A stretch of DNA of 61,595 bases, counting the filler, from Candidatus Omnitrophota bacterium (lineage in GTDB: Bacteria; Omnitrophota; Gorgyraeia; Zapsychrales; JBDRMG01): the NCBI GenBank assembly GCA_043812495.1. It is 5 parts of 5 records of this genome, joined end to end, with 100 filler letters (N's around TTAATTAATTAA, not from the genome) between each part and the next. Parts side by side here need not be neighbours in the genome. Positions count along the whole stretch, not along the records: positions 32,516 to 48,757 come from JBDRMG010000054.1; 4 more parts are not named here. One strand, written 5' to 3'. Every line of letters starts with the position of its first letter. Position 1 is the stretch's first letter. Made by a program: the position numbers and the translations under genes. This document shows positions 1 to 61,595 of this stretch, piece after piece. The notes under the pieces are model-generated. The model was not told where the DNA came from. It was given only the letters and a program-made list of their open reading frames with translations, and ran no database searches.

Positions 1-2
1 AG

Positions 3-110
3 AAAATACAAGTTTGGATGAATAATTATCCTAGAAAAAAGTTAAATTATTGGACTGCCAATCAAATTGCTGAAAAATGCTTACAAATTAACAGAAAGAC
101 GAGGGCTTAA
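3..110 (+). mobile_element. C-terminus of IS30-family transposase (truncated by window start)
   Basis: Frame from pos 3 reads KIQVWMNNYPRKKLNYWTANQI...RA*, matching the IS30 C-terminal NxxPRKxLxY motif. Confidence 0.7.
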
Positions 111-139
111 TTTTGTCTCACTTTAGATTGCAATCCACC
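111..139 (+). mobile_element. Putative right terminal inverted repeat of IS30-family element
   Basis: TGTCTCACTTTAGATTGCAATCCACC directly after the transposase stop resembles IS30-family ends; the partner end is not in the window. Confidence 0.5.
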
Positions 140-142
140 GCC

Positions 143-1489
143 TTATGCCTTGGAGCGTAATTCTTTGAGTCTTTGACGAATTATTTTTTCCTGGCCCGAA
201 TCCGTTGGCTGATAATAGGATGCCTTATTGGGCATGTAGTCTTGCTCGACATAGTGGCCTTCAAAATTATGCGCATATTTATAATCTTTCCCGTGGCCGA
301 GTTTTTCGGCTCCGGAATAGGACGCGTCTTTTAAGTGCACCGGCACTTCTTGTGTTTTCTTATTCTTAACATCCTGCAAGGCCTTTTCCAGGCCCATATA
401 GGATGCATTGGATTTTGGCGCGCATGCCACATAGACGGCGGCCTGGGCCAAAGGAATGCGGGCTTCCGGAAGTCCAACAAATTCAGATACTTGCAACGCT
501 GCGCTAGCCAGGCAAAGGGCCTGAGGATCCGCATTTCCGACATCCTCTGCCGCGCAGATACAAATCCTGCGGGCAATAAATCGGTGGTCTTCGCCCGCAT
601 AAAGCATTTTCGCGAGCCAATAGAGCGTGGCATCGGGGTCAGAGCCTCGCATGGATTTGATGAAAGCCGAAGCCGTATCGTAATGCGCATCACCGTCTCT
701 GTCGTAGTTGACCTGTTTTTTTTGAATCGATTCTTGCGCGACGTCTAAAGTAAAATGAATCGTTTCTTTGTTGTCTTTGGGCGTAGTCATGACGCCGATT
801 TCAAGAGCATTGAGGGCGCGCCGGGCATCCCCATCGCAGATATCAGCTAAAAATTCCACAGCCTTTGTTTCCGTTTGAATCGGCAAATCGCCCAGCCCCC
901 GCTCTTTGTCTTTAAGCGCCCGGTGGATAAGAAGAGAAATTTCTTGGGATGATAAAGGTTTGAGTTCAAAAACGAGCGAGCGGGACAAAAGCGGCCCGGT
1001 GAGAGAAAAAAACGGGTTGAATACGGTCGCGCCGATGAGGACGACATGCCCTTCTTCCAAGTCCGGCATCATCACATCCTGCTGGGCTTTATTAAACCGG
1101 TGGATCTCGTCAATAAAAAGAATGGTCTTGCGCCCGGTTGAAAGGAAACGGTTTTTGCTTGCCGCCATCAGGCGTCTTAGTTCATCCACGTTTGAGGAAA
1201 CGGCGTTGATGCGGTCAAAGTGGGCTTGGGTTTTTTGGCTGATGCAATGTGCAAGCGTCGTCTTTCCGCTTCCCGGCGGCCCGTAAAGGATGAGGGAGTT
1301 GATGCGATCGGCCTCAATAGCGCGCGTTAATAATTTTCCTTTACCTAAAATATGCTCTTGCCCGACGAATTCCTCCAGAGATTGCGGCCGCATGCGCACG
1401 CTCAAAGGGGCTTTGAGGAAATTTTCTTCGGCTTGGATGTCGGAAAAGAGGTTTTCGCTTGAAAGGGAAGGAATGGGTTTTTTCTTCAT
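143..1489 (-). CDS. rarA: Replication-associated recombination protein A (AAA+ ATPase)
   Basis: GPPGSGKTT Walker A, LFIDEIHRFNKAQQD, SAFIKSMRGSDPDA. Confidence 0.95.
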   Translation of the reverse strand: MKKKPIPSLSSENLFSDIQAEENFLKAPLSVRMRPQSLEEFVGQEHILGKGKLLTRAIEADRINSLILYGPPGSGKTTLAHCISQKTQAHFDRINAVSSNVDELRRLMAASKNRFLSTGRKTILFIDEIHRFNKAQQDVMMPDLEEGHVVLIGATVFNPFFSLTGPLLSRSLVFELKPLSSQEISLLIHRALKDKERGLGDLPIQTETKAVEFLADICDGDARRALNALEIGVMTTPKDNKETIHFTLDVAQESIQKKQVNYDRDGDAHYDTASAFIKSMRGSDPDATLYWLAKMLYAGEDHRFIARRICICAAEDVGNADPQALCLASAALQVSEFVGLPEARIPLAQAAVYVACAPKSNASYMGLEKALQDVKNKKTQEVPVHLKDASYSGAEKLGHGKDYKYAHNFEGHYVEQDYMPNKASYYQPTDSGQEKIIRQRLKELRSKA

Positions 1490-1504
1490 GATGGGTGATG
1501 AATC

Positions 1505-1597
1505 CTAAAAAGTTTGTCTTACCCCCACACCAACTTATTACAAGTAAGTTGGTGTGGGGGTTAATTCGCCCGCCATTGAATTAGTGGCGGACTCATT
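1505..1597 (-). repeat. AATGAG/CGAATT two-hairpin intergenic element, copy A
   Basis: Minus strand AATGAG-hairpin-CGAATTAA-CCCCCACACCAACTT..AAGTTGGTGTGGGGG-TAAGACAAAC. Confidence 0.8.
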
Positions 1598-1600
1598 AAA

Positions 1601-1757
1601 ATCCCCGCACCGCCGTCGGAAGAGCATTACATGAACCCGTATTAAACGTGGGTACCATCTCCGACTGCCCACAGGCAAGCCAGAAGTGAAGCGCCCTTTT
1701 ATACTGTGTTGGTTCAGTATATTTTTCCCCGACGCGCTTAGCAGGGATTATATTCAA
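1601..1757 (-). ncRNA. ssrS: 6S RNA
   Basis: Long rod with pairing ends (ATCCCTGC/GCGGGGAT, GTCGGGGA/TCTTCCGAC, TGAACC/GGTTCA) and a central bubble; located downstream of pheT; preceded by TTGCGG..TGCTAGAAT promoter. Confidence 0.75.
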
Positions 1758-1806
1758 AATCATTCTAGCACGCGGCCTCAGAGCCCGCAATCACTTTGGC
1801 GTCTTT

Positions 1807-3831
1807 TTAGCGCTGGATGGCGCCAAGCTCATTTTTCAAAGCCTGGCAAATGTCTTGGTAATTCCGATTCACTTCGTCTTCCTGAAGGGTTCGTTCACTC
1901 GATTGGTACAGAAGCGAAATGGTCATGCCGCGTTGGCGGTCGGAAATTTTCTCACCCAAATATTGCTCCACAAAGCGAATGGATGTTAAGAATTCCGAGC
2001 CTCGTCGGGAAATGATCTCTTTGATCTGATTGAAAGAAATATCTTTTTGGACGGCCAGGCTGATATCGCGCGCAATCGACGGAAATTGGGGGATAGGTGC
2101 GTAGCGTTTGTCCCGGCAAGCCTTTTCGTAAAGTGTACGGGCACGCATCTCGGCATAATAAATGCCCTTTTGCTTGATATCCCACTGCGACAAAATCTCT
2201 TGATTGATGGGGCCAAGCTCGCCAATCTTTTTCCCGTCAAGAAGAATGTGAGTGCCTTGACCTTCTTCAAAAATGTCATGCGGATTGTTTGCAAATTCAA
2301 GATCTTCGCAACCGAGTCTTTTGGCCGTTTCCTGGATCACACCTTTGATGTCAAAGAAATCAGTGCGTTCTTTATCTCTCCAACTTTGCGAGCGTTGTCC
2401 GGCCATGAGAATGGCAATAACGTCTTGTTCGCCCGCCGGGCCATAAATTTTTCCTGTTTCAAAGAAAGCGAGGTCTTTTTGCCCTTTGTTAATATTAGTC
2501 TGCGCGAGCGATAAAAAGCCCGGCAAAAGCGTAGGCCGCATGATTTCCTGGTCCTTGGACAAAGGGTTTTTCACTTTGACAACGTCTTTGGGTTTTTGTT
2601 TGGCTTTGAGCAAGCTTTCCGGATTGATCATCGCGTAGGTAATGGCTTCATTCAATCCTTGCGCGCACAGGCTTTCGCGAATAATTTTGCGAAGGGCTCT
2701 GTTTCGGTCCGGCGGTATGCCGGTCGCTTTCACCAAAGGAAGGCTCACCGGCAACCGGTCATATCCGATGATACGGGCGATTTCTTCGAGCACATCAACG
2801 ACTTGCTTGATGTCTTCGCGAAACGAGGGCGGCATTATCTTCAAAGAATCTTTTTTTGATGAACTGATTTTAAAACCTAACTTCACTAAAATGGATTTTA
2901 TTCTTTGGGGAGGAAGTTTTACCCCTAAAAATGTATTCACTTGTTTCAGGGAAAGCGTAAGGGCGGATTTTGATGTCTTGGATTTTCTCGGAAAAACATC
3001 CGCACAAGATTGAATTTGCCCGCCCGCATATTCCTGGATCAAAGACAAGGCCCGATGTGCCCCTGTCTTGACTGTCTCCATATCCACCCCGCGCTCAAAG
3101 CGGTAGGACGAATCGCTTGATAGCCCAAGTACGCGGCTTGCCCGACGTATGAGTATGGGGTCAAAGTACGCGCTTTCTAAAAGGATATTCTTTGTGCTCT
3201 CGGTGACTTCTGTTTCTTTTCCGCCCATGATGCCGGCAATGGCGACAGGCCTTTTTGCATCGGCAATAATGAGAATGGACGTGTCCAATTTTCTTTCTTC
3301 ACCGTCGATCGTCACAATGGTTTCGCCCTGTCTTGCACGGCGGACAATAATCTTACCGCCAATGAGCTTATCATAATCAAACGCATGCATAGGCTGGCCT
3401 GTTTCCAAAAGACAAAAGTTGGTGATGTCCACAATGTTGTTGACCGAACGCAGGCCCAGGCGGAAAATCATTTGAGCGATTTTTGAAGGCGATTCTTTCG
3501 CGGATATGTTTTGAACAACGACCCCGATATAGCGGCGGCAATCGTTTTTGTCCTCGATTGTTATGTCTGCTTTTTTGGTCGGGATTTTGAGTTTTTTGAT
3601 TTTCGGTGGTTTGAGGGTTTTGTTGAGAATCGCGGATATTTCGCGAGCGATGCCAAGATGGCTCAAGCAATCCGGCCGGTTGGGCGTGATTTCCATTTCG
3701 AAAACCGCATCGCCGTCCACGTTCTCGATCTTCTCGACTTCCAGGCCGGCCATGGTCAGCCGATGGGCCAGGGCCTCGGGAGGCGTTGAAATCGGAACAT
3801 AATTTCTGAGCCAGTCTAAAGAAATTTTCAT
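1807..3831 (-). CDS. pheT: Phenylalanyl-tRNA synthetase beta subunit (lacks the B2 OB-fold)
   Basis: MKISLDWL start, ITPNRPDCLS, RFERGVD, C-terminal anticodon-binding domain. Confidence 0.95.
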   Translation of the reverse strand: MKISLDWLRNYVPISTPPEALAHRLTMAGLEVEKIENVDGDAVFEMEITPNRPDCLSHLGIAREISAILNKTLKPPKIKKLKIPTKKADITIEDKNDCRRYIGVVVQNISAKESPSKIAQMIFRLGLRSVNNIVDITNFCLLETGQPMHAFDYDKLIGGKIIVRRARQGETIVTIDGEERKLDTSILIIADAKRPVAIAGIMGGKETEVTESTKNILLESAYFDPILIRRASRVLGLSSDSSYRFERGVDMETVKTGAHRALSLIQEYAGGQIQSCADVFPRKSKTSKSALTLSLKQVNTFLGVKLPPQRIKSILVKLGFKISSSKKDSLKIMPPSFREDIKQVVDVLEEIARIIGYDRLPVSLPLVKATGIPPDRNRALRKIIRESLCAQGLNEAITYAMINPESLLKAKQKPKDVVKVKNPLSKDQEIMRPTLLPGFLSLAQTNINKGQKDLAFFETGKIYGPAGEQDVIAILMAGQRSQSWRDKERTDFFDIKGVIQETAKRLGCEDLEFANNPHDIFEEGQGTHILLDGKKIGELGPINQEILSQWDIKQKGIYYAEMRARTLYEKACRDKRYAPIPQFPSIARDISLAVQKDISFNQIKEIISRRGSEFLTSIRFVEQYLGEKISDRQRGMTISLLYQSSERTLQEDEVNRNYQDICQALKNELGAIQR

Positions 3832-4307
3832 TTATGTGGTCTTATTCTAATAACAGTTTTTTTAATGTGGGCTATTTTTTTTAAGGTAGTTACGTCTTCG
3901 AGATCTATGCTTCTTGCGACAGCCTGTTTAGATATAATAAGATCAGATAAGCTGATAACAGATAAACGCACGCCTTTAATCCGCTTTATTTTCCTATTTT
4001 TCCATGCTTTCTTAAAACTTAATCCTTTAATCTCTGTTAATATATCCAAACGAACATAATCTTTGAATATGTTGACTTCATTTTTAAGAATCTTTTCAGC
4101 TGTTGTTAGGCTAGCTGTGACAAAATGTGCCGCTTTTAGTGCAGCTATCAACTTCCGACAATTTTCGATTTCTGGCTCAATCAATACATCCGTGTCTTTT
4201 GTTAATCGAGGAGAACCATATAAAATCGCAGCCATTCCTCCGATCAATACATATCTTACCCTATGTTTGTTTAAGTACCTGTATACGTTTAAATCCCTCT
4301 CGTCCAT
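3828..4307 (-). CDS. Minimal nucleotidyltransferase-like protein
   Basis: YVLIGGMAAILYGSPRLTKDTD (GG..R.T.D.D) and K....R..DLED motifs. Confidence 0.75.
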   Translation of the reverse strand: MDERDLNVYRYLNKHRVRYVLIGGMAAILYGSPRLTKDTDVLIEPEIENCRKLIAALKAAHFVTASLTTAEKILKNEVNIFKDYVRLDILTEIKGLSFKKAWKNRKIKRIKGVRLSVISLSDLIISKQAVARSIDLEDVTTLKKIAHIKKTVIRIRPHK

Positions 4308-4458
4308 AAAGTCTCCTGTGATTTCTCTCTAAGATTCTAGCCAGCTCTCCTTTGGCTAAGCCATAGGAATACCTCTCTGCTAAAGATAAAGAAAGCATCC
4401 ATTTAATTTTTGCTTCTAATGTTTCGTGTTGGAAGCCGTATTGAATGCACTTTTTCAT
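4261..4458 (-). CDS. Small hypothetical protein paired with the nucleotidyltransferase
   Basis: 65-aa ORF overlapping the start of the NTase; W..LS..ER pattern is common in such partners. Confidence 0.55.
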   Translation of the reverse strand: MKKCIQYGFQHETLEAKIKWMLSLSLAERYSYGLAKGELARILERNHRRLYGREGFKRIQVLKQT

Positions 4459-4577
4459 TGTCTGGATTTGATTACAGCGGTTATGACATTTAAGTAATTA
4501 TAAACAATTAAGCGGGAATATTTTAACTCAAAGACGGACGATTGACCAGGAAATATTTACGGAGATATTAAGCGGAG

Positions 4578-4621
4578 ATATTAAGCGGGCTTTTTCCTTT
4601 AGGAAAAAGCCCGCTTAATAT
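4578..4621. terminator. Perfect 20-bp hairpin (terminator or REP-like)
   Basis: ATATTAAGCGGGCTTTTTCC-TTTA-GGAAAAAGCCCGCTTAATAT downstream of the adhesin-like gene. Confidence 0.5.
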
Positions 4622-4642
4622 ATTTCCATCCGGCCTATTCAA

Positions 4643-6151
4643 TTAAGGTGCCAATTGTTTTGTCGGTCCCGTTACTCCTCCTTCGGTTATTTTCACCATA
4701 AGCTGTCCGAAAGAATTCAGCCATATTACAGCTGAATTGTCGTCCGGGTCCAGCGGATCCGCCGTAAGCTTTCGCAGCGTCAGCGCGCCATTGACATCAA
4801 GCGCCGTATCAGGATCCTCTAAATTAATACCAGCCCGCCCCGTACTGCCTCTTGGAAAGATAAGAAAGGCATCCGGTGTTGAGATATCGGCATCTGTGCT
4901 CGCGTATCCCCAGACAAAGGTATGGTCCGCGTTGGCATCGAGCTGCATCCGATAACCCCCGGCCCATGAATAGTCTCCCGCCGAAATATTATATTCACCG
5001 CCGGAAACGGTTGATCCGACGCCCGAAGCCGTATTGGAGTGTCCGCCGACCACAGTGGCCTTGGCCACCGTCGCTGAATTGCTTTCACCTGAAAGAACGC
5101 CAGAATTAAGGCCGCTTGCGGTATTTTGAAATCCTCCGGCAACAACAGCATATGTATTGCTGGCAACATTTGTATATCCTCCGGATACAGTTGAATAATC
5201 GCCGCCCGCTGTATGCGTAAGCCCACCACCAATGGCTGAGTAATCTCCTGTGGCTTGGTGGCCGCAATTCATGCAGAGATCATTGCCGCCGCCGCCGATA
5301 AACGAGAGTTTTCCGATAGCTGTATTATTTGCCCCGCCGGCAATCGCTGCATAGTCTCCATTGGCAAAATTAATGGTACCGCCGCCAACCGTAGCGCCTG
5401 TATTGAATGCTTGGTTGATCGAGCCTCCGCCAATGGTTGAATAGTCACCTCTGGCGGAATTCCCCCAGCCGCCGCCAACCGTAGCGCCCACTCCGCTTCC
5501 AGCCGCACCTCCCGGAACATTTCCAGCCACGTTACCGGCACCACCGCTCACTGCGGAAGAATCCCCCAAGGCCTGATTGTTCATCCCGCCAAAAGCAACG
5601 GAATGACTTCCTATGTTGGCATTATCCCACCAGCCGGCATTTGATTCACCTGCGCGAATAGATGCTTTTCGGGGATACCAGATAAATTTCGCCCCGGCCG
5701 GAGTCGCGGGAAGCGTCGCTCCGCTACCCACGGTTCCTTTTGCATAAATCCCTCCATCGCCCTCAATTGTTAGTTTAAATTCCGGCGTCGAGGTACCGAT
5801 ACCAACAAAATCATTGGGAGCTGATGTGTATAAATAACCGCTGACATCGTCCCGATTCCAATAATCGGCGCTAATCGTTTCAAACTGAATAGTGCCAAAA
5901 CCATCGTCTTCGCAAACTTTTACAACATTCTCCGCCTTATCATAGTAGAGTGTACCCAAATCGCTGACGGCGGAACACGAGGGTATTTCCGTTGGCACAG
6001 CTGTCGCATCCCGCGGAACAAGCTTAAGGGCCGCATACCCGCCGAAAGGCGCGGGATAGTAGGTTGATAGCGTTAACGTCTGCTGGGCGTCCGCCGGCAA
6101 GGGAATTCCCAAGAAAATAATGGCAAGGAAAAAGATAATGGTGTTTTTCAT
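4643..6151 (-). CDS. Secreted Gly-rich beta-repeat adhesin/fibre-like protein with TLSTYYPAP N-terminal motif
   Basis: GGAGG SD before MKNTIIFF, signal peptide, VGIGTSTP motif, repeated ATVGGG.N.A.G units. Confidence 0.75.
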   Translation of the reverse strand: MKNTIIFFLAIIFLGIPLPADAQQTLTLSTYYPAPFGGYAALKLVPRDATAVPTEIPSCSAVSDLGTLYYDKAENVVKVCEDDGFGTIQFETISADYWNRDDVSGYLYTSAPNDFVGIGTSTPEFKLTIEGDGGIYAKGTVGSGATLPATPAGAKFIWYPRKASIRAGESNAGWWDNANIGSHSVAFGGMNNQALGDSSAVSGGAGNVAGNVPGGAAGSGVGATVGGGWGNSARGDYSTIGGGSINQAFNTGATVGGGTINFANGDYAAIAGGANNTAIGKLSFIGGGGNDLCMNCGHQATGDYSAIGGGLTHTAGGDYSTVSGGYTNVASNTYAVVAGGFQNTASGLNSGVLSGESNSATVAKATVVGGHSNTASGVGSTVSGGEYNISAGDYSWAGGYRMQLDANADHTFVWGYASTDADISTPDAFLIFPRGSTGRAGINLEDPDTALDVNGALTLRKLTADPLDPDDNSAVIWLNSFGQLMVKITEGGVTGPTKQLAP

Positions 6152-6168
6152 TTCAATCGCCTCCTTGT

Positions 6169-6266
6169 AATGAGCCCGCCACTGGTTCAATGGCGGGCGA
6201 ATTAACCACCCACCACTTTTCGAAAAAGTGGTGGGTGGTAAAAGCAAATACAAAAATCCTATTTCC
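6169..6266 (+). repeat. AATGAG/CGAATT element, copy B
   Basis: AATGAG-CCCGCCA..TGGCGGG-CGAATTAA-CCACCCACC..GGTGGGTGG-TAAAAGCAAATAC. Confidence 0.85.
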
Positions 6267-6458
6267 GCTGAAATATCTCAAGCTCTATTATAAAACAAAA
6301 AAGCGGTTGATGAAAATATCTTTTTCTTAAGACTATGGATTGAGGAATGACCCCGGCATCGTTCCTTAAATACATTATCGACGCTGATCCGCTTCTACAA
6401 TAAAACAATCAAGACAAAAAAGCTTACTTAAGATAACTCATTCAGTGACTCAAATATC

Positions 6459-8015
6459 CTAATTACACCGATAACAGGTGCGGACTCGGTTTATAAGTGG
6501 AGTTGATCCAGGCCCTGGTGGTGGAATAAATGCACCTGCCACTTCATTTTTAAAATCTGCCTCAATCCAACCATTAGCAATAGGACAAGCCGCAGGATTT
6601 ACGCCGTCACTTCGTAAATACATTACAGCGCATTTTCTATCAGTCACGCAAGTACGAACTCTGTTCAAGTATACATCTCCGTCCTCACCAGCTGCTGCTT
6701 CATTTTTAATATCTACCTCTGCCCAACCAGCAGCAGGACAAGCCGCAGGATTTACGCCGTCACTTCGCAAATACATTACAGCGCCTCCGCCGCCTATGCA
6801 TCCGGTGCTATCGCAAATTGTGCCCGAGGCAATAATATTTCCATTAACATCCAATGCTTCTGCCGGAGTCGTTGTTCCAATCCCTACGTTGACGGCATTG
6901 GCGCCGGTTCCTCCTAAGGCCATGGAATTGCTCGCGCCGACTTGGGCTTGAGAACCAATGGCGATGGCGTTAATTAAATTATTTGCTGTGGGCTGGGCAT
7001 TGTGGCCAACAAAAACATTATCCGCGCCTGATACGTTTTGCTCGCCTGCCGTAAAACCAATACCCACATTATTGCCTCCTGTGGTTTGACGCAGAGCGCC
7101 TGAGCCAACCGCCGTATTAAATTGACCCGTTGTATTATCCTCTATGGTGGCGCTACCAACAGCCACATTGTTCACTCCTGTTGTGTTTGAGCCTAAAGCA
7201 CCTGCGCCGACCGCTGTATTTATCCCTCCTGTGGTATTGTTTTGGAGAGTAAGAATTCCTATGGCTGTATTGGCATTTCCTGCTGTATTCGAGTTCAAAG
7301 CGTTCTCGCCTATAGCTACGTTTTGATCACCATCTATGTTAGAACGCAGGCTCATAGAGCCTATAGCGGTATTACTGAAGCCAGTGGTATTATTTTCAAG
7401 AGCCGATGCGCCTATGGCCGTGTTGTTATCGCCAGATGTGTGATTCATCAGGGCTCTGGAGCCAACCGCTGTGTTGGCTATGCCAGCCAACGTTAAATTA
7501 CCTGCGTTCAGGCCAAGAAACGTATTCCAGTTTCCAGCGCTATGCATGAATAAATTAGTACCTTGCAGGATGGCACCGCCCGTTGCGGAGGTGGCAGGGA
7601 TCCGAATATTACCGTTAACTTCAAGCGCTTCCTGCGGATTATTCGTGCCAATGCCGATAAAGTCGGTGATGGTCCCGGGAAATAAGAATCCTGAAGCGTT
7701 ATTGCGACTCCAAAAACCCGTACCCCCTCCGCCTGCCGGTGTCCATTTCGCATTACCGGTTCCGTCGTTTTCGCAAATATATAAGATCCCCGGCGTTGCG
7801 GCATCAGGGCCTTCTTCATAAAAAAGCGTTCCCCACTCATTGGAGCCTGAGCATGTCGGCCGCGTCCCCAATGGCCAAGCAACGAGTTTAACCTGACTGT
7901 AGGAACCCGCGGGTGACGGATAATAGGTCGTAAGCGTCATAGTCTCCTGCGCAAAGGCAAGCGGAATGAAGATGCTAAAAGCTAAAATCATTAAAGAAAA
8001 ATTTATTTTTTTCAT
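6459..8015 (-). CDS. Secreted beta-repeat adhesin/fibre-like protein with TLTTYYPSP motif and duplicated Cys-rich C-terminal module
   Basis: Signal peptide, NTAIG..AL..NTTG repeats, VGIGTTTP, two AVMYLRSDGVNPAACP...NRVRTC units. Confidence 0.75.
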   Translation of the reverse strand: MKKINFSLMILAFSIFIPLAFAQETMTLTTYYPSPAGSYSQVKLVAWPLGTRPTCSGSNEWGTLFYEEGPDAATPGILYICENDGTGNAKWTPAGGGGTGFWSRNNASGFLFPGTITDFIGIGTNNPQEALEVNGNIRIPATSATGGAILQGTNLFMHSAGNWNTFLGLNAGNLTLAGIANTAVGSRALMNHTSGDNNTAIGASALENNTTGFSNTAIGSMSLRSNIDGDQNVAIGENALNSNTAGNANTAIGILTLQNNTTGGINTAVGAGALGSNTTGVNNVAVGSATIEDNTTGQFNTAVGSGALRQTTGGNNVGIGFTAGEQNVSGADNVFVGHNAQPTANNLINAIAIGSQAQVGASNSMALGGTGANAVNVGIGTTTPAEALDVNGNIIASGTICDSTGCIGGGGAVMYLRSDGVNPAACPAAGWAEVDIKNEAAAGEDGDVYLNRVRTCVTDRKCAVMYLRSDGVNPAACPIANGWIEADFKNEVAGAFIPPPGPGSTPLINRVRTCYRCN

Positions 8016-8229
8016 GATCCCCCCGGATTGATATATTTTTGAAGATAGGCCATTGATCTCTCTACTATAAAGTCTATTACATCATCCTGTTAAAGACAAT
8101 AGATATTGAAAAGAAAAAGGAAACGGTTGCTCAAATGCACAAATTGATAAATGCTGATTTTTGAGGATGTTAGAAAATTTAATTGGAATTCTTAAACAGA
8201 AAAAGGGATGATTCGGAGCGTGCAAAGCA

Positions 8230-9267
8230 TCAGAATTGCTCGGCAAAGCGTTTGTCGTTTTCGAAGAAAAAGCGGATGTCGTGAATGCCATGTTTGAGCA
8301 TGGCCATGCGCTCAACGCCCATGCCAAAGGCCAGGCCGGTGTATTTTCCCTTAGCATATCCGACATGTTCAAAGACTTTGGGGTGCACCATGCCGCAGCC
8401 GAGGATCTCCAGCCAGCCTTTGCGGCCGCAGACAGAGCAACCTTTACCGCCGCAGATATAGCAGGAGATATCCACTTCGGCGGACGGTTCGGTGAAGGGA
8501 AAAAAGTGCGGACGAAAACGCATCTTGATCTGCTCGCTAAAATACCGTTTGGCAAAAATGGTCAAAAGCCCTTTGAGGTCGGAGAATTTCACATCCTCGT
8601 CGACCAAAAGCCCTTCGATTTGATGGAACATAAACGAATGGCTCGCGTCCACGGCGTCGGGCCTGTAGACTTTGCCAGGCACCACAACGGCCAAAGGCGG
8701 TTTGTGTTCTTTCATGACGCGAATCTGTGCCGGTGAGGTATGGCTGCGCAATAACTGAAAGCGTCCTTTGGCGTGCGGATCCTCAAGATCAAGATAAAAC
8801 GTATCAAAGGCATCGCGCGAAGGGTGGTCTACGGGGATATTGAGCGCCGTAAAATTATTAAATTCGGTTTCGATTTCCGGGCCTTCGACGACCACGAAAC
8901 CGAGTTTTTCAAATATTTCGCAGATATCATCGATGGTTTTGGAAAGAATATGCGCGTGGCCCAAGGCGCGTGCGGTTCCGGGAATCGTTACGTCGATGGC
9001 GGGGCCGTTCTGCGCTTTCTGCGCGGACTGAATCTCTGCTTTTTTTCCCTCAATCGCTTGCGCAAGAAAATTCTTTAAATTATTGGCGCCCTTGCCGACG
9101 GCCGGCTTCTCGTCCGGCGAAAGTGATCCCAGGCTCGCATAAATCTCGGAGACGATACCTTTGCGACCCAAATATTTTATGCGAAAGGCTTCCAGGCCTT
9201 GCTCGTCGCTAACGCCTTGAATGCCGTCTTGCGCTTGTTGGTGGAGTTGTTGGAAGTTCCATTGCAT
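8230..9267 (-). CDS. pheS: Phenylalanyl-tRNA synthetase alpha subunit
   Basis: LRSHTSP, FHQIEGL, FPFTEPSAEVD, GLAFGMGVER. Confidence 0.97.
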   Translation of the reverse strand: MQWNFQQLHQQAQDGIQGVSDEQGLEAFRIKYLGRKGIVSEIYASLGSLSPDEKPAVGKGANNLKNFLAQAIEGKKAEIQSAQKAQNGPAIDVTIPGTARALGHAHILSKTIDDICEIFEKLGFVVVEGPEIETEFNNFTALNIPVDHPSRDAFDTFYLDLEDPHAKGRFQLLRSHTSPAQIRVMKEHKPPLAVVVPGKVYRPDAVDASHSFMFHQIEGLLVDEDVKFSDLKGLLTIFAKRYFSEQIKMRFRPHFFPFTEPSAEVDISCYICGGKGCSVCGRKGWLEILGCGMVHPKVFEHVGYAKGKYTGLAFGMGVERMAMLKHGIHDIRFFFENDKRFAEQF

Positions 9268-9304
9268 AATTTTAAATTGTACTATTTAATCATCAAATTT
9301 ACAA

Positions 9305-9507
9305 GTCTATTAAGGCAAGCAGGGCCGAAAAGGCTAATGGGGCAAAAAGGCATCAAGGCTAGTATGGCAGAAAGGCTATGAAAGGCACTGCTATTCTATA
9401 ATAATTTATTACCAAATTCCTTACGCCTTGTTAGCCTTAACGCCTTGATGGCATTCATAGACTTTTTGCCTTTAGTGCCGTGTTTGCCTTATCTGCCTTT
9501 AATAGAC
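9305..9507. repeat. Long imperfect inverted repeat built from short (A)AGGC / GCCT(T) units
   Basis: Outer arms GTCTATTAAGGCA / TGCCTTTAATAGAC; GGC recurs every ~9-10 nt in the left arm and GCC in the right arm. Confidence 0.6.
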
Positions 9508-9523
9508 ATGGCTTTTGTATTAT

Positions 9524-10978
9524 CTACTTCTTCCACGTCGAGGGAACAAAGAGAATCAAAATAGAATACAGCTCCAGGCGTCCGGCGAGCATGAGAAAAA
9601 TAAGGATGTATTTGCCGGGGATGGAAATCCAGGCAAAGTTTGTATTCGGGCCAACCTTCCCGAGACCCGGCCCAACATTGCTTAGCGCTGAAATGGCTGC
9701 TGAGGTTGCGGTGACATGATCGCATGCTTCAGTAAGGGTCAATAATAACGAACCGATAAAAAAGAGCGATATATAAATAACAACAAAGGCCAAAATAACG
9801 ATAATCATCGTATCTTGGAGCGGCGTATTGTTAAATTTTATTGGTAAAACAGCATTGGGAGAAACCGCCTTGGCCATAGAGCGTTTGGCGATCTTGCACG
9901 ACAGAAGGACTCTAATCACCTTTAACCCTCCGCTTGTTGAGCCTCCGCAGCCGCCGATAAACATCATTAAAAAAAGAGAAAATTTTAACACCGAAGGCCA
10001 CATGTCGAAATCAGCGGTTGAAAAACCAGTTGCCGTTATGATGGATACAACCTGGAACGCGGATTCGCGCAAAGGATTTTGTGAAATATTATACCCCGCA
10101 AGGACCGATGTAAAAATCAGGATGGAAACAGCAACGAGCATAAAGAATAGCCGAAATTCTTCATCGAGAAAAAAGACCCTCGGGTTTCCTCTCAGGGCGC
10201 GGGAATGTAGCATAAAATTAATGCCCCCCAGAAACATAAAAATGATAATCACCCATTGAGCATAGGCATCGAAACCTCCCATGCTTGCATTGTTGGTGGA
10301 GAAGCCGCCCGTTGACACAGCTCCAAACGTTTGGCAAAGGGCATCGAATAGAGGCATTCCTCCAAATAAAAGAAGCGTTGCGCAGGCGATCGTAAAAAAA
10401 AGATAAATACCCCAAAGCGTCTTGGCCGTTTCTCGAATTTGAGGTTGAATGCGTTCTGCTTTAAGCCCTGAGGTTTCGGCTTTATAAAGTTGATAGGTAT
10501 TAATACCCAAGGCGGGTAAGAGGGCAACATACAAAACAATAATGCCCATGCCGCCGAGCCAATGCGTAAGGCTGCGCCAGAAAAGAATCCCTCGCGATAA
10601 GCCCTCGATATTGGTTATAATGCTTGCCCCTGTTGTCGTGAACCCGCTTGTCACCTCAAAAAACGCATCAGTAAACGATAAGGTGGAGCCGCTTAAAAAA
10701 AGCGGCAAAGCGCCAAAGGCTGCCATGCAAACCCAAGACAACCCGACAATCGCCAGCCCGTCTTTGGCATTCAAGCGGTTAAAAGCTTCTTTCTTAACGC
10801 CATAGAAAAAGCGAAACAAGCTCGAGGCCATAACGCCAAAAAGAATCGTCACGACGAAAGCGTTTGTCTCAACGCTGTACAAATTATCCGCGACGGCCCA
10901 GGCCAAGGGGATCATCATAAAAAGGCAGACCACCAAAAGAATGCGCGAAATAATATTAACTACGAGTCTTTTGTGCAT
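9524..10978 (-). CDS. trkH: Trk potassium uptake membrane protein
   Basis: SGFTTTGAS, WLGGMG, STGGFS, GGCGGSTSGGLK, SNVGPGLG, GRLE. Confidence 0.95.
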   Translation of the reverse strand: MHKRLVVNIISRILLVVCLFMMIPLAWAVADNLYSVETNAFVVTILFGVMASSLFRFFYGVKKEAFNRLNAKDGLAIVGLSWVCMAAFGALPLFLSGSTLSFTDAFFEVTSGFTTTGASIITNIEGLSRGILFWRSLTHWLGGMGIIVLYVALLPALGINTYQLYKAETSGLKAERIQPQIRETAKTLWGIYLFFTIACATLLLFGGMPLFDALCQTFGAVSTGGFSTNNASMGGFDAYAQWVIIIFMFLGGINFMLHSRALRGNPRVFFLDEEFRLFFMLVAVSILIFTSVLAGYNISQNPLRESAFQVVSIITATGFSTADFDMWPSVLKFSLFLMMFIGGCGGSTSGGLKVIRVLLSCKIAKRSMAKAVSPNAVLPIKFNNTPLQDTMIIVILAFVVIYISLFFIGSLLLTLTEACDHVTATSAAISALSNVGPGLGKVGPNTNFAWISIPGKYILIFLMLAGRLELYSILILFVPSTWKK

Positions 10979-11063
10979 GGAAATTTCTCTGAATAACTGT
11001 TGTGGGCCGCCCGTCAAAATTTAAAATTTTGACGGGGCGAGCCTCGTTAAAAATCGAAGATTT

Positions 11064-12410
11064 TTAACGGGTAAAAAGTTCCTGAAGTTTCTTCACCGCC
11101 GATTCTTGACAGAATACAATGACCTTTCCCCCTGCCATAATCTGCGTATCCCCTTTGGCGAGAATAACTTCTGATCCTCTATAAATAGCCCCGACAATGG
11201 AATTTTTTGGAAATGAAATCTCTTTGATGGGATGTTTGGTGACCATCGATCCCTCTTGGGGGATGAATTCAAGGGCCTCAGCATCGCAATCCATGAATTT
11301 TGTTACAGAGCTTACGCTGCCGCCGCGCACCAGGCGAAGGATTTGGTCAACCGCAAGAAAGCGCGGATTGATCACCACATCGACATTGAGCGCATCCACG
11401 ATGGACATATAGTCCGGCAGCTGCGTGGTGATCATGGTTGTTTTAGCGCCCATTTTTTTGGCCAGAACCGCACTCACGAGATTCGAATGATCGTGGTCCG
11501 AGGCCGCGATAAAGACATCGGCCGCTTCAATGCCGGATTCATTCAAAATATCCGTCTCGCAGGCTGATCCGTTAATGACGCGCGCTGATTTTAATCGTCC
11601 CGCGATTTTTTCGGCCTTTTCGGTATTTTCCTCAAGAAGAATAATATCTTTGATGTCTTGGGCCAAAGCCGTGGCGACATACTCGCCGATATTGGTAGCG
11701 CCGTAAATCACAATTTTTTTGGGTTTGCGGATATCGGGATTCACAAAGGTTAGAAATTCCCCCAAAGACTGCGTCGGAAGAAGAACATATATCCTGTCTT
11801 CTTCTTCGATAAACGTTTCACCTTTGGGGATGATAACGGTGCCTTTGCGTAAAATAGCCGTGATCAGAAAAGGCCAGGGGAAGTTTTCGTCGCGCAGTTC
11901 TTCAACCTTGAGTCCGCTTAAGGGCGAGCCTTTTCGAATATCAAAGGTCCGCAAGAGAATTTTTCCGTTGGCAAAATCAGCGACTTCGCGCGCGCCCGGT
12001 GCTTTGATGGCCTGGACGATGGCATGCGAAGCCACATATTCGGGATAGATAATCTCGTCGATATAAAAACGCTTGTAGCCGAGTTCTTCAAAGACTTTGT
12101 TTAAAGAAACACTGCGCACGCGCGCGATGCGTTTTTTGGCGCCATAGGCCGCGGCCAGGGCGCAGACCACAAGATTGGTCTCATCGGAGGTGGTCACGGC
12201 AATCACCAAATCAGATTGCGCCACGCCGACACTTTTGAGGGCGTCCGGATCCGCGCCGTTTCCGGCAATGACCTTAGCGTCCAGCTTTTCGCCGAGCTTA
12301 CGCACAATATCTTCGTTTTTCTCTAAAAGATAAACTTCATGATTCTCTTTGGAGAAATATTTGGCGAGATTATGCCCGATCGTTCCTGCCCCGACAATAA
12401 TGATTTTCAT
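11064..12410 (-). CDS. trkA: Trk system NAD-binding regulatory subunit
   Basis: MKIIIVGAGTIG, tandem RCK domains, adjacent to trkH. Confidence 0.93.
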   Translation of the reverse strand: MKIIIVGAGTIGHNLAKYFSKENHEVYLLEKNEDIVRKLGEKLDAKVIAGNGADPDALKSVGVAQSDLVIAVTTSDETNLVVCALAAAYGAKKRIARVRSVSLNKVFEELGYKRFYIDEIIYPEYVASHAIVQAIKAPGAREVADFANGKILLRTFDIRKGSPLSGLKVEELRDENFPWPFLITAILRKGTVIIPKGETFIEEEDRIYVLLPTQSLGEFLTFVNPDIRKPKKIVIYGATNIGEYVATALAQDIKDIILLEENTEKAEKIAGRLKSARVINGSACETDILNESGIEAADVFIAASDHDHSNLVSAVLAKKMGAKTTMITTQLPDYMSIVDALNVDVVINPRFLAVDQILRLVRGGSVSSVTKFMDCDAEALEFIPQEGSMVTKHPIKEISFPKNSIVGAIYRGSEVILAKGDTQIMAGGKVIVFCQESAVKKLQELFTR

Positions 12411-12413
12411 TGT

Positions 12414-12809
12414 TTAAGCTGCTTTTGTCTTAGCGGACGGCTTGGCGGATTTTGCGGGAATCGACTCTTTGGCCATCTTGATCAGCTTTTTGAAAGCGCC
12501 CGGAGAATGGACCGCAAGCTCGGCTAACATTTTGCGATTGATCGTAACCTTCGCTTCGCTGAGCCCTTTGATAAAACGGCTGTACGACAGCTCCTCCTCC
12601 CGGCAAGCCGCGTTGATGCGGGCGACCCAAAGCCGTTTGATCAACCGGCTTTTGACTTGTCGATCCCGGGTGGCGTACCTCAGCCCCCTCTTGACGGAAC
12701 GGACGGCTTCTCGGTATCGTTTGCTGCGATCGCCGAATTGTCCTTTGGCGATTTTGAGAAGTCTCTTTTTTCTCTTGTGTGAAGCGACAGAATGTCTGGC
12801 TCTAACCAT
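12414..12809 (-). CDS. rplT: 50S ribosomal protein L20
   Basis: [20 protein letters not shown]. Confidence 0.97.
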
Positions 12810-12999
12810 ACGGTAACAACCTCCTCATACGCTTGGCGTCTCCACCCGAGAGATACGTGCCTTTGCGTAATTTTCGTTTGCGCTTGCGGGATTTTTTTCC
12901 TAAGACATGGCCGCGTCCTGCGCTTCTCTTTTTGAACTTTCCGCTTTTGGTGCGCTTAAAACGCTTGGCCGCCGATCGATTGGTCTTTAACTTTGGCAT
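12802..12999 (-). CDS. rpmI: 50S ribosomal protein L35
   Basis: [21 protein letters not shown]. Confidence 0.97.
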
Positions 13000-13037
13000 A
13001 AGGAACCTTCCTTGATTGCTTGACTATGCGTTCTTGA

Positions 13038-13553
13038 TTATTTTGCTGCTTTTGGCGCGATCACAACCGACATGACGCGTCCCATCATCGACGGAGAGCT
13101 CTCAATATTTCCGTGGTCTTTCATGTCTTCGACAAACCGGTTGATTATTCTTTGCCCCTGGTCCTTAAAGGCCATCTCGCGGCCGCGGAAAAACAGGTTC
13201 ACCTTGACTTTGTCTTTTTTCTCTAAAAAAGCGATGGCCTGTTTGAGCTTAATCTGATAATCGTGGTCTTCGATGTGGGGCTTGACGCGAATTTGCTTCA
13301 AGTGCGTTTGTTTCTGTGTCTTTTTGACGCGCTTTTCCTTTTTTTCCTGGTCGTATTTATATTTACTATAATCAATGATCCGGCATACAGGCGGTTTGGC
13401 CATCGGAGCCACTTCGACCAAGTCGAGAGTGCTCTCGGCCGCTAACTCAAGCGCCCGACGGATAGGCACAACGCCCAATTGTTCTGAATTCGGGCCAATG
13501 ACCCGCACTTCCGGACTTCTGATTCTGTCATTCACGCGAACAAATTTTTGAAT
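13038..13553 (-). CDS. infC: Translation initiation factor IF-3 (ATT start)
   Basis: NDRIRSPEVRVI, LDLVEVAP..KPPVCRI; GGAGGT SD precedes an in-frame ATT at 13553. Confidence 0.95.
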   Translation of the reverse strand: MQKFVRVNDRIRSPEVRVIGPNSEQLGVVPIRRALELAAESTLDLVEVAPMAKPPVCRIIDYSKYKYDQEKKEKRVKKTQKQTHLKQIRVKPHIEDHDYQIKLKQAIAFLEKKDKVKVNLFFRGREMAFKDQGQRIINRFVEDMKDHGNIESSPSMMGRVMSVVIAPKAAK

Positions 13554-13580
13554 AGCACACCTCCTCAGATAAAGGTTAAC

Positions 13581-15311
13581 CTAAATTTTATCCTGAATTT
13601 CTTTTTCGATGCGCTCGATCCATTGATCTACACTCATCGCGCCCAGATCCCCCTCTTGTCTTTTGCGAACAGCCACCTGGTCGGCTTTGATTTCTTTGTC
13701 GCCGACCACCAAAAGATAAGGAATCTTTTTTAAGGTTCCTTCGCGGATACGCTTGCCGAGCGTTTCGTTTCTTGGGTCAATTATAACCCGAATTCCGCGC
13801 GTCTGCAATTTTCCTTTTAGGGATTTTGTGAAGTCCTCGTGTTCGGGCTTAATCGGAATAATCAGGGCCTGCACGGGCGCCAGCCACGCAGGAAAAGCGC
13901 CCGCGTAATGTTCGATCAGGGTTCCCATAAAGCGTTCGATGCTCCCGAGCATGGCCCGATGAATCATGATGGGCCTGGCCTTCTCTCCGTTTTCATTCAC
14001 ATAATGCATGTCAAAGCGCTCGGGGATGGCAAAATCGCATTGGATGGTGGCGCATTGCCAAAGGCGTCCGATGGCGTCTTTAAGCTTGATATCGATCTTG
14101 GGGCCGTAAAAGGCTCCTTCGCCTTCGCAGATTTTGTAACTGAGCTTTTTCTCATTCAGTGATTCTTTCAGCGCTTGTGTCGCCATGTCCCAGTCTTCGA
14201 TTTTGCCGATATATTTTTCGGGACGGGTGCTGATTTCAATTTCGATTTCCTTAAAATTAAAATCCTTCATCACATCAAAAAGAAAATCAACGGCCGCCAT
14301 AACCTCCGGTTTGATTTGATCCGGCCGGCAAAAGATATGCCCGTCATCCTGCGTAAAGCCCCGCACGCGTAAAAGTCCGTGCAAAACACCGGTCTTTTCA
14401 TGGCGATAGACTGTGCCCAGCTCAAAATAACGCACGGGCATGTCGCGGTAGGAGCGGATTTTTGATTTATAAATCAGGATGTGCCCCGGGCAGTTCATGG
14501 GCTTGACCGCGTATTCCTCGCCGTCAACATCAAGATAATACATCAGCTCACGGTAGTAGCCGGCATGGCCCGATGTTTCCCAGAGGCGTCCTTTAAGAAG
14601 ATGCGGCGTAATGACCATTTCGTAACCGCGTTTTAAATTTTGATCTTTGAGATAATCTTCGATAATTTTCCTGACCATCGCCCCGTTGGGATAGAAAAAA
14701 GCCAAGCCGGCCCCTGCCTCATCATGAAAAATATTGAAAAGCTCGAGTTCCGGCCCCAATTTGCGGTGATCTCTTTTTTTGGCTTCCTCAAGAAGATGAA
14801 GATGCTCCTTGAGCTCATTTTCGCTAGAAAAACATGTTCCATAGATGCGTTGAAGTTTTGCTTTTTTCTCATCACCGTGCCAATAGGCGCCGGCGACCGA
14901 AAGCAATTTAAAGGCCTTGATTTGTCCGGCATCGGACACGTGAGGACCTTTACACAAATCAAACCATTCATCTTCCGTAGAAAAAATGGAGACTTTTTCG
15001 TCCGGGAGGTCTTGAATCAATTCGACTTTATACGTTTCGCCTTTGTCTTGAAAAATTTTGATGGCCTCTTGTCGGGGGATAAATTTTTGAACCAGTTTCG
15101 GCTTTTTCTTGATGATTTCTTTCATGACCTTTTCAATCTTCGCAAGGTCTTCCGGCGCAAATGGTTGCGTGCGTTCGAAATCATAGTAGAATCCGTTTTC
15201 GATCGCCGGGCCGATGGCTACCTTGACGTCAGGCCATAATTGTTTCACGGCCTGGGCCATCACATGAGAACAGGAGTGCCTTAATGTTTCTAACTGTGTT
15301 TTATCATTCAT
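13581..15311 (-). CDS. thrS: Threonyl-tRNA synthetase (no N-terminal TGS domain)
   Basis: LRHSCSHVMAQA, DLCKGPH, RDHRKLG, KPMNCPGH, GAFYGPKID. Confidence 0.97.
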   Translation of the reverse strand: MNDKTQLETLRHSCSHVMAQAVKQLWPDVKVAIGPAIENGFYYDFERTQPFAPEDLAKIEKVMKEIIKKKPKLVQKFIPRQEAIKIFQDKGETYKVELIQDLPDEKVSIFSTEDEWFDLCKGPHVSDAGQIKAFKLLSVAGAYWHGDEKKAKLQRIYGTCFSSENELKEHLHLLEEAKKRDHRKLGPELELFNIFHDEAGAGLAFFYPNGAMVRKIIEDYLKDQNLKRGYEMVITPHLLKGRLWETSGHAGYYRELMYYLDVDGEEYAVKPMNCPGHILIYKSKIRSYRDMPVRYFELGTVYRHEKTGVLHGLLRVRGFTQDDGHIFCRPDQIKPEVMAAVDFLFDVMKDFNFKEIEIEISTRPEKYIGKIEDWDMATQALKESLNEKKLSYKICEGEGAFYGPKIDIKLKDAIGRLWQCATIQCDFAIPERFDMHYVNENGEKARPIMIHRAMLGSIERFMGTLIEHYAGAFPAWLAPVQALIIPIKPEHEDFTKSLKGKLQTRGIRVIIDPRNETLGKRIREGTLKKIPYLLVVGDKEIKADQVAVRKRQEGDLGAMSVDQWIERIEKEIQDKI

Positions 15312-15439
15312 AGAAAATTCTGGTGTTCTACTTCACCTCGCTTCTTGCATTCTGCAAGAATGCAGCGGGGCTTCGTAGAACATTCTGCCTGGCTTGTTTC
15401 TTCGAAGTCCGCCACTGATTCAATGGCTGACGGAGAAGA

Positions 15440-15504
15440 ATGGACCCGACCCCGCCGTCTGCCTGTCGGCAGACAGGCGGCGGGGTGGCCTCTTCCATGT
15501 CAAG
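15440..15504 (-). pseudogene. tRNA-Val 3' half with T-arm replaced by a palindromic insert
   Basis: Matches tRNA-Val (TGGACCCGAC...GTGGCCTCTTCCATGTCAAG on + strand) except that AAGACTCGAACTT is replaced by CCCGCCGTCTGCCTGTCGGCAGACAGGCGGCGGG. Confidence 0.8.
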
Positions 15505-15591
15505 CTCGTCACGCGTAAACGCGTGCCGAAGTCTCGTCCCGATAAATCGGGACAAAACAATTCTGAATACTATAAGGGTATTCTATATTTC

Positions 15592-15637
15592 TGGTGGACT
15601 CAGGGGGGCTCGAACCTCCGACCTCTTCCATGTCAAG
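15592..15637 (-). pseudogene. 3' half of a second tRNA-Val(GAC) with encoded CCA
   Basis: CTTGACATGGAAGAGGTCGGAGGTTCGAGCCCCCCTGAGTCCACCA; acceptor strand pairs with the 5' half at 15852-15876. Confidence 0.8.
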
Positions 15638-15734
15638 CCCCGATTTTGCTTTTATTGACACTATGGAAATCGGGGTGCCGGCTTCCACAATTTAAAAATA
15701 GAAGAGCCGGCAAAGCGCTTTGAGTCAATTACAA

Positions 15735-15808
15735 TGGACCCGACAAGACTCGAACTTGTGGCCTCTTCCATGTCAAGGAAGCGCTCTAACCAACTGAGCT
15801 ACGGGTCC
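15735..15808 (-). tRNA. tRNA-Val(GAC)
   Basis: Full cloverleaf GGACCCG...CTTCC-TTGACAT-GGAAG...CGGGTCCA; CCA not encoded. Confidence 0.95.
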
Positions 15809-15851
15809 AAAATTCTTTCCTTATATCAACTTATTTTATCGAAGAGCAACT

Positions 15852-15876
15852 CTCTAACCAACTGAGCTATGAGTCC
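15852..15876 (-). pseudogene. 5' half of second tRNA-Val
   Basis: GGACTCATAGCTCAGTTGGTTAGAG. Confidence 0.75.
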
Positions 15877-15915
15877 ACAAATCTAATTTCTATAGTCCCG
15901 ATTTATCGGGACGGA

Positions 15916-16089
15916 GAAGCGCTCTAATCCCGACACTCCTAATACCCCAATTAAAAGCCAAAGATGGAGGTCGGGACTCCGACTGAGTAAAACGAATGTC
16001 GGAGCCAACTGAGCCCGTCATTGCGCCTTTAGGCGCAATGACGAGGCCTCGGCATCCCGCCAATTGGCGGGATGCCGGGCTACGGGTCC
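15916..16089 (-). pseudogene. tRNA-Val 5' half fragmented by four inserted hairpins
   Basis: GGACCCGTAGC-[2 hairpins]-GCTCAGTTGG-[2 hairpins]-TTAGAGCGCTTC, in tRNA order. Confidence 0.75.
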
Positions 16090-16149
16090 ACATTCAACCT
16101 ATTCTATATATATATCACAATCCCTCGCAACACAAGCTTATCATACGAT

Positions 16150-16220
16150 TGCTCGGGACAACATCCCGCCTTCTTGAATATTTATTAAATTTGGCGGGAT
16201 GGTGGGCAAGGAGGGAGTCG
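16150..16220. repeat. 71-bp direct repeat, copy 1 (hairpin plus tRNA-Leu 3' end)
   Basis: Identical to 16591-16661. Confidence 0.95.
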
Positions 16221-16241
16221 CAAGCTCAATGATGCTTTTCA

Positions 16242-16547
16242 TCATTGAGCGAAGTCCCGAGTCTCCCTCTTTTCTTGATTGCGAGACGAGGGAAACCTCT
16301 TGCCAGTTCCATAAAGAGCTAAATTTTCCTTATTCTTCCTGCTATATCTTTTTATTTCTTTTTCTCTCAACTCAGCGCTTTTCTTGCTCGACAACTCTTC
16401 ATAATAAATCAATTCAACAGGTCGTCTATGCTTTGTGTATTTGGCTCCTCTTCCTTCATTGTGCTGCTGAACCCTTGAATGAATATCTTCTGATGACCCT
16501 ACGTAAAAAGATCTATCCGAGCAGAGTAAAATGTAAATATACCACAT
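16242..16547 (-). CDS. Small GIY-YIG nuclease (UPF0213-like)
   Basis: WYIYILLCSDRSFYVGSS...R...HNEGRGAKYT...A..REKEIK. Confidence 0.9.
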   Translation of the reverse strand: MWYIYILLCSDRSFYVGSSEDIHSRVQQHNEGRGAKYTKHRRPVELIYYEELSSKKSAELREKEIKRYSRKNKENLALYGTGKRFPSSRNQEKRETRDFAQ

Positions 16548-16590
16548 ATTTCATAAAGTCAATCCCTCGCAGCTATTCCTTTGTTATGGC

Positions 16591-16661
16591 TGCTCGGGAC
16601 AACATCCCGCCTTCTTGAATATTTATTAAATTTGGCGGGATGGTGGGCAAGGAGGGAGTCG
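16591..16661. repeat. 71-bp direct repeat, copy 2; its last 49 bp equal the start of the contig at 32516
   Basis: Exact match to 16150-16220; 16613-16661 = 32516-32564. Confidence 0.95.
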
Positions 16662-16761
16662 NNNNNNNNNNNNNNNNNNNNNNNNNNNNNNNNNNNNNNN
16701 NNNNNTTAATTAATTAANNNNNNNNNNNNNNNNNNNNNNNNNNNNNNNNNNNNNNNNNNNN
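16662..16761. other. Artificial contig linker
   Basis: N-run containing the TTAATTAATTAA all-frame stop. Confidence 0.98.
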
Positions 16762-16762
16762 T

Positions 16763-16901
16763 AAATCAAGGGGAAATGAAGAAAATTTGACGCAACGCAT
16801 TGAAATGACGTAAGTTATGATTCCGCAAATTTTACGTAAAGACAGTTTTTCAAAATAAACGTAAAAAAATTATTTTAAAATATTTTTTAACAAAGTACTG
16901 T
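16763..16901. repeat. 139-bp repeat, reverse complement of 61457-61595 (probable end of a multicopy element)
   Basis: Exact reverse-complement match at two sequence ends. Confidence 0.85.
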
Positions 16902-17103
16902 AAAATAGACATTAAGGAAGTCGGGACGAGGCGCAAATTTCGCTCATAAAAAAATAGAGAATCTACGCCTGCCCCGACGTTTTCTAAAATAGACATTAAG
17001 GAAGTCGGGACGAGGCGCAAATTTCGCTCATAAAAAAATAGAGAATCTACGCCTGCCCCGACGTTTTCTAAAATAGACATTAAGGAAGTCGGGACAAGGC
17101 GCA
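16901..17103. repeat. 84-bp tandem repeat (~2.4 copies) containing a hairpin
   Basis: Units start at 16901, 16985 and 17069; CCCGAC...GTCGGG stem. Confidence 0.9.
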
Positions 17104-17286
17104 TTTTTCTCTCAATATAGAAATAATGGATAAATGCGCCTGTGGCTTCCCGACGCTCCGACTTCCATAATTGATTATAAGAGAAAGTCGGATGTCGGGA
17201 CTCCGACTTCCGACTCCCAAAAAAATCACAAAAAGTCGGAACGTCGGAGCAATTGGATGTTTAAGAATATGTTAATAAATAAATTT

Positions 17287-17360
17287 GCGCCTGTAGCTCA
17301 ATCGGATAGAGCATTTGCCTACGGAGCAAAGGGTTGGAGGTTCGAATCCCCCCAGGCGCA
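17287..17360 (+). tRNA. tRNA-Arg(ACG)
   Basis: GCGCCTG...TTTGC-CTACGGA-GCAAA...GGTTCGAATCC..CAGGCGCA. Confidence 0.95.
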
Positions 17361-17439
17361 TTGGATAAGTTGTCAGGTTTCCGGCAATCCCGCCTTTGGC
17401 GGGATTGCCGAGACCTCGTCCCGCCAATGGCGGGACGGG

Positions 17440-17894
17440 CGAATCCTGGCAGGCGCATTAATATAGGAAGTTTCCGTCTCGTCTCGCTATCATTTTGAGG
17501 GATAGCGAGACAGACGAGACCTCGCCCATCAAAATTGTGAAACAATTTTGATGAGGCGGGCGAATCTTCCCAGGCGCACCAGTCTTCGTTCCCAAACTTT
17601 CGTTTGGGAACTACGCCTGGTTTTAAAAATAGTTACGTTTGGGTATTCAAAAACCCGGCGAAGCCACACACGATAAAGTATGTGGCGAAGACGGACTTCC
17701 CAGGCGCATTCTACTTTGCCCAAATGTTCTTCTTCGCATGAAGCTTCGAAGAATTCTGCGAAGCAAAATATGGAAAATATTTTGCGGAGCAAAACTTACG
17801 CGTTGGGCTACGTAGAATTGCGAATATACCTTAGTCCGTCAGGGCTACGAAGCCCGCCACTGCATCAATGGCGGGCGAAGTGGGCCCAGGCGCA
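17440..17894 (+). repeat. Four echoes of the tRNA-Arg 3' end separated by different hairpins
   Basis: CAGGCGCA-ending segments at 17440-17457, 17561-17581, 17697-17708, 17885-17894. Confidence 0.8.
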
Positions 17895-17920
17895 CTCTAT
17901 TTAGATGAAAATAGTGAACA

Positions 17921-19081
17921 ATGAATAAAAATAAATTAAACACATCTTCCATAATCCCGCATTTAGGAAATATGTCCCTCAAAGACAGACTTAATTCGTG
18001 CAATGATATTTTTAATAAGATTGGCGATGAAATCATTCTGATCAATCATCAAGGAAGGATTATCTATGCCAATGAATCCGCGGTTCAGGGTTTGGGTTAT
18101 CCGCGAAAGACTCTTCTGAGCAAGCGCATCATGGATTTTTATAAGCAAAAGTTAAGTCTCAAAATATGGAAAACAAAATACTTTCAGGAGCTTAAAAGAA
18201 GCGGGAGGCCTATTTCTTACCAGATTGAGCGTGTTGTCCGAAATGGAAAAACGCGCACTCTGGAAGCGACCGCTGTTTACGTGTGCTACGGGACGCAAGA
18301 ATTTATCTTATCCATCGGTCGGGATGTCACAGAGAAATTAGAATTTACGAGGAATCGTCAGGATTACGAAAAGATGATTGCGCTTAGCCTGTTTGTGTCG
18401 GGAACGGCTCAAGAAATCAAATATCCTCTCGAAGCCATCCTTTCACATATCCAAACAATGCTCAAAAAATACGGGCAGTGCGATTTTGAATATATCGGAT
18501 ACAAGGAATTCAAGAATATCATCAAAACCATGACGGATATCAGTAATCAAATTCGCCACTGTTGTGACATCACCGGCAAACTTTTGACCTTAAATAGGAA
18601 AAGAGCAGGTACCAAGGAAGGAAGCTGCAATGCCAATGATTGCATCCAGGAAAACTTGCGGATATTATCGCAGCAATTAAATTATACGTCCGTTAAGGTA
18701 CAGCTTAAATGCTCGAGAAATTTACCACCTGTGGCCATAAGCGAAAGCGACCTGAATCAAGTGATCCGCCATCTTGTTTCTAATGCGATTTATGCCATGC
18801 CCAGCGGCGGCCGTTTGACCATAAAATCGTTTTTAAGAAGGAAAGAAGGGAAAGCGCAGCTGGAATTTAAAGACGAGGGGATCGGTATTCCCAAAGAAAA
18901 TCTACCCCATGTCTTCGAAGCCTTTTTCACGACACGTCAACGCGGCATCGGTCAAAGCGCCGGACTCGGGCTTTCCGTGGTTCATTCCATTATCAAAGCA
19001 GCCAAGGGCGATGTGTCCATCCAGAGCAATTTAAGGCAAGGAACGCTCATTAAGGTTATCCTCCCCGTTAAAAGTAAATAG
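17921..19081 (+). CDS. PAS-domain histidine-kinase-like protein lacking the phosphoacceptor His
   Basis: PAS domain, H-box GTAQEIKYPL, HATPase N/G1/F/G2 boxes present. Confidence 0.85.
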   Translation: MNKNKLNTSSIIPHLGNMSLKDRLNSCNDIFNKIGDEIILINHQGRIIYANESAVQGLGYPRKTLLSKRIMDFYKQKLSLKIWKTKYFQELKRSGRPISYQIERVVRNGKTRTLEATAVYVCYGTQEFILSIGRDVTEKLEFTRNRQDYEKMIALSLFVSGTAQEIKYPLEAILSHIQTMLKKYGQCDFEYIGYKEFKNIIKTMTDISNQIRHCCDITGKLLTLNRKRAGTKEGSCNANDCIQENLRILSQQLNYTSVKVQLKCSRNLPPVAISESDLNQVIRHLVSNAIYAMPSGGRLTIKSFLRRKEGKAQLEFKDEGIGIPKENLPHVFEAFFTTRQRGIGQSAGLGLSVVHSIIKAAKGDVSIQSNLRQGTLIKVILPVKSK

Positions 19082-19088
19082 AGATCTT

Positions 19089-19568
19089 TTGATGCAAAAA
19101 GAAGCCAACCACTTTATGAATGAAGCGCTCAAATTGGCACAAATCGCCTTTGAAAAGGATGAAGTGCCGGTCGGTGCCGTTATCACCCATAAAGGGAAGA
19201 TTATAGCAAAAGCCCACAACCAGGTTGAAACGCTTAAGGATCCGACCGCGCATGCCGAAATGCTGGCGATTACGCAGGCGACCAGTACATTGTCGTCCAA
19301 GTGGTTGCAGGAATGCACCCTGTATGTTACAATCGAACCCTGCGCGATGTGCGCGGGCGCTTTAGTCTTGGCGCGGATCAAGAAACTGGTATTTGGAGCC
19401 AAAGACCTTAAAGCCGGCGCGTGCGGGTCTGTGATGAACATCGCGTATCACAGAGACCTCAATCATCGCGTGGACATCCAGCAAGGCCTGATGGCGCAGG
19501 AATGCGCAGAGCTTGTAAGCGAATTCTTTAAAAAGAAAAGACGAAGCTATCTGGCGATGACGAATTGA
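19089..19568 (+). CDS. tadA: tRNA adenosine(34) deaminase
   Basis: EVPVGAV, DPTAHAE, TIEPCAMCAGA. Confidence 0.95.
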   Translation: MMQKEANHFMNEALKLAQIAFEKDEVPVGAVITHKGKIIAKAHNQVETLKDPTAHAEMLAITQATSTLSSKWLQECTLYVTIEPCAMCAGALVLARIKKLVFGAKDLKAGACGSVMNIAYHRDLNHRVDIQQGLMAQECAELVSEFFKKKRRSYLAMTN

Positions 19569-19677
19569 AGAAGGAAGCGAGATCCCTCGCCCGCCATTGA
19601 TTTATTGGCGGGCTCGGGATCCAAATTTTTGCTTAATGAATCGTTCGCCATTTAAGAAAGACAAATGGCCGAAAAAG

Positions 19678-20085
19678 ATGTTTTATACGTATATTTTGAT
19701 TAGCAAGTGCGGGAGAAGGACGTATACAGGGAGTACGTCTGATTTAAAGAGACGAATAAAAGAACATAATTTAGGCGAAGTCAAGTCTTCAAGGGCATTT
19801 AGACCGTTTGAGTTAATGCATTTTGAAGAATTTTCTGATAAGAAGGAAGCAAAGATCAAAGAAGTATTCTATAAATCTAGAACAGGAAGACGCCAATTAA
19901 AGAGAATCATGGAAAATTGGAAACAAAATCAAAGTGCTACAAAGACAACATTTCGAAATTTTTATAATATAATGGAAAGTCCGAGACTCGGTGCCCTGCC
20001 CAAAGGCAGGGCGCCGGTCTCGGCAATTTTTCAGCAAACGAATAGAATAAGATGGAAAATTTTTTGGCCGGCATCCCATTTTTAA
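19678..20085 (+). CDS. Small GIY-YIG nuclease
   Basis: MFYTYILIS...TYTGSTSDLKRRIKEHN...RPF...E...KSRTGR; the C-terminal tail runs through palindromes. Confidence 0.85.
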   Translation: MFYTYILISKCGRRTYTGSTSDLKRRIKEHNLGEVKSSRAFRPFELMHFEEFSDKKEAKIKEVFYKSRTGRRQLKRIMENWKQNQSATKTTFRNFYNIMESPRLGALPKGRAPVSAIFQQTNRIRWKIFWPASHF

Positions 20086-20141
20086 TGGGATGCCGAGCCT
20101 CGGCAAATTTTCTCTCACTTAAGTAATTGGAAAATTTGACG

Positions 20142-20229
20142 GGAGAGGTGCCGGAGTGGCTGAACGGAGCTGCCTGCTAAGCAGTTGGCCCTGTCATGGG
20201 GCCCTCGGGTTCGAATCCCGACCTCTCCG
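20142..20229 (+). tRNA. tRNA-Ser(GCT)
   Basis: GGAGAGG...GCTGC-CTGCTAA-GCAGT, long variable arm, ...CCTCTCCG. Confidence 0.95.
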
Positions 20230-20362
20230 TTCTGCTTCGCCCCCGCATTTTCATGCGGGGGCTTCGAAGCAACAAGTTCTTGCGAAGCGCGTACCATCAT
20301 TCAAGCATTAAAGCGCGAAGCAGAACGAACTGCAAGATTCTAAAGAAAATCAGTATCCCCCA

Positions 20363-20391
20363 TTGACAACTCATGACCCGTCATGTAACAT
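20363..20391 (+). promoter_or_regulatory. Sigma70 promoter with an operator-like palindrome in the spacer
   Basis: TTGACA-17-TAACAT; CATGAC-CC-GTCATG at 20372-20385. Confidence 0.55.
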
Positions 20392-20444
20392 AAATATCGA
20401 CGAGAAGAAATGAAGAAAATTTATATTTTAAGCGAGAGAAAACG

Positions 20445-21473
20445 ATGAAAAGCCTAAAATTCAGATATCTGCTTGTTTCGATGGTTACACTTGCGTTAGC
20501 GTTGTCGATGCGTTCTTCTTTAGTCCTTGCTCAGGCCCTTAGCCCAAAAGTCCAGAAAGTTGAGCTCCAGAAATCTTTGGGGCCAACACCCGCCCAGGAC
20601 CGATCCAGCATAAGCAACGATGATCAGGAAAAAGAAATCCTGAACAAGAAAATATTTGAAACGGCGTTGGTTGTTTTGATCGGCTATTTGCTGATTTTTA
20701 TATTTGTCGGTATTACCAATAAGAAAATTAAAGAGATAAGAACCAGGCATTTTGTAAGAAGAAATATTGTCTATTTCTTGACCTTTCTGATCCTCCTATT
20801 TGTCATCTTCATATGGATTCAGAAAATCAACTCGCTGACCATATTTTTAGGCGTTGCATCCGCCGGTTTAGCCTTGGCTCTTCAGGAAGCAATTTTATGC
20901 ATTGCCGGCTGGTTTTTGATTTTGCTCAGAAAACCCTTTGATGTGGGTGATCGTGTCGAGCTGAACGGCGTTAAAGGTGATGTCATCGACATCCGCCTTT
21001 TTCAGACATCGTTGCTCGAAATCGGCAATTGGGTCGATGCCGATCAAAGCACCGGGCGCATTGCCAATGTTCCCAATAGTGCCGTCTTTAAAAAAGAAAA
21101 CTATAACTATAATCGCGGGTTTGAATATATATGGAACGAAATACCTATTATGGTAACTTTTGAAAGCGATTGGAAACGCGCCGAACAGATTATGCTTGAA
21201 CATGGCCAGACATATGCCTTAGGCGTCGAAGACGGCGTGCAGAAGAAAATCGAATCCATGGCCAGGCACTACATGATTTATTACGGAAAATTAACGCCCA
21301 TTGTTTATGTCAACATCAAGGACAGCGGAGTTGAGCTCATCTTGCGCTACTTGACCGAAGCCAAAAAACGTCGTTCCACGCAGGACAAATTGTGCCGGGC
21401 GATTTTAGATGATTTCGCCAAAGAAGAAAAAGTCAACTTTGCTTATACGACATACCGGATTGTCAAAGACTAA
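20445..21473 (+). CDS. mscS: Small-conductance mechanosensitive channel family protein
   Basis: GLALALQE, KPFDVGDRVE..GVKGDVIDI, N-terminal TM helices. Confidence 0.88.
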   Translation: MKSLKFRYLLVSMVTLALALSMRSSLVLAQALSPKVQKVELQKSLGPTPAQDRSSISNDDQEKEILNKKIFETALVVLIGYLLIFIFVGITNKKIKEIRTRHFVRRNIVYFLTFLILLFVIFIWIQKINSLTIFLGVASAGLALALQEAILCIAGWFLILLRKPFDVGDRVELNGVKGDVIDIRLFQTSLLEIGNWVDADQSTGRIANVPNSAVFKKENYNYNRGFEYIWNEIPIMVTFESDWKRAEQIMLEHGQTYALGVEDGVQKKIESMARHYMIYYGKLTPIVYVNIKDSGVELILRYLTEAKKRRSTQDKLCRAILDDFAKEEKVNFAYTTYRIVKD

Positions 21474-21535
21474 ACGTTTCTCCCGTTAAGTATTCCTGAT
21501 CGAAGTAACCGTTTTATCTCGCGCACAATATCTTC

Positions 21536-21832
21536 ATGAAGGACGTCACCTGCCATATCGGTGTTTTGCTCATTGCGTTATTTATTCCCAGTGCCCGGTC
21601 CTTGAAGGACAAGCGGACAGTGATCAAAAGCTTGAAAGACCGCGTCCGTCAGACATTTAATGTTTCCGTCGCTGAGCTCGATAGCCAGGACAAGTGGCAG
21701 GTCGCTAACTGCGCGATCGCTATGATCAACAGCGACCGCCGCTATATCAACCAGTGTCTTGCGAATGTCCTTTCGATGATCGAGTCGCAAGGGAGTGTTG
21801 AGGTTACAGATCATCAGATGATGTTTATGTGA
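21536..21832 (+). CDS. DUF503 (YlxP-like) protein
   Basis: SLKDKR.VIKSLKDR....FNVSVAE...QDKWQ. Confidence 0.88.
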   Translation: MKDVTCHIGVLLIALFIPSARSLKDKRTVIKSLKDRVRQTFNVSVAELDSQDKWQVANCAIAMINSDRRYINQCLANVLSMIESQGSVEVTDHQMMFM

Positions 21833-21885
21833 AATGAGAGTATTCTTTTCAACAGTATGAAAAAATCATTTTTGTGATACAATTT

Positions 21886-22031
21886 AATGAGGTCTGCACT
21901 TATGGATTGAGCGCCTGCCGAAAGGCAGGAGTGAAAGACATAAGTGCAAGACCGAATTAACCCCGACCATCAATCTGATTACACAAGTTTGACGGTCGAG
22001 GAACAAAAAAATGGAATTATAATGTTTCATC
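21886..22031 (+). repeat. AATGAG/CGAATT element, copy C
   Basis: AATGAG-GTCTGCACTTATG..CATAAGTGCAAGAC-CGAATTAA-CCCCGACC..GGTCGAGG..AATTATAATGTTTCATC. Confidence 0.85.
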
Positions 22032-22047
22032 GTGCTGATATTTTTCT

Positions 22048-23706
22048 ATGAATTATATTGTTTTAGCCAGAAAGTACCGACCTCAGATTTTTGACGATGT
22101 CATTGGCCAAGGTCACATCACGGATATCCTCAAGAAAGCCGTTCAGGCCGACCGATTGGCGCATGCCTATCTTTTTTGCGGCCCGCGCGGAATCGGAAAA
22201 ACCTCTTGCGCGCGCATCTTGGCTAAATCGCTCAATTGCGCCAAGGGTGCGACCCTCAAGCCCTGCGGGGTGTGTCCGGCCTGCAAAGAGATTGCCCTAG
22301 GAAACAGTTTCGATGTGATTGAAGTTGACGGGGCCTCCAATCGCGGCATCGATGAAATCCGAACGCTTCGCGAAAATGTCAAGTTTGCTCCTAGCTACGG
22401 CCGATACAAGATCTATATTGTCGACGAAGTCCATATGCTCACCACCGAGGCCTTCAATGCGCTTCTAAAGACTCTCGAAGAACCGCCCGAATATGTGAAA
22501 TTTATCCTGGCCACAACCGTGCCGAACAAAGTTCCCTCAACTATCATTTCGCGTTGTCAGCGGTTTGATTTTCGCCGTATTTCTATGGATGGAATTACCA
22601 AATCCCTTGTGGATATCTGCAAAAGTGAGAAATTTAAAGTTGATGAGAATGCCTTGCAGGCTATCGCGAAGGCGGCCTCAGGCAGTTTACGCGATGCTTT
22701 AAGCATCCTGGACCAGTTGAGCGCGCTCAGTAGCCGCGCCATCAAGGCCGATGACGTGTTTTCGATGCTTGGGATGGTCGAGGTTGACCTGTTGTTTGCG
22801 CTTGCGGATGCTCTCGGTGATAAAGATTGCGCGAAGGCCCTGGATATTTTTGATCAGATTCTGACAAAAGGCAAGGACGTCCGGCAGCTGGCCAAAGACC
22901 TGATTGAGCATTTCCGGAATCTTATGATCGTCAAGATAGGCGGAAAAGCCTTAGGCCGTTTGATCGAATATCCCGTCGCGATTAAAGAACAACTCTTAGT
23001 CCAATGCGAAAAATTTGATTTAAAAGAAATCCTTAAGGCCATTGATACGCTCATTGAAGCGCAGGAAATGAGCCGCATCATGGATTCCCTTCAGATTCCT
23101 CTTGAAGTCGCGTTTGCCAAGCTCGCTTACCGGCCTGAGGCTTCGAACGATAAAGAACCGCAAACAATCAAGACAGAGAATCAGCAACCGGACAACGCAA
23201 ATAATTTTAAGAAAAACAAGCCGTCGGCTTCCGTTATAGAAATCCTGTCCAACCAAAAAGGTCATGTCAATTTTGGAATAGAAAAGACCGACGCTAGCGC
23301 CGAAGACAGCGAAGAGCAAGCGCAAACATTAAACGAAGAGATTGACTTTCCCGGTGAATTGAGTATAGAGGCAGTGAAAAAATCATGGGACGCCGTAACC
23401 CACGCGATCAGCCTTAAGAAAATGTCCGTGGCAACGTTTTTACAAGAAGGCGCACCCTATGCCATTTGCAAAAACACTATTACGATCAGCTTTTCCAAAG
23501 AAGCCGCGTTTCACAAAGAGACCTTGGAAGAAAGGGATAAAATATCTCTCATTGAAAAGGCATTCTCAGAAACGCTTAAAAGAAATGTCAGGGTCAAGCT
23601 CAAAATTGTGGACGACCATAAGCCTCCCGAAGACGAACCCAATATTAAGGCCGCTTTGGATACATTTAAAGGAAAAGTGGTCAATAAATGGCATCGCCAT
23701 GAATAG
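22048..23706 (+). CDS. dnaX: DNA polymerase III subunit gamma/tau
   Basis: LARKYRPQ, GPRGIGKTS, DEVHML, AFNALLKTLEEPP. Confidence 0.97.
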   Translation: MNYIVLARKYRPQIFDDVIGQGHITDILKKAVQADRLAHAYLFCGPRGIGKTSCARILAKSLNCAKGATLKPCGVCPACKEIALGNSFDVIEVDGASNRGIDEIRTLRENVKFAPSYGRYKIYIVDEVHMLTTEAFNALLKTLEEPPEYVKFILATTVPNKVPSTIISRCQRFDFRRISMDGITKSLVDICKSEKFKVDENALQAIAKAASGSLRDALSILDQLSALSSRAIKADDVFSMLGMVEVDLLFALADALGDKDCAKALDIFDQILTKGKDVRQLAKDLIEHFRNLMIVKIGGKALGRLIEYPVAIKEQLLVQCEKFDLKEILKAIDTLIEAQEMSRIMDSLQIPLEVAFAKLAYRPEASNDKEPQTIKTENQQPDNANNFKKNKPSASVIEILSNQKGHVNFGIEKTDASAEDSEEQAQTLNEEIDFPGELSIEAVKKSWDAVTHAISLKKMSVATFLQEGAPYAICKNTITISFSKEAAFHKETLEERDKISLIEKAFSETLKRNVRVKLKIVDDHKPPEDEPNIKAALDTFKGKVVNKWHRHE

Positions 23707-23718
23707 ATTTTGGAAACG

Positions 23719-24333
23719 ATGAATTATCCAAAACTTATTGAGGATCTCATCCAGAAACTCACCAGGCTTCCCGGCATTGGCCGGCGCAGTGCCGAGCGCA
23801 TCGTGTTTTACTTACTCAATAATACGAAGGAAGAGGCCGAAGGGCTATCGAAGGATATTGCGCGCGTCAAAAGCGAATTGATGTTTTGCCGCATCTGTAA
23901 CAATTTAAGTGATACAGAAATTTGTCTGATCTGCAGCGACACCGAAAGAGATGAGGGGACCATCTGTGTCGTGGAAAATCCCAAGGACGTATTGGCCATC
24001 GAAAAGACCGGCGTGTACCGCGGTCATTATCATGTTTTGTTGGGCGCGATATCGCCCTCCGACGGGCGAGGCCCGGATGATATCAAGATCGAAAAGCTCT
24101 TGGGGCGAATCAGGAATCAAAATATCCGTGAAATCGTGATTGCGACTGACCCCGATACGGAAGGTGAGACCACGGCGCTTTTTATTTCCAGGGAACTTAA
24201 GAAAACAGGCGTTAAGATCACGCGTATCGGCCTCGGGCTTCCTATGGGCGGATCTTTGGAGTATGCGGACCTTTCGACCTTGAGTATGTCCTTGAGCGCG
24301 CGCCGGGAGATCACCAAGGAAACCGGACATTAA
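23719..24333 (+). CDS. recR: Recombination mediator RecR
   Basis: LPGIGRRSAER, C4 zinc finger, TOPRIM EGETTA. Confidence 0.95.
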   Translation: MNYPKLIEDLIQKLTRLPGIGRRSAERIVFYLLNNTKEEAEGLSKDIARVKSELMFCRICNNLSDTEICLICSDTERDEGTICVVENPKDVLAIEKTGVYRGHYHVLLGAISPSDGRGPDDIKIEKLLGRIRNQNIREIVIATDPDTEGETTALFISRELKKTGVKITRIGLGLPMGGSLEYADLSTLSMSLSARREITKETGH

Positions 24334-24344
24334 GTTTGAAAAGG

Positions 24345-24372
24345 TTGACTTTTAGAAATATTTAAGTATAAT
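24345..24372 (+). promoter_or_regulatory. Sigma70 promoter for the tRNA-Asn locus
   Basis: TTGACT-16-TATAAT. Confidence 0.6.
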
Positions 24373-24490
24373 TCAATTTTTACAACGTTCTTTAATAAAC
24401 GTTTTCCCACATCGATAACCTTGGTTTTTAATTAGGGGAAATCGATGAGGGAATTTTCAGATTATAAAATAAGAGAAAATTCCCCTGTTA

Positions 24491-24628
24491 AATGAGCCCG
24501 TCGCTTATGAAATAAAATGACATAAGTGACATGGGCGAATTTACCTCGATTAATGAGGCCATGGTTTATGGAATAAGATGAACATAAACCATGAGGCTGA
24601 ATTAATCCCGAGGCCTCAGGCCGAGGGA
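24491..24628 (+). repeat. Two AATGAG/CGAATT elements, one nested in the other (D1, D2)
   Basis: AATGAG..CGAATTTACCTCG, then a second AATGAG..TGAATTAATCCCG at 24552. Confidence 0.75.
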
Positions 24629-24701
24629 CCCGTTAGGGCGAGAGGGCTCAGCCGGTATTTACTATTGGCTGAGCAACTAGAATCGTTCTTTTAGTACTTA
24701 T

Positions 24702-24727
24702 TCCCCTGTAGCTCAGTTGGTAGAGCG
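24702..24727 (+). pseudogene. Duplicated 5' end of tRNA-Asn followed by palindromes
   Basis: TCCCCTGTAGCTCAGTTGGTAGAGCG is identical to 25035-25060. Confidence 0.9.
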
Positions 24728-24784
24728 CCCGCTATAAAACGTGGCGGGTCCGCCAAGATTTTTGGCGGAGGTGGCTAATGTATA

Positions 24785-25144
24785 ATGTATAATGTATATG
24801 TTCTTCAAAGTAGTAAAAACAAGAAAAGATATGTAGGTTTTACAAGCAAAACTGTAGCTGAGCGATTAAAGGAACACAATTCTGGATCAAACAGTTTTAC
24901 GCGTCAAAATAAACCTTTTGAAGTTATTTATTCTGAGGAATACGATAATAAAAGTTTCGCCCAAAAGCGTGAGCGATTTCTAAAATCTGGTCACGGACGA
25001 AATTTTCTTAAAAGAAAACTAGCAGAACATTTATTCCCCTGTAGCTCAGTTGGTAGAGCGGGTGGCTGTGAGCAGGGTATGAAGGGAGGTGGCAACTGGC
25101 AAAGCGCGATACAAGGACTTATGAAGATCGCCGCGAATATTTAA
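24785..25144 (+). CDS. Small GIY-YIG nuclease whose frame runs through the tRNA-Asn 5' exon
   Basis: YNVYVLQS...RYVGFT...ERLKEHNSG...RERFLKSGHGR. Confidence 0.88.
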   Translation: MYNVYVLQSSKNKKRYVGFTSKTVAERLKEHNSGSNSFTRQNKPFEVIYSEEYDNKSFAQKRERFLKSGHGRNFLKRKLAEHLFPCSSVGRAGGCEQGMKGGGNWQSAIQGLMKIAANI

Positions 25145-25587
25145 TCTCTGCCGTTCGAAAGCGAAGAAAAAAAGTTCGTCAGAACGCAGTTAAATATAAA
25201 GGTGGTCGTTGCCAAATATGTGGCTATCATCGTTGTATCGACGCTCTCGAGTTTCATCATAATGACTCTTCGGGAAAAGACTTTAGCATATCAAGCAAAG
25301 GATATACTCGAAGCTGGGTTAAAGTCAAAGAAGAGTTAGAAAAATGTATTCTCGTTTGCGCCAATTGCCATCGTGAAATTCATGCTCAAAACGCAGCTTC
25401 TACGGGAAACCGTGGTTGAAAAAGCGGGAGGATTCAGGGAAGCCCAAACGTTAAGTCGAGGGTAATCCTGAGCCGAGCCCTGTAATTTAGGGAAGGTGCA
25501 GAGACTATGCACCCGCTACCTAAATCCAAGATTCATTGGATAAGGTAAAGAGATAGTCCAAGTCCGAAAGTAATTTCGGGTCACTTG
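25070..25587 (+). ncRNA. Group I self-splicing intron (IC3-like), 518 nt
   Basis: 5' exon ends in U and the intron ends in G; IGS GCAGCT (25393-25398) pairs with GGCTGT including the U-G wobble; core elements TTCAGGGAA, AATCCTGAGCC, GTGCAGAGACT, AAGAGATAGTCC; P3 AGCGGG/CCCGCT. Confidence 0.92.
25096..25419 (+). CDS. Intron-encoded HNH endonuclease (107 aa, CTG start; absent from the ORF track)
   Basis: GGAGGT SD then CTG; translation includes CQICGY..C..ALEFHH...CILVCANCHREIH. Confidence 0.82.
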   Translation: MAKRDTRTYEDRREYLISAVRKRRKKVRQNAVKYKGGRCQICGYHRCIDALEFHHNDSSGKDFSISSKGYTRSWVKVKEELEKCILVCANCHREIHAQNAASTGNRG

Positions 25588-27251
25588 TAACCACTAGGTC
25601 CGAGGTTCGAGTCCTCGCGGGGGAGCCAGTTAGACGTCTGACAGCGGATTTCTTCGCTGTCAGATTCGCATAGATCAAGTAGCCCTGTGTCGGGTTGACG
25701 CCCATACAGGGCTATTTGTATTTTGGTGGGGCTTAGGGTAGCTTTGTGCAGGACGAGCCTTACCATGTCCTTCTGCCGGTAAGGCTTTATCTTATCGAAA
25801 AGGTCGGAGAATCGGCTCAAAGCCAGCGTTACAAGCTCCCGGCTTATCGATTCCCGCTCGATCTCCTTGATCATGGCCTCAAGCGAGGCTATGCCGGTTT
25901 CTATCTCTTTCCGGCGTTGGCCAAGCTCGGCAAGTTTCTCTTTGAGGAATATACTGCTGTCATCCGTGGCCATGGCAGTCCATTTATTCATTATCCCATC
26001 GGCAAAAGCCTTTACCTCGGCCAGCTCTTTTTGAAGATGAGTTTTCCTGTGTTTAAGCTGTGGCAGTTCCTTCATTAGCTTTTCATTGGTATGCTCTATT
26101 AGCTTTTCCATTAGGCCGGAATCGGATGAGAGATATTTTATACGTTTGATTATAATACGTTCAATCTCATCAGCCGGGAGTTTGAACCGGCAATCTTTAT
26201 TTTTGCATACGTAGAAAAAGTATTTATTACCACGTCTGCCTGTCCCGCAGGTTCCTTCCATCTGCCCGCCGCATTTACCGCACCACAAAAGTCCGCCATT
26301 TAAAATATAAGTGTGTTTGATTGTTTTCGTGCCGTTGTGCTTGGTTTTGGTGTTTTGCTTGATGAGCTTCTGGACCTTGTAGAAGGTCTCCTCATCGATT
26401 AAAGGCTCCCAGACCGCCTTGACGGTCCTGTAGCGCTCTTTTTCCTGTAGCTTTGTCTGATCCTCTAATCTTTTCTTTTTGTTGATCTCTTTAAGTCCGA
26501 TATAGGCGCAATTGACGAGTAGTTGTTTTATGGATGACCGGCCGAATTTCTCGGGAGTGCGGAATTTGCCTCTTCGTGAGGTATATCCTTTGGTGCGATA
26601 GCCATTATCATTAAGGGCCCGGGCTGTTCCCATAAGCGAACCGCATTCAAGGTATTTCTTGAAGGCGAATCGCACAAGGGCCTTTTCTTTTTCGTTTACG
26701 ATTGGGTAACCTTTACGGTTAGGATCAAGGTCAAAGCCTAACAAATGCCCGCCATTCCACAGGCCTCGTTCTGCCCGGGCAAGTGTAGCTTCTTTATTGC
26801 GCTCGGAGGTCTGTGTCCGCTCGAATTCGGCCAAAGCCATCATTATAGTGATGAAAAGTTTTCCTTGAGAAGACGTGGTGTCGTAGTTTTGTTTTAAACA
26901 TACGAATTCGACATCGTATTTGGTGAGGATCTCGAAGAAGTTTAAGAAATCTCTTACCGAGCGGCTTATCCGGTCAAGTGCGGTACATATAACGGTATTT
27001 ACCTTACCTGACTTGATATCCTCGAGAAGTTGGGCAAATTCGATGCTTCGGAAGGAATCCTTGCCGGAGATACCTTTAAGAATGTATCGGCCGGTTTCGA
27101 CCCATCGTTCCCCGCAGGCAGTGGTTTTATATTCGATATGGGCCTGCAGACGCTGGAGTTGATTGGTAAGCGAGCCCTCAGGGTTTCGGGCCTGTTTGTC
27201 GGTGCTTACCCTTATCACGAATCCGCAGTTTTTGATTATCTTATCTTCCAT
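25581..27251 (-). CDS. Large serine recombinase/integrase
   Basis: RVSTDKQ catalytic Ser, LDRISRS, LAEFER, recombinase domain, CxxC zinc ribbon, coiled coil; 3' end overlaps tRNA-Asn. Confidence 0.92.
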   Translation of the reverse strand: MEDKIIKNCGFVIRVSTDKQARNPEGSLTNQLQRLQAHIEYKTTACGERWVETGRYILKGISGKDSFRSIEFAQLLEDIKSGKVNTVICTALDRISRSVRDFLNFFEILTKYDVEFVCLKQNYDTTSSQGKLFITIMMALAEFERTQTSERNKEATLARAERGLWNGGHLLGFDLDPNRKGYPIVNEKEKALVRFAFKKYLECGSLMGTARALNDNGYRTKGYTSRRGKFRTPEKFGRSSIKQLLVNCAYIGLKEINKKKRLEDQTKLQEKERYRTVKAVWEPLIDEETFYKVQKLIKQNTKTKHNGTKTIKHTYILNGGLLWCGKCGGQMEGTCGTGRRGNKYFFYVCKNKDCRFKLPADEIERIIIKRIKYLSSDSGLMEKLIEHTNEKLMKELPQLKHRKTHLQKELAEVKAFADGIMNKWTAMATDDSSIFLKEKLAELGQRRKEIETGIASLEAMIKEIERESISRELVTLALSRFSDLFDKIKPYRQKDMVRLVLHKATLSPTKIQIALYGRQPDTGLLDLCESDSEEIRCQTSNWLPREDSNLGPSGYK

Positions 27252-27286
27252 AACAACATAACCCCTATAACAATACTTGGCACAAG

Positions 27287-27502
27287 TCAAGCTGAATCAA
27301 GGCCTTGTAAGGGCGATTCATCGCTTGGCTTAGTTCTATCAAGCAGGGCTTCAACCCGCTTTTTCCGATCCGGGCGTTCTTTTAAGAGGCCCTGGTCCTT
27401 CAAGTATTCGTATAGGCCATCGGAGAGGATGTCGATAAAACCCTCTTCCCACTGGGCCTTGTCTTTAATAGGTATATAAGTTATCTCGACTTTTTTCTTC
27501 AT
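27287..27502 (-). CDS. Small hypothetical protein upstream of the integrase
   Basis: 71-aa ORF co-oriented with the recombinase at the contig end. Confidence 0.55.
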   Translation of the reverse strand: MKKKVEITYIPIKDKAQWEEGFIDILSDGLYEYLKDQGLLKERPDRKKRVEALLDRTKPSDESPLQGLDSA

Positions 27503-27507
27503 TTGAT

Positions 27508-27607
27508 NNNNNNNNNNNNNNNNNNNNNNNNNNNNNNNNNNNNNNNNNNNNTTAATTAATTAANNNNNNNNNNNNNNNNNNNNNNNNNNNNNNNNNNNNN
27601 NNNNNNN
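27508..27607. other. Artificial contig linker
   Basis: N-run with TTAATTAATTAA. Confidence 0.98.
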
Positions 27608-30600
27608 ATAATCCAAATCTTTGCGGCAACAACAGGCTTTAATACCGCCGGCAAAGTATCCCAATCCTGCATGAATCGTTTGGAGGGGATAATGTCAAAG
27701 GATTGCTGCTGATTGGCCCGTACCATGGCGAGGACCGCCAGCGCCAAAACCAACCCTGCCACAAGATCCATTTCCCCAAACCCAAAAGGCGCGGTGAGTT
27801 CGTGGAGATTGGTTCTTGGGCTATGAATCCAATCCTGATAATTTAAGTTTGACGTAGAATCCATGGATTGGATAAGGTTGTCGACCAAGGTTTTTAAGGA
27901 AGGATCAAGCGCAAGAGCTCTATCAAGGTTTCTTTTTGCCTCCTCTCGAAGATCAGTAAATGGATACTGGACGCAGGCTAATCCATAATAGGCTTGAGCG
28001 CTGTTCGGATCGATTTCAATGGCTTTTTGAAAGCAATACAGAGCACTTCGAATATTTAAATAGTGAAAATATCCGCTCCCTTGGAATAAATATCTTCTTA
28101 AGTAAATACGCTCATATCCGTTGAGGAGACTCAATAGCTTTTGAAAGTCATCTTCGGCGCTCAAAGAATCACCTATTTCATAATGAAGAAGAGAACGCTC
28201 TAGATAAGCGCCAGCATAATGAGGATCAATGCGTATGACCTCATTTAATAATTCCCTAGCATCTTGATACAGCAAAGAGTCTCCCTCAATAGCAACCACA
28301 TCCCTTGTCATCGCGAATTTGTTTGTGCTTAAATCAAGCAAAGGTGCTGTTGCTAAAGAATCGATCTCATGCGCTTTGATTAGAAATGGTATTTTTTCTC
28401 CGGAAGGAAAATAAATAGCCTGCTGATAATACCGCATACCCTCCATTTGCCGGGAATTCAGAAGACGGATTCTCCAGTAAACTCTATTAATGAACGTAGA
28501 ATCAATAGCAACAAAATAATACCCATCGGGCTGGTACATTTTCTCAAACTCGAAAGGTTCACTTATGTTCCTATCTAAATTCAAGCCATCCGACAAATCT
28601 TCCGTTTTGTAAATAAGCTCTCCGGATAAGCCTCCTCCCATATCAAGAATCACGTATTGGCCGCTTGAAAGCCTTATGAGTTGCCCGATATGAAGCGATG
28701 TGCCTGTGCTATCGATATTAGGTACTCTAATCGTTTCTATTCCTTGAACATGAAAACCGCAAGCCCAAAGCACAGGGTCAGAGACTATGGGAACGCCTAA
28801 ACAGTGAGGATAGGCGCCTTTCATCATGTCATCCAGCTCATCGCTATACCATATGGAATCACTTAACGAGGAATTTTCTATATGGGTTTCCAAATGGAAA
28901 AGGATTGCTGCCTTGATGATATGAATATCTTTCTGGTTTCTTTCTTGCATGGACATTCCCAAGACGAAATAATGATAAAGTTCGCGCATTTCTTCGATAT
29001 CCCAATCAGCAGAATATTCAATATAGTCTTGAGCGACACTTTCAGGATAACCCATAGCCATAATACGTTCGGTCATGATTTTTCGGATTTCGTCGGTGTG
29101 CGGTGGGCTTCGAAGGAAGAAGAGTTTGGCAAAGAGAAAGAGAATGGTGACAAAAGCAGCATAGAGATAAACGCGAAGCGGGATGTGTTCTTTGAAAAAG
29201 CGAAGGAGCTTGTTTGTTTTCTTGGGAGGGGATTTGTTTTTCTTCCTATTTTTGAACCTCTTCTGTCGGCGATTTTGTTTAGCCATCGCAAAGACAAAGG
29301 CGCTCAAGATAAACAGGAGAATGCCGGCTTCCGCGGATAATCCCGATTCCAAACCAGGCGGCGTGACAACCATGTTTTGGGTGGATTCGTTCTCGCTCTT
29401 TTCGTTTTGATTCTTTTTCCGCTTTCTTTTTTGCTCATTTAAAATGCGTCGTCTGGCATCCTGATAAGCCTGGCGAAAATCCAATGGGCTGACATAGTTG
29501 GGCCTATTAACAGCAGCGACTTCGGAACTGGTGAGAGCGGGATAATGCAACTCATCTTCGCCGATCTTATTTTCGTTTTTGTTATCACCCTTTTTGCTCT
29601 TTATCATTGCAACCGCCGCAAAGCCCAAAATCATCAAAAGAATGCCTGCCTGAGCGAAAGTCGAAGGGTATTGCAGCAAAGCAGAATCAAGACCAAGGGG
29701 AGCCGTGAGAACATTCATTGAGCCGCCGGAGGACGGGTGCCTCTCTTTTTCATTGCCAACCTTGATGTTATATTTCTCCAATGCTTCAGCAAGGCTCAAG
29801 CCATCTTCCATGGCAAAAAGGACACGGTAAGAAGCTCCGATACGCCGGCCTGTTGACTCATAAATCGCTTGTCCAAGATCTTCGGCAAACCTATAAGTCC
29901 ATCGCGGTTCTACGCCCCAAGGCAACGAATACCGATGATCAAAATGCGCTTTTTCTTCCAATCTCTTCTCGAGTGTATCGATGGGGTGTCTTTGATCGTG
30001 CACCATTTTGATGATATCCGAATCCTGCCCCATTAATCTTTCTTGAATAACGCGAAGTTCCGCGAAGGCATCCATGAGCAAAGATTGATCTGAGCAGAAG
30101 CTATGAAATATCTCATGAGCAACGCTTTTTCTTAAATTAGCTTCATCATCGGTGGGTTTGATCGAAATTTTGTCATAGGACTCACCATAATCAATCCTTG
30201 CTTTTGTTCTGCGATAATCCCATATCCGATAGAGATAAGAAATCGCGTTAATAGCCCCCATGGCGAGAAAAACGGTTATCAAGACAAGTATTCCTTCACT
30301 ACAAGCCGTGCAAATCTCTTTTTTGAGAACAAGGACAAAGAAAATCAGATATAATCCTGATATTGCAACTAATATGTCAAACAGCATATCGACATAATGC
30401 CTCAAAGGAGAGGATCTTTGCCAACGAGTCAATAAAATGGGATGCGCGTTTGAAGCGAACTGATCGGCCTTAAAGCGGATTTGTTGTTCTCGGTCTTTTT
30501 TCTTCATCCCGACGCCAAGCCAGTAAGCATAGATACGCCGTACGCTTTTTTCAATTTCATCAGCGATGATTTCAGCCTCGTCCTGGTCGCGGTCAAAGCC

Positions 30601-32415
30601 GTTGTTTCGGACAGCTTGGATTCTTTGTTCCTTTGTCATCAGCATGCCCACCACCATAGCAAAGCTAAGAACTGTCGGAAGAATTCCGATTTCTCCAAAT
30701 AATCCGCAGTCCATCCCCAAAAGGCCATTAAATGTGAGTTCTGTCGATCCCTCCTTGTAGCCCTTGAAATCCACCAAAAGCGTCTTGCCATCATCAGACA
30801 CTCTCAAAGGCAAGCCAAAGACATTTAATGTCCTTTGGCCCTGGCAGAAAAGGCCCATATCTTCTTCTGGTAAGTCAGGAAACAATTTTTGCAAAGCAAC
30901 AAGATCAAACTCTCTAAAATAACCAAAATTACAATGCGGGTTTGTAAATTGGTTGATCACCCATATCGCCAAGAGCCCAATAACAAGAATCCCCACTGAT
31001 TCGAGTAATCCTATGTCCATCTGAATCGGCCAACCAAGCACGCCATTTTGCGTGCCGCTTGAGTCGGTTGAATCGTCCGGCACGGATGGGGAGGTGTTGG
31101 TTTTAGGCTTCTCAAGAATAACAATGGACGTCGGCACATAGAACGCAGTCTTACCTTCTAGTTTCATCAACCGTTCAGTTTTGTATACCCTTTGGAAAAC
31201 TTCTTCCAATCTTGATTGAAGTTCTGATGAGAGCCAATCCGTTATTTCTTTATAGCCTCTTTGCAAAATCAATTCTTTAGCGTGAAATGCATCAAAGGCA
31301 TCTAAAATGAGAATTCTGTCGCCTGGCTCCAAGAAATTGTCTAATTTCTCAAAGAATTCATCCAAATCTTTTGTCACAGAATCACGAAAGCCCTTTAATA
31401 AATATGTTTTCCTTGAAGTTGTTATCTGCGATAGCAAATCACCATATCTATCAAAATCAAGGACATCGAAACCGCTACGATAATCCAAAGGATCTGCGAA
31501 ATAATCTTCCACTTCAATTAATATGCACGCGGAGGGCAGATAATCTTCTTTGTTAAGGATAACCGTATTTACATAATGAGCTGGTAAAATATCAATACCT
31601 GCAGCCAGTAATTCCCATACAGCGTTGCTATAGTTGATTAGTCTTTGCAGATGGCCTTCTTGATCTTCCCACTCATCATCTCTTGGCTGCGAAAGCCGCT
31701 CAATTTCTCCAATAAGCTTTTCTGCTGAACCAAGAATATTTCCCCGTCCTAAAATATCTTTCGGATCCAGGGCGAGCTTAATTCTTCGCATTCCCTCAAT
31801 GCCTTCGTCGCCGACCATCAGGCGCAGGTATTCGTGTTTGTTTTTGCCGATACCGTGCTCGGCGGCCGGCGTACCGGTCAAATCAACGGCCCTTTGGACC
31901 AAGATGCTATATACTTTTTTCGCACGCACGTATTCTTTTTCTGTTTTTGGAACAAGATTGATATGGAGTTGAGGAATATGCCCCCAAATGACATAAGGAA
32001 CATTGTGCTCTTGACAGGTCGAAATAGAAAATTCAAGAAATGCGCGCACATGCTCAAAGGGCACAGCCAAGTCGGTACCCATTTTTTCGAATTTCAAACG
32101 GCGATTAACTTCTTCGGGGATTGCGTGACGCATTTCCGTAACAAGTTTCGCCTGTTTGGGGTCCTCGCTTGAATGGGATAGCCAAACAGCTTTGTCCTGC
32201 TCTAATCTGTCCTCGCCGATCAAAGACAATAAGCGCTTAACGGTTTTATGTTCGTATATATCTTCAGTCTCTTCAAAAAATTCCTGTTCAATAAGAATTG
32301 CGCAATTCGCCCAGGCGGGGATGAGCTGGACATATTGATCGCGCACCACATCAAGCGCTGAACCATCCAAATAATCAATGGCGCGGATATTGATGGCTTT
32401 GGCTTTATTTCGCAA
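27608..32415 (-). CDS. Internal fragment of a giant multi-domain membrane protein (open at both contig ends)
   Basis: About 1600 codons without a stop; FAD-oxidase C-terminal domain (AEHGIG..K..LDP), HExxH (AHEIFH), TPRs, recurring TM linkers. Confidence 0.85.
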
Positions 32416-32515
32416 NNNNNNNNNNNNNNNNNNNNNNNNNNNNNNNNNNNNNNNNNNNNTTAATTAATTAANNNNNNNNNNNNNNNNNNNNNNNNNNNNN
32501 NNNNNNNNNNNNNNN
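32416..32515. other. Artificial contig linker
   Basis: N-run with TTAATTAATTAA. Confidence 0.98.
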
Positions 32516-32543
32516 TCTTGAATATTTATTAAATTTGGCGGGA

Positions 32544-32629
32544 TGGTGGGCAAGGAGGGAGTCGAACCCTCACAGCCTTACGGCCACAGGATTTTAAGTC
32601 CTGCGTGTATGCCATTCCACCACTTGCCC
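32544..32629 (-). tRNA. tRNA-Leu(TAA)
   Basis: GGGCAAG...CAGGA-CTTAAAA-TCCTG, variable arm, ...CTTGCCCACCA. Confidence 0.95.
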
Positions 32630-32910
32630 AGTGAGCACTAAATTTATGGAGCGATAGCGATCATAAATTTATGTGCGAACTGGGTCCGCCAAAGCTAAAT
32701 ACGTTCTCCTTCGCTAAAGCTTCGGAGAACGGTCTGCGAAGTTTTAACGAAGAAGACCGTAAGTATTTAGCGAAGGCGGACCTCGTACTTTTCGTTTGAT
32801 TCTACTTCGCCCGCCATTGAATCAGTGGCGGGCTTCGTAGAATTAAATTCATGTTTTAATTTATGTTCGTCCCGCCTTCGGCGGGACTCCATAAATTAAA
32901 CATTCATTTA

Positions 32911-32950
32911 AGGCGTGGACCGGAATCGAACCGGTGAATAATGGTTTTGC
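32911..32950 (-). pseudogene. 3' half of outer tRNA-Cys
   Basis: GCAAAACCATTATTCACCGGTTCGATTCCGGTCCACGCCT. Confidence 0.85.
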
Positions 32951-32984
32951 CCCTCGCTTTTAGATTTAATACAATTCCATTTAA

Positions 32985-33056
32985 AGGCGACGACCGGAAT
33001 CGAACCGGTGAATAATGGTTTTGCAGACCACTGCCTTACCACTTGGCTACGTCGCC
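32985..33056 (-). tRNA. tRNA-Cys(GCA)
   Basis: GGCGACG...GTGGT-CTGCAAA-ACCAT...CGTCGCCT. Confidence 0.95.
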
Positions 33057-33106
33057 AAATTTATTATAAATATTCTCGCTCGGGATGCCGAGCGAAAAGC
33101 GAGGCA

Positions 33107-33138
33107 AGACCACCGCCTTACCACTTGGCTACCACGCC
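33107..33138 (-). pseudogene. 5' half of outer tRNA-Cys
   Basis: GGCGTGGTAGCCAAGTGGTAAGGCGGTGGTCT; acceptor pairs with CCACGCC of the 32911-32950 half. Confidence 0.85.
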
Positions 33139-33290
33139 GTAAAATCTCGCGTCCTTCAACGCGCCCGCCATTAATTTATTGGCAGGCTTGCTCAGGACAC
33201 TTCGCCTCGGCCGAAATACTAAAACACTGAGCGAGGCCCAACATTATGTTGGGCCGAGTCGAAGTGCTACCACGCCAATTTATTTGAAAA

Positions 33291-33836
33291 TCATTTTAAA
33301 GAGCGCATTGTTTCTTTAACGATATCTTCGACTTCGGCCAAATGTCCGATACCTTTTGTGCCGCAAGCGAGTTTTCCTTTAATGGGATCAACAAAGCGAA
33401 TGCCAATTTTTCTAAGTCTTTGAATGTTGTCCTGGACAATTTTGTTTTTATACATTTGGTCGTTCATGGCCGGCGCTATAACGATAGGCGCGCTGGCCGC
33501 CATAGCCACACAGGAAAGCAAGTCATCCGCAAGGCCGTTCGCGATTTTTCCTATCATATTGGCTGTAGCGGGCGCAATCAAAAGAACATCGGCGCTTTGC
33601 GCTAAAGGAATATGGGCTGATTCCCAAGAGTTATGGTCTTGATCAAACATTTCTCTATAAACCTTTGATCCGGTTAGTGTTGCGAATGTTAAAGGCGTCA
33701 CGAATTGCTCGGCTTCTTTTGTCATAATCACGCTCACTTCAATGTTTTTGTCCTGAAGTCGACGAATGATCTCGCAAGCCTTATACGCCGCGATGCCGCC
33801 CGTCACACCCAATATCACTTTTTTTACTTTGACCAC
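33291..33836 (-). CDS. coaC: Phosphopantothenoylcysteine decarboxylase (stand-alone CoaC domain)
   Basis: GVTGGIAAYK, APATAN, APAMN, LACG..G.G. Confidence 0.88.
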   Translation of the reverse strand: MVKVKKVILGVTGGIAAYKACEIIRRLQDKNIEVSVIMTKEAEQFVTPLTFATLTGSKVYREMFDQDHNSWESAHIPLAQSADVLLIAPATANMIGKIANGLADDLLSCVAMAASAPIVIAPAMNDQMYKNKIVQDNIQRLRKIGIRFVDPIKGKLACGTKGIGHLAEVEDIVKETMRSLK

Positions 33837-34090
33837 TATGTTTTTTCCTTGCCTTTTTCTTTGGTCTTTTCTTTCCCGGCTTCGCGCTGCGTTGCTACTT
33901 CTTTGAGCTCGACTTTGCCTTCTAAAATCTCATCGAGCGCAATGGTTGTGGCTTTATTCGAAGATGGAAAATCAATTAATTTTGGCATACCATCCGCTAT
34001 TTCCGTGGCTCGCTTCGAAGCCAAAAGGACAAGCTTGAAAATACTCATGTTGGCTCTGGGTAATAATTTTTCTATTGGTTGATACGCCAT
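33836..34090 (-). CDS. rpoZ: RNA polymerase omega subunit
   Basis: LVLLASKRA, TIALDEI; lies between gmk and coaC. Confidence 0.88.
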   Translation of the reverse strand: MAYQPIEKLLPRANMSIFKLVLLASKRATEIADGMPKLIDFPSSNKATTIALDEILEGKVELKEVATQREAGKEKTKEKGKEKT

Positions 34091-34104
34091 CGACCCTCCC
34101 TTTC

Positions 34105-34234
34105 AATGAGGCCCGCACTTATGGATCCGCCACGAATTATGGCGGAGAACATAAGTGCAAGGACGAATTGACCCCCGCGCCAATTATGAAATAATTGGTG
34201 TGGGGGATCAAACAAATACAATTATTATATTTCC
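34105..34234 (+). repeat. AATGAG/CGAATT element, copy E
   Basis: AATGAG..GCACTTATG..CATAAGTGC..CGAATTGA-CCCCC..GGGGG-ATCAAACAAATACAATTATTATATTTCC. Confidence 0.85.
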
Positions 34235-34259
34235 TTTATCCTATCCTAAAGTTTGTTTT

Positions 34260-34832
34260 CTATTTTTTAATTTCACGCTCAACAATGGTCTCTAAGCGCT
34301 TAAGGGCGCTCGGCAGATGAGCATTCACGACGACATAATCATAATGCCGCGCCTCTTTCATTTCTTTGCGGGCGACTTTGAGGCGAAGCGCTAGAGTCTT
34401 TTTTGTTTCCGATTTTCTTTTGTTTAGCCGCTTAGCTAATTCTTTCATCGACGGGGCCGTAATGAATATCTTGACGGCATCCGGGAAGCAGCGGCTCACG
34501 GTTTTCGCGCCCTTGACGTCAATGCATAAAAGAACGTTTTTTTTCTTTGCTAATAAATCCCGCACGCCTTTTTTGGGCGTGGCATAATCATGATCAAAAA
34601 CCTTTTCGGATTCGAGAAACCGGCCTTTTTTCTTTTGAACAAAATACTCTTTTTGGCTTATAAATAAATAATCGCGGCCATGGCGTTCGTTTCTTCGTCG
34701 AGGCCGCGTCGTCACAGAAACCGATTTTACCAGTTTTCCTTTCAGGCGTCTAGCGCAAAGTAGTCTTTTGTGTAAGGTTGTCTTACCCGAACCGGAAGGG
34801 CCAGAGAGGATAATGATTTTGCCCTTGCTCAT
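34260..34832 (-). CDS. gmk: Guanylate kinase
   Basis: SGPSGSGKTT, SVTTRPRR..E.HGRDY, IDVKGA. Confidence 0.95.
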   Translation of the reverse strand: MSKGKIIILSGPSGSGKTTLHKRLLCARRLKGKLVKSVSVTTRPRRRNERHGRDYLFISQKEYFVQKKKGRFLESEKVFDHDYATPKKGVRDLLAKKKNVLLCIDVKGAKTVSRCFPDAVKIFITAPSMKELAKRLNKRKSETKKTLALRLKVARKEMKEARHYDYVVVNAHLPSALKRLETIVEREIKK

Positions 34833-34867
34833 GCTTGATTTAAACTATGGGCGTCACAAGTCATCAT

Positions 34868-35689
34868 TTATTCGATATTTTGCGCCTGCTCACGTAATTT
34901 TTCGATCTCTGTTTTTAAAGCAATAACGGCCTTGGACACGATCCGATCTGGAAGCTTGGAGCCCATCGTGTTGGTTTCGCGCTGCATTTCTTGAGCGATA
35001 AAATCTAACTTCTTCCCTACGGCCCCATCCTGCTGGATCAATCCTTTGAATTCCTCAATATGATGAACTAATCGTGAAATCTCTTCGTTGATATCACTGC
35101 TTTTGAGAAAGGACAGCAATTCGTCTTCTTTCAGAACTTTCTTTCTTGCTTGAGCAATTTCTCTTGCTCTTTTTTGTATCCTTTTTATCTGCAATGACAT
35201 GTGTTTTAGTAGTATTCTTATGTCTTTGCCGAGGCTCTTTCCTTCGCTTGTGCGCATCGTCACAACGCTTTGCAGAGCCTTATGGACTCCTTGCTGGATA
35301 GCCGGCCAAAGTTTCTCGGGTTCCATGGCTGTTTCTTTCAATTCGACAACCCCGGGAAGTTGAATGATTTCGGTTAAAGATAAATTCCCCTTGAGATGAA
35401 GATCGTTTCTGAGTGTCTTGGCCTGGCGAAGATAAGCGCGGGCCGCTTCCTTATTAAAGCCAACCACGCTTTGGGGTTTATCCATGATTTTGAGGGAAAC
35501 GGTCAACCGTCCCCTGGATATCTTTTTTTGTAATATCTCTTTGATTTTGCTTTCGGCAAAAGCAAATCCCGACGGCAGAAAGTAAGCGATGTCCATATAC
35601 CGATGATTGACGCTTCGAATTTCAACGCATCCTTTTGTTTGTCCATAATGAATACTGGCTCGGCCGAAACCGGTCATTCCCTTAATCAT
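34868..35689 (-). CDS. yicC: YicC/YloC family endoribonuclease
   Basis: MTGFGR, RSVNHRY, GKKLDFIAQEMQRETNT.GSK, REQAQNIE. Confidence 0.93.
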   Translation of the reverse strand: MIKGMTGFGRASIHYGQTKGCVEIRSVNHRYMDIAYFLPSGFAFAESKIKEILQKKISRGRLTVSLKIMDKPQSVVGFNKEAARAYLRQAKTLRNDLHLKGNLSLTEIIQLPGVVELKETAMEPEKLWPAIQQGVHKALQSVVTMRTSEGKSLGKDIRILLKHMSLQIKRIQKRAREIAQARKKVLKEDELLSFLKSSDINEEISRLVHHIEEFKGLIQQDGAVGKKLDFIAQEMQRETNTMGSKLPDRIVSKAVIALKTEIEKLREQAQNIE

Positions 35690-36189
35690 GCCCACACCTT
35701 CTTTTTGACGTTGTCCAAAATGGTTTCTTTTGTTGGGTAGAGATCGACGATGATTTCGGACGGCTCAAACCACAGCTTGATCTCTCGCTCTGCTTCTTTC
35801 GCTTCGGATGAAACATGGATCACATTTTCGTAGACACCGCTTGTCTTGATGCGGCCGTATTGCCCGCGGATGCTGATGGATTCGGCCTCTTCGGGATTTG
35901 TTTTTCCCACTAATTGCCGGCATTTATTAATGGCGTCTTCTCCCCAATACACCATGGCCATGACCTTCTTTCTCTCGTGATATTCTCCTGTGATGTATTT
36001 GATAAGGTCAGGATAAAAAGGTTTGTCCTTAAGCTGAATGTAGTGTTGTTCCGCTAGCTCGCGAGAGACGCGAACCATGCGCGCGGCCACGATTTCCAGT
36101 TTTGTTTCAGAGAGACGAGTCAAAATATTTCCGGTTAAAGATTTCGCAAGCCCGTCAGGCTTGATGAGAATTAATGTTTGTTTGTTCAT
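35686..36189 (-). CDS. ndk: Nucleoside diphosphate kinase
   Basis: TLILIKPDG, GKTNP, SIRGQY, NVIHVS. Confidence 0.92.
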   Translation of the reverse strand: MNKQTLILIKPDGLAKSLTGNILTRLSETKLEIVAARMVRVSRELAEQHYIQLKDKPFYPDLIKYITGEYHERKKVMAMVYWGEDAINKCRQLVGKTNPEEAESISIRGQYGRIKTSGVYENVIHVSSEAKEAEREIKLWFEPSEIIVDLYPTKETILDNVKKKVWA

Positions 36190-37022
36190 TTTTTGATCAA
36201 CTCCGTCAGCCGCTCCAAGTCTTCCGGGGAATAGTATTCAATGATAATCTTCCCATTTTTCTTTTTATGATCGATGCGGACCTTTGTGCCCAATGTTCGC
36301 TGAAGGTCTTCTTCTGTGGCGCGCACATAAGGATCTTTCGCTTGAGCTGTTTTACGTGTCTTTGCTGTTGTGCCCAGCTCTCGTTTGATACTGTTTTCCA
36401 GCTCGCGGACAGATAATCCTTTTTTTATTGTTTTGTCAAAAAAACTTTTTTGTTTTTGAGGATTGTCCAGGCTCAACAATGATCGCGCATGGCCCATGGA
36501 AATAATGTTGCTGGAAATGCTTTGCTGAATTTCCAATGGCAACTTGAGCAACCGGAGAATATTGGTAATCGTTGTCCGGTCTTTCCCAACTGATTGTGCT
36601 ACAACATCTTGCGTATATTGAAATTCGTTAATCAGCCGTTTGTAGGCATTGGCTTCTTCAATCGCATTCAATTCCTCTCGTTGAATATTCTCAACCAGGG
36701 CAAGTACCAATGCCTCTTGATCTGTGGCAGACTTAATAATGACCGGCATATCGTCCATGCCCAGTTCTCGCGCAGCTCTCAATCTTCTTTCGCCTGCGAT
36801 AATTTCAAAACCATCGTCTCTTTTTCTCACTAAGATTGGCTGAAGAACGCCCTTCTCCTTGATCGATGCAATCAAATCTTCGAGCTTCTTCGGATCATAA
36901 TCTTGACGAGGCTGAAGCGAGCTGTCCTTGATTTGCGCTGTCTTTAAATACATGACGCCTTCGGATTTTTCTTGATCCGGAATAAGTGCGGCCAAACCTT
37001 TGCCTAGTGCTTTGCCTTCCAT
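36186..37022 (-). CDS. parB: Chromosome partitioning protein ParB
   Basis: ALGKGL, IIAGERRLRA, LVENIQRE. Confidence 0.96.
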   Translation of the reverse strand: MEGKALGKGLAALIPDQEKSEGVMYLKTAQIKDSSLQPRQDYDPKKLEDLIASIKEKGVLQPILVRKRDDGFEIIAGERRLRAARELGMDDMPVIIKSATDQEALVLALVENIQREELNAIEEANAYKRLINEFQYTQDVVAQSVGKDRTTITNILRLLKLPLEIQQSISSNIISMGHARSLLSLDNPQKQKSFFDKTIKKGLSVRELENSIKRELGTTAKTRKTAQAKDPYVRATEEDLQRTLGTKVRIDHKKKNGKIIIEYYSPEDLERLTELIKK

Positions 37023-37023
37023 T

Positions 37024-37881
37024 TTATCCTCCAGATTCCATAACAGTCATATTTTCGGAATTTTCTTTTGACAACTCCGCCGATTCTGATTCTTCAACAT
37101 TTATTGTTTCTTTGGATTCAATATATTGCCCGAGGAATTCCCTTGCAAATTCATCGTATTTCTTTGATCCAATAGAACTTCTATCATAAATAGTAATAGG
37201 CTTCCCAAAGCTGGGCGCTTCGCTTAATTTAACATTTCGAGGAATGATTGTTTTATAAACCTTGTCTCTAAAATATTTTTTTATCTCATTAATGACTTCA
37301 TTTGTCAAATTGGTTCTGAAATCAGCCATAGTCAATAGAACGCCTTCTATCTCAAGAGAAGAATTTAGGTTATTTTTTATAAGATTAATAGTCTTAATGA
37401 GTTGCGAAACTCCTTCAAGTGCATAAAACTCACATTGGATAGGAATAATAATAGAATCGCTTGCAACAAAGGAATTCAGCGTAAGAAGACTTAATGAAGG
37501 CGGGGAGTCAATAAAAATATAATCATATTGGTCGCGAATATTGTCCAATGATTTTTTCAGGCGACTTTCTCTTGACAGGGCGCCAACGAGCTCTATCTCG
37601 GCTCCTGTCAAGTTTATATTACATGGGGCTATGTCTAATCCTTGAATTTCAGTTTGGACAATAATTTCATTTATATTAATTTGGTCAATAAGAACTTCGT
37701 AAATTGATTTTTTTATTGTATTTTTGTTGACTCCAACACCGCTTGTTGCATTTCCTTGAGGATCGATATCAACCAACAGTATTTTCTTTCCAAGAATAGC
37801 CAAGTTCGATGACAAATTAACCGCTGTGGTTGTTTTTCCTGTCCCTCCTTTTTGATTACAGATGGAAACTATTCTGCTCAT
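37024..37881 (-). CDS. parA: Chromosome partitioning ATPase ParA/Soj
   Basis: NQKGGTGKTT, DIDPQGNAT, EAPSFG. Confidence 0.96.
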   Translation of the reverse strand: MSRIVSICNQKGGTGKTTTAVNLSSNLAILGKKILLVDIDPQGNATSGVGVNKNTIKKSIYEVLIDQININEIIVQTEIQGLDIAPCNINLTGAEIELVGALSRESRLKKSLDNIRDQYDYIFIDSPPSLSLLTLNSFVASDSIIIPIQCEFYALEGVSQLIKTINLIKNNLNSSLEIEGVLLTMADFRTNLTNEVINEIKKYFRDKVYKTIIPRNVKLSEAPSFGKPITIYDRSSIGSKKYDEFAREFLGQYIESKETINVEESESAELSKENSENMTVMESGG

Positions 37882-37894
37882 TGACTATAGGTAA

Positions 37895-37910
37895 TGTTTC
37901 ACGTGGAACA
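37895..37910. promoter_or_regulatory. parS site
   Basis: TGTTTCACGTGGAACA, 14 bp upstream of parA. Confidence 0.88.
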
Positions 37911-37957
37911 TTGGTTTTAGTTATTTAATCCTATTTTATTTGATTAATTCAAATAAA

Positions 37958-38158
37958 TCAAGATTTTTCCTGATTTAATGAAATAATGACCTTGGCCTGC
38001 TTGGCCCCTTCCATTCCAAATAAACCCTTTTGCTCTTCACAAACCACTTTTACGGAGACTTTGTCTCTTGTGGTTTTTAATACGCTTAAACCTTTTTGAA
38101 TAGCCTCTTCGACGGTGCTTCCTTCTGACTCAACTCTTGTTTGTCTTTGCTTGGCCAT
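37958..38158 (-). CDS. Stand-alone Jag N-terminal domain protein
   Basis: EGSTVEEAIQKGL..L......V.V..E..KGLFG....AKV; located downstream of yidC. Confidence 0.8.
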   Translation of the reverse strand: MAKQRQTRVESEGSTVEEAIQKGLSVLKTTRDKVSVKVVCEEQKGLFGMEGAKQAKVIISLNQEKS

Positions 38159-39762
38159 TATTTCATCACCGTTATTTTGGACATTTTTATTTGCGTGGCA
38201 ATTGAGAATAAATAAAATGTCGTAAAATATAGTGCTAATCCACTGGAAAATTTATAAAATATCATTCCTATAAATAATGGCAAAAAGACCTGCATCATGC
38301 GTTGCTGAGCCGCTTGATTAGGATCTGTAACAACCATATTCTTTGACGTTAGTTTTTGCTGTATAAACATAAGTGCCATTATTATTATAGGCAAAATATT
38401 AAAATATTCAACATTTCCTATTGGAAATTTAAAAGGCAGCTTAAAAAGATGGTCTGGCCTTGATAGGTCTGTGATCCACAAAAAGTTTGCCCCCTTGAGA
38501 CTCACATTTCTCCACATGGCTTGATATACGGAAATAAAGATGGGCATTTGTAGAATCATCGGCAAGCACCCGCCGAGAGGATTGACGCCGTGCTCTTTAT
38601 AAAGAACCATCATTTCCTTGTTTAGTCTTTGTGGATTATTCTTGTATTGTTCGCGCAGTTTTGCCATTTCCGGCTGAATGAGTTGCATTTTCTTCATTGA
38701 TTTCATAGAACTCAATGTCAAAGGATATAGAGCTCCGTTCACAAGAAGTCCGATCAAGATAACACAAACACCCCAATTTGGAATGAAGCCGTGCACGAAA
38801 TTCATGGCTCTCACAACCGACTTCCCGATAAAATCAAGAGCTGAAAACTTGCTAAAAACAAATATTTCTTCAAACCCTTTATTATAGCTTTTTAGTCGAT
38901 TAGTATCTTGCGGACCCACATAGGAGATGAGCCTGAATATCGCTTTTTCTTTTGGGTGAAGGTCAATTTTCTGTCCCTGACTCATGATATTTATGCTTTT
39001 TTCTCCGGTGACAAAAGTAGTGAGACCGGTTGTTGTGTATTCTGGCTTTATCACTATACAAAAATAGCGATCCCTGAAGCCCACCCAATCAACAAATCCC
39101 TGTCTTTGCAAGTTATCCTTTGGTGAAAACTTATACGCATTTCCTTTTCTCTCGATCATATGGTTGATGGAGTAGGAGTATTCAAACAAATTATAATCAC
39201 GCGGCGAATCTAGCTTTCCGTCTAATTCGCTTGTATCGAGAGAGAAATTTATCAAAGAGAATTCCTTTGAAATCGTCTGGTTTGAAATATTCTCGATAAC
39301 TATTTCGGTCTTGATTGTATCGTCATTGCTTGAGATGTCGTATGTTTTTTGAATTGCAACTTCGTTATCCCTAAATTCATAAGCGGCGATTTCGTTATCC
39401 GCATCCTTTAAATCGAAGTCAAGAGAGCTGTATCCTACAATATTAAACAATCCTTTGACCGGCATTACAAGGGAATGCTGGTTGATTTCAATGGATTTAA
39501 TGGATCCTCCGATATTTGTTAAATATATCTTAACCTCTTTGTTTTCAATTGTTTGCACATCTTCCGAAATTGTTTTCTCTTCTAATTTTTCCCTGATTTT
39601 GTCCGGTGTTGCAAAATTTGGTTGTATAGATTGTTCGGAATCTTTCCGAACTAAATAATCCTCTTTAACAGAATAGACCGGCCCGGATTTCTTCGCTGGA
39701 AAATTAAACGCTATTAATACTAATAGTGTTAATGTTATGGCTATTAATGTTTTTTGTTCCAT
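38158..39762 (-). CDS. yidC: Membrane protein insertase YidC
   Basis: NWGV.VI, NPLGGCLP...QMPIF, FLWI.DLS.PD. Confidence 0.95.
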   Translation of the reverse strand: MEQKTLIAITLTLLVLIAFNFPAKKSGPVYSVKEDYLVRKDSEQSIQPNFATPDKIREKLEEKTISEDVQTIENKEVKIYLTNIGGSIKSIEINQHSLVMPVKGLFNIVGYSSLDFDLKDADNEIAAYEFRDNEVAIQKTYDISSNDDTIKTEIVIENISNQTISKEFSLINFSLDTSELDGKLDSPRDYNLFEYSYSINHMIERKGNAYKFSPKDNLQRQGFVDWVGFRDRYFCIVIKPEYTTTGLTTFVTGEKSINIMSQGQKIDLHPKEKAIFRLISYVGPQDTNRLKSYNKGFEEIFVFSKFSALDFIGKSVVRAMNFVHGFIPNWGVCVILIGLLVNGALYPLTLSSMKSMKKMQLIQPEMAKLREQYKNNPQRLNKEMMVLYKEHGVNPLGGCLPMILQMPIFISVYQAMWRNVSLKGANFLWITDLSRPDHLFKLPFKFPIGNVEYFNILPIIIMALMFIQQKLTSKNMVVTDPNQAAQQRMMQVFLPLFIGMIFYKFSSGLALYFTTFYLFSIATQIKMSKITVMK

Positions 39763-39765
39763 AGT

Positions 39766-39981
39766 CTATTTTACCGGATCGTATCCTCCCTTAGAAAAAG
39801 GAGAGCAACGTGCGATTCGCCATAGGGATTTTAAGGAGCCCCTCAGAGGGCCATGCTGATGGAGTGCGTCTATGGCATAGTCGGAGCACGAGGGAGCAAA
39901 CCGGCAGGAGGGTGAGAAAATGCTGCGGCTGACTTTTTGATAAAGCCGAATTAAACAAGTCATGAGGTTGGTCATCGTCAA
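39766..39981 (-). CDS. yidD: Membrane protein insertion efficiency factor
   Basis: CRFAPSCSDYA..A...HG...G......RI.RC.PF..GGYDPV. Confidence 0.93.
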   Translation of the reverse strand: MTMTNLMTCLIRLYQKVSRSIFSPSCRFAPSCSDYAIDALHQHGPLRGSLKSLWRIARCSPFSKGGYDPVK

Positions 39982-40005
39982 TTCTTTGATTATGTCGTAA
40001 AGGCC

Positions 40006-40146
40006 TTAGATGGTAACGAGCCGCTTACGGCCTTTTGCGCGTCGTCTCTTTAAGACATCGCGTCCGGAAGAAGTTTTCGTTTTTCGACGGAAACCATGAC
40101 GTTTTTTGCCCTTGAGGATCGTCGGTGTTTTTAAATGTTTCTTCAT
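40006..40146 (-). CDS. rpmH: 50S ribosomal protein L34 (not in ORF track)
   Basis: MKKHLKTPTILKGKKRHGFRRKTKTSSGRDVLKRRRAKGRKRLVTI*. Confidence 0.93.
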   Translation of the reverse strand: MKKHLKTPTILKGKKRHGFRRKTKTSSGRDVLKRRRAKGRKRLVTI

Positions 40147-40155
40147 GGCTGGTCA

Positions 40156-40183
40156 ATTATAGCATAGGGTCTTTTGAAGTCAA
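40156..40183 (-). promoter_or_regulatory. rpmH promoter
   Basis: TTGACT-16-TATAAT with an extended TG. Confidence 0.65.
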
Positions 40184-40588
40184 GTCTTTTCGTTTTTGAA
40201 GACGTTGGAAATTCATCCTTCGGGCCTGTTGTGACAAAAAATAAGAAACAAAAATTATTTCATTGAAAAATAGAAAAGGACTGTTATAATGCCTGGCGAA
40301 GAGAGTGGGTTTATTTTTGTTCTTTTGGTGAAAAGGAATAAAATGATTTCTGTTCTCGTCGGAAAAAATGCAATCGCTCGACGCCGATTCTGATTCTTGT
40401 TTGGGATTATGCCGTTTCGCTGGTCGGGCGAACCATTGCACGAAGCCTATTTTTGGACGCGAGCCTCCTAATTTTTCGCTATTGGCCAAAATACATTCTG
40501 TAATGCTTGACTATTGGATAAATAAAGAGGGCAAAGACAACACCTTAGGATAATTACATATCTAATTGATATATATGTGTTTAGCTGA

Positions 40589-40608
40589 TGTGGATAAGTT
40601 GTGGATTC
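40589..40608. promoter_or_regulatory. DnaA boxes upstream of dnaA
   Basis: TGTGGATAA (perfect) followed by TGTGGATTC. Confidence 0.8.
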
Positions 40609-40661
40609 TGTTAATCGCGCCCCCTAAAACACCTTAACTGTCTCTTAATTTATTAATTTCT

Positions 40662-41996
40662 ATGGATCTTATAGCGGCCTGGAAAGACATTCAAAGCTCC
40701 TTGCGGGAAAAAGTCGGGGTAACAACATACGAAACCTGGTTTTCGTCTCTTAGCGCCAAGGAAAAGAATCCTTCGACGCTTATTATCGGCGCGCCTGACG
40801 AGTTTTTTAAAAATTGGATAATCGAACATTACGGCCGAGTCATCAAGGAATCCTTCGACGGAATTTCTTCAAAAAACATCACAATTGAATTTGAAGTAAA
40901 TCCTCAAATATTAAAGAAGGGCACGCAAAGTCGGTTGACGCAACTCGAGAAAGGGTTTCAAACCCCGGATCCTCAACAAGCCAGTTTAAATCCGCGTTTT
41001 CATTTTGATAGCTTTGTAATCGGATCGTCCAATCGCTTTGCCTATGCGGCTTGCTTGGCTGTGGCTGAATCCCCGGCCAAGGCCTATAACCCCCTTTTTA
41101 TCTATGGTGGGGTGGGCTTGGGTAAAACACACCTCATGCAGGCCATTACCCATAAGATCAAAGAGATTAACCCAAAATCCAAGCATTGCTATATGACATC
41201 CGAGCGCTTTACCAATGAGCTGATCGATGCCATACGCCATCGTGCGACAGCTAGTTTTCGCCAAAAATATCGAAATATGGACGTTCTTTTAATTGACGAC
41301 ATTCATTTTATTGCCGGCAAAGAATCAACTCAAGAAGAGTTCTTTCATACCTTTAATACCCTGCACGATAACCACAAGCAGATCATTATTGCGTCGGATC
41401 GGCCGCCCAAGGCTATCGCCAACCTCGAAGAAAGGCTGACCTCGCGCTTTACCTGGGGGCTTATCACCGATATCCAGCCTCCGGATTTTGAAACACGCGC
41501 GGCCATTTTAAGAAAAAAGATTGAGCGCGAGCCTGTTCAGGTCCCTGATGATGTTATTGTTTTTATTGCCCAGGAGATTAAAACCAACATCCGCGAGCTG
41601 GAGGGAGCGCTGATCCGGGTTGCGGCCTATTCGCTTTTGGAGGAAAAAACCATTACTTTGGACATGGCCAAGCTCGTTTTAAAGGATATGGTCATGGAAA
41701 CCTCAAAAATTATCAGCATTGATATGATTCAAAAGGCCGTGGCCAACCATTTTAACGTTGCGCTTTCGGATCTCCGATCAAAAAGAAGGAACAAGAATAT
41801 TGTTCTTCCGAGACAAGTCGCTATGTATTTGTCGCGTCAGTTGACTAATTTTTCTTTTCCTGAGATCGGCGGGGCTTTTGGAGGAAAAGACCACACCACG
41901 GTTTTGCATTCCTGCAAGAAAATCGATAAAGAAATGTCCAATGATAAAAAAATGAGAGACCTGCTCGAGCAACTATCAACAGAAATTAAAAGATAA
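40662..41996 (+). CDS. dnaA: Chromosomal replication initiator DnaA
   Basis: YNPLFIYGGVGLGKTHL, QEEFFHTFN, GGKDHTTVLH. Confidence 0.98.
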   Translation: MDLIAAWKDIQSSLREKVGVTTYETWFSSLSAKEKNPSTLIIGAPDEFFKNWIIEHYGRVIKESFDGISSKNITIEFEVNPQILKKGTQSRLTQLEKGFQTPDPQQASLNPRFHFDSFVIGSSNRFAYAACLAVAESPAKAYNPLFIYGGVGLGKTHLMQAITHKIKEINPKSKHCYMTSERFTNELIDAIRHRATASFRQKYRNMDVLLIDDIHFIAGKESTQEEFFHTFNTLHDNHKQIIIASDRPPKAIANLEERLTSRFTWGLITDIQPPDFETRAAILRKKIEREPVQVPDDVIVFIAQEIKTNIRELEGALIRVAAYSLLEEKTITLDMAKLVLKDMVMETSKIISIDMIQKAVANHFNVALSDLRSKRRNKNIVLPRQVAMYLSRQLTNFSFPEIGGAFGGKDHTTVLHSCKKIDKEMSNDKKMRDLLEQLSTEIKR

Positions 41997-41999
41997 CGA

Positions 42000-42130
42000 G
42001 AAGCTGCTAACGGTTAATTAACATTGAATTTTTCCACAACCACATCAACTGGAATAAGTTTTGTTGCTATTATAGTTATTCACAGCGCATACTAATACTA
42101 CGACTATTTATATACTATTAATATAGAATC
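42000..42130. promoter_or_regulatory. oriC unwinding region
   Basis: TTTTCCACA, TTATTCACA (42076-42084), GCGC, then ATACTAATACTACGACTA DnaA-trio-like run and an AT-rich tract. Confidence 0.75.
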
Positions 42131-42164
42131 AAAGAATCTAAAAACCTTTGGAGGTTAATAAAAC

Positions 42165-43253
42165 ATGAAAGTTACGCTTACAAAAGACGATTTGTTGATG
42201 GGTATTCAGGCGACCCAAAACATTGTTTCATCAAAATCAACACTCCCGATCCTTTCCAACATACTTTTAGAAACAAAAAGCGACAAACTTAGAATGAACT
42301 CGACCGATTTAGATATCGGTATTTCTTGTGAAATACCTGTGAATGTTCTTGAAGAAGGAGCGATTACGCTTCCGGCCAAACGATTTAGTGATATCGTTCG
42401 AGAATTGCCGTCCGGCGAAATCATGATCCACGTGAGAAAGAACCATCAAGTGGACATTGAAGGGGATAAAATTCATTTCAAACTTATCGGCTTACCAAAA
42501 GAAGAATTTCCGAAATTTCCTGAGTTTAAAGACATTGAAGTCATTCAGATTGGACAACAAGATCTTAAAGAAATGTTTCGCATGACAGTTTTCGCTGTTT
42601 CCCATGAAGAAACGAGATATATTCTAAATGGAATACTGATTGAAATTAACGGAAACACGATGCGGGCCATAGCAACGGACGGACGGCGCTTGGCCAAAAT
42701 TGAAAAAAATTTGCCAAAACCAACAAAAAAAGAAATTTCAATCATTTTACCCATCAAAGCCGTTCAGGAAATCAACCGCAATCTCAAAGATGAAGGGCAG
42801 TTATCTTTCATGGCAGGGACCAATCAAGTTTTGTTTGATATTGGCGGTGTTTTGATCGCCACCAGAATCATTGAAGGCGAGTTTCCTAATTACAACCAAG
42901 TTGTCCCCAAAGAAAGCAAAACAAAAATCAAAGTGAGCACCCAAGAACTTTTGTCGGCAATTCGAAGAGCCAACCTTTTGTCCACGCCAGATTTCCAAGC
43001 CATTAAATTTGAGGTATTTACGAATAAGCTCGTGATTTCTAAATCAACACCGGATATTGGCGAATCGACCGAAGAAATTACTATCGAAAACAACGGACAA
43101 GAGCTTATTGTAGGCTTCAATCCGCAATTTTTAATAGATGTTCTTAAGAATATCGAAAACGAAACCATTGAGTTAGAGCTTTTGGGCTCAGACAAACCTT
43201 GCGTGATTAGAATGGCGAACTATGTATATTTGGCTCTACCTATGAGAATATAA
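42165..43253 (+). CDS. dnaN: DNA polymerase III beta clamp
   Basis: LPILSNILL, ATDGRRLA, GEFPNY, LPMRI. Confidence 0.97.
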   Translation: MKVTLTKDDLLMGIQATQNIVSSKSTLPILSNILLETKSDKLRMNSTDLDIGISCEIPVNVLEEGAITLPAKRFSDIVRELPSGEIMIHVRKNHQVDIEGDKIHFKLIGLPKEEFPKFPEFKDIEVIQIGQQDLKEMFRMTVFAVSHEETRYILNGILIEINGNTMRAIATDGRRLAKIEKNLPKPTKKEISIILPIKAVQEINRNLKDEGQLSFMAGTNQVLFDIGGVLIATRIIEGEFPNYNQVVPKESKTKIKVSTQELLSAIRRANLLSTPDFQAIKFEVFTNKLVISKSTPDIGESTEEITIENNGQELIVGFNPQFLIDVLKNIENETIELELLGSDKPCVIRMANYVYLALPMRI

Positions 43254-43273
43254 TTCTATAATTTTGGGGGCCA

Positions 43274-46071
<2,798 letters not shown>

Positions 46072-46101
46072 GTCAACAACAACGAAAGAGGTCATATTTT
46101 C

Positions 46102-48552
<2,451 letters not shown>

Positions 48553-48617
48553 AAAACAAATTTTCTTTACGAAAATAAATTTTTAAGTATAATAAAAAAA
48601 CTTATTTGCAACCTTTC

Positions 48618-48700
48618 GACCCCATCGTCTAGCCTGGTCAGGACACCCCGCCTGTTCCGCCATAGGCGGAACAAGACGGCGGGGCAAGCGGGTTCAAATC
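48618..48700 (+). pseudogene. tRNA-Glu-like fragment with anticodon arm replaced by a palindrome
   Basis: GACCCCATCGTCTAGCCTGGTCAGGACACC-[CCGCCTGTTCCGCC..GGCGGAACA..GGCGG]-GCGGGTTCAAATC; no 3' acceptor strand; TATAAT upstream. Confidence 0.7.
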
Positions 48701-48708
48701 TTTGAAAT

Positions 48709-48757
48709 ATGTTTTATGTGTATATCTTAGAAAGCCTAAAAGATGGCAGGCATTATA
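48709..48757 (+). CDS. Start of a small GIY-YIG nuclease (cut by contig end)
   Basis: MFYVYILESLKDGRHY, the same N-terminal pattern as the other three. Confidence 0.75.
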
Positions 48758-48857
48758 NNNNNNNNNNNNNNNNNNNNNNNNNNNNNNNNNNNNNNNNNNN
48801 NTTAATTAATTAANNNNNNNNNNNNNNNNNNNNNNNNNNNNNNNNNNNNNNNNNNNN
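48758..48857. other. Artificial contig linker
   Basis: N-run with TTAATTAATTAA. Confidence 0.98.
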
Positions 48858-49079
48858 GGACAATGTAAAGAAGCTGTCGCGTCTCTTATCATCATCGACT
48901 CTACTTGCTTGTTATCAAAGAACCCTAAAGCGGCTGAAATCCTCAAGATTAAATCACAAAGGTTTAAAGAACGGCTCAAAAATTAACAAAGTCCTGAAAA
49001 TAATAAAAAGGGAAACTTTTTTATGTTTTTTTATTTAGAAATGCTAAATCTGGACTTTCGCTTTAACCAATTCTATCCG

Positions 49080-49550
49080 TTATCTTCTTGAGATAGCAGT
49101 CGCGATATTGACGGGGGCCTGGCATCGAATAGGGTTGCTTCCTGGGCATGAACTTTCCTCAAATTGACAATGATCTTCTCCTTGCGTACATGTACAATCC
49201 TCTCCCCAAACCCTTCCTCTTGTCTCCCAGCAAACAAGAACATTGACATCCTTCAGCTGACCAGAAATCACATCTTTCACTTCAATGCGATAAGCGCCTC
49301 TAAGCCCATTGGCTTCGCGTGTTAACTGTTCTGTGGCATCCGTTTGGATAGAATCAAAATTACTGGATTGTTGGGTAAATTTTTCTTCCAGTTGAGCGCG
49401 GGCAATATTCATGGCAACGGTAAAGCTTTCATTGTAGGAATCAAGAGCCATGGAATGAATAATAGTCACTAAAACTCCCGTAATCACAAGGATACCAACC
49501 GCTGCCGTAATCAATAATTCTGTCAAAGAAAAAGATCGATTATTTCTCAT
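49080..49550 (-). CDS. Type IV minor pilin/pseudopilin
   Basis: MRNNRS-FSLTELLI prepilin motif followed by a hydrophobic helix. Confidence 0.85.
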   Translation of the reverse strand: MRNNRSFSLTELLITAAVGILVITGVLVTIIHSMALDSYNESFTVAMNIARAQLEEKFTQQSSNFDSIQTDATEQLTREANGLRGAYRIEVKDVISGQLKDVNVLVCWETRGRVWGEDCTCTQGEDHCQFEESSCPGSNPIRCQAPVNIATAISRR

Positions 49551-49594
49551 ATCACCCTTCTTTCCTTAATAGATAATAGTAAGTCAACAAAACT

Positions 49595-50809
49595 TTATTT
49601 AACACCTATCATCGTCGACATCTTAATGATCGGCAAAAACAAAGCGATGACAATACCCCCGACAATGATTCCCAAAAATCCAATAATAAGAGGTTCAATC
49701 ATGCTGGTGAGTCCGGATACGGCTGCGTCCACTTGATCATCATAGAAATCAGCCACTTTCCCCAGCATCTTTTCCATTTCACCGGTCTGTTCACCGACCG
49801 CAATCATACGAGTAACCATGGGTGGAAAAACACCGCTTTTAACAAGAGGCGCGGCAATGGTCTCGCCTTCTCGGACATTATTCTTAACATTCGTCACGGC
49901 CATTTCGAGAACGCGATTCCCGCACGTTTTACCGACGATATCAAGCGCGGATAAAATAGGAACACCGCTTTGGGTGAGTGTCGATAAGGTCCGGCAAAAT
50001 CGACTCACGGCTACCTTTCTTAACAAATCCCCAAAGACAGGTAATCTTAATTTCAATCGGTCTGTCAGCAGCCGTCCGAATTCTGTTCGCCTAAATAAAT
50101 TGAAACCAATGATCGATAAGATAACAACACCAACGACCCACAAAAATTTCTCCCTCAACGCATCACTAACGTTGATCAAAAGCTGAGTCGGTCCGGGTAA
50201 TGTACCGCCCAAAGATTCAAATATGGCTTTAAAAGTCGGAACAACTTTGATCAGTAAGGCTAAAGTGATTGCAAAAGCCATCGTGATAACAACGCTGGGA
50301 TAAACCATGGCTGATTTTACTTTTCTCTGTAATTTCAGAGACTTTTCCATATAGCCAGCTACGCGATCTAAAATGACATTAAGCGCACCGCCTGTTTCGC
50401 CTGCCTTCACCATGCTGACAAAAAGAGTATCGAAAACCTGCGGATGCTTGGCCATGGAAGCCGAAAGACTGCTCCCTATTTCTATGTCATCTCGGACAGC
50501 CGCAATGATCGTCTTGAATGCGGGTTGGGACATCTGCTCCTGAAGAGCATCTAAACCTTGCAAAAGAGGAATGCCCGCGTCAACCATGGTAGAAAGTTGA
50601 CGGGAAAAGATAACGATATCGTCGGGTTTGACGCGCTTACCGCCAAAGGACATGCCCGATAAAGTTGATTCTTTGGACTCTTTAATCGATATGATAACAA
50701 GCTTTCTTTTTCTTAATTCCTCAATAACAGCAGCCTGATTATCCGCGATAATTTTTCCAGTCACTGTTTTTGCGTTAGCATCTTTGGCCGTATACTTAAA
50801 GGTGGCCAT
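49595..50809 (-). CDS. pilC: Type IV pilus platform protein
   Basis: FSRQLSTMVDAGIPL, AGETGG.L, MIAVGEQTG. Confidence 0.93.
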   Translation of the reverse strand: MATFKYTAKDANAKTVTGKIIADNQAAVIEELRKRKLVIISIKESKESTLSGMSFGGKRVKPDDIVIFSRQLSTMVDAGIPLLQGLDALQEQMSQPAFKTIIAAVRDDIEIGSSLSASMAKHPQVFDTLFVSMVKAGETGGALNVILDRVAGYMEKSLKLQRKVKSAMVYPSVVITMAFAITLALLIKVVPTFKAIFESLGGTLPGPTQLLINVSDALREKFLWVVGVVILSIIGFNLFRRTEFGRLLTDRLKLRLPVFGDLLRKVAVSRFCRTLSTLTQSGVPILSALDIVGKTCGNRVLEMAVTNVKNNVREGETIAAPLVKSGVFPPMVTRMIAVGEQTGEMEKMLGKVADFYDDQVDAAVSGLTSMIEPLIIGFLGIIVGGIVIALFLPIIKMSTMIGVK

Positions 50810-50812
50810 TGT

Positions 50813-51274
50813 TTATTTCTCCTGTTTATATTTTAACGCGATGGCTTCGTCAATTTCTTCTTTGGTAGCAATGAATGTGGCGATCTTACAGTTTGTCATT
50901 TGCTCCAATTCTTCAATCATCGCTTGATTCAAAGGATTGGCCATCACAACGCTCAAGACATCTCCCACGCGATCGAGGGCTATCACATGATGTTTGCGGG
51001 CTAACTCCTCGGGAAACAATTTAACCACTTTAGAATCAATTTCATATTTGCTAACGGCAATATAGGGAAAACCGCATTGAACAATGAGGGCCACAACAAT
51101 GTCTCGCTCTGAGATATATCCGAGCCGAACGAGAATTTCACCTAAAAAGCCACCTTCTTTTTTCTGAATGCTGAGCGCTTCTTTCAGCTGATCTTGATTA
51201 ATCAAGTTCCTCTTAATGAGAATTTGACCAAGAAGTTGCTTTTTGGATATTACATCTCGTCTAGTAAAAGCCAT
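50813..51274 (-). CDS. Stand-alone MshEN/GSPII_N domain protein
   Basis: LLGQIL....I...QL..AL..Q...GGFLGEIL...G.I; no ATPase domain. Confidence 0.8.
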   Translation of the reverse strand: MAFTRRDVISKKQLLGQILIKRNLINQDQLKEALSIQKKEGGFLGEILVRLGYISERDIVVALIVQCGFPYIAVSKYEIDSKVVKLFPEELARKHHVIALDRVGDVLSVVMANPLNQAMIEELEQMTNCKIATFIATKEEIDEAIALKYKQEK

Positions 51275-51368
51275 AAAATCATCCTGAAATTATTTTTTCA
51301 TCTATTGGTTTTAATAAGAGTTTAGCACAAATTAAAATATTTTGGTAATAATCATTCACAATATTTTC

Positions 51369-51554
51369 AATAAGGCCATGACTTCTGGAGCGAAGCGCCC
51401 GCCAATTTTCATAAAACTTAGCGAGGTCTCGTCAATTCGATAAAATCGAATTGACGGAACATAAGTCATAAGGCCGAATTGACCTCGACACGCGCCGATA
51501 AAATTTCATTGGCGCGGGACGGGGATTAAGCAAATTCAATTATAATATTTCATC
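51369..51554 (+). repeat. AATGAG/CGAATT element, copy F
   Basis: AATAAGGCCATGACTT..AAGTCATAAGGC-CGAATTGA..GGGG-ATTAAGCAAATTCAATTATAATATTTCATC. Confidence 0.85.
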
Positions 51555-51584
51555 ATATCAACTTCAGTTGCAAATCAACAAATT

Positions 51585-53294
51585 TCAGTCCATCGAAGTA
51601 ATGCGTAAGACTTCTTCGAGAGTTGTCAATCCCAAAGAAAACTTTTTCACAGCATCATCCCATAATGTCTCCATGCCCTTTTCTTTAACGGCATAGTCTT
51701 TGATTTCATCGGAGGAGCAACCCTTGACGAGCATATCTCGAATCTTGTCGTCAATCATGAGAATTTCCAAAATACCCATTCTTCCTTTATAGCCGGTCTG
51801 ACTGCAGGTATCACAACCTCTACCATGATAGAACTTCATGCCGGGCTTCACCTCGCAACGGATATCTTCAAGAGCTTTTTTGGGTATCTCAACCGGTTCT
51901 TTACATTTTTCGCATATTTTCCGGCATAACCTCTGGGCGCAAGCCATCAGAAGGCTAGAGGCCACCAAAAAAGGCTCAACACCCATATCCACGAGTCGCG
52001 TTAAAGCGCCTGCGGCATCATTCGTATGCAGTGTGGAAAAAACCATTTGTCCGGTCAAAGAGGCCTTGACAGCGATATCCGCTGTTTCTGAGTCCCGGAT
52101 TTCACCGACCAGAACAATATCGGGGCTTTGCCTTAAAAGCGAACGTAAACCCGCGGCAAAAGTGAGTCCGATCTCCGGCTTGGCTTGAACTTGCGTTAAT
52201 CCTTCCACCAGATATTCCACGGGATCTTCAACGGTCACAATATTGCGGTCAACCGAATTCAATTTATTGATGATGGAATAAAGCGTTGTGGACTTTCCGC
52301 TCCCGGTTGGACCCGTCACAAGAATCATGCCGAACGGTTTGGCAATAGCCTCGTTAAACAATTCGATGGATTCGGGAAAAAATCCCAATCCTTCTAATCC
52401 AATGGATAAGCTTCCTTTATCTAAGATTCTCAAAACCACCTTCTGTCCAAAACTTGTTGGTAACAGAGAAACGCGAAAATCGATCTCGAGAGGACCAACT
52501 CTCATTTTAAAACGTCCATCTTGAGGGATGCGCGTTTCCGTAATATCCAGTCTCGACATGATTTTGATGCGGACGAGGACGGCATTCTGATTAGATTTGG
52601 GAATCTCCAAAACATCATGCAAAACGCCGTCGATGCGATATCTCACCCTCAAGTTTTTGGGTGTGGGTTCAAGGTGAATATCCGAGGCCCGTTTCTTAAT
52701 CGCATCCTTAATCACCAAATCCACCATGCGCACAATAGGCGCCTCTTCTCCTTCTTGAACGCTCACCCCCGCCATGGAGGCATCGGTATCATCATCCACG
52801 ATTTCAAATTCGTCGATGTCCATATTTCTCGACATATTGGCAACGTCCAGGCCGTCTTTTTTTCCATAATAATTTTCGATCGCCAGCATGATTTCCGAAT
52901 CGGTGCTAATCGTGATGTCGATATCTTTGCTGGTGATATTCTTCAAGTCGTCAATGGCAAAAATATTGAACGGGTCCGAAGTGGCGATCGTGATGGTATT
53001 ACCCAGCTCTGATATAGGAATAATGTGATACTGCCGAGCGATTCTCTCGCTGATCATTGCCTGCAAGGCAGGATCAATTTTATATTTGGAAAGATTGATC
53101 GGAGGGATATTGAGTTCCTTGACAAGCAAGATCATCAATTCTTGTTCCGTGATTAATCCTTTCTCAACGAGGGCTTTATCGAGGCTGATTCCTTTTTCTT
53201 TCTGCAGACGGATAGCCGAATCGATTTCTTCCTTTTTAATTTTCTTAATCGAAATGAGAGAATCAATAATTCGTTCGCGTAAAGTTTTTGCCAT
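51585..53294 (-). CDS. pilB: Type IV pilus assembly ATPase (PilB/GspE family)
   Basis: GPTGSGKSTT, LRQSPDIVLVGEIRD, tetracysteine motif. Confidence 0.92.
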   Translation of the reverse strand: MAKTLRERIIDSLISIKKIKKEEIDSAIRLQKEKGISLDKALVEKGLITEQELMILLVKELNIPPINLSKYKIDPALQAMISERIARQYHIIPISELGNTITIATSDPFNIFAIDDLKNITSKDIDITISTDSEIMLAIENYYGKKDGLDVANMSRNMDIDEFEIVDDDTDASMAGVSVQEGEEAPIVRMVDLVIKDAIKKRASDIHLEPTPKNLRVRYRIDGVLHDVLEIPKSNQNAVLVRIKIMSRLDITETRIPQDGRFKMRVGPLEIDFRVSLLPTSFGQKVVLRILDKGSLSIGLEGLGFFPESIELFNEAIAKPFGMILVTGPTGSGKSTTLYSIINKLNSVDRNIVTVEDPVEYLVEGLTQVQAKPEIGLTFAAGLRSLLRQSPDIVLVGEIRDSETADIAVKASLTGQMVFSTLHTNDAAGALTRLVDMGVEPFLVASSLLMACAQRLCRKICEKCKEPVEIPKKALEDIRCEVKPGMKFYHGRGCDTCSQTGYKGRMGILEILMIDDKIRDMLVKGCSSDEIKDYAVKEKGMETLWDDAVKKFSLGLTTLEEVLRITSMD

Positions 53295-53296
53295 TT

Positions 53297-55030
53297 TTAT
53301 TTTATAATGTCATCCGGCGTCGTCACTCTCAAGACCTCTTCGAGAGATGTTAAGCCTTTTAAAACCTTAGAAAATCCGTCTTCCCGCATCGTGATCATAC
53401 CTTCCCGGCGTCCCATTTCTTTAATTTTATTCTCTCGTTCACTGGCCATGATCAGAGGCTTAACCTTGGGACTCAGGACCAGCACTTCCGAGATCCCGAT
53501 ACGTCCGCTATATCCGATATTCAAACAGTGCCTACATCCTTTGGGCTTATAAAGCGTAACTTCTTTCTTGTCAACATAACGATCTAAGGTTGTTTTCTTC
53601 AAAATAGCCTCCGTCGCTTGATAAGGCTCTTTGCAACGATCGCATAATTTGCGCAGAAGTCGCTGGGCCAAAATACACAAAACCGAAGAGCAGATCAGAA
53701 ATGGCTCAACACCCATATTGACCATGCGAACAATAGAGCCCGAGGCCGTTGTGGTATGCAGAGAACTCAAGACAAGGTGTCCGGTGAGAGCGGATTTAAT
53801 CGCGATATCCAAAGTTTCATAATCACGGATTTCACCGATCATAATGATATCGGGATCTTGTCTTAAGATGGAACGCAGGGCGGCAGAAAAAGTCAAGCCC
53901 ACATCAGGGCGAACGCTGACTTGATTCATTCCCTGCATCTGATACTCAATCGGATCTTCGACCGTAATGATATTTTTCTCAGGTGAGTTAATATAGTTCA
54001 GGATAGAATAAAGAGTTGTCGTCTTGCCGCTTCCCGTCGGACCGCACGCGAGAATCATGCCGTGAGGCTTTTGTGAGCTATCTTCCAGGGCCTTCAAAGA
54101 GGCCTCGCCAAAACCAAGTTTTTCAATATCCAGAGTCGCTGAAGTCTTATCCAAGATTCTTATGACAACATTCTCGCCGAAGGCCGCGGGCAAGACGCTC
54201 ACGCGAAAATCGACCTCTTTCTTGCTTTCTCCCAAAACGATCTTGAAACGTCCATCTTGAGGAAGCCGATGTTCGGAGATATCCATATTACAAATAACTT
54301 TGATGCGCGAGACAATCGGAAAGTGTAAATTTTTCGGCATCCGATCCACCTCCCGGATCACCCCGTCAATACGATAACGGATACGAAGAACTTTTTCTAA
54401 TGGCTCAACAAAAACATCACTGGCTCTGGCCGCGATTCCCTGCTCAATGATCGCGTTAGTCAACTTGATGGTTGGCGCATCCTGCGTCAGGCTCTCAATA
54501 TCTTCTATCACTTCGCCCTGGGCGGATTCACGCACAAGCTCTAAGCTTTCGATATCAGAGATATCTCTAATAATTTTTTCAAATCTTGTCTGCGTATCTT
54601 CGGAATAATAATTGTCAATGGCTTGTAAAATGTCTTTGGTCCGCCCGATGATGGGATTAATTTCCAGTCCCGTGAGGGCACGCACATTATCAATGGCAAA
54701 AATATTTAACGGATCCGCCATGGCCAACGTCAGACTGTCTCCGATTTTGGAAACGGGAAGAATCTGATAATTGATCGCCACGTCGCGGGGAATAATTTTC
54801 ACAACCGCAGGGTCAATCTTAAGACGGGCAATATCGATGGGAGGCATCCCCAAGCCCTGGCTGAGAATAAGGGTTAGCTCTTCTTCTGTAATCAGGCCGA
54901 GCTTTACAAGAATTTTACTTAATTCGCCGCCTTGCTCCTTTTGCACTTGCAAAGCTCGATCAAGATCTTCCTGCTTGATGATTTGGTTTTTAATCAGAAT
55001 TTCTTTTAATCGTTCTTTGAGAGAAAACAT
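53297..55030 (-). CDS. pilB: Second type IV pilus assembly ATPase (PilB/GspE family)
   Basis: GPTGSGKTTT, LRQDPDIIMIGEIRD, tetracysteine motif. Confidence 0.92.
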   Translation of the reverse strand: MFSLKERLKEILIKNQIIKQEDLDRALQVQKEQGGELSKILVKLGLITEEELTLILSQGLGMPPIDIARLKIDPAVVKIIPRDVAINYQILPVSKIGDSLTLAMADPLNIFAIDNVRALTGLEINPIIGRTKDILQAIDNYYSEDTQTRFEKIIRDISDIESLELVRESAQGEVIEDIESLTQDAPTIKLTNAIIEQGIAARASDVFVEPLEKVLRIRYRIDGVIREVDRMPKNLHFPIVSRIKVICNMDISEHRLPQDGRFKIVLGESKKEVDFRVSVLPAAFGENVVIRILDKTSATLDIEKLGFGEASLKALEDSSQKPHGMILACGPTGSGKTTTLYSILNYINSPEKNIITVEDPIEYQMQGMNQVSVRPDVGLTFSAALRSILRQDPDIIMIGEIRDYETLDIAIKSALTGHLVLSSLHTTTASGSIVRMVNMGVEPFLICSSVLCILAQRLLRKLCDRCKEPYQATEAILKKTTLDRYVDKKEVTLYKPKGCRHCLNIGYSGRIGISEVLVLSPKVKPLIMASERENKIKEMGRREGMITMREDGFSKVLKGLTSLEEVLRVTTPDDIIK

Positions 55031-55033
55031 AGT

Positions 55034-55483
55034 TTATGCAGATTTGTAATATTTTTTAAGACAATTTCTAATGTCCGTGGTTGTGCTCACGAATGTTTGC
55101 ACCGTGCAACCCGTAATCAACTCGACATCCTCGATCGCCTGAACGTTTAAGGGGTTCGACATCGCAAGCGTCAGACTTTTTCCGATTTTATCAATCGGAA
55201 TGAGGCAATACTGTTTAGAGACATTCTCGGGGACACTCCCAAGAACCTCTTGGTCAATTTCGTAATTCGCTAATGGCAAATAGGGAAAACCGTATTGGCA
55301 CGTCAGGGCCTGGGCAATGCTTTCTTCGGTCGCAAAATTCAGATGCACAAGGACCTCGCCGATCAAGCCACCTTTTTCTTTTTGGTAAGCGACCGCCATC
55401 GCCAGCTGTTCTCGGTTGATCACACCTCGCTCAACCAGAACTTCTCCCAGCTGTTTATTGGAAATTTTCTTAAAGCTTGTCAT
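55034..55483 (-). CDS. Second stand-alone MshEN/GSPII_N domain protein
   Basis: QLGEVL..RGVI..EQL..A...Q...GGLIGEVL. Confidence 0.8.
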   Translation of the reverse strand: MTSFKKISNKQLGEVLVERGVINREQLAMAVAYQKEKGGLIGEVLVHLNFATEESIAQALTCQYGFPYLPLANYEIDQEVLGSVPENVSKQYCLIPIDKIGKSLTLAMSNPLNVQAIEDVELITGCTVQTFVSTTTDIRNCLKKYYKSA

Positions 55484-56907
55484 TTTTTATGAACCGTGGT
55501 ATTCCCGCCTTGGGCTTTGGCACCTTCAAGGAGCTCTTGGGCTTTTGTTATAAGCTCATCCGCCGTCATGCCATCCAACGGATTTTCCGTGACGGCGCCC
55601 GTGCATGTCAATTTTTTAAGAGCGTCTTCTTCCTCCGCAAAAAAGAATTCAATTTTCTTTCTGATGTCCTCCGCCAATTCAATGGACCGCTTTTTATTCT
55701 TCTCAGGCAAAATCAGGGCGAATTCATGGTCTCCGAACCGCCCGACCTTATCCACTTCATTGGCATTTTCCTTGCAGATCTGGCCGATTTTCATCAGGGC
55801 ATTTTCTGCGGATAAATGCCCGAAGGCTTCAAAATATTTTTCAAAATGATCGATGGAAAGAATCACAAAAGCACATGGTCTTTGAAAGCGGATCGCCCGC
55901 TGAATCTCTTCATTGAGTCTTTCATGCATGTAAAATTTATTATAGAGACCCGTGAGCTGATCGATAATTTCCAATCGCTCCAGGCGAGCGGCCAAGGTAT
56001 CGTTCTCAATCGCCACAGAGATTTGTTTAGAAATAAGATCCATGAGCTCGCAATCAATCGTCGAGAAAGAAAAATCCTTCTGGTTATTGCCCGCCACCAA
56101 TAATCCATAGCTTATTCCTTTGGAAATAATGGGGGCAAGAATGATGTTCGCAAGCGCAAATATTTTTTGACATTCTTCAACTTCTTGAGTCTTTTTTCTA
56201 TTCTTATCCACCATGATCATGGTCTGCTGAGAAAGGGTTCTTCCCAAAAGTCCTTGTTCGGAAATGATTCTTAATTTCTGGCCTTCTCTCAAGGGGGTGT
56301 CCTGTGATGTTTTCAGGATTCTAATACCAAATTCATCGGTTTGCGTCTCCGCGAGAAGAAGACAACTGAGGCTGACATCTCCCCCGGCAGAACATTTCTC
56401 GACACCAATGTGAAAAATCTCATCCAATTCGGCATGCTGGCTTAAAAGATTGCCGATCTGAATGAGGCTCGAGAGCGTCAAAATTCTTTTATTGATCTCA
56501 ACGTTAATCGTTTCTGTCTTTTCGCTAAATTCCTTAAGTTCTTTCAGATTATCTTTGATGCGCTGAGACATGTTGTTTAGAGCATCGCCCAATTGACCGA
56601 TTTCGTCATTACGGGCTAAAGTGATTTCTCGGTTCAGGTCCCCTTCGGCAATCTTTTTTGCATCCTTGGAAATTTTGATCACCGGCTCTATCATCTGAGC
56701 GATGATGATAAAACCCAGAGAAAGCAGAAAAAATAAAATAAAGATCACGATATTCAGATTTGTCTTGACTTGAAAAATGGATGAGGCGCCCGGAAAAAGA
56801 TAGGCCATAAAGACCAAGAAGGCCATCAAAACAAGACCGAAGGCAATCGCTAACTCATTAAGTAAAAATTTTGAATTCAATTTAAAATATTTAAAGAAAT
56901 ATTTCAT
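55480..56907 (-). CDS. TM-HAMP-GAF-degenerate GGDEF protein
   Basis: RNDEIGQL HAMP, D.LTGLYN, RFGDHEF in place of GGDEF. Confidence 0.88.
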   Translation of the reverse strand: MKYFFKYFKLNSKFLLNELAIAFGLVLMAFLVFMAYLFPGASSIFQVKTNLNIVIFILFFLLSLGFIIIAQMIEPVIKISKDAKKIAEGDLNREITLARNDEIGQLGDALNNMSQRIKDNLKELKEFSEKTETINVEINKRILTLSSLIQIGNLLSQHAELDEIFHIGVEKCSAGGDVSLSCLLLAETQTDEFGIRILKTSQDTPLREGQKLRIISEQGLLGRTLSQQTMIMVDKNRKKTQEVEECQKIFALANIILAPIISKGISYGLLVAGNNQKDFSFSTIDCELMDLISKQISVAIENDTLAARLERLEIIDQLTGLYNKFYMHERLNEEIQRAIRFQRPCAFVILSIDHFEKYFEAFGHLSAENALMKIGQICKENANEVDKVGRFGDHEFALILPEKNKKRSIELAEDIRKKIEFFFAEEEDALKKLTCTGAVTENPLDGMTADELITKAQELLEGAKAQGGNTTVHKK

Positions 56908-57018
56908 GACAAAACCTCCCTTGGTTCATAAAAAGTCTATTATATAATTTTAGCGTTGATTCAATTTTTGTCAAACTTATAAATATTAATATGAATATTA
57001 ATATTCAAATCTGTCACT

Positions 57019-58125
57019 TTAAAAAGTCGATCTTCGTTTATTTAGATTTAATAAGAATCCGATCATGACAAGATTCAACAGAAAAGAGGAACGGCCATAA
57101 CTCACCAAGGGCAAAGTTAATCCTACGACAGGACACAGACCCAAAACCATGCCGATGTTGATAATCGTTTGCAAAGTCAAGATGGTCACAATGCCGACCG
57201 CCATCATGAGACCGAATCGGTCTTGGGTTTTACCGGCAATCTTTAAGCCGCAATAAATGAGGACGAAAAAGCAAAATAGCAATACTCCCGCGCCGACAAA
57301 ACCCCACTCTTCCCCGATGACAGAAAAAATGAAATCGGTGTGCCGTTCCGGTAAAAAGTTGAGCTGATTCTGCGTGCCCGAAAGCCATCCCTTGCCGAAC
57401 AACCGACCTGACCCGATGGCAATTCTTGATTGAATAATCGTATATCCTGCCCCCAGAGGATCAATATTGGGATTCAAAAAAACCATCAGGCGTTGTCGCT
57501 GGTAATCTTTCAAAATGATCCACAAGAACGGAACGCAAACAACGCATAAACCCAAGAAACCAGCCAAATACCTCATGGGAATATCGCTGATAAAAATCAT
57601 AACGAGAAAGATGCCGAAAATGAGAATAGCCGTTCCTAAATCAGGCTGCTTAAAAATCAACAGCATCGGAACGATCGTCAAGAAAAGCGGGAAAAGAAGA
57701 TCTCTGGTCATAACGCCGAAAGTATTCTTTTTATAAAAATTCAGTGATTTTCGCTGATGGCTAAAATAGCGGGCCAAAACAAGAATGATAGCCAATTTGG
57801 CCAGTTCGGACGGTTGGAAGTTAAAAAACCCAAGCTCAATCCATCGTTTGGCTCCAAGGACATGGCGACCCGACACCAGAACAAAAACCAAAAGAAATAT
57901 CGTAACGCCATAAAACACATACGCGATCTCATAGAACTGCCTATAATCAAAACGGCTCACCAGAAACACGATCCCCAACCCGATCAGAGCGCAAAAAAGC
58001 TGATCATAAAAAACACGTTGAGAAACTCTCAAATTTTCATATGAAGCACTGTACAAAGCGATCAATCCGATCGCCATGATCGCGATGGTGACAACCCAAA
58101 TGATTCGTCCAATATTTTGATTCAT
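57019..58125 (-). CDS. rodA: Rod shape-determining protein RodA
   Basis: GAKRWI, FQPSELAK, QPDLGTA, LPERHTDFIF. Confidence 0.95.
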   Translation of the reverse strand: MNQNIGRIIWVVTIAIMAIGLIALYSASYENLRVSQRVFYDQLFCALIGLGIVFLVSRFDYRQFYEIAYVFYGVTIFLLVFVLVSGRHVLGAKRWIELGFFNFQPSELAKLAIILVLARYFSHQRKSLNFYKKNTFGVMTRDLLFPLFLTIVPMLLIFKQPDLGTAILIFGIFLVMIFISDIPMRYLAGFLGLCVVCVPFLWIILKDYQRQRLMVFLNPNIDPLGAGYTIIQSRIAIGSGRLFGKGWLSGTQNQLNFLPERHTDFIFSVIGEEWGFVGAGVLLFCFFVLIYCGLKIAGKTQDRFGLMMAVGIVTILTLQTIINIGMVLGLCPVVGLTLPLVSYGRSSFLLNLVMIGFLLNLNKRRSTF

Positions 58126-58137
58126 TAGTTTTGTTAT

Positions 58138-58315
58138 GTTGAAATATTATAATTGTATTTGCTTAATCCCCCTCACCTTTTTTTTATTCAAGATTATTTA
58201 AATTGTACGTTTTTAAAACGATTGAATAAATAAAAGGTGCGGGGTCAATTCGGCCTTATGACTTATGTCGTCCGCCGCTGAATCAATGGCGGACTCCATA
58301 AGTCATGGCCTCATT
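58138..58315 (-). repeat. AATGAG/CGAATT element, copy G
   Basis: Minus strand AATGAGGCCATGACTTATG..CATAAGTCATAAGGC-CGAATTGA-CCCC..GGGG-ATTAAGCAAATACAATTATAATATTTCAAC; its TGA is the mrdA stop codon. Confidence 0.88.
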
Positions 58316-60035
58316 GGAAAATATTCGCTTCTTTCAAGCGGATCAATAATTTTCTGGCTTCGCGCGTGGCAATATAGCTTGAGCCCCCGAATTCCAGAAA
58401 TACGCAAAAGGCAATTTTCGGCTGACAATCCGTGCAAAAACCGGTAAACCATGCGTGGGTCGGTCGTCCGCCGGAGGTTTGCGCTGTTCCGGTCTTTCCT
58501 GAAATTTTCAACCCCTCGATGTCCAATAAATGGGCTGTTCCCGCATAATCTCCGACGGCTCCTCGTAAACCCGCCTTCACCGCGGCAAAGGTCTCTTGTT
58601 TGATATCCAATCGCGCCTCAGCCTTAAATCGATCATCGCCCATCGCGCTTCCTTGTGTTGCGCGAAAAACATGTGGCTGAATATCTCGCCCATTGCGCGC
58701 AACAATCGCCATCATCTTTGTCAGCTGAAGAGGCGTCACCATCACATCGCCTTGTCCGATGGATAGATTCAAAGTATCTCCTTGATACCACCCTTCCTTG
58801 CGCAATACTCTTTTCTTTTCCGGATTAGGAATAGAACCCTTTACTTCCCCCGGTAAATCAATATTGGTGATCATCCCCAGGCCGAATAATTCCGCGTAAC
58901 GACTGATCAATTCCGGGCCAAGCAGTAATCCGGTGTTATAGAAATAAACATTGCATGAATGCGCGATCCCTTCGGTGAGATTCTGAATTCCATGCGCATG
59001 AGAGCAACGAAAACGTCTTCTTCCCAATTTATAGTACCCCGGACAATTAAAGGTTGTCCCTGGCTGGATCAATCTTTTCTCCAGAGCCCCGACGGCTATG
59101 GGAATTTTAAAAGTTGAGCCTGGCGGAAAAAGTCCCGCGATGGCACGGTTCATTAAAGGAGAATCGGCATTATGCATAATTTGCGTCACTTCTTTATCTC
59201 TTCCCTCGGCCATAAAAGCATTCAGGTCGAATGAAGGAGAGCTGACCATCGCTAGGATTTCCCCCGTGTCCCAATCCATCATCACAATGGCCCCTTTGTA
59301 TTCTTGCAAGGTCTCGGCCGCCATTTTTTGAATGCGCGAATCAATCGACAAAATAATATCCTGTCCGCTGACCGGTTCTTTGATCCCAAGAATCCTGACC
59401 TGCTGACCGCGGCTGTTCACTTCAATCTGAGAGCCGCCGTCTCCCCCTCGAAGATAACTGTCATAATATTCTTCGATACCCGTATAACCTGTCATTCCCT
59501 GCAGAGTGTATCCATAATCTTTGAGTTTGTTCAACCGCGAACGGCTCACTTGACCTACGTAACCCAAAACATGAGCGCCCACCTCATTAAACGGATAATA
59601 ACGTCGATTCGTGGCGTAAATCCATAATCCCGGAAAGCGAAATTTATTTTCCTCTAAAACCAAAGCCACGGACTTGGGAATATCCTCTGCGACGGTCACG
59701 GGAGTAAACGGCGCCAATTTCTTTTTTTCATATCTTTCCAGGAGCTTGACCGATTCGGCACTAAGCTGCTCGCCCAGATACGCAAAAAGGACACTTTTAT
59801 CCTGAATCTCCTGGGGAATAATCATGACGTCAAACGACACCCGGCTGCCCGCAAGCATGACACCGTTGCGGTCCAGAATCTTCCCGCGTCTGGCTTCAAA
59901 CGCCACCACGCGGATACGGTTATTCTTGCTCAAATTGAAATAATAAGGGCCGCGGATCAATTGCGTATACACAAGACCACCGGCAACGATAAGAAACAAT
60001 AAGGAGATCGCTAGGCGAATAACTTTGAGGCGCAT
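58311..60035 (-). CDS. mrdA: Penicillin-binding protein 2
   Basis: RGKILDRNG, PGSTFK, SCN, KTGTAQ. Confidence 0.95.
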   Translation of the reverse strand: MRLKVIRLAISLLFLIVAGGLVYTQLIRGPYYFNLSKNNRIRVVAFEARRGKILDRNGVMLAGSRVSFDVMIIPQEIQDKSVLFAYLGEQLSAESVKLLERYEKKKLAPFTPVTVAEDIPKSVALVLEENKFRFPGLWIYATNRRYYPFNEVGAHVLGYVGQVSRSRLNKLKDYGYTLQGMTGYTGIEEYYDSYLRGGDGGSQIEVNSRGQQVRILGIKEPVSGQDIILSIDSRIQKMAAETLQEYKGAIVMMDWDTGEILAMVSSPSFDLNAFMAEGRDKEVTQIMHNADSPLMNRAIAGLFPPGSTFKIPIAVGALEKRLIQPGTTFNCPGYYKLGRRRFRCSHAHGIQNLTEGIAHSCNVYFYNTGLLLGPELISRYAELFGLGMITNIDLPGEVKGSIPNPEKKRVLRKEGWYQGDTLNLSIGQGDVMVTPLQLTKMMAIVARNGRDIQPHVFRATQGSAMGDDRFKAEARLDIKQETFAAVKAGLRGAVGDYAGTAHLLDIEGLKISGKTGTAQTSGGRPTHAWFTGFCTDCQPKIAFCVFLEFGGSSYIATREARKLLIRLKEANIFQ

Positions 60036-60496
60036 TGACGTAAACCTTTATAGATAAAAACGGAAACGAGGGTTGTCAGAATGACATTGGGTAAAATCAC
60101 GTATTGGACAGCTTGGATGAAATTTATGTTTTCATTGATTAGCAAAATACAATAAACCGTTAAGCCGTTGAGTAAAGAGATGAGAAATGTTGTCAAGATT
60201 TGCGACAGACCGATCTCCAGCTCATAAAAATATCTCTTAATCAATGTCGTGGCGTAAGCGCACAAAACAAAAGCAAAAATATGAACCCCGAAAATTCCCG
60301 CGCTGAAACTGTCTTTCAGCAACCCTGCGGCAAAAGCGACAAAAAGGCTGTAGCGTATCCCGTAAATGGAGTTCGCAAAAATAACAAGCAAGAGCAAAAG
60401 ATTCGGCCGAAACCAAGATCCAAAAAGATTAAAAAGCAAGAATTCCGCCGCAAAAAAAACAACAAGCGCGAAAGTTAAGAAAAGAGGTTTACGCAT
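60011..60496 (-). CDS. mreD: Rod shape-determining protein MreD
   Basis: Multi-TM protein with PNLLL and GLLKD.FS..IFG; between mreC and mrdA. Confidence 0.88.
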   Translation of the reverse strand: MRKPLFLTFALVVFFAAEFLLFNLFGSWFRPNLLLLLVIFANSIYGIRYSLFVAFAAGLLKDSFSAGIFGVHIFAFVLCAYATTLIKRYFYELEIGLSQILTTFLISLLNGLTVYCILLINENINFIQAVQYVILPNVILTTLVSVFIYKGLRQCASKLFA

Positions 60497-60507
60497 GATT
60501 TCGTTTT

Positions 60508-60628
60508 AATGAGGCCGCAACCCCGCCGAAATGAGGCGGGGTTGCTGGCCGAATTAACCCCGCCAATCAAAATTGTTGGACAATTTTGATTGGCGGGGAT
60601 TAAACAAATATAAAAATGCTATTTCCAC
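60508..60628 (+). repeat. AATGAG/CGAATT element, copy H
   Basis: AATGAGGCC..GGC-CGAATTAA-CCCCGCCAATC..GATTGGCGGGG-ATTAAACAAATAT..TATTTCCAC. Confidence 0.88.
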
Positions 60629-61410
60629 TACTTGATGAGGACGATGACTTCTTCCGTCTGCGAAAAAGACACGGCCGGTTCGATGTAGCATTCACTCGTT
60701 GAGCTGCTTTGGCTTTCAAAGACAGAAATCACCTCTCCGATGAGCAATCCTTCCGGAAAAGATGAGCTGAGTTTCGAAGTGATGATTTTATCGCCAACCC
60801 GGATGTCGGCTTCGGGAGAAATGTAGCGCATCAGGCTGACCCCTTCGAGGGTGCCGGAAACCAATCCGCTTTCCCGATTGCGCTGCATGATCGCAGCGAC
60901 TTGAAAATTGGGGTCACTCAAAAGAAGAACGCGGCTTGTCTTGTCTCCGACTTCCGCTATTTTTCCCAGCACGCCTAAGGCCGTCACGACAGGCATCCCG
61001 ACTTCCAATCCGTTGCTCTTGCCGCGATCAATAATCACGGACGCGCTCCAATTGGTCGGATCCCGTCCGATGACATTGGCCGCTACAGATGAAAATACCA
61101 GGCTTTGCTGAAAATCAAAAAGCTCACGGAAACGATTGTTCTCCCTCAAGATTTCTTCCTGACCGACCAGACGACTGCGCAGTGTTTCCGCTTCTTCTTT
61201 CAGCTTCTGATATTGCGTGTAGGCTTGGCGATAAAATAGGATTTTCCGAAGTTCTTCAAAAGGGAAAAGCAGAATCCTCAATGGCCAAGAACTTTTGCCG
61301 ACAACGGTCATCTTGACAGGTCCAAAAACAGCAGATGAAATAAACAGAAAACAAAACGGCAGGAAAATAATAAGAACGTAGATTAATGGTTTTTGTATTT
61401 TTTTGGACAC
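60628..61410 (-). CDS. mreC: Rod shape-determining protein MreC
   Basis: EN.R.RELF, A.VIGRDP, IDRG...G...GMPV, FPEGL.IG.V. Confidence 0.93.
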   Translation of the reverse strand: MSKKIQKPLIYVLIIFLPFCFLFISSAVFGPVKMTVVGKSSWPLRILLFPFEELRKILFYRQAYTQYQKLKEEAETLRSRLVGQEEILRENNRFRELFDFQQSLVFSSVAANVIGRDPTNWSASVIIDRGKSNGLEVGMPVVTALGVLGKIAEVGDKTSRVLLLSDPNFQVAAIMQRNRESGLVSGTLEGVSLMRYISPEADIRVGDKIITSKLSSSFPEGLLIGEVISVFESQSSSTSECYIEPAVSFSQTEEVIVLIK

Positions 61411-61456
61411 ACGCTATGCACTTAATCAAAAGGTTCTTTTTTATTCAGGTTGAATG

Positions 61457-61595
61457 ACAGTACTTTGTTAAAAAATATTTTAAAATAATTTTTTTACGTT
61501 TATTTTGAAAAACTGTCTTTACGTAAAATTTGCGGAATCATAACTTACGTCATTTCAATGCGTTGCGTCAAATTTTCTTCATTTCCCCTTGATTT
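61457..61595. repeat. 139-bp repeat, reverse complement of 16763-16901
   Basis: Exact match; begins ACAGTACTTTG 46 bp upstream of the mreC start. Confidence 0.85.

Follow-up and report, generated by a model that had tools for sequence, protein, structure and literature searches.

In the window, that is, the whole 61,595-nucleotide stretch of DNA analysed here, in which runs of N join several contigs, the gene for tRNA-Asn(GUU) is split inside its anticodon by a group I intron, which carries a reading frame for a small HNH protein in the loop of P1. The intron is a nuclease-bearing form of a known class, and the sequence evidence argues that it is probably a mobile element, whose HNH endonuclease would cut uninterrupted tRNA-Asn genes. 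The split gene spans 25035-25628 (+) on contig C51 (window positions 16762-27507), in a host genome of 1.94 Mb that is 90.5% complete, and is composed as follows:

25035..25069 (+): tRNA-Asn exon 1, 35 nt; its last base is anticodon U35, which stands at -1 of the 5' splice site
25070..25587 (+): group I intron of 518 nt with a G as its last base; delimited by RF00028, by ARAGORN as i(36,518) and by uninterrupted relatives
25096..25419 (+): HNH endonuclease reading frame, 107 aa, in the P1 loop, with a CTG start inferred from relatives
25588..25628 (+): tRNA-Asn exon 2, from U36 to the encoded CCA

The 5' half of the tRNA closes with U33-G34-U35 and the 3' half opens with U36-A37-A38, and the acceptor, D, anticodon and T stems are all paired across the two halves. 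ARAGORN with intron search reports tRNA-Asn(gtt) i(36,518) at 25035-25628, in agreement with the identity proposed in an earlier reading of this DNA from its sequence alone; default ARAGORN and RF00005 both miss the gene, as that reading had expected of standard tRNA finders. Forty related genomes were compared, in 34 of which the tRNA-Asn gene was matched. An intron interrupts the same tRNA-Asn base in 12 of the 40, and the eight sequences fetched from the other 22 matched relatives are all uninterrupted and read through GT^TAA. The proposed split at 35/36 thus holds, and the junction is fixed independently of any model, because the uninterrupted relatives read straight through it. Among the alternative splice registers considered, only 35/36 yields a -1 U, a terminal G and the sequence of the uninterrupted relatives. 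Four loop bases of tRNA-Asn(GUU) precede the insertion and its boundaries are U and G, which places the intron in the 35/36 class. The related tRNA-Asn loci are mislabelled as tRNA-Thr by the ARAGORN intron search in 11 of 12 cases. In the host genome, at 90.5% completeness, the split gene is the sole Asn among the 42 tRNA genes reported by the same search, and a second full copy, for which the sequence-only reading had suggested looking, was not found by short-word BLAST of this 90.5%-complete genome.

The stretch 25070-25587 is a group I intron by its RF00028 match, the U.G pair at the 5' splice site, the terminal G and the covariation of a P3-P9 core. Its structural elements are:

25075..25083 (+): 5' strand of a predicted P1-extension helix, which pairs with 25379-25387 and closes the loop of the reading frame in the minimum-energy fold
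25393..25397 (+): internal guide sequence, pairing with the final 5 nt of exon 1 (25065-25069), with U.G at the splice site
25400..25415 (+): P2 hairpin with a GAAA loop, changed on both sides in 6 of 6 pairs
25423..25559 (+): catalytic core with P3 (25423-28/25512-17), P4 (25434-39/25466-71), P5, P6, P6a, P7 (25501 and 25503-07/25554-59, bulged A at 25502, the G-binding site) and P8, from RF00028, pairing and covariation
25560..25587 (+): P9.0 (25560-63/25583-86), the P9 hairpin (25564-79, GNRA loop) and the terminal G

The RF00028 match covers 25371-25580 with 80.6 bits (E 6.7e-19) against a gathering score of 50, and is the only one in the whole genome; the intron type named beforehand, and the P2 hairpin read within it, are both borne out. 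In P1, U25069 pairs with G25393 at the 5' splice site. The five letters of the guide sequence are the same in all 12 intron-bearing relatives and in 57 of the 60 HNH intron loci described below, where the pattern that recognised the exons contained the boundary letters and the guide sequence lay outside it. A guide sequence directly after the 5' splice site was rejected, since it would leave a two-base loop and the conserved guide lies at 25393. The P1 extension has modest support, with 51 of 59 relatives folding better than their own shuffled mean. P2, P3, P4, P5, P6, P6a, P7, P8, P9.0 and P9 all form in the intron, and both sides have changed in 3 of 4 pairs of P9.0 and 5 of 6 of P9. Alignment of this core with those of 9 of the 12 intron-bearing relatives, in which P6a and distal P8 align poorly, gives 10 introns with 90.6% of cells paired and with both sides changed in 29 of 60 pairs. 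Slid controls pair at 29-47%, and none of 500 shuffles reaches the observed values, a count which is not a probability, since this very sequence served to draw the structure and the aligned introns are related. The whole precursor folds at z -6.1, with P1, the 9-pair P1 extension, P2, P8 and P9 forming unprompted. By eye, four relatives show a P10 helix formed with exon 2, which is not apparent in this intron. The core is compact (~195 nt), carries GNRA loops on P2 and P9 and is free of a P7.1/P7.2 insert or P5 extension; it may belong to subgroup IC3, the Azoarcus/cyanobacterial tRNA type. On the grounds of established group I chemistry (PMC3984707; Williams 2020), the intron almost certainly splices.

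The presence of a reading frame in the intron had likewise been recognised in the sequence-only reading. A Shine-Dalgarno-like GGAGG (25085-25089) precedes its CTG by six bases, and its final codons overlap the P1 extension, the guide sequence and P2. The arrangement is general, in that the HNH frame of 59 of 61 introns extends at least as far as the guide sequence; by a heuristic count, the starts over these 61 are TTG in 28, GTG in 17, ATG in nine and CTG in two. Among the HNH families of PHROG the best match is phrog_2255 (E 4e-28). Searches of Pfam and NCBIfam gave no match, those against the PDB gave weak matches only (E 0.0096 and 0.13), and the AlphaFold model is poor (mean pLDDT 48). 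The protein has 2820 homologues, the best of which are 75-82% identical, and in 27 aligned sequences C39, C42, H54, H55, C88, N90, C91, H92 and H96 are invariant. By its profile match and its conserved His and zinc-binding Cys residues, it is a predicted HNH endonuclease. Substitution patterns were derived from the 60 loci minus three (two with stops and one without the last His). The median distances of relatives to this copy are pN 0.19 and pS 0.78, and dN/dS is about 0.11 (0.11 over 16 comparisons free of saturation and again 0.11 over 32 pairs of closer sequences), with a range of 0.07-0.16 for this copy against relatives. Judged by these ratios, the HNH gene is under strong purifying selection.

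Two further genes overlap the tRNA-Asn locus, and neither is part of the intron. A sigma-70-like promoter (11/12) lies upstream at 24345-24372, and the surroundings further comprise:

24702..24776 (+): partial tRNA copy, with positions 1-26, then a 42-nt hairpin doublet, then positions 27-33
24785..25144 (+): small GIY-YIG nuclease reading frame (PF01541, E 1e-16)
25581..27251 (-): large serine recombinase with Resolvase, Recombinase and Zn-ribbon domains (phrog_95, E 3e-102)

The GIY-YIG frame crosses exon 1 and stops 75 nt into the intron. Of 16 GIY-YIG matches in the genome, 10 are no more than 500 nt away from a gene for a tRNA or tmRNA, so it is a separate, genome-wide element; the gene is present in 5 of 100 related loci. 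On the opposite strand, the part of the serine recombinase gene that encodes the C-terminus runs across exon 2 and into the intron's last 7 nt, and homologues of the recombinase occur in 9 of 100 related loci. The genome yielded no att copy that would mark the other end of the integrase element; the contig ends at 27507.

The intron and its HNH gene are unevenly distributed. Six of the 12 intron-bearing relatives carry the HNH gene (one frameshifted) and six carry an ORF-less intron of 212-388 nt. The HNH-bearing intron, the ORF-less intron and the uninterrupted gene thus occur as three allele states in one order, in line with what a homing cycle predicts. Of the order's 151 genomes, 27 (this one among them) have the HNH gene, with a patchy occurrence within genera. 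With several other phyla added, an ORF-carrying example in this lineage is less notable than the sequence-only reading had supposed. Screening 301 genomes of the phylum with a strict 3'-end pattern of the intron gave 22 matches, one of them this genome; the true number is higher, since the pattern misses one genome (G010) that has the intron. Of at least 571 HNH loci in GTDB genomes, the 80 best were examined: both tRNA-Asn exons were recognised by pattern in 60 and neither in one, the 5' exon alone in 11, several of them near contig ends, and the 3' exon alone in eight, seven with a variant 5' exon seen by eye. The HNH is thus tied to one insertion site, with at least 60 of its 80 best genomic homologues lying in the same intron. 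Record titles of the loci name Omnitrophota, Nitrospirota, Bacteroidota, Elusimicrobia, Melainabacteria and others.

In all 27 loci compared, the HNH is more similar to this copy than the adjacent RecR is, and its identity barely follows that of RecR (rho 0.23), with a deltaproteobacterial record at 72% for HNH versus 43% for RecR; these loci are best HNH hits and partly non-independent, a selection which inflates HNH identity and grouping. The contrast suggests old lateral spread. The closest HNH and the closest RecR are found in the same relative (L022, 83% and 77%), and the HNH, core and exon distances intercorrelate (rho 0.37-0.41), both of which fit much vertical descent. Recent transfer into this genome is not seen, because synonymous sites are saturated, and the trees, being unrooted and of fewer than 105 columns, make the comparison of distances and trees no proof of transfer; many of the 'Planctomycetia' labels in that comparison may stand for Omnitrophota. 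The host is most likely an omnitrophotan, because all 11 RecR homologues with an organism name are Omnitrophota, as are most of the named top HNH matches. Patescibacteria as host are not supported by these matches.

Viral relatives of the HNH point to the same tRNA. The nearest homologues in cultured phages are ~60% identical, and in 14 cultured-phage records picked of 99 (several of them kin) the HNH gene always lies among tRNA genes, in 10 of the 14 within 360 nt of tRNA-Asn. The 80 best HNH loci sampled from IMG/VR form 48 clusters at 80% identity. In 28 of these the nearest tRNA, at most 500 nt away, is an intact tRNA-Asn (on both sides in five); in six others tRNA-Asn stands elsewhere in the locus, 12 have tRNAs without an intact Asn, one has no tRNA, and in one the HNH is inside the intron. 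Asn accounts for 33 of 72 flanking tRNAs at the viral loci versus 10 of 211 others (Fisher p 9e-15, inflated by kinship). Since free-standing viral HNH genes flank tRNA-Asn, the target is indicated independently of the intron. Two of the 12 clusters without an intact Asn (L152 and L160) show, by eye, a free-standing HNH directly before an ORF-less 35/36 tRNA-Asn intron. The family thus occurs in three layouts: beside intact tRNA-Asn, beside an ORF-less intron (L152, L160) and inside the intron (L136 and the present window). In a quick tree, unrooted and with a sampling that favours grouping, 26 bacterial intron HNH proteins group (SH-aLRT 92, unstarred) among the viral ones; the tree gives no direction from phage to intron. 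Self-immunity of the phage tRNA-Asn copies was considered and set aside, as their stem variation may be ordinary. A literature search on the Ssn nuclease family found nothing.

The mechanism that we infer from these observations begins with splicing. In the folded pre-tRNA the guide sequence would hold the 3' end of exon 1 by base pairing (U35.G), free guanosine would attack at the 5' splice site, and the terminal G25587 would then move into the P7 site, whereupon the exons would be ligated and the GUU anticodon restored. Splicing should be essential if this gene is the sole tRNA-Asn copy. The product of the gene in the P1 loop would act as a homing endonuclease, cutting or nicking uninterrupted tRNA-Asn genes near the anticodon, and repair of the cut gene would copy the intron in. 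The intron would split the target site of the HNH, and the anticodon arm is nearly constant across the phyla sampled. A weak start codon, together with the overlap with the guide sequence and P2, may keep HNH expression low, and the same overlap may render translation and splicing mutually exclusive on any one molecule; such overlaps accompany tight control, according to a review (PMC3984707). The homing cycle fits because of the three allele states, the purifying selection and the phage linkage. In collaborative homing, as outlined in the same review, one target is common to an ORF-less intron and a free-standing endonuclease, and a mobile intron results once the two are fused; the HNH layouts (free-standing, adjacent and internal) would fit this route. 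The balance tips modestly towards the view that the small HNH family consists of homing endonucleases dedicated to tRNA-Asn and at work in both phages and bacteria, in free-standing, intron-adjacent and intron-fused forms.

Other explanations of the same locus may be considered. The intron may splice with the HNH kept as a maturase or for another host function, under vertical inheritance with repeated loss, a route that is named in the review (PMC3984707). Strong purifying selection without visibly recent transfer would agree with this, as would the partial agreement of HNH, core and exon distances, and the basic N-terminal helix of the HNH could conceivably bind RNA. Such a role is unlikely, however, in view of the six ORF-less introns of the same type in the order, the invariance of the nuclease-type His and Cys residues, and the free-standing viral HNH genes that adjoin intron-less tRNA-Asn genes. 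Alternatively, the intron may be real and this particular HNH copy unexpressed or decaying, leaving the element immobile here. CTG is a poor start codon, rare among the introns, and broken copies are known (the three of 60 dropped from the dN/dS set, and that of genome G035); against this, the frame is open, all invariant residues are kept, dN/dS is low, and a well-spaced GGAGG stands ahead of the CTG, all of which make a dead copy improbable. Some HNH proteins of defence systems are tied to tRNA cleavage, and the tight linkage to tRNA-Asn in viral contigs would also suit a family that cuts tRNA-Asn as RNA, an anticodon nuclease which phages pair with a resistant tRNA-Asn and which rides in the bacterial intron as an addiction-type passenger; this is very improbable, given that the gene sits in an intron which interrupts the presumed target, the classic homing layout, given that the host would cut its own only tRNA-Asn because the spliced tRNA equals the uninterrupted one, and given that an unsystematic look nearby noticed no conserved antitoxin gene.

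Introns in bacterial tRNAs are known. Bonocora and Shub are said to have reported in 2001 that a cyanobacterial tRNA-fMet intron encodes I-Ssp6803I, a PD-(D/E)XK enzyme. The two systems share an endonuclease aimed, here putatively, at the anticodon region of the uninterrupted gene; they differ in tRNA and site, and in having an HNH here versus, reportedly, a PD-(D/E)XK nuclease there. Nakagawa and colleagues reportedly found introns at 35/36 of tRNA-Asn and tRNA-Asp that self-splice in vitro and are missed by standard tools, and these are said to be mostly without endonuclease genes, mostly of subgroup IA and rare outside Patescibacteria. In contrast to the Patescibacteria introns, the present one belongs to another phylum, has an intact HNH, lacks a P7.1/P7.2 insert and is common in its order. 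By its title, the preprint (Nakagawa et al. 2025, bioRxiv 10.1101/2025.07.03.662931) concerns a new tRNA intron site in Patescibacteria.

Williams 2020 expanded the settings of tRNA introns from four to 21; by the naming rule of that work the present site is position 4, 'Asn.4Ug', and protein genes are held possible in introns longer than ~400 bp. Those introns resemble this one in the U at -1, the terminal G and the insertion in the anticodon loop. In the running text of Williams 2020, the table being an image and outside the search, the terms Asn, HNH, homing and Omnitrophota gave 0 matches each. The Azoarcus pre-tRNA-Ile group I intron is 205 nt long and has no ORF (PMC13168695); both introns are compact anticodon-loop introns with P2-P9 plus P9.0 and few peripheral domains, and the tRNA-Asn intron differs in its tRNA, its site and its reading frame. 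The likeness to collaborative or intronless homing by free-standing phage endonucleases (PMC3984707) is that free-standing, adjacent and internal layouts are all present in the HNH family, whereas, compared with the phage cases described there, such as psbA, the target is a tRNA, the fused form resides in bacterial chromosomes, and the system is known from sequences alone. A literature search outside the most relevant preprint and supplements found no account of an HNH in a tRNA-Asn 35/36 intron, of that intron in Omnitrophota, or of an HNH family dedicated to tRNA-Asn in phages and bacteria.

Genomes with such introns appear to lack tRNA-Asn, because default finders miss the gene and the ARAGORN intron search often calls it tRNA-Thr. 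To our knowledge, characterised endonucleases from tRNA introns are few. An HNH protein of 107 aa with a predictable, highly conserved target would make the spread of tRNA introns by homing directly testable, and the family would also allow a test of whether introns become mobile by capturing a free-standing phage endonuclease that was already directed at their own site. Should the family indeed be a dedicated tRNA-Asn endonuclease, its layouts would line up as a natural series for the origin, by collaborative homing, of mobile introns in an essential tRNA, and the 35/36 intron would be a mobile element across phyla. An HNH family with phage relatives beside tRNA-Asn is thus a testable candidate for the intron's means of spread.

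The intron of the tRNA-Asn(GUU) gene (25070-25587) is bordered by two protein-coding frames that each run across one of its boundaries.

24785-25144, plus strand: GIY-YIG nuclease ORF, whose frame crosses exon 1 into the intron
25581-27251, minus strand: serine integrase ORF, whose C-terminal end overlaps exon 2 and the 3′ end of the intron

A frame check shows that, were the intron missing, both ORFs would terminate inside the tRNA-Asn anticodon loop. The end of exon 1 coincides with a codon boundary in the GIY-YIG frame and the first triplet of exon 2 is TAA. On the opposite strand, an uninterrupted gene would turn the integrase codon lying across the 3′ splice site into a stop. The presence of the intron abolishes both stops, adding 25 residues to the GIY-YIG protein and 2 to the integrase. 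By the same frame check, translation of the GIY-YIG gene would traverse the 5′ splice site. The placement of both stops in the anticodon loop, and their removal by the intron, may be a coincidence of the sequence.

The GIY-YIG gene lies between the real tRNA-Asn and, on its 5′ side, an interrupted copy of it.

24702-24776, plus strand: partial tRNA-Asn copy (positions 1-33) with a 42-nt hairpin doublet inserted after position 26
19597-20085: GIY-YIG match
16242-16547: GIY-YIG match

From its arrangement, the copy looks like a duplication produced by a tRNA-linked GIY-YIG cassette. Genome-wide there are 16 GIY-YIG matches, and ten of them have a tRNA or tmRNA gene within 500 nt. Other repeats occur in the window.

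15485-15884 and 32907-33138: duplicated partial tRNA-Val and tRNA-Cys fragments with intact genes adjoining (repeat families D12, D16, D19 and D20)

In addition, an identical stretch of ~140 nt, found at the ends of many contigs of the genome (here 16763-16901, 48858-48997 and 61457-61595), is probably a multicopy insertion element that interrupted assembly.

Among the related intron-containing tRNA-Asn genes, 11 of 12 (L021-L032) were wrongly labelled tRNA-Thr by ARAGORN with intron search. In the best 80 loci, a single genomic homologue of the intron-encoded HNH endonuclease (L099) has neither tRNA-Asn exon nearby.

The HNH family extends to viruses. In five IMG/VR viral contigs (L143, L147, L148, L171 and L179) tRNA-Asn genes stand on both sides of a free-standing HNH gene, and in two others (L152 and L160) a free-standing HNH gene lies directly 5′ of a tRNA-Asn whose group I intron at 35/36 lacks an ORF. 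Klebsiella phage Muenster (locus L122, 2328-2636; MT708547.1, about 302827-303135) contains an unannotated tRNA (anticodon CAU) that is interrupted by a group I intron matching RF00028 at 104 bits; this tRNA is followed by a tRNA-Asn and a free-standing HNH gene of the same family. The group I introns of phages are described, in a 2014 review (PMC3984707), as known at that date from protein genes only. Intron matches related to that of phage Muenster are also present in other jumbo phages of Klebsiella and Escherichia.

Follow-up and report, generated by a model that had tools for sequence, protein, structure and literature searches.

A double-hairpin cassette carrying an intact tRNA-Cys gene within the anticodon loop of another tRNA-Cys gene in an Omnitrophota genome

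What is a complete tRNA-Cys gene doing inside the anticodon loop of another one? For this locus in a Candidatus Omnitrophota bacterium, the original prediction, made from the DNA alone, gave two possible answers: an insertion that rescues its own target, or an excisable intervening sequence. As described below, the insert is a real and recurrent self-rescuing hairpin cassette that is not unique to the window; it is apparently undescribed and is probably not an intron.

The nested locus and its empty counterpart

Positions are those of the window, the whole stretch of 61,595 nt analysed here, in which contigs C50, C51, C52, C54 and C61 are artificially joined by N blocks with an all-frame stop linker (window 32460–32471 and other N runs). 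Contig C54 begins at window 32516, and the nested locus lies 400 nt inside it. The assembly of this genome (G000) is 90% complete; its closest relative, G001, belongs to the same family and to another genus. Elsewhere in the window, a 6S RNA was found at 1598–1750 (−; Rfam RF00013, 57.4 bits).

An intact tRNA-Cys inside the anticodon loop of a second tRNA-Cys was confirmed, with all parts on the minus strand of C54. The order along that strand is a flavoprotein gene (33291–33836), which we take to be coaBC-like, an 11-nt stub, the outer 5′ half, the insert, the outer 3′ half and tRNA-Leu(TAA) (32544–32629, −), a conserved downstream neighbour. The 5′ half of the outer gene occupies 33107–33138 (−), where its 32 nt run through U33 and end in CU, as judged from repeats, reading of the sequence and the match to G001; the 3′ half, from G34 to the discriminator, lies at about 32911–32950 (−) and was placed by repeats and the G001 match. 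Between them is the 156-nt cassette (32951–33106, −), which was delimited using homologues and has no target-site duplication. Its cargo, an intact tRNA-Cys(GCA) at 32985–33056 (−; Rfam 71 bits), is the sole tRNA-Cys called by ARAGORN in the assembly, and Rfam likewise sees only the inner gene at the locus. A third 5′ echo had been reported as well, and a repeat search recovers it as the stub at 33266–33276 (−), which its repeat family and sequence reading mark as the 5′ end of a still older tRNA-Cys copy. Behind it is a second hairpin doublet, free of cargo (33152–33266, −), made up of a hairpin at 33198–33266 and a B-type hairpin at 33152–33197 whose ends were read by eye. Since the stub is followed by another doublet, the locus records at least two rounds.

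The relative G001 indicates which gene was there before. When the outer halves are rejoined without loss or gain, ARAGORN calls a tRNA-Cys(GCA) that agrees at 72/72 bases with the one uninterrupted tRNA-Cys of G001, which has the same neighbours on both sides. The inner gene differs from the outer gene at 5 bases: acceptor positions 5/6 and 67/68, where two pairs are changed with compensation, and a single position ahead of the anticodon stem. This bears out the different acceptor stem described originally; the two genes of this genome are identical throughout the anticodon arm, the T arm and the region between them. The outer gene is therefore the old resident and the inner gene came with the insert, and the compensated pairs in the acceptor stem argue that the newcomer is not a fresh local copy. 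Three tandem tRNA-Cys genes with reciprocal deletions, the competing history raised by the original prediction, were not seen, G001 having a single gene at this place; given the outer match to G001 and an inner gene that arrived with the insert, such a history is also unneeded. The empty-site allele comes from the other genus, and no presence/absence pair turned up within a single species.

Recurrence, insertion site and hairpin anatomy

A pattern consisting of a tRNA 3′ end, a short spacer and an orphan tRNA-Cys 3′ half was found in 6/168 genomes of the order, while the reversed control gave 0. These six genomes are scattered over several families; the split falls in the anticodon loop in four of them and at 26/27 in the other two. 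Taken with the direct repeats at the locus (one of 44 nt at 93%, the other of 32 nt at 91%) and with a precursor folding z of −5.6, which 0/200 shuffles equal, the counts exclude a chance origin of the layout. A GTDB-wide scan gave 8 matches, of which three were dropped as not nested; four of the remaining 5 are in records labelled Omnitrophota or Omnitrophica. Another 24 contigs came from a metagenome scan, and the junction 16-mer occurred in 6/401 genomes of a phylum sample, three times in real Cys cassettes and three times as chance matches with no tRNA nearby. Viral contigs gave 0 matches for two cassette patterns. Removal of identical copies left 22 distinct cassettes in the anticodon loop, a number of sequences rather than events since kin are not independent, and 3 at 26/27; one locus (L044), cut by a contig end, lies outside the parsed set. 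One cassette occurs with identical sequence in three different collections. Nesting is triple at loci L026 and L031, where the right ends of two cassettes come one after the other and a different tRNA-Cys 3′ half follows each, and L016, L017 and L036 represent a second cassette family with tRNA-Cys nested at 26/27 and unrelated ends.

The clean join at 33/34 described originally holds for this copy but not for the family, in which G34 stays on the 5′ side in 15/17 scorable cassettes and the terminal base of the cassette is A in 19/22. From these counts, the family site lies between TG and CA (34/35), with no duplication. Neither junction base of the copy in the window, whose last base is G, agrees with the family; this copy is either a one-base-shifted insertion or one in which G34 was lost and the last base changed. 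Since the family insert follows G34 and ends in A, the intron-like U and G boundaries seen here are not conserved.

Terminal inverted repeats had also been proposed for the insert. A 10-nt repeat is indeed present (32952–32961 and 33095–33104), but the conserved unit, as covariation indicates, is a pair of flush hairpins. Hairpin A (33086–33106, −), supported by folding and covariation, is 21 nt long with a 4-bp base and a 2×2 internal mismatch. The left arm of hairpin B (33078–33085, −) abuts it directly, and the right arm (32951–32957, −) closes the insert; the loop of hairpin B consists of A/T-rich flanks and the tRNA gene, which thus sits at its tip. The same motif, mismatch included, makes up both hairpins in opposite orientations, and this gives the ends their resemblance to terminal inverted repeats. 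In the 16 homologous cassettes scored for covariation, the second and diagnostic pair of hairpin A holds in 15/16 (G-C in 8, C-G in 4, A-T in 2, G-T in 1) and the fourth pair of hairpin B in 16/16 (C-G in 8, T-A in 5, T-G in 3), whereas the same second position can be paired end to end in only 5/16. A terminal-inverted-repeat (MITE) model was ruled out on these grounds, as pairing covaries inside the hairpins and not between the insert ends. The two hairpins are flush (gap 0) in 11/16 scorable cassettes. The tRNA-bearing stem varies in strength: some cassettes have a strong one, but in the window copy it is weak, with 4/18 foreign arms pairing equally well, and the own arm is the best partner in just 8/19 cassettes. 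A doublet without cargo at C64:5241 in this genome matches the Cys cassette over 17 nt of hairpin A and in the two B arms, with five A residues in place of the cargo.

Similar structures occur at other tRNA genes of this genome, 41 of which were examined; many are flanked by shattered copies. A search for clean insertions, which detects only cargo of the same kind as its target, gave 23 candidates. Four were read as clean nests, in tRNA-Cys, tRNA-Thr(TGT) at 35/36, tRNA-Phe at 53/54 and tRNA-Val(GAC) near 22/23, and at least 7 were cargo-free two-hairpin insertions at other positions in tRNA copies. Of the remainder, one was a triple hairpin and most arose as register artefacts where fragments are duplicated. 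In the Thr nest (C57:45100–45800, −), a tRNA-Thr(TGT) lies in the left hairpin, nested at 35/36 in a different tRNA-Thr(TGT), and another Thr copy shattered by several doublets follows; a narrow pattern for this cassette matched 1/168 genomes of the order, namely this one. At C10:32680–33010 (+), a 201-nt insert places a tRNA-Phe in the T arm (53/54) of another tRNA-Phe. In the tRNA-Val(GAC) cluster (window 15250–16100, −), fragments and doublets lie in several layers; the reading frame of the neighbouring GIY-YIG gene runs out in the relic of a tRNA-Leu T arm, itself split at 55/56. At C66:14500–15250 (+), a cargo-free doublet interrupts a full tRNA-Asp copy at 53/54, and a GIY-YIG gene separates this copy from the intact tRNA-Asp that follows.

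Gene decay and rival explanations

The fate of the two genes across the family bears on whether the insert is spliced. Of the 22 cassettes, 21 have every acceptor pair of the inner gene, whereas only 8 retain an intact outer 5′ half (in 12 it is broken or missing, and in 2 a contig end cuts it); 18 retain the whole outer 3′ half. All 8 intact outer genes retain 7/7 acceptor pairs, which fits recent insertion and also residual function. The one inner exception, L039, is a hybrid tRNA-Cys with two acceptor mismatches: its 3′ end fits the 5′ strand of the outer gene, and the outer 3′ end fits the inner 5′ strand. L039 is a recombinant or a chimeric contig. Since outer halves decay in relatives and inner genes stay intact, splicing is argued against, and the split outer gene is likely dead. 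An insertion rescuing its own target is thus supported by the empty site in G001, by the 22 distinct cassettes and by the preservation of inner stems relative to outer 5′ halves.

The second answer originally proposed, an excisable intervening sequence, finds no support at the RNA level. It would require cuts at both junctions and joining of the outer halves by RtcB, yielding two tRNA-Cys molecules per transcript. The outer halves do rejoin exactly, the predicted precursor keeps the outer cloverleaf with its anticodon arm extended, and RtcB ligase is encoded (PF01139 at C4:3948–5252, E 4e-181). Moreover, the insert follows U and ends in G, as group I introns do, and a true group I intron makes an equally exact anticodon-loop interruption in a tRNA-Asn of the window. 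The cassette, however, has no Rfam match at the locus to group I introns (RF00028; 80.6 bits for the tRNA-Asn intron), its 84 nt outside the cargo tRNA leave no room for a catalytic core, and the U and G at its borders belong to this copy and not to the family, whose outer 5′ halves are so often broken. The archaeal-type tRNA splicing endonuclease was not found (PF01974, 0 matches in the one, 90% complete, genome searched; 4 archaeal controls positive), and similar doublets turn up outside tRNA genes as well as at many positions within them. Both the group I and the BHB intron model were rejected on these grounds, and we regard a spliced intron as very unlikely. Another reading, in which the structure is an immobile scar of an integrative island or a local duplication with only the tRNA gene and end hairpins left, draws on the frequent use of tRNA genes as integration targets, which leaves fragments behind (PMC9897764), and on the inner/outer identity from anticodon arm to T arm in this genome. 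The recurrence of the compact anatomy and site in 22 distinct cassettes, the covarying hairpins and the compensated acceptor differences, which speak against a fresh local copy, make it unlikely. The tRNA-targeting integrative elements described in that source are 9–23 kb long, encode an integrase and carry one full and one partial tRNA copy at opposite ends; like them, the cassette disrupts a tRNA gene and leaves one working copy, but it has 156 bp, no integrase or any gene besides a whole different tRNA, both tRNA halves flanking it and no duplicated att core.

REPINs, as described in PMC3337134, resemble the cassette in build: both are gene-less pairs of inverted copies of an imperfect palindrome that can fold end to end, with many dispersed relatives in the genome, and REPINs are associated with RAYT transposases. 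Movement of a REPIN-like doublet by a resident RAYT-type (Y1) transposase, using single-stranded cut-and-paste and with the tRNA as a captured passenger, would account for the two inverted hairpin copies, the lack of target duplication and the existence of a cargo-free form, and the genome has 7 Y1 transposase matches. None of these (0/7) has the motif within 900 nt, however, while RAYTs are typically flanked by REPINs according to the same source. REPs there are spaced and extragenic, whereas the cassette hairpins are flush, with no spacer, and lie inside tRNA genes at fixed positions with a tRNA gene as cargo; we consider this mode of movement unlikely. Finally, a misassembly of reads from two strains or two tRNA-Cys genes could be suspected from the position of the locus near a contig end in a fragmented metagenome assembly. 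In the read search, any one sequencing run held at most 9% of the locus words and no contig crossed the locus; the four aligned to it, of 24 runs listed, covered only conserved tRNA parts, with reads from other organisms, and thus speak neither for nor against the locus. Nonetheless, the structure occurs in many independent assemblies, one cassette being identical in three collections, and misassembly would not produce covarying hairpins, so that an artefact is extremely improbable.

The intron-containing tRNA-Asn(GTT) spans window 25035–25628 (+), with a 518-nt group I intron at 35/36 (Rfam RF00028 and an ARAGORN intron call) that, by eye, presumably holds an HNH-type ORF. A large recombinase ORF (25581–27290, −) runs into the 3′ end of this tRNA gene, and a GIY-YIG gene ends 35 nt upstream of it.

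Candidate nucleases, proposed spread and significance

GIY-YIG nucleases emerge as candidate movers from their positions. Matches to this domain lie within 600 nt of a tRNA gene in 10/16 cases, compared with 2.5% for random places, and a hairpin of the motif group lies within 300 nt of 7/16 GIY-YIG genes; one such hairpin adjoins the 3′ end of the gene at C64:52802. On contig C50, a small GIY-YIG nuclease gene (16248–16550, −) is flanked by the same hairpin motif. The end of C50 overlaps the start of C54 by 49 nt (a repeat), and on the inferred join of these contigs the gene is probably located about 0.55 kb beyond the cassette locus, past tRNA-Leu. NCBIfam gave only a sub-threshold GIY-YIG match for the gene nearest the locus. 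A cis-encoded nuclease was rejected, as none of the 42 nested-locus records (0.6–3.2 kb) contains a GIY-YIG gene. At 10/18 loci the anticodon stem is the same in the inner and the outer gene (shuffled mean 1.67); for the variable loop and T stem this is so in 4/18 (shuffled 0.9) and for the acceptor strand in 2/18 (shuffled 1.0). This drop in identity with distance from the site would fit co-conversion, and would also fit kinship or later local gene conversion; a role of the nuclease in cassette spread is inferred.

Weighing these results, we think it probable that the 156-bp double-hairpin insertion is a gene-less mobile cassette that persists by replacing the gene it breaks, leaving the split outer gene dead. 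This proposal builds on the empty-site allele, the two hairpins, the absence of target duplication, recurrence at 34/35, the cargo-free doublet and decay of outer rather than inner genes. Cargo-free doublets would be lethal in a single-copy tRNA gene and would therefore be seen in spare or dead copies; a doublet with a captured tRNA in its loop could enter a live gene of the same kind. Ordinary maturation of its 5′ and 3′ ends would free the inner tRNA from the transcript without any splicing, and the cassette may persist because it supplies a working replacement for the broken gene. Spread could resemble homing, with a GIY-YIG nuclease acting in trans on hairpin or cloverleaf single-stranded DNA and repair then copying the cassette from a donor allele, the tRNA halves serving as homology arms; this nuclease-and-repair step is the weakest part of the scheme, and we put it forward as a possibility with low confidence. 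The acceptor mismatches of L039 do not fit a cargo that always works unless that contig is chimeric.

Two further known systems share features with the cassette. Ssn nucleases, of the cd10448 clade, cut single-stranded DNA site-specifically beside a hairpin; their small single-domain GIY-YIG genes are flanked by short imperfect hairpin repeats, NTS/SRM (PMC11893778), and hairpin repeats near small GIY-YIG genes are likewise found here. The published degenerate SRM pattern, however, has 7 matches in this genome, none of them at the locus or the C64 doublet, and the main text of that paper, from which the word ‘tRNA’ is absent, describes no cargo, insertion activity or tRNA targeting. The double-hairpin elements of Allomyces mitochondria (cited in PMC2800124) are small and mobile and insert without flanking duplication, as the cassette appears to do, but they belong to a fungal organelle, and the available part of PMC2800124 gives no tRNA cargo or tRNA-position specificity for them. 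The available part of PMC10066038 has no passage on repeats or introns, and a literature search covering few subscription journals found no published description of a self-rescuing tRNA hairpin cassette. In outcome, the cassette resembles a tRNA-restoring integrative element, and in build a REPIN or SRM doublet; from each it departs in defining features. Only tentatively, and with more doubt than attaches to the homing step, would we suggest a distinct class of selfish DNA lacking transposase and integrase, in which double-hairpin cassettes, each fitted to a single position in one tRNA gene and bearing a full replacement tRNA, home into the live gene by means of a small trans-acting GIY-YIG nuclease and cause serial replacement of essential tRNA genes by horizontally acquired copies in Omnitrophota and other uncultured bacteria.

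The two flush hairpins, with the site TG/CA and no duplication, offer a concrete substrate on which to consider the role of many small tRNA-linked GIY-YIG proteins, and they widen a standing question, namely by what means the hairpin repeats associated with Ssn-like nucleases are spread. An enzyme for clean insertion of cargo at a chosen tRNA position could serve as a tool. Cassettes of this kind also account for the clutter of fragments near tRNA genes that annotation programs miss or miscall. If our reading is correct, a 156-bp element can enter a single-copy essential gene without cost, since it brings the replacement along, and tRNA genes of these lineages would have been swapped horizontally again and again, departing from the history of their hosts.
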